Shown here piece by piece: positions 1-64,000 of a stretch of DNA of 64,000 bases. The position numbers and the translations under genes were made by a program. The DNA is from Macrostomum lignano (Eukaryota): assembly GCA_002269645.1 (NCBI GenBank), contig NIVC01000882.1:124001-188000 (forward strand). Direction: 5' to 3'. Under the pieces are notes generated by a model, which saw only the letters and a list, made by a program, of their open reading frames with translations, was not told where the DNA came from and ran no database searches. Position 1 is the first letter of the stretch. Every line of letters starts with the position of its first letter.

Positions 1-344
1 GTTAAAAAGAGAAATTGCTAAGCGCGAAAATATATATTTTTTAAAAATAAAGACGGTGGCAAAAGGAAGCGGAAGGCAGCTTTAGGAGTAGCACAATTCA
101 TATCTATTGATAAGTCTATCCTATTAGCAAACATAAAGGACCAGCGCGCTAAAAGCAAATATATTGCGGCACAGAGCGAGGAGGGGGCGTGAAAACGCCG
201 CAAAAATTGAGTTTTGAGTCGAACACAACAGGATAACTACAGAATCGGATACAATCCATCTCGATTCGCGCGGTATCCCAACGTTTTTTAAGGGCCACGG
301 AACGTGATATTGGGGAAATTCGGAATTCTATAATATTCGGTGTC

Positions 345-930
345 CTGTGGGATGCGGAATTCTATGGGATTTGGGATTCTGCAGGATTTGGGATTCTATG
401 GGATTTGGGATCCTGTGGGATTCGAGATTCAATGGGATTTGGGATCCTTTAGGATTTGGAATTCTATGAGATTTGGGATTCTGTAGAATTCGGGATTCTA
501 TGGGATTTGGGATTCGATGGGATTTGGGATTCTATGTGATTTGGGATCCTTTGGGATACGGGATTCATTGGGATTTGGGATAATGCAGGATTCGAGATTC
601 AATGGAATTTGGGATCCTTTAGGATTTGGAATTCTATGGGATTTGGGATTCGATGGGATTTGGGATTCTATGTGATTTGGGATCCTTTGGGATACGGGAT
701 TCATTGGGATTTGGGATCATGCAGGATTCGGGATTCTATGGGATTTGGGATCCTGTGGGATTCGGGATTCGATGGGATTTGGGATCCTGTAGGACTGGGG
801 ATTCTATGTGATTTGGGATCCTGTGGGATTCGGGATTCATTGGGATTTGGGATCCTGCAGGATTTGGGATTCTATGGGATTTGGGATCCTGTGGGATTTG
901 GGATTCTATTGAATTATGGATATCGCAGGA
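345..930. repeat. G-rich minisatellite, 17-18-bp units (GGGATTTGGGATTCTAT and variants)
   Basis: Direct inspection; it generates the spurious ORFs at 498-1135. Confidence 0.92.
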
Positions 931-1597
931 TTCCAGATGCAACAGGATACTTAAGGATTGTGTTAAAAATTGGGATCTTATAAAATTTCAAATCACTGGA
1001 TCACACGCAGCTCCAGATAGAGTCCAAAATTCAAACGACGACAAGGAAAGGCAAGCTGAATTTTATGAAACTGTTCGCAACCGAAAGCAAGCGACTGTTT
1101 TCTGTTGTACAATACGCGTCCGCAATGTACAGTAAGGGGCGCAGTGAAGGCACAGCCATATATGGAGAGAGCAAGTCTACTGCTACACATACTGTACGCT
1201 ATTAAATATACTTGTGCAATAATATATCAATAGATCAACAGAAACTAAAGACGCAAGTTACGAGCGTAAATAATATTTATGGATACAGTAAATATTCGTA
1301 TTTATATAGGCGAAGTAAGCACAAGCGAGATGAGTAGTATAGTATGAAGTAGTAGTAGTAGCACTAGACCAGTGACGATGAATTGAAACGAAAAAATGAT
1401 TTGCTCGAACACAGAAGTAAGTCAGAACAGAGCTGCTATGACACCCAGCAGCAGTTACAGATGGACTTCGAAATTGACAAAATTATTTACAGAGAAACTG
1501 TACTCATTTATCTACTCGATCAGGTAGCTTACGGCTTTCGCGTAGGTGCACAGGCTTAGGATCGGGATTCAGGAAGTAGACATCGGCATCTCTGAAA

Positions 1598-2295
1598 TTA
1601 AGCGTGGAATTTTGGGACTAAATATCGGGATCTCGGGAATTAAGCGTGGGGATTTTGGGACTAAACATTGAGATCTCGGGGATTAAGCGTGGGGATTTTG
1701 GGACTAAACATCGGTATCTCGGAAATTAAGCGTGGGGATTTTGGGACTAAACATCGGTATCTCGGAAATTAAGCGTGGGGATTTTGGGACTAAACATTGA
1801 GATCTCGGGGATTAAGCGTGGGGATTTTGGGACTAAACATCGGTATCTCGGAAATTAAGCGTGGGGATTTTGGGACTAAACATTGAGATCTCGGGGATTA
1901 AGCGTGGGGATTTCGGGACTAAACATCGGTATCTCAGAAATTAAGCGTGGGGATTTCGGGACTAAACATCGGTATCTCAGAAATTAAGCGTGGGGATTTC
2001 GGGACTAAACATCGGTATCTCGGAAATTAAGCGTGGGGATTTTGGGACTAAACATTGAGATCTCGGGGATTAAGCGTGGGGATTTCGGGACTAAACATTG
2101 GGATCTCGGGGATTAAACACGGGGATTTTGGGACTAAACATCGGTATCTCGGAAATTAAGCGTGGGGATTTCGGGACTAAACATTGGGATCTCGGGGATT
2201 AAACACGGGGATTTTGGGACTAAACATCGGTATCACGGGGATTAAGCGTGGGAATTTTTGGACAAAACATCCGGAGAATTTGGGACTTAACATTG
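1598..2295. repeat. 43-bp minisatellite with two unit variants
   Basis: GGGACTAAACAT(CGGTATCTCGGAA/TGAGATCTCGGGG)ATTAAGCGTGGGGATTTT, ~16 copies. Confidence 0.93.
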
Positions 2296-2405
2296 GGATC
2301 TCGAGATCGGGATATAATCTTACCGGCACCAATTGAAAAAAGCCAACCAACCGAGCGAACAGGTACTCAACTCTTACAGGCAAAAGACAGGCAGTGAATA
2401 AAAAA

Positions 2406-15424
<13,019 letters not shown>

Positions 15425-16242
15425 CTGCTGGGTGGTGTTTGACTTGGATGGCAATTAAGTCAGGTTAGTTCATGGATGAGGTGAAAAGCTGCAGTGAACT
15501 GTGTCTTTATGAATAACTAATTCATAAGGTGATCAAAATGCGAACTAGTTTAACTTACTGTAGGGAAGCCTTCCTGCACAGTTGTCAACATTTTTGTACC
15601 AGATGACATTGCAATAGAATTTGCTTTAGAATATAATGTCCACCCAATTTTTTAATGGTGGACTGGTGGGCTACCCAGGAAGCAACATCAGCAAATGTTA
15701 AATAAACTTTTGTACTTGAATACCAGTTGAATAATATCAACCAGTTTGCCTATGCTTAAGATCTATATTTTATGACTAAGCCTCATTGTCATTCTTTCAA
15801 GCTCATAGTATATAGCTAAAGGGTATAGAAATATCGTTATATATTCATACTATATTCTGAAAATGACTATTCATTAAAACCTGTTAACTTCTAGTTTTAG
15901 CTTTTTAAACTATTTTTACTAGTTAAATAACCACAAATAAAGAATATTGCATTCAAAACCTTTGAAAAAAAATTGACAAAACATATTAGAAACCTAAAAA
16001 TGCTATAGCTAGTTGCAAACAGCAAGGGTTTTCTGATATATTTTAAATTTTTTATATTTTTACCTAGCCATGCATCTAGCTAAGAAAAACAAAGTGCTGA
16101 TTTGGCATGTAGGGTCCAAATTTAGGATAGATGTATTAAAATAAAAGTTGATATGCTAAACGTATAAAAATAGTAAATAAAAATATAAAAAACTAGAGCA
16201 TATATAATTCTAACAATATTTAATTTATAGTATCTATAGCCA

Positions 16243-16852
16243 TTAGACTAGCATCAATAGGTCAAGGGTGCAACTTAGACTAGCATCAATAGGTCAAGGT
16301 CAAGCTTAGGCTAGCATCAATAGGTCAAGGGTCAATCTTAGACTAGCATCAACAGGTCAAGGGTCAATCTTAGACTAGCAGCAATATCAATAGGTCAAGG
16401 GTCAATCTTAGACTAGCATCAACAGGTCAAGGGTCAATCTTAGACTAGCATCAATAGGTCAAGAGTCAATCTTAGACTAGCATCAACATCAATAGGTCAA
16501 GGGTCAATCTTAGACTAGCATCAACAGGTCAAGGGTCAATCTTAGACTAGCAGCAACATCAATAGGTCAAGGGTCAATCTTAGACTAGCATCAACAGGTC
16601 AAGGGTCAATCTTAGACTAGCATCAATAGGTCAAGGGTCAATCTTAGACTAGCATCAACATCAATAGGTCAAGGGTCAATCTTAGACTAGCATCAATAGG
16701 TCAAGGATCAAGCTTAGACTAGCATCAATAGGTCAAGGGTGCAACTAAGACTAGCATCAATAGGTCAAAGATGCAGCTTAGACTAGTATCAATAGGTCAA
16801 AGGTGCAACTAAGACTAGTATCAATAGGTCAAGGGTCTAGCTTAGGCTTAGA
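16243..16852. repeat. 32-bp minisatellite with 7-bp insertion variants
   Basis: TTAGACTAGCATCAATAGGTCAAGGGTCAATC. Confidence 0.92.
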
Positions 16853-17430
16853 CTTAATAAGTTTAGACTATCCACTCCTGCCTATATTATAATTTATTAA
16901 AAAACATTTATTAGATTTACATTAATCAAAAGTTAAAACTCTTGGCTATAAGCATATAAAATACTTCAACTGATTGTATTTTTATGTAACTTATGCCAGA
17001 GACCAATTATATGCTTAATTAGATTAATATAAATATGTTTTTTAAAATTATTTAAAATAATTTTAGGGCTTATATAAAATCAATTTGATTTTTATATATT
17101 TTTAAAGAATTAGAGCAATACAATGCTAAAATATTTTTAAAAAGTATATAACAATAACAAGTTCATATTAAAATTATAATGGGTCACCCCACCCATAGAG
17201 GGATAAAAGGGTAATTATCCTTTAAGGGCTAGGATAGTTACCTGGGTACAATCAGCCCTTTCTGCTTCTAGCCTATATTTGCAGGGGCCCTCTTGATTCT
17301 TTTACAAAATTGATAATTGTATAACTCATTTTGAATGCATTCCAAATCTAGGAAAACATATTTGTTATAATACACATATTTTTCATAATATTTTATGTGA
17401 ACTAATTTTTGATTAAACTAGCAGTAAATG

Positions 17431-18270
17431 CAGTGTTGGGCAAGTTACTCAAAAAAAGTAACTTGCGTTACTGTAACTTAAGTTACCAATTTTTAAAAAG
17501 TAACTTACGTTAGCCTAGCAACTTTAGACAAAAACCTTGTAACTTTTAAGTTACTGTCCGTTACTAACTTCCATTACCCATGTTATTAGCAAAATTTTCT
17601 GCTTTTTTCACATTGCACATTTTTTCACATTGTTGTTACCAAAATTTGCCATTGGGCATTGGGATTAACCGATTAACAGACAGAGACAGGAATTGGCGAC
17701 ACGATGTGAGGCAAGTAGAAGGACCAATGGGCAATGGCAATCAATAATTAAAATTATAAATGATAAAATAAACAAATATCAATAATTCAATAGAGTAAAA
17801 TAAATAGAACTGTATAAAATGGTCTAGTGTACTGCAGTGCCAGTGGAGGGACTTGTAGAGGCTACAGATGAATTTCTGTCTTTGGTTGTTTGTTTGAATC
17901 AAACTTGAAAATTTTTAGTAATGAAAATGAAAGGCGAAAATATTTTACCAAAATTAACAAAGTAAGACATATTTCAAGTATTTCTTCATTAATTAAGCAC
18001 ATTACCATATGATACTATTCACTTAATTTTGAATTTAGGAATGAAAAATGCAAAAACATGTGACAACTGGAGTACTAGCTAAGCATTTCAGTTTTAAATT
18101 TAAATATTGCAATTGTTGCAAAGTAACTATAACGGACTTCCGAAATTTGAGTAACTTACCGTTATTCCGTTACTAAAATAAAAAAGTAACTTGGCGTAAG
18201 GAACGCTTTACGAAAAAGTAACTTGCGTTACCATTTGCAAGTTACTTGGTAACGGAAGTGCCCAACACTG
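17431..18270. mobile_element. Non-autonomous hAT DNA transposon (840 bp)
   Basis: TIRs CAGTGTTGGGCA / TGCCCAACACTG; perfect 8-bp TSD AGTAAATG at 17423-17430 and 18271-18278; many subterminal GTAAC/GTTAC motifs at both ends; no ORF. Confidence 0.9.
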
Positions 18271-19295
18271 AGTAAATGTTAGTATAAATAGAAGCATTTT
18301 TGGCGGAGAAGAGACCAACCTCGCACATTGCAGTTCCTTAAGAAAGAAAGCTAGTATCAAATAATAAGAGTTCCAAGTAAATATTATTGAAGATTGTTTT
18401 CTGAGTTATTTATTTGCAGAAGTGAAGTGGTAGAGAATACATACAGTAAAATTGATGAAAATTTGCATCAATTTTGAGTGATTGTGCCACAACTTTTTCC
18501 TATCTTGGCAGTGCATTTTCTCTCTAGTGGGGGATGGGGGCATTCTAAGTGGCTACGTATATACACTTGGACCCTTGCTTCTGGCAGACAATGAAATTCA
18601 ATGCATAAACTTGCGAGCCTCTCACTGTAGCAGACACTAAATGTACACTAAAAAATCAATGCTTTAAACTGGGAAATTTCAAACAAAAACTGCTACTTGA
18701 GTTTTGAACTTTGAGAGAAGAGACTTATATTGCTAGAAAGTTCTTTCAATGTTGATATAAGTTGTTTGCTTTAAGTATGAAAACTAAAAGCACAGCATTC
18801 AGAAAACAATTTCCATACTTTTAACTTTCTGCAAAGATTGTACTCATTTTTGCGAGACGCAATACATAAATTTGGGGGCTTCAACTTCTAACTGCCATTG
18901 TGTATTGGAGGGTTGATTTAGATTGCATAATCATTTTGTTAACTTTAACTAAGACTGATACTGACTGACTGAAAAATCGATTTCACAATTAATTGGTTCA
19001 ATTGGTTAATTTTTTTATTATTGGCACCTTTCAAAGAGGCAGCACTATGCAGCTCTAACCCTAATCCTAACTAATGAATCCTTTTCTTTGCAGATATTTA
19101 AGCCAAACAATAATGGAATTCCAGTGATAGGATTTCTTCCCCTTTCTTGTCTAACAGAAGAGTTGGCCTCATATTTTTATAAAAGTAGACCTAAATAAGA
19201 CCTAGGCCTAATTAATATATAGCATAGGCCTTAATGTTTTTTAATAATAAATTAAGACAAAATAAGCTAGGCCTAGCATAGCCTTGTATAGCTTA

Positions 19296-19592
19296 TTATG
19301 GTGACATTGATTCTATTGTCATATAGGCTATTGATTTTAGAGCTATATTGATCCTATTGTCATATAGGCTATTGATTTTAGAGCTGTATTAATTCTATTA
19401 TCATATTGGCTATTGATTTTAGAGCTATATTGATTCTATTATCATATTGGCTATTGATTTTAGAGCTATATTGATTCTATTGTCATATAGGCTATTGATT
19501 TTAGAGCTATATTGATTTTATTGTCATATTGGCTATTGATTTTAGAGCTATATTGATTCTATTGTCATATAGGCTATTGATTTTAGAGCTAT
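19296..19592. repeat. 41-bp AT-rich minisatellite, ~7 copies
   Basis: GCTATTGATTTTAGAGCTATATTGATTCTATTGTCATATAG. Confidence 0.9.
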
Positions 19593-22500
19593 AAGGATAT
19601 TTGTACATTGCCTTTTTATTTAATCTCATATCATGCTTATGTCTATACTTAGCATATATTACTTATATATGCATGCTACTTATCAATACAAATTGATATA
19701 CATCATTGCTATATTACGAATACTAGTATATCCTAATTGAGAAGGGGGTAGGCCTAATCTTTTTTTTACTTATTGAAAAATCTTAGTCTAGATCTTAATC
19801 ATTTTAAAAATATTGCAAGGTCCAAATCATGGACTTTTTATAACTGCCTCCCATAGGAACCTTTAGTAGTAAAGGCAATCATTCTATTATAATTAATATT
19901 AGCAAGCATTAACAAAAGTGATCAATAAATCTATATTACTTGGCAATTTTAGACATTACAAATCAAGCATAAAAGAGAGAGATTTATTTTATACTATTGC
20001 CATTAGCAAAGTTATAAAAACTATATAATATAGGCCTTAGTAAGCCTAAGATTAATGTTCTTACAATGGCTTTTGAGTGATAGCAAACCCAAGCTTAAAA
20101 TGAGCTAGTTAATTAGCATAATTCAAAGACAAAGAGAAACAATGTGGCATTTATTTGCTTGCCCATCATTTTTAGACCTATTAGAGCCACTAAGAAGAAA
20201 GCATAGGCCCTATTCCCTATGCATTATATTATCATTAATACCTTTTAAAGTTATATTGATTAGGCCCTAGGGCCTAGACAAAAAAAGCTATTAAAAATTT
20301 TGGCTAGGCCTATCTTATAGAATTGTTTGTTAAATTCACTATACATATTTTTTTAGCTATTGATATGAAAATTTCCAAAAATGAGTGTTTTTTAGACATA
20401 TTGTTGCACTAGGCCCTAAAATATTTTTAGATCATAGTAGGCCTATTCTTATAAGTTATAGGGCCTACCATGCTATCACATATTACTATGTTTATTTGAT
20501 AGATTTTTAGCACTCTATGAAGCTCATGGTGTCTATTACAAAACAGGAAGCACTTAAATCATTATGGCCATAACATAGATTTTTTCAAACAAAATTAAGT
20601 ACCTAGGCGCACTTGTACTAACATAGTTGTAAACATTCTCTTTGAAACAGCAACTAGGCTATTGTAATTGTATAAGTAAACAATTTTGGGCCTAAAAAGT
20701 CACTTGGCAATACAAATTATCATGTCTCAAAAAAGACCATAAAAATGAAGTATATGATAGCCAAAAAATAAAAAACTTCAAAAACAAAAAAACTTATGCC
20801 AAACTAGTATAGGACATAAATTGAGTCCGAAAGTTTGTTTCCATACATGTTTACTTGAAAAAAATACTTGTACCAGTTGAAATACAAAAAAAATTTTGTC
20901 AAATTTGTCCAAGTTATGTTGAATGAGCCACTAGGCCTATTATTTGCATTAAAATTTTCTGCATTAGCAAATAAAGTACATTAGATTTTCTACACCATGT
21001 TATAGAAGGAGCTAAAATTTAAATTTAAATTCTAAACTATACTAGTAGATTATGTAAATGTAATATGTAGATGGCCTAGTATCTACAAAAAGGGCTAATG
21101 TCAGTAATGAGTCTAATAGCCTAATAGGTCCAAGCCTAACAATTTGAATATATAAAATAATATAAAAAAGAAAAGAAAGAAATACATATATAGGACTATC
21201 CTATCTAACTAGGCCTAACTATATTATTTAATTTAGTATAATAGGGCCTAGTCATATGGAAACAATTTTGAGCGGATTTTTTTACTTTTGCTCAAATCAA
21301 GCTTCAAATATACAAGAAACACATAGGGCCTTTTCATATTGCTTGTTCTGGTTCCAGAACCAGAACCAATTTGTGAAGTATAACTTTTTGTCTCCATAAC
21401 TAGAGGGAGATACGTACTATAAAGTTTTTATTATTGAATGACAATCACCAAGAAGAAAGTGAAAAATTGTGCTAAGTGAGGTTGTTAAGGCAGTCAAACA
21501 TTCAACAGAATTAAATAGTTATACTGCTGTTTTTCTAGGAAGATCCGAACCGATTCTGATTCTGGAATTGGTAATATGAAAAGCTTCAACAAAGAGGGCC
21601 TATAAAGTGGGTTTCCGGAAATATTAATTCAGACACGAAAACGGAAAAGAAGTCAGAATATAGTCAGTAAATCTTGAAAAATAAAATTCCAACTTTACAA
21701 GCGATTGGATTAAATGTATGCCCAAATATCTGTCTGGAAACCCACGCATTACTTACATAGTCCTATTAGTAAAAAAGTATATAAATGTTGTAAGTATACT
21801 GACCAGCCGAGCCAAGCCAAGCGATTGTAGACAGGATGACGACTGGTGCCCTGTTTTTTTTATATTTTTTACTATTATTCACTATAAATGCAAAAAACCG
21901 ACTTAATTTTAAATAGCTACGTCTTTTATTGCAACTTTTTTCTTAAAATTAAACTTGTTGTTTTATTCACTTCAATTTTTTAAAGATTTAACAATTGTAT
22001 TTTTCTTGGAACTTGCTTTCATAAAAAATAGTACGCAATATAGGCCCCTATAAAAATCAGGTTTCAGAGTCTGCAATTTTATTTAACGCAAAGTAAAGTA
22101 AGTATTCTATTGCCTTATAATTTTTAAGTGAGCAGGTATTCTAATGTAAAATATATTTAATATTTCTATTCGGCATTTTAACTATACTTTGATACCGAAT
22201 ATAGTTGTTAGGCCTACTTATGACTAGATGTCTTATGTCAAGTGTTGTTACTTATTTTTTATTAACACAATTAAATATATACATGTTTGCTGAGTATAGA
22301 AATAGTCATTGTTTCTAGAAATTTCACCATATTGCATAAAAAAGATGCCCTTATAAAATGAGTTGGGCCCACCAAATTTGTCAATCTCAAATTTGTCAAC
22401 TGGTAGAAAATGTAAGCAATTGATGCCCCACTCCCAAATCTTACATGTAGCCAGAAAATTCTGGTGAGTGGTGTGCAACAGACCTTAAAAATGGTTGGCA

Positions 22501-22633
22501 TAAAGTATCCTTCTTCATAGTAGAATTCTAATAGAGTAGCTTGCTTAATAAATAGGTATAAAATGAATGCCAGAACAAACATTAACTTGTTTTTATTTAC
22601 TTTAATTTAATTGCCAATGCATTTCAACCCATG

Positions 22634-23199
22634 CCAGTGTGCGGATCATGTACCCGTGTACGCCGGAAAAAATTCGGGCGTCAAGGACTTTGTACGCCAA
22701 AAACAAAAAGTTGCACTAAAATGTACACCAAAAATTCCTAAAAAAAGGGTCATTCGGTTTTCACGAGTAGAGTTTTCTAGGAAAGGCTTTCGTATGAAAA
22801 GTGTCTTTAAAATATTACGAATATTGTCAGTTTAAACAAACTTAAATAACACCTACAAAAAATATCATGCAAAGTTAATACTTTCAGCAAAATTTTACAC
22901 TAATTTTATTTTTTTAACTTAAAATAAGCAAAAAGTTTATCACTGACGATATAAATTTTCCTTTACTTTACGTAAAAACATTAATTTACATTACAATTTT
23001 CATGCACGGCATGAATTGATTCACCAAAATTTGTACGCCAAAAAAGTATGCGTGGCTGTGTTACTTGTGTACGCCAATAGTGTACGCCAACAAAGTGCGC
23101 CAGGGGTTGTGTACGCCGATTGTGTACGCCAAGGACTGAGGGTGGCCGTTTTGTACGCCGGAAAAGTTCCGGCGTACATGCATACCATCCGCAACCTGG
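22634..23199. mobile_element. Non-autonomous hAT-type DNA transposon (566 bp)
   Basis: Imperfect TIRs CCAGTGTGCGGAT / ATCCGCAACCTGG; perfect 8-bp TSD AACCCATG at 22626-22633 and 23200-23207; repeated subterminal TGTACGCC motifs. Confidence 0.85.
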
Positions 23200-25501
23200 A
23201 ACCCATGTAGGTCACCGCCAGGGCAGTAATGAGATTGAAAATTTTAATAAACAGTTGAATAAATATACCTGTAATAATTTAAATATACAATGACAATATC
23301 AATTAATATATATAGTTTTCAATTCAAACAAGTTCTAACACATAGTGCAGTAGTGTATACTCTAAGCTTAAACACGCTGAGTTGGTGGTTGGCACCCCCC
23401 ATAGCTAGCTGGTAGTTTGGGCTTAGGTTTTGATCTTTGATGTACATAGCCTCTAAGATGTTCAAAGTGTGCTCATGGCGGCAACAATCAATAATCTTAA
23501 ATAAGATTATTCTTTAGAAGGAAAATTACATTAAAAAAGAGAAAAATGCCCATAGCCTATTAGTAGGCTAATAAGTTCAGAATCAATATTTTCTGACTTT
23601 GGAATTCATACTAGTAGCATTTTTGTAACTATATGATTTTGCCATACTTGTAGGCCTAGTAATAATAATATAGGCATGGTTTTTGCTATATTTAGGATCA
23701 TAAATCATTGTTTATGAGCTTGTCTGAGCCATCTGCACAATTTAAATTAACATCTATATCCGCTTTTATAATTTAGGAAAATATTCCATATTCCATATTT
23801 TTGCAAACATTCCATACCTGCTTTCACATCTGCATCCACTTCCACATCTGTATCTGCTTCCAAATTTTAGTAGATGCCCAGAGCAAGCATATGGCGTAGC
23901 TATAGGCATACAAAAGACTAAAATGTTATAATCCAAAAAGGGTCTTACATTATTGCAACACAATTTAATGGTATTAAAGGTCATTTTTCTGGCATACTAT
24001 ATAATAGATTTAAGAATGTAGAATTGATAAAAGTCAAATTTATCAAGTAATAATAGTTCAAACAAGCTGAGCAAATTTGTCAACAATAAAATAGACTTAA
24101 AGTTGTTCCTGGCTTAGTTCAATAACATATCTTTTAATTTAATTAGTCAATTAAAAGTAAAATTAGGCGACGATGAAGTTTGTTTTATCTAATCTTTATC
24201 TTATGCTTTTCAAATATACTTTTTAAAAAATTTATCATTATTAAATATGCATGTTTATCTAATTTCTTTTGATTAAATATATATTTCTATCAAATATCAT
24301 ATGGGCTTTAGTATAAAATCACTAAATAGGTAAACTAATTGGTCATTTGGCCAAAGAGTGTTATGTTCATTGATTATGTGTGGCAAGAACTATTGAATTA
24401 AAAATGAGCTAAGATAGGCTTAGTAGGCATTTGACTTGTCATTGTGTCATTTGCATAGTTCTTTACAATGGCTTTAAAAATAATTTAAAAATGCAAAGCA
24501 AAATTTTGGGAAAAATGAAACTTTTACAAGCATTTAGGAAAGCCTTGCATATAATTTGCTTTAATTCATCTATGTAAAAAGACTTTATACCAAATTTATC
24601 TAGATTGTTGCTAAATTTGCTTTTGTTGAATTTCTCTACATTATATTTTTGTTGCCAAATTTTTATCTCTGTTGTAAAAATTGAATAAGGCTAAGGACCA
24701 TTAATTAAATTAGTAAATAAGAAATAAGAATTAAAGTGTTCACTAGGACACCTGCTATATAAAGTATATATTTATTTGACTCAATGTCCCACACTCTACA
24801 ATGCAATAACCACCCTACAATTCACACTGAGGGGGAATGCCAAGTATACACCTGATGCCTTACAAACCAGAAGGTATAAGTATATACAACTAACCATGGA
24901 AATTGCTAAAGTTGCTAAATAATGAAAGCAGAATAAAAAAAAGAATAGCTAAGACCCCAATTGTTGATTTAATTGATTGAATCTTTCATAGATATTGTCT
25001 TCTAGGTATATAAAACTAAAATCTTGGTACTCTAACCCATTATTTGTAATATGATTATTCTTTACTTGTGTTTTGTTTCGTGTTCTATATAACAAACAAC
25101 TTTGGTTAAGGCATTATATTAAAACAAGTTATTAGAGGAGAATTATTTAATTGATTTGTCTACAAAAAGATAATTCAAAGTTTAAATGCTAAACTAAACT
25201 GGTCATATATAAAAATGCAATGCATGTTTTCACAATCTTCTCAACTAACTAGAAAGAAATCTATCCTTTGAACTTTTAAAAATATGTTTTTTATGTCCAA
25301 CTAATTAACAATTGGTAGCCTACTATACTTAAACTCAGCCTTTTGACATTAACAAACCATAAGGTGTAGTCAATTTATTGTCTAAAACATTATGAACAAT
25401 AATAGTGGCATTATCTAAATTTTAATTCTTGTCTTTTATGCTCATGGATAATATTTGTGTCTGAAATGTTAATTAAAATGTGGCCTTTCCTGATTTCAGT
25501 C

Positions 25502-28500
25502 ATGGATGAAGTACCCTACCTAGTGGTAGGGACTGAAGTGAGTGCAAAGTACAGAGGTGCATTCTGTGAAGCCAAAGTGAAGCGAATTGATGAAAAGAAG
25601 GTGCAATGCAAGGTAAAACGCTTTTCTTTTGTAGCATTTTCTCATTCTCATTCCGGTTTTTAAACATTCTATGACATTTTTTCTTCACTTTTTCAACATG
25701 CTTACTAGTAGTAGCATAATTAATAAAATCAAATTAATGATCCACCGCTCAGGTGTACATGAAGTCCACCCTGACCAGCTCTGTGGTCAGTCTAGACCAA
25801 ATTGTTGCCGGTTCAGTTCGCGTCGGCGGCTCCGTCACCGTCCGGTTGAAAGAGTCCAACGAGCCGGCCAGCGCCGAGGTGCAGAAGGTGCTGGACCAGA
25901 GCACCTACACCGTAGTGTTTAACGACGGCGACCAGCGTACGCTCAAGCGAACCCAGCTGGTGCTGAAAGGCGCCAGGCACTTTCAAGAGGACGAATCATT
26001 GGACCGGCTGCCCCTCACTCATCCTGAGCACTTCGGCACTCCGGTTGGCGCCAAGTTGAGCGCTAAAAAGCGCCGACGCCGTGGTCGCCGCAACGACGAC
26101 GATGGCGAGGAGGAGGAGGACGACGACGACGATGATGATGACGAAGAAGATGACGACAACGACGGCGAGACCTCTTCGTCCGTCGACGCCGCCAAAAACG
26201 GTCAAGCGTCGCCGCCTAGGACGCGAAAATCCGCTGTCGGCTCTTCGTCAACGACGTCGTCGGCTGCGGCGGCGGCGGCGGTTGCTGCTGCTGCGGCGGC
26301 AGCGGCGACTCCGACTAATCGAGTCGGCCGGCCGCCGAGCCTCATCGACAAGCTGATCGGCCGGGTGATGATCGCGCAGCAGGGCGAGCAGCGGCGCCCC
26401 TGCCCTGTGCTGGTCTGCCTGCCGTCTGCTAATCCTGATCTGCCGGCCAGCCGGAAGTCCCTGCTAGTGCGCAGCTTCCGGGATAATAAATTCAGTCTGG
26501 CTGTTAAGAAAGATTTGAAACCGTTCACTCGCGAGAGGGCGATTAAATCCGATGATAAGGCGTTAAAAGCCGCTTTTGAGAAGGCGCTGCAGTGGGTGAG
26601 TACTCTGTTCACTGTTGGGACACTGGTTTCCGATCTTCTACTGCTTGCTTCGAACTAATCCCGAATCTTCAGATATTCCTCACTGATCCCAAATCCTCAG
26701 ATTCATTCCTCACTTATCCCATATCATCAGATTCATTCCTCACTTATCCCAAATCCTCAGATTCATTCCTCACTTATCCCAAATCCTCAGATTCATTCCT
26801 CACTTATCCCAAATCCTCAGATTCATTCCTCACTTATCCCAAATCCTCAGATTCATTCCTCACTTATCCCAAATCCTCAGATTCATTCCTCACTTATCCC
26901 AAATCCTCAGATTCATTCCTCACTTATCCCAAATCCTCAGATTCATTCCTCACTTATCCCAAATCCTCAGATTCATTCCTCACTTATCCCAAATCCTCAG
27001 ATTCATTCCTCACTTATCCCAAATCCTCAGATTCATTCCTCACTTATCCCAAATCCTCAGATTCATTCCTCACTTATCCCAAATCCTCAGATTCATTCCT
27101 CACTTATCCCAAATCCTCAGATTCATTCCTCACTTATCCCAAATCCTCAGATTCATTCCTCACTTATCCCAAATCCTCAGATTCATTCCTCACTTATCTC
27201 AAATGCGGCGTGTATTAGTATAGTTTTGTAACAAACTCAAACTACGTTACTGTTAGTAGAAAAAGAGGAGTATTTTTGTCAAATTATAATATACAGTTGG
27301 AGACTCGCGAGCTGCCCTACAACTGGTCCCGCTCCGACCTGATTGGCGAAGAGTCCGACTCCTCTGGCGAAGAATCCGAAGCTAGCAGCGTTGACGATCC
27401 CATCGAGCAGGAGGCTCAAGACCACTGGATTGCGCAACTGTACGGCTTTATGGACGATCGCAGCACGCCTATAGGCAAAACGCCGGCAATTGGTAATAAA
27501 GATTTGAATCTGTTCCGGCTGTACCACCTGGTGAAGCGATTCGGCGGCTACAATCGGGTTACTAGCCAGCTGAAGTGGCGCATTGTGCACAGCAAGCTGG
27601 GTTTGCCAGCTACCAGTTCCACTACTAAGCTCAAATCCGCTTATCAACGCTACCTGCTACCGTTTGAGGAGTTCGACAAGAAGCTCGGCTCTTCGTTCAC
27701 CACCGGCATTGGCGGCGGCCTGCGCGGTCGATCATCAATGTCGGCATCAGCGTCGGGCTCCGCGGCTGCATCCGCTGGCGCCTCTGCCGGTTCAGCGTCT
27801 GGCGCCGGCGCCGCCTCGTCCGGTATGGCATCGCAGCACCTGGCTGGCGCGCCGGGCTCCTCCAGCGGCAGCAGCGGCCGCAACTTCTTGTCCGCCCGCG
27901 AGAAGCGCCAGTCCGGCCTGACTCCGGTGAAACGGCCGCGAGTTCAAGCCGCCGCTGCTAAGGCTAATAAGGAGGCCAAAGCTGCTAAGGAGGCTGGGAA
28001 AGACAAGGATGCCGCGTCGGTGTCTGCTGAATCGAACTCTACCGTGGCTTCCTCGTCGACTGCCGCCGCTACCGCCACTGCCAATCCTGCAGCTGCCGAC
28101 TGCGCGTCATCCACTTCAACAGCAACTGCCGCCGGCCTACTGGATGACCAAGCTCCGCCTAGTCTGTCCAGGTAGTGCTAGTAGCTTTTTAATACATTTC
28201 TGAACTATATGGTATCTGTTGCATTAGCGACATCTTCGATATTTTAGAATATACCCCCAGTGAATATACTTGAAAATATCCGCCTCTAAACTACCGTCAC
28301 ATATTCAACAGAATAGGCCTTTACTTATCTTTAAAAAATCTCCGAGAATCGCCCTCAAAGTCCTGAGCATCGCCTTCAAATCAGAGAATCAGCCTCTTTA
28401 AATCTCAGAGCATCAGCCTCAAGATCTTCTTAGAGAATCGCCCTCAAATATTTTCAGAGAGTTGTCATCAAATCTCAGAGAACGCCCTCAAATCTCTTCA

Positions 28501-31500
28501 GAGAATTGCCCTCAGATCTCAGAGAATCGCCCTCAAATCTCAGAGCATCAGCCTCAAATCTCCTTAGAAAATCGCCCTCAAATATTTTCTGAGAATCGCC
28601 CTCAGATCTCCTCAGAGAATCGCCCTCAAATCTCCTCAGAGAATCGCCCTCAGATCTCAGAGAATCGCCCTCAGATCACCTCAGAAAATCGCCCTCAAAT
28701 CTCCTCAGATAATCGCCCTCAGATCTCAGAGAATCGCCCTCAGATCTCCTCAGCGAATCGCCATCAAATCTCCTCAGAGTATCGCCCTCAAATATTTTCA
28801 GAGAATCGCTCTCAAATATTTTCCGAGAATCGCTCTCAAATCTCGGAGAATCGCCCTCAAATATCCTCAGAGAAACGCATTCATGGCTAAAATTTATCCT
28901 GAATAACCAACCCCCCAGGTCCAGCAGCGTGTTCGAACGTGTCGAAGCGCCATCAAACGCCTCGGATGTCGCCGCCGCTGCCAACGCAGCCAACAAACTT
29001 GCCGATGCTGTTGAAAGTAAGGACAACGACGATGAAGGCAACTCGTCGGCTGGCAGCGGCGCAGGCGACGCCTACCAAGTAGACGACAAGGTGCGGGTCC
29101 GCTACGGCGAGCCCGGCCGCTACAAAGTCTACGACGGTAGAATTGTAAAGAGATCCTGGCGCGCCAATCGGGTCAGCTATCACGTGCACTATTTCGGCTG
29201 GAATCAACGCTACGACGAGATTGTGACGCCCGATCGGATTCTCGGTCGCTGCCACCGCGGCCACGCTGTTGGCAGGCTCAACCACGGCCAGCCGCTGTCT
29301 TCGCTGCCGCCGCCGCCACCGCCGCCGCCGCCGCTTGCCGCCTCGGCTTCGAAGGCGAAATCAACGTCGAAATCGCCAGCCAGACTGCGGTCGGAGAGCG
29401 AGTCGCTGAGCAGTCCCAGCCCTGTGCAGGCGGATGTGCAGAAGGCCAGGCGAAGAAAGGTTGGTTTTGCTAGATGTATTGTTTTACGAGCTAATTTACT
29501 CAATTATAAGACTAAAAAGTTGATGCTTTAAAAAACGGTACAACCGTATCAGAAATTGGAACTTAGCTTTGGATTTCAGACATTTGAGTGTGTGAGAAAA
29601 TGTGACAAGAAACCTTTTTTTTAGACCCTAAAACTACAATCTAGTGCCCCCCCTTCGGGGCGCCGAATAAGCAAGGGACGAAAATTATTAATGTGAATCC
29701 TTTAAAATGAAAGCACAATGCTCACAATGGCTATAAAGTAAATTTTCTGCTTGGCTTTAGCAAAAAGCGTATTTCTGCATTTGCTTTGCCAACAAGATTT
29801 TTCATTAGTTTCAATCTTACTACTTGTTGGCTTGCTTTACTCTGCATAGCTGGTCGGAGGCATTCACGGAGCATGTAAATTTTATGCATTATTACTAATG
29901 AGCATGTAGAAACAGTTATAACCCTCCTCCTTTTGCAACCGGGCTTGGGCCCGGCTTTGGCGGAGTACAAGAGACTGACTATCTGGGGTTTGCAAAGGCT
30001 GCTTCAAACCCCCCTCTGGCAGCATTTTTGAAATTGATAACAACAACAACAACAAAATAGGCAGCCCTGCATTCAAGGTCACAGGCTAGGCGGGTCAGAT
30101 GGCGCGCCGCAGAGCTTGAGAGCGCACAAAGTCCGCCCCGTTGGCAGTGTCGGGCGCTCCAGCGTTGAATCGAAGGCATTCCACGCATCGACGGGTTGCC
30201 TGAACGGGCCCTGCAAGGTCAGTAGCCCTCGGCACGGATCACGTGGCCCACCAGTTGAAGTCGCAGCCGGCGCAGGATGATGGACGGGCGCTGCAGCTGG
30301 AAAGTAAAGCAGATTACTGTAGCCGCCTTCACTGTTTGACCGCGATAGAACATTTGCACCATCACAAAAAAAGAATATCTATGTCCATCAGCTACTGAAC
30401 TTAAACTTTCAGCGACTGTGATCGGCCTAAATGATTTCTATCTAGGCTTGGACACGCCAGTTTGCCCCTATAGCCAAATAAAGCTTCAATCTTGACATGT
30501 GATCGCTGTAGTTGATGTCCCGGATGAAATTGACCGCGCATTCTTTAAACGTAAACCACCGCTTGGCTTGGACAGAATCGTCGTTTTCATCATCAGAGTC
30601 GAATTAAGCACAGTAAAGCTTGAGCAAAAGAAGACGTTTCTTTAACAACTTGTCAACCACTACGAGTGTGTGTTAATTATTACTACTAGTAGGCTAACAT
30701 GTACTCGTAGCTACTTAATCGAACGTTCCTCTATTGAAATATATCGGTCTTCCAAATTGACTTTCCCAACGCCAAGCAGGTGTCGCACTCCTACGTTCAA
30801 CAGCACGGCCCGAATTCGTCGCCCACAAGCTGCTCCTCGGCCGACGGTCGGGCATCGGCGGCGGCAGCGGCCGCGGCGAACACAACAGCGGCTCAGACAG
30901 CCGCCCCCGACTCTGCCGCCGTCAATCTTGACATTTTATCTTCGCCGGCGCGCCAGACGTCCAACGCTGGCGACGCCGACGACGACTGGCAGAGCGGTAA
31001 AACGTCGGCCGCCGTGATGGACGAAGAAGATGACGTTGAAGACGACGACGATGAACGATGCGGAGCCGCCTCCGAGACAGCCTCGGCGACAGTTGCCTCC
31101 GCTGCCGCCGCTCGTGCCGACGCCGCGGAAAGCAGCGACGGCGGCAAAAGCTCCCTAGCCGTCAGCAGCGTCGGCGGGCGTCGTCACCGTAACGATTCCG
31201 GCTCTCGCATCGACGAAGCCGATGACGACGGCGACGTTGAGGATGAAGTTGAAGAGGAGGACGACGACGACGGCAAGTCCCGGGCGAATGGCGCCAGCGC
31301 CGCCGCTGCCGCCGGCCCCGCCAATCGTCGGAGGCCTGGGCGACGCGGACGCGCAAAAAATCAACATCAGCAGCAGCAGCGTCCGTCGTCGGCGGTGCCG
31401 CCTTCGCCGACGCCGTCGTCAGTTGCTGGCGTCGGGCAGCAGCAGCAGCCGGACGACGATGAGGAAGCTGACGACGACGGCGAAGACGAGGCAGCTTCGG

Positions 31501-31958
31501 TCACCACCGATGATCGAGCGGCTTCTGCTGCGCCTGCTGCTGCTACTGCACAGTCAACTGTGGCCTCCACCCCGACGCCCGGCTCAGCCGGTGGTCGCCC
31601 GGCTCCGGGGTCCAAGCGACGCGCTCGTCGCAGCGTCGGCTCCTCCTTGTCGAACTCAACCGTCGCCGCATCGGCCGGACAAACGCCCGGTCGCCGTCAG
31701 CCGGACAGGCCGAAGTATGTCCGGCCAGCCGATCAGCCGTTTGTGAGCAAATACGGCAGCTTCATGCCGCCAGACTTGGACGCTCACGATCACGCCACTC
31801 GTGTCCGGATGCTGTCCGAAGCGATCGCTCGGGTGCGCGAAGCCTGGCGCTCGGAGAAGCAGGCGCTATCGGAGCTGGACAAGCGCTACAGGCTGCAGAG
31901 GAAGCGGGCCAGGCTCGAGTCCGAGCGAGCGGCGGGTGCCGGCGGTCAGGCCAATTAG
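25502..31958 (+). CDS. ARID4: ARID4A/B (RBBP1/hat-trick)-like chromatin protein: Tudor, RBB1NT-like, ARID, chromobarrel and C-terminal coiled region, 5 coding exons, ~1182 aa
   Basis: join(25502..25612,25753..26595,27297..28171,28919..29459,30780..31958), 3549 nt, GT-AG and in phase. N-terminus [23 protein letters not shown] is typical of ARID4. ARID: [41 protein letters not shown]...W...[15 protein letters not shown]. Chromobarrel: [15 protein letters not shown]-terminus: [29 protein letters not shown]. Confidence 0.93.
26660..27200. repeat. 30-bp minisatellite, ~18 almost perfect copies, ARID4 intron 2
   Basis: TTCCTCACTTATCCCAAATCCTCAGATTCA. Confidence 0.96.
28340..28872. repeat. Degenerate 21-24-bp minisatellite, ARID4 intron 3
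   Basis: CAGAGAATCGCCCTCAAATCTC(CT). Confidence 0.88.
30039..30300 (-). mobile_element. Short 3' fragment of a related RTE-like LINE in ARID4 intron 4
   Basis: The minus strand encodes [23 protein letters not shown], matching RPSDLLCRRRLQLAGHLIRAESY in the 53.9-kb copy, and ends in the same CTATTTT(GTT)n tail. Confidence 0.75.
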
Positions 31959-33289
31959 CGGTAGCAGGAATTGGCCGGGGCATTTTCAATTTCTCGTTAT
32001 CAGCATGGCAACACAGGGGTAGTTTCGGTCAACTATCACATTTGCGCCAATAGTCTGTCTGATTTGGTTATAGTGTCTGTTTTAAGTAGTAGCTTCATTG
32101 ACCGAACTGACTCCGTCTGGAGACTGCATTATAACAAACTAGTGTGCTCATTTATTGTTGCCTTTTCTATGAAATGAAAGACGTCTCTTTTATATGGCAA
32201 TTAAAAAAGGCAAGTTTTCGACCGAATAATAATAACTGAACGATTCACTTAGTTTTCTACTTTCAACTCAGTAGTAAGCGACAATGTGTAAGCTATTTTA
32301 TGAAAAGAATGACTAAAGTTGGAGTGACTGGTAGACAGGGAATTGTGAACGACTCACTAGTGACTCTAGCAACGGTTCAAGCGACTCTAATACGACGAAG
32401 AGGCGACTGTTGAGTCACGAGCGCGTCGCGTGAGCTGCAGAATCAAAGCAAAAAAATTATTTCTTTCCAATTTTACCTGCGCTACCTGCAAGGAATCTGG
32501 AATAAATCTGACGCGACGCAAAAGTGATTCTGGGACGCCGTAATGTACATTAGTCTGCGCCAAAAAAGAATGTACATTGCGTGAGGTATTATTTGTTTAT
32601 CTGTTGCATTGCTCATATCTGTACATACTGTGGCTAGCGATGAGCATGCATCAGCGATGTCCCCTGCTGATTACTTCTGTCTGGCGCTATTTATGCGTTC
32701 GCTACTTGTCAAGCTCTGCTTTTCCACTGCCTGTAGAAAATAATATCACCGTACTTATTAACTTTGCTTTTCTTATGCGCGCTCTCCACTAAATTGAAAG
32801 TTTTCCGTTATTGCTTATTAATTATTAATAAATTGATTGAATTCTATATTGTGCCTGCTAGCCGTACTAGTGCAGTATTCTCTCCGCTCTCTCAGTTTCG
32901 CATCTCCAGCTGCCCCCCCCCTGGCACGTCGGATGAACTTCCATTCAGTTTAGTCAGTTTTTATACGAAATAACAGTTGGTCTACTCCTCTATTGGCCCT
33001 CATTAATTGTATATAAGTTCATATATGGAAGCCACTTCTGGTTTGTTTCGTTTGCATTCTCCGTGTGTGTTTTTTTTACTTTTAAAATTATTAACTGAAT
33101 TATAATATAAAAGGTGGCTTAACTAAAAGCTAATTGACAAGCTTCAAATTACTGATAAAATTTTAACTGAATGTTTCTTTATTTAACTATTTATAATATT
33201 AGTAGGAAGATTGTACTTTTCTTTTTTGTTCAATTATCAGTAAGAAAACACGATTAATGATTTAGTTGGATAGCAAACAAATTACAATG

Positions 33290-33560
33290 ACCTCATTATC
33301 CCACCTTATGACCCACCTTATGACCTCACAATTCCATTCTATGATCATTGTGTTTCATTGTATGATTCTTCTATCCTTTGTCTTCACAGCTCCATCGTAT
33401 GACCTTACAGCTCTAGCATATGATCCCACAGCTTTTCCTTATGACCCCACAGCTCCTTATAAACCCACAGCCTTTTGACCCCCACAGCTCTGCCTTATGA
33501 CCCCACACCTCCTTCTTATGACCCCACAGCTCCATTTTATGACCTCACACGTCTATTCTA
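33290..33560. repeat. Degenerate TATGACCCCACAGCTC repeats upstream of the Rab9 coding block
   Basis: Direct inspection. Confidence 0.7.
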
Positions 33561-33646
33561 TGATTGCATAGTTTCCATTACCCCATAGTTTGATTTAGTA
33601 TACACAAAGCCAAAACACGCTCTGACCGTTTAGACTGAATTCCCCA

Positions 33647-34318
33647 TTGCCGCAGCCGCGCTCCCAGCTACTCAAAGTGATCCTACTCGGAGACGGCGGC
33701 GTTGGCAAGTCGTCGTTAATGACTCGCTACGTGCAGCAGCGCTTCGATCCGCACCAGCATCACACCATCGGGGTGGAATTCCTAGTTAAAGAGGTCAGCC
33801 TGTCTGACGGGTCCCGGTACACCCTGCAGATCTGGGACACCGCCGGCCAGGAGAGATTCCGATCGCTGCGCACCCCGTTCTACCGCGGCGCCGACGCGTG
33901 CATGCTGGTGTACAGCCTGGAGGATTCGAAATCGTTTGCTAATTTAAACATCTGGCGTCAGGAGTTCTTTCATTATTCCGGCGTGGAATCAGGCGAATTT
34001 CCATTTCTTCTAGTTGGCAATAAGAGCGACTCGGAGCGGGCCGCGGTGCCAGCTGATCAGGCCGAGGCCTGGGCTACAGAGCTGGATATGCCGCACTTAT
34101 TAACCTCGGCTAAGAGTGCTCACAATGTTGACCAAGCGTTTGAGCAGTTGACTAGTCTATGGGCTAAGCGTCAACTGATTGGCTTAGCGCGCGGCGGATC
34201 CGCGGATCAGGATAATGATAATGAGGTTCGCGATGTGGGCACCGTGCGAATTAGGCGAGGCGGCGGCGAAAGTGCCGCTGGCAGTGTTGGCGGCTACCGT
34301 CGTCGGTGCTGTAATTGA
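33647..34318 (+). CDS. RAB9: Rab9-like small GTPase (single coding block; start codon unresolved)
   Basis: LLKVILLGDGGVGKSSLMTRYV, HTIGVEFL, QIWDTAGQERFRSLRTPFYRGAD (Rab9-type), LVGNKSD, TSAK, and a C-terminal CCN prenylation motif. There is no in-frame ATG between an upstream stop (33623) and the G1 box; the sequence reads ATTG at 33646-33649. Confidence 0.9.
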   Translation: MPQPRSQLLKVILLGDGGVGKSSLMTRYVQQRFDPHQHHTIGVEFLVKEVSLSDGSRYTLQIWDTAGQERFRSLRTPFYRGADACMLVYSLEDSKSFANLNIWRQEFFHYSGVESGEFPFLLVGNKSDSERAAVPADQAEAWATELDMPHLLTSAKSAHNVDQAFEQLTSLWAKRQLIGLARGGSADQDNDNEVRDVGTVRIRRGGGESAAGSVGGYRRRCCN

Positions 34319-34368
34319 GACGTTCTCGGCCTTCTAACAGTAGCTTAACTTTGTTGAAAGTGAAGCTA

Positions 34369-35102
34369 ATATAGCTATTTGCAGCCCATTTGGGCTTAAG
34401 CGCATTGAATTTAATCCAAGATAGGTTTGCCAAAGTACTGGAGCTTTCGTCTATGGTAGCAAGGTTCGCACAGCGGCATTTAATTGGGTCCAACAAGCAT
34501 CAATTTGGTCCATAGCTTCATTTGCAACTGCTGTGGTGGAGCAAGATCAGCCCCAGTATTGTGGGCCATATGCTAGGCTGTCGAACGAATGCCATTGGCT
34601 TGTGATCGAAGCGCTCAACAGAGATGAACACCCAAAGGTTGCTGAATGTAAAAAAATAATGGTTTACACTTTACAGCATCCATCAGCGCGTTGAAACCAC
34701 TGCGGGCAGAAATAGCCTGCAACTGGGTGGCAATCGCCAAGGCAAGTTGCTCAAGAACCTCAAGTCCAACTGCTACTCGATGCAGTTGAGACGAACCCCT
34801 TTGTTTTTCGGTGCAGAAAATGCAGAAGAAGTTGAAGGCACAGTTTCAGTTGGTTATCAGATTTTGACTATCAGCAGACCTCTGGAAAAGCGACTGAAAA
34901 TTGTTGGTAGAGACGCTGACATTCCAGCGGTACGCAACAACCCACAGGTTGCGAGAAGGCAAGGAGTTTTCCTGATGGCTCACGAGCGTTTGGACCAAAT
35001 TAAATGCCGCTGTGCTAGCCTTGCTACCATAGAAAAAGCTCAAACCTATCTTGGAGTAAATTCAATGCGCGTGGGCCCAAATGGGCTGCAAAAAGCTATA
35101 TT
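34369..35102. repeat. Long diverged inverted repeat (~120-130-bp arms, ~485-bp spacer) just downstream of Rab9; foldback/MITE-like
   Basis: 34369-34497 is the reverse complement of 34983-35102 (AATATAGCT.TTTGCAGCCCATTTGGG...GCGCATTGAATTTA.TCCAAGATAGGTTTG...CTATGGTAGCAAGG..AGCACAGCGGCATTTAATT.GGTCCAA), with one ~10-nt indel. No TSD seen. Confidence 0.8.
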
Positions 35103-36271
35103 CATACCGGATTCGCTCATTCAATTCAACTTCGAAAAACTTGAACGCGAACACACATTCTTAGTGGCATAAAATGGTGTTTTTGTCAGCCAAGTTGATA
35201 GTTAAGCAAACAAAGCAGTAAATAGACAGACAGCCCATAGACAGACATAGACATAAGCAGATGGTAAAGGCAACCAACTGTTAGTAATTTGGCAATAAGA
35301 CATCAGCACAAAGAAGGACGCCAGCAGCAGCCTCTTTCATAGAAAGCATGCTTAAACATCAATTTCTATTCAGTAAAGATGAGAGTTATTACTCGCAATT
35401 AAAGTTGTGAAAAGTAGAGGGTCTACTAATTGTATGCTCTTCAGTTTGTCTGCTCAATGTCACTTGAATTTAAGGTTGCAGCTGGCCCCATGCATGAGCA
35501 TTCGAGTATGGGGTTAAGAATGAAAAATGTATCTAATATTACTTTCCAATTTTACCATTATAATGGCAAAACGCTAATTTTGCTACTGAAAAAAGACTGA
35601 ATCACGTGACAAATTTTGATTCAGTTTAGTTAGGAGTAATGTACACTGCCAGCGCGCCAGTTAATGTACATTGGCGCGACGATAAGGAGCAATAATAAAA
35701 TGGACAGCCGGGGAGGGGGTGTTAGTAGGGCACGCTTAAATCGACAGATAAATTAGCCAAATATGCAATACTACTACTGTATTGTAAGTAGTTAAATAGA
35801 ATATTTCGCAGATTGTATCTGGATTCTTGTTTATATTTTGCCAAAAAACGAAATTAATTCACTGCCAAATAAGTTTCAGTAATCTGCGTTCGCACGAAAC
35901 TGTTTTGCGTTTCCCTGTGTAATTTTCTAGTTTTTTTTATATTCAGAAGAGCGCTTTGGTGACTCGTTGCATTTCCCGCTAACAGTTCAAATAGCGCAAT
36001 GGTGCAATCAAATATTTGATTAACTTTATGCGAGCTAGTATTTTGTACGGAATGTAAGATTTCAGTATATATTTGTTATTGTATGCACTAACTTGTATTA
36101 TGATTTCTGTTAAATTTCGGCCAGTTAGTATTTTGATTTGTTATTTTCACCCAGTTATTTTTATACCTAAACATGTCATTGCATTGGTGCACATTCTACA
36201 TGTCACATGGGACTATCCTTTGTTTCTCCGTATGTCTTCTTGCCTCTAGTAGGTTTTCCCTCAGCCTCTTT

Positions 36272-37048
36272 AACTGTCTCTCCCTGTCTCGTCCTCTCTC
36301 TACATGTCTTTCCCTGTTTCGTCCTCTCTCTACATGTCTCTCCCTGTTTCGTCCTCTCTCTACATGTCTCTCCCTGTCTCGTCCTCTCTCTACATGTCTC
36401 TCCCTGTCTCGTCCTCTACATGTCTCTCCCTGTTTCGTCCTCTCTCTACATGTCTCTCCCTGTCTCGTCCTCTACATGTCTCTCCCTGTTTCGTCCTCTC
36501 TCTACATGTCTCTCCCTGTCTCGTCCTCTCTACCTACTTGTCTCTCCCTGTCTCGTCCTCTCTCTACATGTCTCTCCCTGTCTCGTCCTCTCTCTACTTG
36601 TCTCTCCCTGTCTCGTCCTCTCTACCTACTTGTCTCTCCCTGTCTCGTCCTCTCTCTACATGTCTCTCCCTGTCTCGTCCTCTCTCTACATGTCTCTCCC
36701 TGTTTCGTCCTCTCTCTACATGTCTCTCCCTGTCTCGTCCTCTCTCTCTACTTGTCTCTCCCTGTCTCGTCCTCTCTACCTACTTGTCTCTCCCTGTCTC
36801 GTCCTCTCTCTACATGTCTCTCCCTGTCTCGTCCTCTCTCTCTACTTGTCTCTCCCTGTCTCGTCCTCTCTACCTACTTGTCTCTCCCTGTCTCGTCCTC
36901 TCTCTACATGTCTCTCCCTGTCTCGTCCTCTCTCTCTACATGTCTCTCCCTGTTTCGTCCTCTCTCTACATGTCTCTCCCTGTCTCGTCCTCTCTCTCTA
37001 CTTGTCTCTCCCTGTCTCGTCCTCTCTCTACTTGTCTCTCCCTGTCTC
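36272..37048. repeat. ~30-bp pyrimidine-rich minisatellite
   Basis: TCTCCCTGTCTCGTCCTCTCTCTACATGTC. Confidence 0.92.
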
Positions 37049-37516
37049 ATTCTTGCTGCTCCTGTCCGTGTTGCAGAGGTCTTTCAGTTTCCCTCTCCTA
37101 GCCCTTTGCCCTCCACTCTGCCACAATGCTTGTAAAACTGTTGTCGCTATGCTATAGTTATACAAATATTGTACTTGTTTATTCGTTTCCTATCGGTGTT
37201 TGCAATAGATATTTTGCTACTACTTACATGTACTCTTTCCTGACCCAGCAGATCTAGTTGTTTTTCTATTACGCTGTTTCTCTATTAATCTATTTGAGCT
37301 CATTAGAATTTTTCTCTTGTAATTTTGATTTTTTATTTACACTAACCAGACTGTCAGATTTCCAATAAATTCTCAACAGAAATATCTGCTAATATTGATA
37401 GATTTTTTCACTTATTTATTAACAAACTGCTTGCGACTTCTATAGTTTCCTTACTACAAGCTAGCTGCTATTGATGGTGTCTAGATTAGCAATCCGCCCC
37501 ATCTCAGCTCAACAGC

Positions 37517-40500
37517 ATGATCAGCTCAATCGATGAAGCCAAATGTGTTAAACAAGAGAAGCCGTCTGAGACGGAAGAAGAAATTGATGAAGCGTCGTTT
37601 CACACGGCCAACTGCCAGCCTCCTGACAGCTCCTGCGACGGCGGCGGCGGATGGAGCCGGCTGAGCCTGCACGAGGATGAGGCTGGCGAGGAGAAGCTCA
37701 TCTATTCAGATGCTGAGGACAATGAAGAGGAGCTGGCTGCGGCTTCTGCTCGGAGGAAGCGGGCGGCGCTGCGGCCCACGGGTGAGACAGGCAGACAGAC
37801 AGACAGACAGACAGACAGACAGGCAGACAGACACTAAGACAGACAGACAGATAGGCAGGCAGACAGACAGGCAGACAGACAGACAGACAGGCAGACAGAC
37901 ACTAAGACAGACAGACAGATAGGCAGGCAGACACTAAGACAGACAGACAGACAGACAGACAGGCAGACAGACACTAAGACAAACAGACAGGCAGACAGAC
38001 ACTAAGACAGACAGACAGACAGACAGACAGGCAGACAGACACTAAGACAAACAGACAGACAGACAGACGACAGACAGTCAGATAGATAAATAGAAGATAG
38101 CGAGAAAGAACGAGCGAAGCGAGCTCTTTCGAGCTTGCTTGCCGCAGCCAGTCAAGCTGAAAGCACGCACACAAGATCACCGGAAACGATTAAGGCAGCT
38201 GGAAAGCCAATGGGCGCGGTAAGCGCTTTTATCCAGAGGAACTACCTGCTGGAACCAGCCATGCCGAACGAAAATCAGACTACTCAAGTAGTGCAAAAGA
38301 GTACGTGCAACTACCGAGAAATCTAATTATCAGTGCAAAGACAGAAAAGACACTAAGACAGACAGACAGGCAGACAGACACTAAGACAGACAGACGACAG
38401 ACAGTCAGATAGATAGATAGATAGATAGATAGACGGACGGACGGACAGACAGACAGACAGATAGATAGATGGACGGACGGACAGGCGGACAGACAGACAG
38501 ATATATAGATGGACGGACAGACAGACAGACAGATAGATGGACGGACAGACAAACAGGAGCAGAACGGATAGGCATGAACACTTAACTTTCGCTATTCTTA
38601 CCGAAGTCTTGCCCTTGCATCACGGCCCTCGCATACCCCAATACAATGACTTAAATATTCGTCCCTTTGCAGAAAATGGCGCACCCCCAGCCGGTGTCGA
38701 GCCGGCGCCAAAAAAGAAGCGCTCCCGCGCCTGGGGCCTGACGAAACCGGCCGTTGTGCCCGTTGTCATCACCGCTAGCGTTATCAATGTAAATCGAAAG
38801 AATAATATACTCCTACTTTCCTACTGTAATCGGCTAGCATAGTAGCAAGTAGAGTGTTTGGACTCATAAAATTATTGCATCTATGTAATTGTATTTCTAG
38901 GAAATGCTGCCGAATCAGACAGAGCCGCCGGCGACTGACTACAAAGACTCGCCGCCCGTCGTCGATTCCATCGACGTCGACGTCGCCAACAAAGACGAAG
39001 GCGAAGCCGCATCGGAGCTTGAGGACGGCGAAGTGTCGCCTACCAATAACAACAGTAATAGCAATCACAATAACTCTATGACTAGCCAGAAGAAATGGTT
39101 GCCCACTGTACTCGCCGAATCACGTGATCAAACGGACAGACCGAAAGATCAGTTGGGCACTCAGCCTGCCACCGCTTCTGTTGATGCTGAACAGTCGCTA
39201 GGCCGACTGAGTCAATTTCGTAGGACCGTCACTCGGCCGTGCATTTTCTGGTGCCTGGCGAAGCCTGCGGATCTCTCAGAAAAATTGAAGAAGGATGTGA
39301 GAATGTTTAGTCTCTAATGTGTACATGATCTCATGAGCTATGACTAACTGGATTCTTGTATGACCTCATCATCTATGACTGACTGGATTCTTATATGACC
39401 TCATCAGCTATGACTGACTGGATTCTTGTATGACCTCATGAGCTATGATCAACTGGATTCTTGTATGAGCTCATCAGCTATGACTGACTGGATTCTTGTA
39501 TGACCTCATCATCTATGACTGACTGGATTCTTGTATGACCTCATCAGCTATGATCAACTGGATTCTTGTATGAGCTCATCAGCTATGACTGACTGGATTC
39601 TTGTATGACCTCATCATCTATGACTGACTGGATTCTTGTATGAGCTCATCAGCTATGACTGACTGGATTCTTGTATGACCTCATCAGCTATGATCAACTG
39701 GATTCTTGTATGAGCTCATCATCTATGACTGACTGGATTCTTGTATGACCTCATCATCTATGACTGACTGGATTCTTGTATGACCTCATCAGCTATGATC
39801 AACTGGATTCTTGTATGAGCTCATCAGCTATGACTGACTGGATTCTTGTATGACCTCATCATCTATGACTGACTGGATTCTTGTATGAGCTCATCAGCTA
39901 TGACTGACTGGATTCTTGTATGACCTCATCAGCTATGATCAACTGGATTCTTGTATGAGCTCATCATCTATGACTGACTGGATTCTTGTATGACCTCATC
40001 ATCTATGACTGACTGGATTCTTGTATGACCTCATCAGCTATGATCAACTGGATTCTTGTATGAGCTCATCAGCTATGACTGACTGGATTCTTGTATGACC
40101 TCATCAGCTATGACTGACTGGATTCTTGTATGACCTCATCAGCTATGATCAACTGGATTCTTGTATGAGGTCATCAGCTATGACAGACTGGATTCTTGCA
40201 TGACCTCATCAGCTATGATCAACTGGATTCTTGTATGACCTCATCATCTATGACAGACTGGATTCTTGCATGACCTCATCAGCTATGATCAACTGGATTC
40301 TTGTATGACCTCATCAGCTATGACTGAGCCCAGATTCTCCATAAGCCGTACAAATTCAGCCATCCGCCCCATCCTGGCACCGCAGCTGGCGGCTCCGCTT
40401 GCCCCGCCGCCGCCGCCGGACCCCTACGAGTCGGTCTTCGACGTGGCCGCCCTGGAAGCCGCCGCTGGCGTCGAGCAGCTCCGACGCGACCGTCGCCGGC

Positions 40501-43500
40501 TGCACCCGAACTCGCGCCCGTTCCCGCCGGACTTCGAGGCAACCGGCGGCCGGCTGCCGCTGCCACTCGACCATTCCTCAGGCGTCGACATTGCCGACAA
40601 TGGTCGGAGACGCCGACAACAGGCTCCGGCAGTGCTGCATCATTTTCCGCGCTGTATGAAGCCGTTCGAAGCGGATGAGTTGCATCAAGAATTGAGCAGT
40701 AGCAATTGCATGCCGAGGGCTGCATCCGAGGATGATGAGGCTGCGGTGAAGCTGAACTGGCTGGACGACAGCAGCCGCTGGCCGGACGCTCTGGACAAGT
40801 TGCGCCGACAGCTGGCCGCCCTGTTGAAGGTGCCGTTCGCTCGAGCCGCTGTTGCTAGGCTGGAAAGACCGTCTGACTGCACCGACTGGTGGTGAGTTAG
40901 AGGTAGAGTTTGATGTGATTTCTGGTACAGTTAGAGGGAGACTTTCATGTCTCCCTGGCAGGAAATGTTTCACAGGGGTCCAGTAGAGTGTGTAGGATTT
41001 GAGTAGGGTGTCTGATAGAGTTGTAGCCTAGTGGTCAGAGCCTTGGTCTCACGACTTTGGAAGTCGGGGGTTCGATTCCCGGTCCCACTCGAAACAATTT
41101 GTGTCCTTGAGCAAGACACTTAACTTTGCATTGCTTCAGTTCAGCCAGCTGTAAAATGGGTGCCAGCATTAGCTGGGGTAATTGAGGCTGTGTGTGGCGA
41201 TGGCGACCCCCCCCCCAGTCCTTGGACTGAGCAGCCGTACCCAGCCTTCAGATGCGCCACGCAATAGCTGCGGCTGAGCTGTCGGTTGCACATCTGGCCC
41301 AATTGGGGCAGGTGTAATCAATCATTATTTTTATTGCTGGTAGATTAGAGCGGACAGTTGAATAGGGCGTTTGGTTTGGCAGTCTCTAAAAGTTGGGTAT
41401 AGTGTATGGTAGAGTCTCGTGGAGTTGAATTGGTTGTCTGGTAGAGTGGCGAGTTGGTTGTCTGGTAGAGTGGCGAGTTGGTTGTCTGGTAGAGTGGCGA
41501 GTTTGATGTCTGGTAGAGTGGCGAGTTGGTTAGTTACCCGTACTCCTACCGCACGGTGTACTCGCGCTCCACCGCAGGCACCAGTCGGCAACATCAAAGG
41601 ACAGCGGCGATGCCGGCAGCAGCCCCGCGACCCCACTGGCCGCCCTGGTGTTCGTCGGCGGCCCGCCCAGGCCGGTGGAATTTCGCAGTCGCCAGCGTCA
41701 GAGTCGCGGGCAGCAGCGGAGGCTGCACCTGGCGGCGACGCGGCACGGCGGCCTGCTGGTGGCCGAAGGCTCGGCCGTCAGCGACTGGGCCGTCCGGCTG
41801 CCCGCCTTCGCTGCTGACGGGGACTCGCGTGCTGCTGCTGCTGATCAGGCAGCCCAAGCACTGTTTATGCTGCTTTTTGTGCGCTCAGAGGAGCAGGTGA
41901 GTGAGCTGGCTGATTGACAGCTCGAATCAATCATTTGGCTGTCTGTCTGTTTTGTGTTACTGATGCTGTCTGCTTTGTGTTACTGATGCTGTCTGTTTTG
42001 TGTTACTGATGCTGTCTGTCTGTTTTGTGTTACTGATGCTGTCTGTTTTGTGTTACTGATGCTGTCTGCTTTGTGTTACTGATGCTGTCTGTTTTGTGTT
42101 ACTGATGCTGTCTGTCTGTTTTGTGTTACTGATGCTGTCTGCTTTGTGTTACTGATGCTGTCTGTCTGTTTTGTGTTACTGATGCTGTCTGTTTTGTGTT
42201 ACTGATGCTGTCTGTTTTGTGTTACTGATGCTGTCTGCTTTGTGTTACTGATGCTGTCTGCTTTGTGTTACTGATGCTGTCTGTCTGTTTTGTGTTACTG
42301 ATGCTGTCTGTCTGTTTTGTGTTACTGATGCTGTCTGTCTGTTTTGTGTTACTGATGCTGTCTGTCTGTTTTGTGTTACTGATGCTGTCTGTCTGTTTTG
42401 TGTTACTGATGCTGTCTGCTTTGTGTTACTGATGCTGTCTGTCTGTTTTGTGTTACTGATGCTGTCTGTCTGTTTTGTGTTACTGATGCTGTCTGTTTTG
42501 TGTTACTGATGCTGTCTGTCTGTTTTGTGTTACTGATGCTGTCTGTTTTGTGTTACTGATGCTGTCTGTCTGTTTTGTGTTACTGATGCTGTCTGTCTGT
42601 TTTGTGTTACTGATGCTGTCTGCTTTGTGTTACTGATGCTGTCTGTCTGTTTTGTGTTACTGATGCTGTCTGCTTTGTGTTACTGATGCTGTCTGCTTTG
42701 TGTTACTGATGCTGTCTGCTTTGTGTTACTGATGCTGTCTGCTTTGTGTTACTGATGCTGTCTGCTTTGTGTTACTGATGCTGTCTGCTTTGTGTTACTG
42801 ATGCTGTCTGCTTTGTGTTACTGATGCTGTCTGCTTTGTGTTACTGATGCTGTCTGCTTTGTGTTACTGATGCTGTCTGCTTTGTGTTACTGATGCTGTC
42901 TGCTTTGTGTTACTGAGGCTATCTGTCTGTTTTCTGTTACTGATGCTGTTCTTTTAATTAAAATAATTTCATTTTTAGTTAGTGAGTGACCTTTTTAGTT
43001 AGTGAGTAATAGTAGATTTCACGCCCCTGGAAATCTAGGCACGACATTCGCTAGGATTTCCCCGCGGAATTTTTTATAAACTTCTCTCTGTTATCTATCT
43101 GGTTGCTAGGTCATTAATTTGTCTCTACCAGCTGACTTTGTGCTTATTTTATAATGCGCTTTTCTGCACAGTGCACTCCCTGCCCTATCAGGGGGTCACT
43201 TTCACATTTGAGTAAACAAAAACATTTATGTACAGCTGAGAATCTCACTGCACTTTTCCTGGTCACCTGTGCGGCTGGGCGGCTAGCTTATACTCTGTTA
43301 CTTAGTTTGATTGTGCCAGTCTGCGCCTGTGTCTACTGTCCTCTCCCCTTTCTCTCCCTTCCTCTCTCCCCTTTCTCTCCCTTCCTCTCTCCCCTTTCTC
43401 TCCCTTCCTCTCTCCCCTTTCTCTCCCTTCCTCTCTCCCCTTTCTCTCCCTTCCTCTCTCCCCTTTCTCTCCCTTCCTCTCTCCCCTTTCTCTCCCTTCC

Positions 43501-44209
43501 TCTCTCCCCTTTCTCTCCCTTCCTCTCTCCCCTTTCTCTCCCTTCCTCTCTCCCCTTTCTCTCCCTTCCTCTCTCCCCTTTCTCCCCCCTTTCTCTCCCT
43601 TCCTCTCTCCCCTTTCTCCCTCCCCTTTCTCTCCCTTCCTCTCTCCCCTTTCTCCCCCCTTTCTCTCCCTTCCTCTCTCCCCTTTCTCCCTCCCCTTTCT
43701 CTCCCTTTCTCTCTCCCCTTTCTCTCCCTTCCTCTCTCCCCTTTCTCTCCCTTCCTCTCTCCCCTTTCTCTCCCTTCCTCTCTCCCCTTTCTCCCCCCTT
43801 TCTCTCCCTTCCTCTCTCCCCTTTCTCTCCCTTTCTCCCCCTTTCTCTCCCTTCCCGTCTCCTCTTTCTCTCCCTTCCTCTCTCCCCTTTCTCTCCCTTT
43901 CTCCCTCCCCCTTTCTCTCCCTTTCTCTCTCCCCTTTCTCTCCCTTTCTCCCTCCCCCTTTCTCTCCCTTCCTCTCTCCCCTTTCTCTCCCTTTCTCCCT
44001 CCCCCTTTCTCTCCCTTCCTCTCTCCCCTTTCTCTCCCTTCCTCTCTCCCCTTTCTCTCCCTTTCTCCCTCCCCCTTTCTCTCCCTTCCTCTACCCCTTT
44101 CTTCCCTTCCTTATTTATCCCCGGTACCTTAATCCTCCCATACGCTTCCAGTCTTCAACCTCATCTTAATTTTCTGTTTCATCTTTTCGTTCAATATACT
44201 CGTATTATA

Positions 44210-44262
<53 letters not shown>

Positions 44263-44361
44263 GGCTATTATTCCACAAAAATACCGCTTAAAAGAGAAAT
44301 AAATCATTTTTCACTTTCTCCCCCTGCTTCAATTATTTTGCAGAATGAGAGTCGAGTTTAA
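37517..44361 (+). CDS. Divergent ALKBH2/3-fold (2OG-Fe(II) dioxygenase-like) protein with a long acidic/low-complexity N-terminus; catalytic ligands apparently absent; 7 exons, ~608-628 aa
   Basis: join(37517..37781,38094..38300,38673..38788,38901..39296,40386..40891,41578..41896,44344..44361); an alternative junction 39304/40334 is also in frame. All junctions are GT-AG with compatible phases. Segments VLHHFPRCMKPFEADELHQEL, WPDALDKLRRQLAALLKVPFARAAVARLERPSDCTDW, LAALVFVGGPPRPVEFRS and HGGLLVAEGSAVSDWAVRLP are collinear with recalled ALKBH3 segments. An NLS-like PAPKKKRSR is present. The short last exon is the least certain. Confidence 0.72.
37786..38551. repeat. (GACA)n/(GATA)n microsatellites in introns 1 and 2 of the AlkB-like gene (37786-38090, 38340-38551)
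   Basis: Direct inspection; they flank exon 38094-38300. Confidence 0.9.
39318..40326. repeat. 35-bp minisatellite filling intron 4 of the AlkB-like gene
   Basis: TATGACTGACTGGATTCTTGTATGACCTCATCAGC, ~29 copies. Confidence 0.94.
41017..41335 (+). mobile_element. tRNA-derived CORE-type SINE, full-length copy
   Basis: A box TAGCCTAGTGG and B box GGTTCGATTCC, followed by GTGTCCTTGAGCAAGACACTTAAC...CAGCTGTAAAATGGG, which resembles the MIR CORE. AT-rich tail. Homologous copies at 49700-50013 and 12727-12915. Confidence 0.82.
41445..41530. repeat. 24-bp tandem repeat, ~4 copies
   Basis: GAGTTGGTTGTCTGGTAGAGTGGC. Confidence 0.85.
41938..42950. repeat. 23/27-bp minisatellite
   Basis: TGTCTG(TCTG)TTTTGTGTTACTGATGC. 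Confidence 0.94.
43338..44110. repeat. ~770-bp polypyrimidine minisatellite (~23-bp unit); (ATT)n follows at 44210-44261
   Basis: CCCTTTCTCTCCCTTCCTCTCTC; the + strand is essentially only C/T. Confidence 0.95.
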
Positions 44362-44895
44362 GCCGGAGAGTACAAACTGAGGACGAGCCTGCTGCAATCA
44401 ATGCATTTCTACCTGTCTATTGACCAGTCAGCCGCCGCTGTGTGCACTCGCGCTTTTCATGTTTAGCTATAATTGCGTCGCATCTGCTATCCGCGAGCCG
44501 GTCCGGCGCCCCAATCACTGGAAATTGGGCAATTATGATTTCATTTTTGTCTTGTTGTTTCGATTGAAAATTTTCTTCTCAATTCCTCTTCCATTTTTTC
44601 CTTTGAGCCTTTTTTCCCTATGGCCAATCTAGAAGCAAAGGGAACTGTGGATTTAATAAGTCTGTTGTTTGTTTGAAAAAATTGGAGGTTTTCACAAGAC
44701 CTAAACTTCCCAACGCCTAAAATCAAATTCAGCACCCCAATTCACGTCACCTAAATTTCATAGGACCTAAATTTAACATCGCCTAAAAGTTTTAAGCTTT
44801 CACTTTGATAGCGTCTAGGCTTTCGTTATTTTTAAGCATTAGCGTTAGAATAAAAAATTAGATGAAGTTTTAGGTCTCGTAAAGTTTAGGTTTCA

Positions 44896-45452
44896 TTAAG
44901 TTTTGTGCTTAGGTCTAATGAAGTTTAGGTCTCATGAAGCTTAGGTCTCATGAAGTTTAGGTCTCATGAAGCTTAGGTCTAATGAAGTTTAGGTCTTATG
45001 AAGTTTAGGTCTCATGAAGTTTAGGTCTCATGAAGTTTAGGTCTCATGAAGTTTAGGTCTCATGAAGTTTAGGTCTCATGAAGTTTTAGGTCTCATGAAG
45101 TTTAGGTCTAATGAAGTTTAGGTCTTATGAAGTTTAGGTCTCATGAAGTTTAGGCTTCATGAAGTTTAAGTCTCATGAAGTTTTAGGTCTCATGAAGTTT
45201 AGGTCTCATGAAGTTTAGTTCTCATGAAGTTTAGGTCTCATGAAGTTTTAGGTCTCATGAAGTTTAGGTCTCATGAAGTTTAGGTCTCATGAAGTTTAGG
45301 TCTTATGAAGTTTAGGTCTCATGAAGTTTTAGGTCTCATGAAGTTTAGGTCTCATGAAGTTTAGGTCTCATGAAGTTTAGGTCTTATGAAGTTTAGGTCT
45401 CATGAAGTTTAGGCTTCATGAAGTTTAGGTCTCATGAAGTTTTAAGTCTCAT
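44896..45452. repeat. 16-bp minisatellite
   Basis: AGGTCTCATGAAGTTT. Confidence 0.94.
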
Positions 45453-46194
45453 TAAATTGGATTTTTTAAACTTTATGCGATGCGAAGTTAAGTCTTATGA
45501 AGTTTAGTAGGCGTTGTGAAAGATTGTGCTTTAGACGAAGTGAATTTTGTGTCCTGTGAAAGCGACAATTTCCCATTTAGGTAAATATTTTTCTAATAAT
45601 GTCAGTCAAATTTTATCATTTTTATCAAAATGCAATCAAGTTCTGCTAAATATATATACGATTTACAAGTACAATTCGATGTAGATATATATATGTAAGT
45701 TTTCTGTTGATAAATAAAAATTTTCGTTTATACAGTTTTAGCGCCTGTTGTTTTGTTTGGGTCAACTACATGTAGAATCTGGTGGCCAGCTCACTCGCAG
45801 CTGTCAGATACAGCTTTTTAGGCTAGCTGCTGAAGTGCTTCCCTCGGCTGCGTTGTAAATCACACAAGTCACGTGCTTCGATAGATTCACTCTCTATCTA
45901 ACCATTAAGAGTGCGCGGGGTTCAGGCTGGCTTTATAAGCTGCTGCTGCAATTTAGTCTATTATATAAAGAAGCCATACAGCCTATACAGTTATACATAC
46001 TTCATATAGAGCATGTTTCTATTTTTATATCAGTCCGTAGTGTTCATTTGATTTTGCGGTCCGGGCTCCCATATCACGCGGGGACCGCGTGACCGCTTTT
46101 AAATTGACTGGACTGCTCCCTCTCCTTTGCTTTAATCTGCAGTTTTGAATTTTTGATCTAATAATATTGTGCATGTAGTTCTAACACTTGGGCC

Positions 46195-46560
46195 GGCCGT
46201 CCTTTATCCACCCTGGTAACCGCCCTCTAATCCGACCTTAAAGGCCGCCCCCTTATCCGCCCTTAAAACCGCCTTTTATCCGCCCTGGTAACCACCCTGG
46301 ACCTGGTAAAAACCGCCCCCTTATCCGCCCTCCAAACCGCCCCCTTCTTTTCCCTTAAAACAGCTGTCTTATCCACCCTGGAAACCGTCTTTTATCCGCC
46401 CTTAAAACCGCCTCTACCCGCCCTGTTAACCGCCCCTTATCTGCCTTTAAACCGCCTTTTATCCGCCCTAGAGACCGCCTCTTATCTGTTTTTAACCACC
46501 CCTTATATACCCTGGAAACCCTCTTAAAATCTTACCCTGGTAAACTGCCTTCCGCTTTAA
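46195..46560. repeat. Degenerate ~21-bp repeat
   Basis: TTATCCGCCCTTAAAACCGCC variants. Confidence 0.75.
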
Positions 46561-47119
46561 TTTTGCCCTGGTAATCTGAATTCTTATTATATCTCTTATA
46601 AAAGCTGTCCTTACTCATCGTACACGGCAATGACAAGTGCACAAACACTGTGCGTAGTGTTGCACAATGAATTGTATTCTAGAATTCTCCACGCGATTCC
46701 AGACTCCAGACATGACAAAAACAAGAGTCATCTGCTTTTGGATTCACCCACCAGTGTCTACCACTAGTGACGCCCTTTTCTATACTGTACATGTACACTG
46801 CATTATAAAAATCTGACGAAATTCTTTTCGGTTCTATTTTTAGAAACCGGGCAATCCCCCGGCTAGGCCTCTGTTTCAAATGGACTTTTCTATCGCAAAG
46901 AAGCTGACGAAATAAGTATTTTTGTCAAGGTCGCAGTCTATGTTCCTATTATGGCGCTTCGAATAGTTGAGTCAACGAAAAGCAATTGGGGGGTGTGTCT
47001 GCGTTTCAAGACTAGTTTTTTAGGCAGCTTTAAAAATGTATGGATTTTTTCGCTTGGCTATTTCATTTGTTTAGTCCATAACAATTAAGGCTTCGCAAAT
47101 CCTCGTGCTGGGATTCCCA

Positions 47120-47690
47120 TAACTTCTAGTTCGGCTTCCCAAATCCTCAGGTTGGACTTCCCAAATCTTCAGATTGGATTTCCCAAATCTTCATATTGGA
47201 CTTCCCAGATCCCCGGGTCGGCCTTCCCTCAGATCCTAAGGTTGGACTTCCCAAATCCTCAAGTTGGACTTCCCAGATCCTCGGTTTGGACTTCCCAAAT
47301 CCTTAAGTTGGACTTCCCAGATCCTCGGTTTGGACTTCCCAAATCCTCAAGTTGGAGTCGGACTTCCCAGATCCCCGGTTGGACTTCCCAAATCCTCAAG
47401 TTGGACTTCCCAGATCCTCGGTTTGGACTTCCCAAATCCTTAAGTTGGACTTCCCAGATCCTCGGTTTGGACTTCCCAAATCCTCAAGTTGGAGTCGGAC
47501 TTCCCAGATCCCCGGTTGGACTTCCCAAATCCTCAAGTTGGACTTCCCAGATCCTCGGTTTGGACTTCCCAAATCCTCAAGTTGGACTTCTCAGATCCCC
47601 GGGTTGGACTTCCCAAATCCCCAAGTTGGACTTCCCAGATCCTCAGGTTGGACTGCCCAGATCATGGGGTCAGACTTCTCAGATCCTCAG
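47120..47690. repeat. ~21-bp minisatellite with alternating variants
   Basis: TTGGACTTCCCAGATCCTCGG / TTGGACTTCCCAAATCCTCAAG. Confidence 0.9.
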
Positions 47691-49069
47691 TTTGTGCATT
47701 TCTGCACGGTACTCTTATTCTTCCGTTATTCTGTGGTTGAAAAAAACATTCTAGTGCAGTCATGTGCATGCGCCAAAACCTGTTCACACAGTGCACTGCA
47801 ACTACAAGTTCGGTTTTTGCGGTTAGGAAAAATCTTAATCTGAACCCAGATGCCGCGCGCAGTTCGGTGCAGCAATTCTCTTTATGGTGCCGCTTTGGCG
47901 ACCACTTTCCGCTAGCGCCCTCGCGACTGAGCAAATGAAATTCCGGAAGCTTTCGGCACCGAATTTCGCCTTAATTTAACGAATGGGTCAGGAGGGACAG
48001 CAGTGGAGGCCGAGCGGCATTGGTTATGCCTACAGTCGGATGCATGGGTTATGCGGTGCACCTGAATTACACTAAGCTTAACTACGCCTCGTGTTGTTGC
48101 TAACTAAACTTGCTACATTATTATCAATTCGGATTATTAATGTAACCAAGTCACCGTGTTTTTCCCTCATTTTTGTGGATGAAATTCCATTGCTCGAAAG
48201 CGGAAATCTTGGTTGCCTTTTATTGCTTGATTTTTCAAGGAGGCATGTTTTACGAGCATTTCCGCGTCCTCTAACTGTACCTAGGTAAACTTTCTTGATT
48301 TTGTGCGTCCGATTGTATATTTCTGAAAATGTACTCGATAATCCTATTTAATTATTAGATACATAAAACTAAAGTACATTGAGAGACTTGTGGTAACGTC
48401 CACATTTACTTCCCTTTAGATTGTCCGGGCTACTAGAGTTTAAGTGTGTCAATGCTTGAGTGGTGACTGGATTCGGAGTGTGTGGAGGGGGCATCAACAG
48501 TCTTCTGTTGCGGGATCGGGCACTCCGGAATTATCGCTAGCCGGGACCACGTGACTTGCCGCTGGTGGTCTGGTCACACTTGCTTTGCGTGGCCCTAAGT
48601 CCACGTCAGCGCTGCGTCAGCCGATCTTCCCTATTGGTCGAGCAAATAGAGCGCTGGGTGAGAGGGGGTGGGGATGAGAAGTTGGGGGTGGGTCGTTAAA
48701 ATCGGGGGGTTGAGAGAGCTATTTTTAGATTTCATGTACACTAAAGTTTTCCGCAAGCGTACAAAGCGGTCCCGATGGAATTTCCTTGAGAAACAGTGGC
48801 AAGGGCAAGTAAGAGAGGGGTCTCTGAGTACAGTGTGTGGCGGGGAGCGCCAATCCTCACGCGGCAAACATCGGAAAACACGAAGCTCTTTCTTAGCTGG
48901 GCTATAAAATCCAACGCGTGCGCTGAGGGCAGGCGATTAAGCTATTAGTGTCGACAAGCCCAATATAAGGACAAAATCCACAAGCAAGCAATCTTTCTTC
49001 AGCTAATCGAAACTTCTACTTACCTGGATAAATTGTTACAGTTTAGAGTCGAATTTTTGAAGCTTCCCT

Positions 49070-50378
49070 ATGGCCGATCCGCCAGACAAAACCAACAGTT
49101 ACAATAGCTTCATTCCAGACTCTACTGGGTAAGTTTGCAAGCTAATAATTTATTAATCATAAAATATTGCTATTTACGTTATCATATTCTGATGCTTTCA
49201 AACTGTCCTTGTTGCACTACAGCGCAATGGTACTCGACGACGAGATGTCTCAGCAAGTCACGCTCAACGTATCCATGCAGCAGTGCTTAGCCCAGGCCAA
49301 CTCGGAGGGGCGCCTGATTTCTGGGTTTAAAAACGTGTTCACCTTTCTGGAGAACAAGTTAGTTGCGTATCCATGCATGTTTGAATATTTAATTTTCACC
49401 GAAGCAAATAGAAATCCTAAACTCATTACTATAAGTACTCGTATAACTAATACTTCAGAAACTCGAAGTTTTAATTGTCCCACATTTTTCTTTGGATTAC
49501 AGCAGCAGCGAACTAATCCTGTTCTGCATCCTGCCAGAGAATCTGTGGAACGATTCTCGCCGCAAGGCAGCCTTCAGACTGGTCGCGTCGTTCTGCGACG
49601 AGCGCCGGGTGCGAATGATCAAGGTGCGAATTTATTGTTTTATAGTTCGTTTAGGGCACTAGAGAACCTCTTCAGTAGCATTCAAGTATTTATATTAGTA
49701 TAATTAATAGTATTAATTGATTGCTCTAACCTGCCCTAATTGGGCCAGATGTGCAACCGACAGCTCAGCCGCAGCTATTGCGCGGCGCATCTGAAGGCTG
49801 CGTACGGCTGTTCAGTCCAAGGACTGGGGGGTCGCCACACACAGCCTCAATTACCCCAGCTAATGCTGGCACCCATTTTACAGCTGGGTGAGCTGAAGCA
49901 ATGCAGAGTTAAGTGTCTTGCTCAAGGACACAGATTGTTTCAGTAGGATCGGGAATCAAACCCCCGACTTCCAAGTCGTGAGACCGACTCTTTACCCACT
50001 GGGCTACAACTCCTATATATAGTATATTATTATACTATTATGTAAAACCATAAGAGAACTCACACCCAAGAGAGTGTACACTCGCGCTCTCTTCATCAGT
50101 GTCAGCGCTGATGAAGTTGGAATTCGCTAACCCCCCCCCCCTGTCACGAAAACTCTGCTCAGGTTGACGACGACCAGTTGGTTAGAAAAATCATTGAGAG
50201 GACCAGCAGCTCCCAACTGAGCGCCGGCAAGGCGGACCTGTCCTACGAGTGCGTCCTGGTGCTGCGCCGCTGGCCAGATCAGCCCTGCTGCGACGCCGAA
50301 CTGTTGCGTCATCACGCCAGGTTCCCCGGCCACGATTTCGACAACCTGCCTCTGGTCCGGCTGCTGGAGTCGTCCTGA
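49070..50378 (+). CDS. GADD45: GADD45-like protein (L7Ae/Gadd45 fold), 4 exons, ~176 aa
   Basis: join(49070..49128,49223..49357,49503..49623,50163..50378), 531 nt, GT-AG and in phase. SMQQCLAQANSEGRLISGFKNVFTFLEN-NSSELILFCILPE...AFRLVASFCDERRVRMIK-VDD...YECVLV...LPLVRL follows the Gadd45 pattern (ALEEVL..A......GVYE...LCLL...LIQAFCCENDINILRV...LHCVLV...VPVINL). It is only fragmentarily seen in the ORF track. Confidence 0.8.
49700..50013 (-). mobile_element. tRNA-derived CORE-type SINE, full-length copy in GADD45 intron 3
   Basis: The reverse complement aligns end to end with 41017-41335 (5' GGAGTTGTAGCCCAGTGG; 3' CATCTGGCCCAATT.GGGCAGG). Confidence 0.82.
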
Positions 50379-51397
50379 TTGCAGGGTTTTTTTGGGGAGC
50401 ATCGAATTCGATCTGAAGCTACAGGCTGCCCTCGGGCGGTTAGCTCCGAGGACCCGGTAGCCGCAGGCCAGAGCGCCTTGGCCAGCGCACGCTTCCGCAC
50501 TACTTATGACGATCAGTAGTGTATTATTAAACAGTTAGATAAATTTATCGCACGCGTTGTTTCTTGGAAATCGGAATTTGTAAAGTCCTAAATTGATGGT
50601 AGATTTCGACTGTATTTTTGACATCTTCGCATGCTTGACTTGGCAGGCGACTTGATCGATTGCAGTCTGGAAATTTGAATTGGCATTGAATTTCACATTT
50701 TCACTGGCGTAGTAAGGTAACTGTCTCTGTTGTTATCCATATTTTTGTACTTGCAATTTCATCTCCGACAAAGTTGAACAGCCCAACTGCTATTTTATAC
50801 TTGTTAAATACTAGCTACAAAGATCTCATTTAAGACAAGATTTCATTGCTCCATTCTTATTTGCTGAGACTTCTTCAACTTTTTGCCAGCATTACGCCTA
50901 CTACCTGCATCTGTTGTTGTATATTTTTGTAAATTGTTCGCCCAATTACTTGTTATTTTATTTGTTCAGACACGAATTTCTGCTAATGCAAATATTCAAA
51001 TTTGTCAGCTTTGCTTTTCTATAGTTGCAAATTTTGTTTGACAGATTAAATAAACTTTTTATGTTTTTTATTGTCGTTTCGTTTGGCGGTTTTTCTGTAA
51101 AAAAATGTAAAGCACTGATTTTACGTTTTTATTTACGAAACGCTCATTATTTGCTTTGACTACTACTTATTAGTAGATTGCAGTAGTTTGATTAGCACAT
51201 CTTTTGGTCTATTTAACTTTTAGAATGGGCTCTTATGAAGGTAAGTAAATAAAAATTAACAAAAACAATCGTGATTTAAAATCCAGGATGAACTCTTTCA
51301 AGTGACGCATGCTTGGCAATTGAAGAAAGTGTTAAACAGGCCTTGTCCTTTCTTGAACAGTTTTAAAAAGTACATTGACCGTACTTCCCGTGCCTCC

Positions 51398-51859
51398 CAA
51401 GTCCTGAAGCTTTACCGACTCAAACCTCCCAAGGCCTGAAGCTTTACCGACTCAAACCTCCCAAGGCCTGAAGCTTTACCGACTCAAACCTCCCAAGGCC
51501 TGAGCTTCACCGACTCAAAACCTCCCAAGGCCTGAAGCTTTACCGACTCAAACCTCCCAAGGCCTGAAGCTTTACCGACTCAAACCTCCCAAGGCCTGAG
51601 CTTCACCGACTCAAAACCTCCCAAGGCCTGAAGCTTCACCGACTCAAACCTCCCAAGGCCTGAGCTTCACCGACTCAAACCTTCCAAGGCCTGAGCTTCA
51701 CCGACTCAAAACCTCCCAAGGCCTGAAGCTTCACCGACTCAAACCTCCCAAGGCCTGAGCTTCACCGACTCAAACCTCCCAAGGCCTGAGCTTCACCGAC
51801 TCAAACCTCCCAAGGCCTGAAGCTTCACCGACTCAAACCTCCCAAAGCCTGAAGCTTCA
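51398..51859. repeat. 31-32-bp minisatellite
   Basis: CCGACTCAAACCTCCCAAGGCCTGAAGCTTTA. Confidence 0.93.
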
Positions 51860-52345
51860 CTGCCTCCGTCCTCTAAGAACCAAAATTTCACTAACCTGAG
51901 CTAAGAGTCACAAACTAACCACAGTAAAATATGCTTAACTTGCAATGCTGGCTGTGAATGTGCGAATAACATAATACATGTCCATAATTTATAACAGTAT
52001 AATTTTGCAGTTCCAATTTTCTCCCGAATAATAACTGACAGCTTTCGCAATCTGCATCAGCAGTTTATGCATTAATTATTATTGTTTTTGCGCATAAAAA
52101 TTTCAAGTACGAGATAAATACGTCAAGTATAGGTCTGCAGGGGAGAGGTGTCGTACCTGAAAGTTGTATCTTCAAATTCGATCCGTTAATTGATTGGCTG
52201 CAGGGCGAGCGGCACCCAGAAGCAATTGTTTGCAACGGTTTTATAAGAAATCTCTAATTGACTTTCAGCACACAAGGCCTGCAGTGATACTACCTGGCTA
52301 AGCTTTGATTCAAGCTTCAAGCTCTACTCTTTCTCTCTCTCTAAT

Positions 52346-53535
52346 ATGGACTTCCCGTTGGTGCCAGCAAGTCAGTCGGGATTCCTCATCATGCTGGCCG
52401 CCGATGACAGCAACAATTTCACGGCCTGCTGCCAGCAGACGGTAAGCTTTCTGATTTATAAAAAATATTTCTAAGAGACTTTACTGTCTTTTCACATTCT
52501 TTCTTGGAATAACCTTTCTCGTGATTCTCCAGAATCCAAAGGAATCCCTTTAAGGAAATTCTTTTGGGGGGATTCTCTTTTAGGAAAATCCTTTTGGGGG
52601 ATTCTCATTTAGGGAAATCCTTTTGGGGGATTCCCCTTTAGGGAAATCTTCTTGGGGATTCTCCTTTAGGGAGATCCTGTTTGGGATTCTCCTTTAGGGA
52701 AATCCTGTGAGATTCTCCTTAAAGAAAATCAACTGCAGGGATACTCTTTTAGGGGAATCCTTAATAGGGTTCTATTCTGAAGTAATTTATTTTAGTTTTT
52801 CTTTTGTAAAAATCTAAGACGGGATTCAATCTACAGTTAGGAAGATTATTTTTGAACTAGCAAGGGAATTAGTTTTTGCAGATAGATAACTGGACCTTGC
52901 AGTCACAACAGGCCGACCCGCTGCCTCCATTGGCCGAAATGGGCGGCAGCAGCTGCATTCCGTACGCCACCGAGGAGCTGGAGAGCTCGGAGCCGCGTCT
53001 TGATCTCGATTTTATTATCGACCACTTGCCGACGTCGACGGAGCCACTGGCGACGCATCAGCCAGCATCAACTGTCGACTCAACCGGACTGCAGTGCATC
53101 CTGCACTACCTGCAGGGCGCTATCAGCGACTCGACGCCGGCGCCAACTCCGGCGCAGGCACCGACATTGCCAGCAAAAACGTCCGAGAGCGTGTCGAAAC
53201 GTGGACAACGACGACAGTCGATCGCTTCGACGACGACGGCCGTCGCCGCTCTGTACGCTGCACCAGGCGCCGTGCACGCTTGCCCGCTGAAGGGCTGCGA
53301 AAAGGCCTACAGCAAGAGCTCCCACCTGAAAGCTCACCTTCGAGCTCACACTGGGGAAAAGCCGTACAGATGCGACTGGCCCGGCTGTGACTGGCGATTC
53401 TCCAGGTCGGACGAGCTGACCAGGCACCGTCTGAAGCACACCGGCCTGAGGCCCTACCGCTGCCAGCTGTGCCAGCGGGCTTTCAGCCGCTCCGATCATC
53501 TGGCGCTGCATTTGCGGAAGCACAAGCAGATCTGA
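52346..53535 (+). CDS. KLF: Kruppel-like factor (3 C-terminal C2H2 fingers), KLF1/2/4-type N-terminal motif, 2 exons, ~249 aa
   Basis: join(52346..52441,52882..53535), phase 0. Fingers: [81 protein letters not shown]. Upstream LDLDFII motif. Confidence 0.92.
52530..52775. repeat. Degenerate tandem repeat of imperfect-palindrome units in the KLF intron
   Basis: GGGGATTCTCCTTTAGGGAAATCC variants. Confidence 0.75.
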
Positions 53536-53901
53536 TTGATTGTCTATGGCCGAGAGACAGGCTTATATTGCACACAACTGTCGTGATTGTCTATGGCCCA
53601 AAGATATGCTTACAAATTTTATGCCATGATTGTTTATAACCCAAAGATATGCTTACACATATTATGTTATGATTGTCTATGGCCCAGAGATATGCTTACA
53701 CATTATTTCATGATTGTTTATGGCCTAGAGACAGGCTTTAATCCCGCAGTAGTAGCTAGGTCTATGACATTTTCTGTCATTTTTAATTTCGAAAATAAAA
53801 TTACCAACCACTTTTATCGTTCGTCACTCTTCACATTCTGTTTCGCTCGGGTAGTAAGCGAACATCACCGCGTAAGTACTAGGGAATGCTGATTTTAACC
53901 T

Positions 53902-54822
53902 AGGGAATGGTGCTTGACTGGGTGCTGCGGACTGCTCTTCCTACCGACGACGATGGCTTTCTGCTGCGGCGACGCGTGGGTCGACGTCAACCGGAGAAGC
54001 GGCTCAGCGTGCTTGGCTACGCCGACGACCTCGCCCTGCTGTCCTCGACCGTCGAGGGTGCCCAACGGCAGCTGGACAGGCTAGTTGCCGTTGCGGCGAG
54101 CGTCGGCCTGGTGGTCAACATGCAGAAGACCGTTGTGCTCTGCGTGCCGGACGACATCGAGGCTGCAATCTTCTGCCGAGGTGCTGACGGGCAGGCGACC
54201 GAGCTCCCGCGATGTCAGCAGTTCGTCTACCTCGGCGGTCTGGTTCCAGACGCTCGCGAGGACCTCCGACGCTGCTGCGGGCTTGCCTGGGCTGCCTTTC
54301 GTTCTGTGAGGGCAGTCCTGCAATCCGAGGCCCTACCGGACCGCCAGAGGGCGGCGCTGTTCCAGGCGGTAATCGAGACCGTCTTGCTCTACAACGCCGA
54401 GACCTGGACGCTGACGGACTCACTCGAACAGCAAGTCGATGCGGCGCACGCTGGCCTGCTGCGCGCCGCCTTCAACATCGGCATCGAGCAAGTCAACAAC
54501 GCGGCACTCTATCGCCGCGCTGGCCTGCCACGTCCAAGCGATCTACTGTGCCGTCGGCGACTCCAGCTCGCAGGCCATCTCATCCGCGCCGAGTCGTACT
54601 GCCCACAGCCGGTGCAGGAGGTGCTGCTGCTCACGCTGCAGGCACCCTACCGGCGAGGTCAAGCGCGAGTCGGCGTTACGTCGACTGTCTGCTGGCTGAC
54701 GCCGGCGCCCCGGACACTGCCGGTGGCGCGGCCTTTGTTCGCGCCCAAGCCATGAAGCGCGCCCTGTGACGCTGACTTTTGCCATCCTGACAGCGTATTT
54801 TCTATTTTGTTGTTGTTGTTGT
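53902..54822 (+). mobile_element. 5'-truncated non-LTR retrotransposon (RTE-like LINE), C-terminal half of RT
   Basis: ORF 53907-54755 has LGYADDLALL, GLVVNMQKT, QFVYLGG, TVLLYNAETWTL and RRLQLAGHLIR, with a frameshift near the C-terminus. 3' tail CTATTTT(GTT)n. 12-bp TSD TGATTTTAACCT at 53890-53901 and 54823-54834. Confidence 0.9.
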
Positions 54823-54837
54823 TGATTTTAACCTCAC

Positions 54838-55228
54838 CGTCTCATCATCTCACCATCTCATCATCTCACCATCTCATCATCTCATCATCTCATCATCTCA
54901 CCATCTCATCATCTCACTATCTCACCATCTCATCATCTTATCATCTCACCATCTCATTATCTCACCATCTTATCATCTCACCATCTCATTATCTCACCAT
55001 CTCATCATCTCACCATCTCATCATCTCACTATCTCACCATCTCATCATCTTATCATCTCACCATCTCATCATCTCACTATCTCACCATCTCATCATCTCA
55101 CCATCTCATCATCTCACTATCTCACCATCTCATCATCTTATCATCTCGTCATCTCACTATCTCATCATCTTATCATCTCGTCATCTCACTATCTCGTCAT
55201 CTCACCATCTCATCATCTCACTATCTCA
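54838..55228. repeat. (CATCT)n-type microsatellite immediately after the LINE
   Basis: CATCT/CACCATCT units. Confidence 0.92.
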
Positions 55229-55832
55229 GCGAGTTAAGAACTCATTATCACTTCTTGATTGCAGTTGAAATTTCAGCCACTGTAGCTCAGTCCCTTTCAA
55301 TTTCACCTGGAGAATCGTTCGCAAACAGATTCTTACATTATAATTTTCCAATTAAAATATTCGTTGCCTTTGAATTGAGCTTTGGAAAATCCATTTTATT
55401 GTCAGGTCTTAAATAGCATCCTGAAGCCTTCAAGACAATACAGATAATTCACACTTGAATTGATTAATCTGGCATTGAGTCCTGCGGACAAAGGTGACTT
55501 AGATGATAATTTCATAGAAAATCCGGCTTGGACCATGGCTGACGCTTGCTTAATTTGCCCGCACACGCCACTCTGGGGTGTGAGTCGGCATAGGTTCTGG
55601 GAGCCCGCGGATATTTTTCTCAGGATTGACAACGGGATTAGTGGATGGGAAATTTTCTTTGCTTCTGGAGGGATTACGTCTGCGGTGGGGGGGGGGCGAA
55701 GTAATGAATTAGATTTATTCCGAAATAACAATTTCTTGGCCGTAAAAAATTGTCTTTGCTTGTTTTTCTGTTTCTGTTGCTATCTAGGGTTGGTCGATGT
55801 TCCGGATGCGCTGCTTTGGCACATTATAATAA

Positions 55833-56172
55833 GCGCGCAAGCGCGCAGTGTCACAAGTGCGCAGTGTCATAAGCGCAGTGTCATCAGTGCAGTGTCATAA
55901 GTGCGCAGTGTCATAAGTGCGCATTGTCATAAGCGCAGTGTCATAAGCGCAGTGTCATAAGCGCAGTGTCATAAGCGCAGTGTCATAAGCGCAGTGTCAT
56001 CAGCGCATTGTCATAAGCGCAGTGTCATAAGCGCAGTGTCATCAGCGCATTGTCATAAGCGCGCAGTGTCATAAGCGCAGTGTCATAAGTGCGCAGTGTC
56101 ATAAGTGCGCAGTGTCATAAGTGCGCAGTATCATAAGCGCGCATTGTCATAAGCGCGCATTGTCATAAGCGC
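55833..56172. repeat. 14-16-bp minisatellite
   Basis: GCGCAGTGTCATAA(GT). Confidence 0.92.
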
Positions 56173-56631
56173 CTATTTGGGTGCCAATACAAAATCTAAA
56201 CGCCATGGCAGGACGAGACCCGATCTAAAAATAACCAAAAGTTCTTGTCTTTCTACTTTCAGTAGCACACCAAGGGTATGCCTCCATACGGCAGACTCCT
56301 TATCAGCAAGGCAAACTGCCTACTATAAATCACCATTAGGCTTTTTGTCAAACTCCGCTATTCCGTATCATAATTTCGGCCAAAAATATTGATTGCTAAA
56401 CCCTGCTAACCGGGAGGGTCTCGATACGGTGGGCAAACATTAATTGCGGAACTGTAAAGACTGCAGGGGGGGGGGGGCTGAAACGAAGCGAGCGTCCTCT
56501 CTGCTCGAGAGACAGAGATTGAGCTCTCGATATTAATGCTGGGCTTCGGCATTATTGCTGATTCTTATCAGCTAAAATTAAGAGACGACCGCGCGAAGTT
56601 CGACCAGGACAGCTAAATTATAAGGATTGGA

Positions 56632-56702
56632 GGGCCGTAGCCCAGTGGTCTGGCGCGGCGCTCTGATGTGCCAGCGGCCCAGGCTCGATTCCCAGTGCAG
56701 TC
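56632..56702 (+). mobile_element. Degenerate tRNA-like / SINE head
   Basis: GGGCCGTAGCCCAGTGG (A box) ... GGCTCGATTCCC (B-box-like) at tRNA spacing; the acceptor stem does not pair well, so this is not called a tRNA gene. Confidence 0.35.
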
Positions 56703-58136
56703 GCATTAATTTTTGCGGCTAAATTGGAATCTCGGCTTGGCTCTGCTCGTGCAATTAACGGCCAGCTTGAAGGCCAACCCCCAAGGCACAGTGAAGTGTA
56801 CATGCCTAACGATAAATAAAGTTAGGGCCATTTTGCACTCCTGTGTGAGTGTGTGCCTGTGCGTATGACTGCGTACGTATCCGCGCGCTTGTATGCCTGC
56901 TCAGGGGAGTCGGCGGAATGGGCAGCAATGCCTCTCGTCGGTTGTGTGACAATGTCGCTTAAAGTGAACCAGGGTGCACACAACCCCTTTCTTAAAATAT
57001 AAGATCTCTGTAGTGCATTTTTCTTAGTGCACTTCTTCTAGACCTCTAGATCTCTAGACTTCTAGACCGAGAGTTTCTATGGCGAAACCCCTTTCACAGC
57101 ACTTTTTAATGAGTTATCTAACTTGTCCGGACAAAACCAAGAAATTCGTAAGTCTATGCAGAAACTGAGACATTCTGTCAGCTTGTCTGTAAGCCGGTCC
57201 TTCCCCAGCCCTCCGAAGGTCTACCTTGCTTAGACTCAACCGCAGGAACACCAGGGTGGTAACCATGGGCTTCTCAGGCCATGGTTGTTTCGCCAGGAAT
57301 CGGTTGCCTTCACGGAAAAATCCACAGTGAGGAATCTACTCAGCTTACCTAAGGGCTACCGGGCGAGCGACAATCCACCTACTAGCTGGACTCCCGGGTC
57401 ACATTCAGAACCAGAGAGTTCCTGCTGCCAAGTCAAGTAAGCCAAGAAGAAGAGTGTTATAGAGTCCTTTTACTTTAGCTGTCCATTATTTCGAATTTGG
57501 CATTCGGAATAGGCAACTGAGAGTACGAGCTTACATAGTTTTATTGCTCTCGTCGACTAACTGTTTCTCTTGCTTCAAAGCATGATTTTTTATGAAAGTC
57601 AAGTCTACCGCTTGGCGGTTCGCCATTCTGCATCAAATTTCTCCATCAAAATATATATATAGCCAATAGCATCGTTTTCAACATTGATTCCAATGCAACC
57701 CTGTGGGACTGCTTTAATGGCATTGTATGGGTTCCCCTGCTATCTGTATAGCTGGGGACTTCGAAAGTAGGGGGGGGGGGGTTAGTGGATTCAGAATCTA
57801 TCCATCTATCTGCACAGAGATAGATTTATGTGTATATATGAAAGCAGAAGCGAACAAGGAATCCTCCAAGATATGCCCCTCTCCTAGGGGGAGGTTGGGG
57901 TTCGTTACCTCGCCCATTGGGGCCGAAGTGCAGGAGAAGATCTGTGCAGAGCAGTTTGTTTTGACAAGAAGAAGAGACAGGCAGGCAGAGATGACAGAAA
58001 TCAGTTGGGCACTTCTCTTTGTTGCAGAGCCTCTCTAACTGCCCCCGCCCGCCTTCTGTCACCAAGGCCGCGGTCAAGGAGAACTGCAGGATGGACGGGG
58101 ATTTGGAGTGCCTGATTTTCCTTTCAAACCGTCGTT

Positions 58137-58327
<191 letters not shown>

Positions 58328-58907
58328 ATTACTCAGACTGATGTCTGAGGCTGAGAGTTTAAAGGAAGATTTGCTCTCCGGATTGTGGCTTCAGCTCTCC
58401 TTATCGGAGCCCCCGCCACCGCCTGCGCATGATGCACGGTCATCTGTTGCAGACTCCCCCCCCCCATCATATTGTTTTGCTTCTTCTCCAAGCGCGATGA
58501 CGGACAGGTTCTTAGCCTTCTTTCTGGCTGGCGGCAAAAATTTATGGGGCTAATTCGGCCGGGTTTCTTCTTGGCCAAGTCTGGGTAGGTGTTGGGGGGG
58601 GGGTCACAGAGCCCGAACAGCTGCGCCCGGTTCATGACCGGCGACTGGGCGAGAAACGAGGCGAAAAATCCGAGCTGAGAAATTTGACCCAGTCTGCTTT
58701 CATGGATCAGGGCCAAGACATTGAGATTGCCGGCCGGTCCAGGCTGGGTTGCCTGGAAGAAATAATTATGACTGCTGTCTTTAACAATAATGTTATTCTA
58801 ATATGGAAGCAAGCTTTTTTATAGGTGAGATTACATTGACTTGATTGATTTTTACAGAGTACATGTAGATCAGTTTAAAGTTGTGCGTAGTATAATGCAG
58901 TGCGTGA

Positions 58908-59894
58908 GAGTAGATTAACTTCAGTGTGAGAGTAGATTAACTTCAGTGTGAGAGTAGATTAACTTCAGTGTGAGAGTAGATTAACTTCAGTGTGAGAGTA
59001 GATTAACTTCAGTGTGAGAGTAGATTAACTTCAGTTTGAGAGTAGATTAACTTCAGTGTGAGAGTAGATTAACCTCAGTGTGAGAGTAGATTAACTTCAG
59101 TGTGAGAGTAGATTAACTTCAGTGTGAGAGTAGATTAACTTCAGTGTGAGAGTAGATTAACTTCAGTGTGAGAGTAGATTAACTTCAGTGTGAAAGTAGA
59201 TTAACTTCAGTGTGAGAGTAGATTAACTTCAGTGTGAGAGTAGATTAACTTCAGTGTGAGAGTAGATTAACTTCAGTGTGAGAGTAGATTAACTTCAGTG
59301 TGAGAGTAGATTAACTTCAGTGTGAGAGTAGATTAACTTCAGTGTGAGAGTAGATTAACTTCAGTGTGAGAGTAGATTAACTTCAGTGTGAGAGTAGATT
59401 AACTTCAGTGTGAGAGTAGATTAACTTCAGTTTGAGAGTAGATTAACTTCAGTGTGAGAGTAGATTAACTTCAGTTTGAGAGTAGATTAACTTCAGTGTG
59501 AGAGTAGATTAACTTCAGTGTGAGAGTAGATTAACTTCAGTGTGAGAGTAGATTAACTTCAGTGTGAGAGTAGATTAACTTCAGTGTGAGAGTAGATTAA
59601 CTTCAGTGTGAGAGTAGATTAACTTCAGTTTGAGAGTAGATTAACTTCAGTGTGAGAGTAGATTAACTTCAGTGTGAGAGTAGATTAACTTCAGTGTGAG
59701 AGTAGATTAACTTCAGTGTGAGAGTAGATTAACTTCAGTGTGAGAGTAGATTAACTTCAGTGTGAGAGTAGATTAACTTCAGTGTGAGAGTAGATTAACT
59801 TCAGTTTGAGAGTAGATTAACTTCAGTGTGAGAGTAGATTAACTTCAGTGTGAGAGTAGATTAACTTCAGTGTGAGAGTAGATTAACTTCAGTG
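58908..59894. repeat. 22-bp minisatellite, ~45 near-perfect copies
   Basis: GTGTGAGAGTAGATTAACTTCA. Confidence 0.96.
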
Positions 59895-60646
59895 CAACGT
59901 CCATACAAACGTGAAGGACAAGAGAGACCAGGTTGCACAGAAACGCTTCTAAACGCTTCTCTCGCACAAGTCTCAATTAAACATAACAGAATGCAGGATT
60001 GCAGGTACAGCACTGGAGAGCAGAGCAGAGCTGCAGGGACCTGACAGAAGAAGAGATTAATTAGTGGCTGAGAAGAACAGCCCAGCTTCCTACACTAGGA
60101 GCCTCTCAGAAGTGATCGCGAGTTGAGAGCTTTCTTAAGCTGAAAATTGTCGTCATTGTTACAGGGGGGACAACATGGCTCCATCATCTTTATTCTGGCT
60201 TGTCCCCCAAGAGCACAATGAGTTTTATCTTGTAAGAAGGTGGAAAAGATAGAAGGCGCCTGATGCAGCGGCAGTACAGGAGACGCCACCTGATTCTGTG
60301 CCAAGCCTCATCTAGCGACGCAAATTCCCTTTTGTTAGGGAGTTAAATCGGGGACTGGGGAGGACGCAGCGTCAAAGCAATGATGGTGCAGTGCAGTTTC
60401 TGCAGCATGGGGACTTCCGGCGCTGCGCTGCTCTGTTCCCCTTGGTGTCCCAGCTTGACTCCCTCATCCTCTGCCTGCGGCTGCCTTAGTCTGCTTCCCG
60501 TGCTCACAGCTGCATTGTGGGTCTCTGTGCCTGCCCATTACTTTTTTCTGCTGCTCCTTTCTCTTCTTCTGTGGTCATTTCTTCTCGGCTGCTGTCCCCT
60601 CAGTTACTCAATCTTCATCATGTTCTATCAGCATCTCCGGTCATGA

Positions 60647-61292
<646 letters not shown>

Positions 61293-61918
61293 TGCAGCCA
61301 GCCCGCAATCCCCACCCCACCCCGAGAATATTCCAGCCAGAAAAAGCATAAGTTTTAATGCAATTTCGCGACTCAAGAGTGGGGATGATAGTCCCAAGCT
61401 CCCACCCATTTATCCCTCTATCACTTCACTTTAATGGCTAGTTTTCAGACCCCTGGCACCATCAAGGACCCGCGGAGCAGGATGGGGTTGAGGATCGACA
61501 CTGATGCAGAACATCTGCCATGTGGGGGGAAAACTGTTGCCCAGAGACAGAAATTCCCTCATTGCTTTACTGTCATAGTTTTTCTGCTTTTAGCCATGAA
61601 TAGCGGCAGACTTGGGGCCTGTGTCTCCGACTGAGGATGGGACGGTGCTGCACCGTGGGGCGGCCGTCTTTATTGAGATGGGGAATAATATTCAGGGACA
61701 AAAATATGGCATTAATAACCAGAATATTACCTATCAGCTATCATTGCCTGTGTGCTTATTATAGCAATACACTGGGATGAGTAATTGTCGCTGAATGCGA
61801 TAATTCACTTCTCTGTTATTCCAGATGACCAAATAAAAAAGTGCATAGCAAAATTAAAAACACTTCTGCCATTGGTTATGTTGCATCAATCTGACAGGCC
61901 AGACTTTTCGTGGTCCAC

Positions 61919-62540
61919 TTAAGATCCCCTCTCTCAAGATCTCCTCTCTCAAGATCTCCTCTCTTAAGATCTCCTTTCTCAAGATCTCCTCTCTCAAGAT
62001 CTCCTCTCTCAAGATCTCCTCTCTCAAGATCTCCTCTCTCGAGATCTCCTCTCTTAAGATCCCCTCTTTTGAGATCCCTTCTTTTGAGATCCCCTCTCTC
62101 AAGATCTCCTCTCTCAAGATCTCCTCTCTCAAGATCTCCTCTCTCAAGATCTCCTCTCTCAAGATCTCCTCTCTCAAGATCTCCTCTCTCAAGATCTCCT
62201 CTCTCGAGATCTCCTCTCTTAAGATCCCCTCTTTTGAGATCCCCTCTTTTGAGATCCCCTCTCTCAAGATCTCCTCTCTTAAGATCCCCTCTATTGAGAT
62301 CCCCTCTCTCAAGATCCCCTCTCTCAAGATCCCCTCTCTCAAGATCCCCCCTCTCTCAAGACCCCCTCTCTCTCAAGACCCCCTCTCTCTCAAGATCCTC
62401 TCTCTCAAGATCCTCTCTCTCAAGATCCCTCTCTCTCAAGATCCCCTCTCTCTCAAGACCCCCTCTCTCTCAAGATCCCCTCTTCTCTCAAGACCCCCTC
62501 TCTCTCAAGACCCCCTCTCTCTCAAGATCCCCTCTCTCTA
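61919..62540. repeat. 15-bp minisatellite
   Basis: CAAGATCTCCTCTCT variants. Confidence 0.93.
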
Positions 62541-63590
62541 CTATATGGATGATGCAGCATTTTGCCACCCATCCAGTGGGATTCGCCACGGGACTGGCCA
62601 GCCAATGAAAAAATGCACAGTGTCTCTCCGGACCCAGCAGAGTTAGGGGCGGCAGCCGCGGCAGGCATAAGAGTGGGGTTGCAGGCTGGGGCAAAAGTCA
62701 GCTAACCGGCTTTGCCAATACTTTTATAAAGAGAGCGTCTCACCTATAGGGTCCCTGCAGGACTTCAGTATCAAGGTCAGAGAGAGAAGGCCTGAAGGAA
62801 ACATCATCCAAGGCCGTTGATCCTCAGCTTCGGCTGACTGCCACACAGTCAGAGAGAGAGTAAAGTGCCAGCGGGTAAGTGACTGCTATTGACAAGGCTA
62901 TATATGGCCTATGCAATGCCGATGCACTAGAACGAACAAAAATAGTGACAGATGAATCATTGGAGCACTCGAACGCTTCAACAGCCTCTTTAACTGGCTG
63001 GCTCTAAAGAAGCTTTCAAGAGCATTTTTCTCTTCGGGCAGAAGAAGAGAAAAGAGAAAGTTAAGGAGAGAAAGGGTGGCGGACCCCCTTGGGCGCCCAG
63101 CTTTCAACAAATCATCCAGCAGGTTGTGGCAGCCCTTCGTCAAGTCAAGTCCCGCCAAAAAATCCCCTATACTGCCTGCCAGTCGGCTTCCCCGTCCCCT
63201 CACCAAAACTCTCGCCCGCGGATATTGGAGCTTAGCGTGAGCTCCTCTGCAGCGGCCCCTCCCACCTGCAGGCGGTGACCGGTCTAATTAAAAAAAACTT
63301 TCAGGATCCCAACTCGCTGCAGCGGGCGGGCATCGATTTCACCCCCAGGTTTGACGCCAGCAACACCTGCCAGTCTGTCAGCGTGGCGGTCTAACGGGGC
63401 GAAAAACAGTCCTGGGGATTAGGGCGCTTATTTCTTAGCACACGCGACACAAACTGACGGAGAGAGAGAGGGAGAGAAGGGTAAGAGGGCGGAGCCGTCA
63501 CCTGCGATTTCTAAATCCTGTTGACTCTGAAATAGAGACCGGCCGCTTTTCAATCGCCTTTTTTAGGCTACTATAAACATAGACTACGGA

Positions 63591-64000
63591 ATGTTGCGGC
63601 CTTCGAACCCGCGACCACGCTTACAGTCAGTCTGTTACGCCTGGCTGCTGATGCTCCAAGTTGCAGCGGCGGCGGCGGCCACGATGTCAGGCGGCGGCGG
63701 CGACGTCGAGGCGAAGAAATTCAACGTCAGCTACTCCATCGCCGAGGAGACGAACGGGACGCGCCTGATTGGTGACCTGACCGCCGACCTGCAGCTGCTG
63801 CGGTTTTACACGCCCGCCCAGCTGGCCACCAAGGAGGTCGAGTTCCTCCGGCTGGGCGGCCGGGACAGCCATCTGGAGAGCTTCCGGGTCCGCCGGGTGG
63901 ACGGTCAGCCGGTGCGGCACGAGCTGCTGCTGATCCGCGGCCTGGATCGCGAGGCCGTCTGCCCGGAGCCTGGCCAGGCCGACTGTCACCTCACCCTCAG
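63591..64000 (+). CDS. Protocadherin-like cadherin, 5' partial (signal peptide + EC1), runs off window end
   Basis: Open frame from ATG 63591 to the window end: MLRPSNPRPRLQSVCYAWLLMLQVAAAAAATMSGGGGDVEAKKFNVSYSIAEETNGTRLIGDLTADL...LLLIRGLDREAVCPEPGQADCHLTL. YSIxEE, IGDL..DL and LDRExxC...C are protocadherin EC1 hallmarks. Absent from the ORF track because it has no stop in the window. Confidence 0.88.
   Translation, partial: MLRPSNPRPRLQSVCYAWLLMLQVAAAAAATMSGGGGDVEAKKFNVSYSIAEETNGTRLIGDLTADLQLLRFYTPAQLATKEVEFLRLGGRDSHLESFRVRRVDGQPVRHELLLIRGLDREAVCPEPGQADCHLTL

What the first reader, a model, noticed from the sequence alone, without database searches (positions are those of the whole stretch)
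37517..44361. Apparent AlkB-family pseudoenzyme fused to a long acidic, NLS-bearing N-terminus
Seen: an intact 7-exon ORF whose last ~190 aa are collinear with ALKBH3 as I recall it. The matches are VLHHFPRCMKPFEADELHQEL ~ VCLYPGFVDVKEADWILEQL; WPDALDKLRRQLAALLKVPFARAAVARLERPSDCTDWWHQS ~ WHPVLRTLKNRIEENTGHTFNSLLCNLYRNEKDSVDWHSD; LAALVFVGGPPRPVEFRS ~ IASLSFGATRTFEMRK; HGGLLVAEGSAVSDWAVRLP ~ HGTLLIMEGATQADWQHRVP; LFMLLFV ~ RVNLTFR. Established: AlkB catalysis needs HxD...H for Fe(II), and NxY and RxxxxxR for 2OG. All of these appear lost here (no HxD, distal H to V, both Arg gone) while hydrophobic core positions are kept. The N-terminal ~400 aa carry PAPKKKRSR, an ELEDGEV motif and a conserved-looking block (QFRRTVTRPCIFWCLAKP...DPYESVFDVAALE) that I cannot assign. 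Inference: a non-catalytic reader/scaffold for methylated nucleic acid, possibly a lineage-specific undescribed family.
Basis: partly seen in the sequence, partly recalled or inferred. Interest (0 to 1): 0.7.

Follow-up and report, generated by a model that had tools for sequence, protein, structure and literature searches.

The report
Dead AlkB domain plus RSB motif
A flatworm (Macrostomum lignano) gene encodes a nuclear-looking protein whose tail is a degenerate, almost certainly non-catalytic copy of the DNA/RNA demethylase ALKBH3, and whose middle carries a short motif that in Acinus and Pinin docks the splicing factors RNPS1 and SAP18; this domain pairing has not been described before but is so far seen in one species only.

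Summary
Window 37517-44361 (+) is an intact, canonically spliced gene of Macrostomum lignano. It matches GenBank PAA75469 (BOX15_Mlig019945g2), a model built from RNA-seq. It has 6 coding exons, not 7, and encodes 539 aa.

- **AlkB resemblance:** it escapes Pfam, NCBIfam and a 1.84-billion-protein HMMER scan, but it is real. Against a diverse ALKBH3-like profile, hhalign gives 92% probability (P=6e-7, 154 collinear columns). No shuffle reached the real score (0/200 hhalign, 0/5000 HMMER).
- **Catalytic residues:** the Fe(II)/2OG residues are replaced: N179A, Y181L, D193K, H257V, R275M. No alternative splice restores HxD.
- **Selection:** four genomic copies all keep the ORF, with dN/dS about 0.2-0.35 (P=0.0009).
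- **No orthologue** was found outside M. lignano.
[quoted passage not shown] It is the top PDB hit (4A8X). The only two Pfam hits are RSB_motif and Pinin, both below threshold. 0/5000 shuffles reached the real score.

Best reading: a lineage-restricted nuclear scaffold that docks RNPS1-SAP18 and carries a dead ALKBH3-derived domain. The proposed role as a reader of methylated nucleic acid is untested.

The parts
37517..37781 (+). Coding exon 1 (aa 1-88 plus 1 nt). Acidic N-terminus (aa 1-80: pI 4.2) ending in the basic patch RRKRAALR (37751-37774). The AG at 37506-37507, just upstream, is a likely spliced-leader trans-splice acceptor.
   Evidence: ATG at 37517 and donor CGG|GTGAGA. Identical to PAA75469. 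UniRef fragment P0005 starts LNSM = CTCAACAGCATG, directly after that AG; the trans-splicing reading is an inference. pI.
38673..38788 (+). Coding exon 2. It holds the classical monopartite NLS-like PAPKKKRSR (38702-38728, aa 99-107).
   Evidence: Sequence read directly. The segment aa 81-130 has pI 11.0. NLS function is inferred from the K-K/R-x-K/R consensus.
38901..39296 (+). Coding exon 3: an acidic, Asn/Ser-rich stretch with ELEDGEV (39015-39035), then the RSB-like motif.
   Evidence: Pfam finds nothing in aa 1-206.
39195..39296 (+). RSB-like (RNPS1-SAP18 binding) motif SLGRLSQFRRTVTRPCIFWCLAKPADLSEKLKKD (aa 226-259). Core FRRTVTRPCIFW lies at 39216-39251.
   Evidence: The top PDB hit is the Drosophila Acinus RSB peptide of the ASAP core complex, 4a8x_B: LFRKTKGTPCIYWLPLTPEAIAEK, E=0.52. 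The only Pfam hits on the 126-aa segment are PF16294 RSB_motif (E=0.045) and PF04696 Pinin_SDK_memA (E=0.071), both below their gathering scores. A custom Acinus-RSB HMM scores 12.8 bits, with 0/5000 shuffles reaching it. It is the best hit in the six-frame window: 13.8 bits against 6.0 for the next.
40386..40891 (+). Coding exon 4: a Pro/Ala/Arg-rich linker (aa 260-340) followed by the first half of the AlkB-like domain from 40629 (AVLHHFPRCMKPFEADELHQEL ... WPDALDKLRRQL..FARAAVARLERPSDCTDW).
   Evidence: Acceptor CCGCAG|CTG at 40386 as in the RNA-seq-based model P0001. hhalign and MAFFT alignments to ALKBH3 residues 88-190. N179 aligns to A416 and Y181 to L418.
40884..41602 (+). Degenerate HxD site, split by intron 4 (40892-41577, phase 2): D426-W-W-H429-Q-S-A-T-S-K435-D, against ALKBH3 D189-W-H191-S-D193-D.
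   Evidence: D193 aligns to K435 in hhalign, HMMER, phmmer and MAFFT. H191 aligns to H429, W428 or T433. No H-x-D occurs in any frame of the intron, and there is no hidden AlkB-like exon.
41578..41896 (+). Coding exon 5: the second half of the AlkB-like domain (LAALVFVGGPPRPVEFRS; basic loop RQRQSRGQQRR; HGGLLVAEGSAVSDWAVRLP; Ala-rich insertion; LFMLLFV). Distal His to Val: V500 within DWAVR (41783-41797).
   Evidence: BLASTP against macaque ALKBH3 gives E=1e-4 for the HG..LL..EG..DW..R.P block. tblastn with many ALKBH3 relatives hits 41744-41830. H257 aligns to V500 and R275 to M525; R269 aligns with R512.
44344..44361 (+). Coding exon 6 (NESRV plus TAA stop).
   Evidence: Acceptor TTTTGCAG|AAT; stop at 44359-44361. 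Conserved in L001 and L002.

Best explanation
This is a real, transcribed gene of the flatworm Macrostomum lignano that is under purifying selection. It encodes a 539-aa modular protein.

**Modules.**
1. An acidic, probably disordered N-terminus with a PKKKR-type nuclear localisation signal.
2. A short RSB-type motif (FRRTVTRPCIFW plus flanking helix-prone segments). In Acinus and Pinin this motif bridges the RRM of RNPS1 and the ubiquitin-like domain of SAP18.
3. A C-terminal domain descended from an ALKBH3-like AlkB dioxygenase. It has lost the Fe(II) ligands (Asp of HxD to Lys, distal His to Val), the 2-oxoglutarate ligands (NxY to AxL, second Arg to Met) and most of the nucleotide-recognition lid.

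**Proposed mechanism.** The protein enters the nucleus and uses the RSB motif to assemble an ASAP/PSAP-like ternary complex with RNPS1 and SAP18, on spliced mRNPs or chromatin. The dead AlkB fold serves as a non-enzymatic binding module, for nucleic acid or for a protein partner, and gives this third complex its specificity.

**Shown:** gene structure, expression-based model, copy number, purifying selection, AlkB homology, loss of catalytic residues, and a better-than-chance RSB-like motif.

**Inferred:** nuclear localisation, RNPS1-SAP18 binding, and what the dead domain binds.
For: **Gene reality.**
- Identical to the RNA-seq-derived model PAA75469, with canonical splice sites.
- Four genomic copies keep intact ORFs: the window, L001, and two tandem copies in L002.
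- Pairwise dN/dS is 0.21-0.35. There are 13 nonsynonymous against 15 synonymous changes; binomial P=0.0009 for the whole CDS and 0.012 for the C-terminal half.

**AlkB descent.**
- ALKBH3 is the only protein family, apart from one low-complexity hit, in a PDB-wide phmmer scan (E=0.78).
- hhalign against a diverse ALKBH3-like profile gives probability 92.2%, P=6e-7, with 154 collinear columns. The score rose from 29 to 51 when the profile was diversified, and no shuffle reached it.
- HMMER gives 14.0 bits, with 0/5000 shuffles reaching it.
- An independent MAFFT global alignment is collinear.
- 18 of 48 strongly conserved family columns are kept.

**Loss of catalysis.**
- N179A, Y181L, D193K, H257V and R275M.
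- These changes lie inside exons and are identical in all copies.
- No alternative exon or splice restores them.

**RSB motif.**. [quoted passage not shown] RSB biology comes from PMC5441173 and PMC7878923.
Against: - Curated libraries do not report an AlkB domain at any threshold tried (Pfam and NCBIfam).
- The RSB matches are below Pfam's gathering scores (14.4 against 27.1 bits). An unrelated DUF hit at E=0.023 on another sub-segment shows that such E-values can arise by chance.
- The RSB flanks differ from the consensus (RTV instead of KTK, CLAK instead of LPLT), and one copy carries R234H in the core.
- AlphaFold2 without AlkB homologues in the alignment gave no fold (pLDDT 31.5). The confident-looking model (pLDDT 61.7) used an ALKBH3 alignment, so it is not independent.
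- The intron at the HxD site is not shared with quail ALKBH3.
- No orthologues exist to test deeper conservation.
- There are no binding data of any kind.
Confidence: 0.55

Rival explanations
1. One reading: the dead AlkB domain is a reader of methylated or alkylated bases (m1A, m3C, m6A). It holds the flipped base without oxidising it, and that is the protein's main function.
For: AlkB descent and loss of catalysis are supported. Some substrate-side residues are kept: R131 as R370, and D189-W190 as D426-W427. A new basic loop, RSRQRQSRGQQRR, replaces the acidic ALKBH3 loop.
Against: The nucleotide-recognition lid is largely gone: W135, G137, Y141, Y143 and S144 are all replaced, the beta-hairpin region is about 20 residues shorter, and L177 becomes Ala. 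No assay has been done, and no characterised AlkB-family reader was found in the literature searches.
Confidence: 0.18
2. The AlkB resemblance is convergent or chance. The C-terminal half is an orphan, lineage-specific domain or a largely disordered region, and the protein is simply an RSB-bearing nuclear scaffold.
For: No Pfam or NCBIfam hit. No AlkB protein appeared in the 1.84-billion-representative scan. The PDB E-value is only 0.78. Single-family AF2 gave no fold. The intron is not shared with ALKBH3.
Against: The profile-profile P=6e-7 survives a correction for about 20,000 families. The score rose when the profile was diversified. 0/200 and 0/5000 shuffles reached the real scores. Five blocks are collinear in three different aligners. 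The vertebrate ALKBH3 profile itself finds only ALKBH2 and ALKBH3 chains in the PDB, plus two marginal N6-methyladenine demethylase chains (E=0.005-0.007). It misses E. coli AlkB, ALKBH5 and ALKBH8 at E<=0.01, so weak scores are normal in this family.
Confidence: 0.12
3. The RSB-like match is fortuitous. The N-terminal part is just an acidic disordered region with an NLS, and the protein has nothing to do with RNPS1-SAP18.
For: All RSB scores are below curated thresholds. The core match is only 12 residues. An unrelated hit of comparable E-value occurred elsewhere in the protein. There is no Acinus RRM or SAP domain and no Pinin domain.
Against: Three different resources converge on the same 12-24 residues: the PDB peptide from the ASAP complex, the Acinus Pfam model and the Pinin Pfam model. 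0/5000 shuffles reached the real score. It is a clear outlier in the six-frame window. The C-terminal helix PADLSEK resembles Drosophila PEAIAEK.
Confidence: 0.3
4. It is a decaying duplicate of an AlkB gene with no function, carried along as redundant copies in a recently duplicated genome.
For: Catalytic residues are lost. There is no orthologue outside the species. The DV1 genome is highly redundant (PMC5730564).
Against: All four copies keep a 539-540-codon ORF and all splice sites. dN/dS is 0.2-0.35, with P=0.0009 against neutrality. The gene is present in the RNA-seq-derived annotation. Divergence from ALKBH3 is far too deep for an unconstrained ORF to have stayed open.
Confidence: 0.05
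5. It is still an active dioxygenase that uses non-canonical ligands or an alternative isoform.
For: His429 may correspond to H191. R512 may correspond to R269.
Against: D193K, H257V, N179A, Y181L and R275M leave at most one metal ligand and one 2OG contact. No H-x-D occurs in any frame of intron 4. The distal His position lies inside exon 5.
Confidence: 0.03

Closest known systems
ALKBH3 (and ALKBH2) - AlkB-family Fe(II)/2-oxoglutarate dioxygenases that repair m1A/m3C in ssDNA and RNA (Pfam PF13532; PDB 2IUW, 8JNK)
   Same: The domain order of secondary-structure blocks is collinear over about 170 residues (aa 341-508 against human ALKBH3 88-265). Kept signature residues are EAD, PR, W..L..L, F, D..DW, G..R, HG.LL.EG..DW..R.P and the last-strand F.
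   Different: The iron triad and most 2OG ligands are gone. The lid (PRLTAWYG..YTYS) is shortened and degenerate. A basic loop and an Ala-rich, length-polymorphic insertion are added. About 340 aa of unrelated N-terminal sequence are fused on. The domain is not recognised by PF13532.
Acinus (ASAP complex) and Pinin (PSAP complex) - the two known RSB-motif proteins that bridge RNPS1 and SAP18 (PDB 4A8X; Pfam PF16294, PF04696)
   Same: The core F-R-[KR]-T-x-x-x-P-C-I-[YF]-W is followed by P-x-x-[IL]-x-E-K. It is embedded in disordered, charged sequence with an NLS. Acinus and Pinin likewise share only about 12-15 residues with each other (PMC7878923).
   Different: There is no SAP or RRM domain (Acinus) and no Pinin/SDK domain. 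The solvent-exposed K-T-K is R-T-V, and L-P-L-T is C-L-A-K. Scores are below the Pfam gathering thresholds. An AlkB-like domain lies downstream, which neither family has.
Pseudoenzymes in general (for example pseudokinases, or catalytically dead JmjC/2OG-oxygenase-fold proteins used as scaffolds)
   Same: The enzyme fold is kept under purifying selection after loss of the cofactor ligands.
   Different: I found no characterised AlkB-family pseudoenzyme in two literature searches; that absence rests on limited searches and my own knowledge.

Membership tests
AlkB family (2OG-Fe(II) oxygenase, ALKBH2/3-like) | Detectable sequence homology to the AlkB double-stranded beta-helix domain | tested here: met
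   hhalign against a 21-sequence ALKBH3-like profile: probability 92%, P=6e-7, 0/200 shuffles. HMMER: 14.0 bits, 0/5000 shuffles. Collinear MAFFT alignment. Caveat: the Pfam PF13532 and NCBIfam models give no hit.
AlkB family (2OG-Fe(II) oxygenase, ALKBH2/3-like) | Fe(II) facial triad H-x-D...H (ALKBH3 H191, D193, H257) | tested here: not met
   D193 aligns to K435 and H257 to V500 in all alignments. H191 aligns to H429, W428 or T433 depending on the aligner. The residues are the same in all four copies. No splice variant restores the triad.
AlkB family (2OG-Fe(II) oxygenase, ALKBH2/3-like) | 2-oxoglutarate ligands N-x-Y and R-x5-R (ALKBH3 N179, Y181, R269, R275) | tested here: not met
   N179 aligns to A416, Y181 to L418 and R275 to M525. 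R269 may be kept as R512, but it is followed by a 7-residue Ala-rich insertion that breaks the spacing.
AlkB family (2OG-Fe(II) oxygenase, ALKBH2/3-like) | Nucleotide-recognition lid (PRLTAWYG...Y-x-Y-S, beta-hairpin) | tested here: not met
   Only P130-R131 are kept (P369-R370). W135, G137, Y141, Y143 and S144 are replaced, and the segment is about 20 residues shorter.
AlkB family (2OG-Fe(II) oxygenase, ALKBH2/3-like) | Double-stranded beta-helix fold shown by an independent structure prediction | tested here: inconclusive
   AF2 on the three M. lignano copies alone: pLDDT 31.5. AF2 with ALKBH3 rows in the alignment: pLDDT 61.7, with Foldseek top hits ALKBH2/3 at TM 0.55-0.60. That result is circular.
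AlkB family (2OG-Fe(II) oxygenase, ALKBH2/3-like) | Oxidative demethylase activity | not testable with these tools
   Needs a biochemical assay. The residue pattern predicts no activity.
RSB-motif proteins (Acinus / Pinin) | RSB core F-R-K-T-K-x-x-P-x-I-Y-W with flanking helical segments | tested here: met
   FRRTVTRPCIFW matches 8 of 12 core residues identically and 2 more conservatively. 4a8x_B is the top PDB hit. The custom HMM gives 12.8 bits, 0/5000 shuffles. It is the best hit in the six-frame window.
RSB-motif proteins (Acinus / Pinin) | Score above Pfam gathering threshold for PF16294 or PF04696 | tested here: not met
   14.4 bits against 27.1 (E=0.045), and 13.6 bits against 25 (E=0.071).
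RSB-motif proteins (Acinus / Pinin) | Family-specific domains (Acinus SAP plus RRM; Pinin N-terminal/SDK domain) | tested here: not met
   No RRM, SAP or Pinin N-terminal domain in Pfam scans at E<=10. The protein is therefore not an Acinus or Pinin orthologue, only a possible third carrier of the motif.
RSB-motif proteins (Acinus / Pinin) | Ternary complex with RNPS1 RRM and SAP18 UBL | not testable with these tools
   Needs pull-down or co-IP assays, or complex structure prediction.

The most novel reading that the evidence does not exclude
Macrostomum has evolved a third RSB-type adaptor alongside Acinus and Pinin. It builds a lineage-specific 'xSAP' complex with RNPS1 and SAP18. Its catalytically dead ALKBH3-derived domain recognises alkylated or methylated, or simply single-stranded, RNA. 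This would couple base-modification status to splicing, EJC or NMD decisions without removing the mark. It would be the first AlkB-family pseudoenzyme 'reader'.
Probability: 0.12. Interest if true: 0.75.

Novelty: new variant of a known kind. Interest (0 to 1): 0.45.

Why it matters
AlkB-family proteins are studied as erasers of nucleic-acid methylation. A member kept under selection after losing its iron and 2-oxoglutarate ligands would show that the fold can be reused non-enzymatically, as has happened with kinases and JmjC proteins.

Only Acinus and Pinin are known to use the RSB motif to nucleate RNPS1-SAP18 complexes. A third carrier with a different effector domain would widen that system.

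M. lignano has working transgenesis (PMC5730564), which would make the localisation and pull-down tests proposed here practical.

The limits are real. So far the gene is confined to one recently duplicated genome, and all functional statements are inferences.

Tried and rejected
1. **Alternative exon 3/4 joins.** My own first joins (acceptor 40329, or donor 39309 with acceptor 40360) are in frame, but the RNA-seq-based model uses the acceptor at 40386. I dropped them.
2. **Curated libraries.** Pfam on the full protein and on four C-terminal sub-segments, and NCBIfam, gave no AlkB hit. There was one chance-level DUF7595 hit.
3. **Orthologue search.** A full HMMER scan of 1.84 billion representatives and a word-indexed scan of 5.8 billion proteins returned only M. 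lignano copies and frameshifted older models (P0002, P0009-11), plus one repetitive false positive (P0012).
4. **AF2 on the shallow alignment.** pLDDT was 31.5, so I did not pass the model to Foldseek.
5. **Shared-intron test.** The quail ALKBH3 exon covers aa 154-223 without an intron at DW|H. This gives no support, but it is not evidence against either.
6. **Hidden exon or alternative splice restoring HxD.** None found.
7. **tRNA or Rfam identity of the tRNA-like repeat in intron 4.** None found.
8. **Literature.** No paper mentions the gene identifiers, and I found no paper on AlkB pseudoenzymes.


Full report
**1. What is there**

The window is genomic DNA of the free-living flatworm Macrostomum lignano. 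The spliced ORF that starts at ATG 37517 and ends at TAA 44361 matches GenBank PAA75469.1 ('hypothetical protein BOX15_Mlig019945g2, partial'). My first trial model matched at 97%. The match is exact once exon 4 starts at 40386.

GenBank models of assembly Mlig_3_7 were derived from a genome-guided RNA-seq transcriptome with TransDecoder ORFs (PMC5730564).

The gene has six coding exons, not seven:

| Exon | Window coordinates |
|---|---|
| 1 | 37517-37781 |
| 2 | 38673-38788 |
| 3 | 38901-39296 |
| 4 | 40386-40891 |
| 5 | 41578-41896 |
| 6 | 44344-44361 |

All introns have strong GT..AG sites. The introns are filled with tandem repeats. The product is 539 aa.

**2. Copies and selection**

The same gene occurs at least four times in the assembly:
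- the window;
- scaffold NIVC01000808 (L001);
- scaffold NIVC01000158 (L002), which carries two tandem copies.

The flanks are collinear in all loci, with an ARID4-like gene and a Rab-type GTPase upstream. All four ORFs are intact.

Pairwise Nei-Gojobori dN/dS is 0.21-0.35 for the whole CDS and 0.14-0.34 for the C-terminal half. Across the copies I count 13 nonsynonymous and 15 synonymous changes, where neutrality predicts about 3:1. The binomial test gives P=0.0009 for the whole CDS and P=0.012 for the C-terminal half. The counts are small and gene conversion is possible. Even so, a decaying duplicate is unlikely.

**3. Is the C-terminus AlkB-like?**

Unbiased searches are nearly silent:
- Pfam and NCBIfam report no 2OG-oxygenase domain on the whole protein or on sub-segments.
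- A full HMMER scan of 1.84 billion representative proteins finds only M. lignano copies, older frameshifted models of the same gene, and one repetitive false positive.
- A phmmer scan of the PDB lists ALKBH3 as the only protein family besides one low-complexity hit, but at E=0.78.

Targeted tests are clearer:

| Test | Result | Controls |
|---|---|---|
| BLASTP vs macaque ALKBH3, block HGGLLVAEGSAVSDWAVRLP | E=1e-4 | - |
| hhalign vs 15 vertebrate ALKBH3 | score 29.3, P=0.002 | 0/300 shuffles, max 27.0 |
| hhalign vs 21-sequence diverse profile | score 50.9, probability 92.2%, P=6e-7, 154 columns (aa 341-508 vs human 88-265) | 0/200 shuffles, max 26.7 |
| HMMER with the diverse profile | 14.0 bits | 0/5000 shuffles, max 5.1; reversed sequence -1.9 |

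I built the diverse profile by adding 14 bacterial and metatranscriptome ALKBH3-like sequences, translated from loci L004-L022. The rise in score on diversifying the profile is what true homology predicts.

A global MAFFT alignment independently gives the same collinear blocks at 22-28% identity.

The vertebrate ALKBH3 profile itself finds only ALKBH2 and ALKBH3 chains in the PDB, plus two marginal N6-methyladenine demethylase chains (E=0.005-0.007). It misses E. coli AlkB, ALKBH5 and ALKBH8 at E<=0.01. Weak scores are therefore normal in this family.

I conclude, with about 80% confidence, that the domain descends from an ALKBH2/3-type AlkB domain.

Structure prediction added nothing independent. 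With only the M. lignano copies, AF2 gave pLDDT 31.5. With ALKBH3 rows in the alignment it gave a beta-rich model (pLDDT 61.7) that Foldseek matches to ALKBH2/3 at TM 0.55-0.60, which is circular. The intron at the HxD position is not shared with quail ALKBH3.

**4. Catalytic residues**

Of 48 family columns conserved at >=85% within the aligned span, 18 are identical in the flatworm protein.

Kept residues are structural or substrate-side: L109, P130-R131, L158, F173, D186, D189-W190, S192, D194, P202, G210, R213, L239, G242, L244-L245 and W255.

Lost residues:
- N179 to A416 and Y181 to L418 (2OG ligands)
- D193 to K435 (Fe ligand)
- H257 to V500 (Fe ligand)
- R275 to M525

H191 aligns with H429 in the HMMER and phmmer alignments, with W428 in hhalign and with T433 in MAFFT. 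R269 aligns with R512 in MAFFT and tblastn, but a 7-residue Ala-rich insertion follows it, and that insertion varies in length between copies.

Most of the nucleotide-recognition lid is lost or deleted. No frame of intron 4 contains H-x-D, and no hidden AlkB-like exon exists in the window. V500 lies inside exon 5. All four copies share these residues.

By the established requirement of AlkB enzymes for the HxD...H triad and for 2OG coordination, the domain should be catalytically dead.

**5.

The segment SLGRLSQFRRTVTRPCIFWCLAKPADLSEKLKKD (aa 226-259, end of exon 3) matches the RSB (RNPS1-SAP18 binding) motif.

- Its best PDB hit is chain B of 4A8X, the Drosophila Acinus RSB peptide in the ASAP core complex. 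QFRRTVTRPCIFWCLAKPADLSEK aligns with LFRKTKGTPCIYWLPLTPEAIAEK at E=0.52.
- On a 126-aa segment, the only Pfam hits are PF16294 RSB_motif (E=0.045) and the RSB-bearing end of PF04696 Pinin_SDK_memA (E=0.071). Both are below their gathering scores.
- An HMM that I built from 100 distinct Acinus RSB exons scores the protein at 12.8 bits, with 0/5000 shuffles reaching that score (max 7.5).
- In a six-frame translation of the whole window, exon 3 is the clear top hit: 13.8 bits against 6.0 for the next.

In Acinus and Pinin, which otherwise share no similarity, this motif forms a beta-hairpin with two short helices that bridges RNPS1 and SAP18. The resulting ASAP and PSAP complexes sit at the periphery of the exon junction complex (PMC5441173; PMC7878923).

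The flatworm protein has no SAP, RRM or Pinin domain, so it is not an orthologue of either. At best it is a third carrier of the motif.

Caveats:
- All scores are sub-threshold.
- The exposed K-T-K is R-T-V.
- One copy carries R234H.
- An unrelated Pfam hit at E=0.023 on another segment shows what chance can produce.

I put the RSB reading at about 60%.

**6. Mechanism proposed**

- **Nuclear import** through PAPKKKRSR. This is an inference from the classical NLS consensus; aa 81-130 have pI 11.
- **Docking of RNPS1-SAP18** through the RSB motif (inference).
- **A dead ALKBH3-derived fold as a binding module.** It carries a new basic loop, RSRQRQSRGQQRR, which hints at nucleic-acid contact (inference).

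**7. Novelty and verdict**

The gene is annotated only as hypothetical. No paper mentions it, and I found no described AlkB-family pseudoenzyme.

The combination of an RSB motif with a dead AlkB domain is a new variant of known kinds. It is confined so far to one species with a recently duplicated genome, and there are no functional data.

Interest is moderate.

No step had to be referred.

Noticed in passing
window 41015-41327 (intron 4 of the gene); also window 49714-50016 (-) and L001 23778-24080: A dispersed repeat of about 300 bp with a tRNA-like head (GTAGCCTAGTGGTCAGAGC...GGTTCGATTCCCGG), probably a tRNA-derived SINE. ARAGORN and Rfam do not call a tRNA there.
   Followed up: partly
L002 20275-26294 (scaffold NIVC01000158): A second, tandem copy of the whole gene lies about 10 kb downstream of the first in this scaffold. 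The window and L001 have only one copy. The tandem copy keeps an intact ORF as far as the locus extends.
   Followed up: partly
window 37506-37516: Transcript-derived protein fragments begin LNSM = CTCAACAGCATG, immediately after an AG. This suggests a spliced-leader trans-splice acceptor. The '.g2/.g3' gene names imply the gene is a downstream member of a polycistronic transcriptional unit with the upstream Rab-like gene.
   Followed up: no
window 33647-34318 (+): A single-exon Rab-type small GTPase gene lies 3.2 kb upstream (Pfam Ras/Roc/Arf on the homologous loci). It is in the same order in L001 and L002.
   Followed up: no
window 25753-31958 (+): Large exons of an ARID4/RBBP1-like chromatin protein (RBB1NT, ARID and chromo-like domains according to the Pfam list for the merged model on L002). 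It has long Ala/Ser/Asp-rich low-complexity tracts.
   Followed up: no
window 6331-7602 (-) and 13878-14711 (-): Exons of a MARK/Par-1-type Ser/Thr kinase. The 5' exon ORF runs in frame into a long PTHHPTHT-type tandem repeat, and the intron between the exons holds a repeat array of about 2 kb (10260-12444).
   Followed up: no
window 52876-53535 (+) and 53907-54755 (+): A KLF/Sp-type exon with three C2H2 zinc fingers, followed within 400 bp by a fragment of a non-LTR retrotransposon reverse transcriptase (YADD box).
   Followed up: no
window 37785-38556, 39325-40327, 41943-42949, 43341-44139: Every long intron of the gene is dominated by a different tandem array: (AGAC)n, then 35-bp, 23-bp and 23/46-bp units, each up to about 1 kb. 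Array lengths differ between the gene copies. This fits the reported 15% simple and tandem repeat content of this genome.
   Followed up: partly
proteins P0002, P0009-P0011 (older M. lignano gene models): Public databases hold frameshifted or chimeric models of this gene from an earlier assembly. UniRef labels some of them misleadingly ('PHD-type domain-containing protein', 'SNF2_N domain-containing protein').
   Followed up: partly
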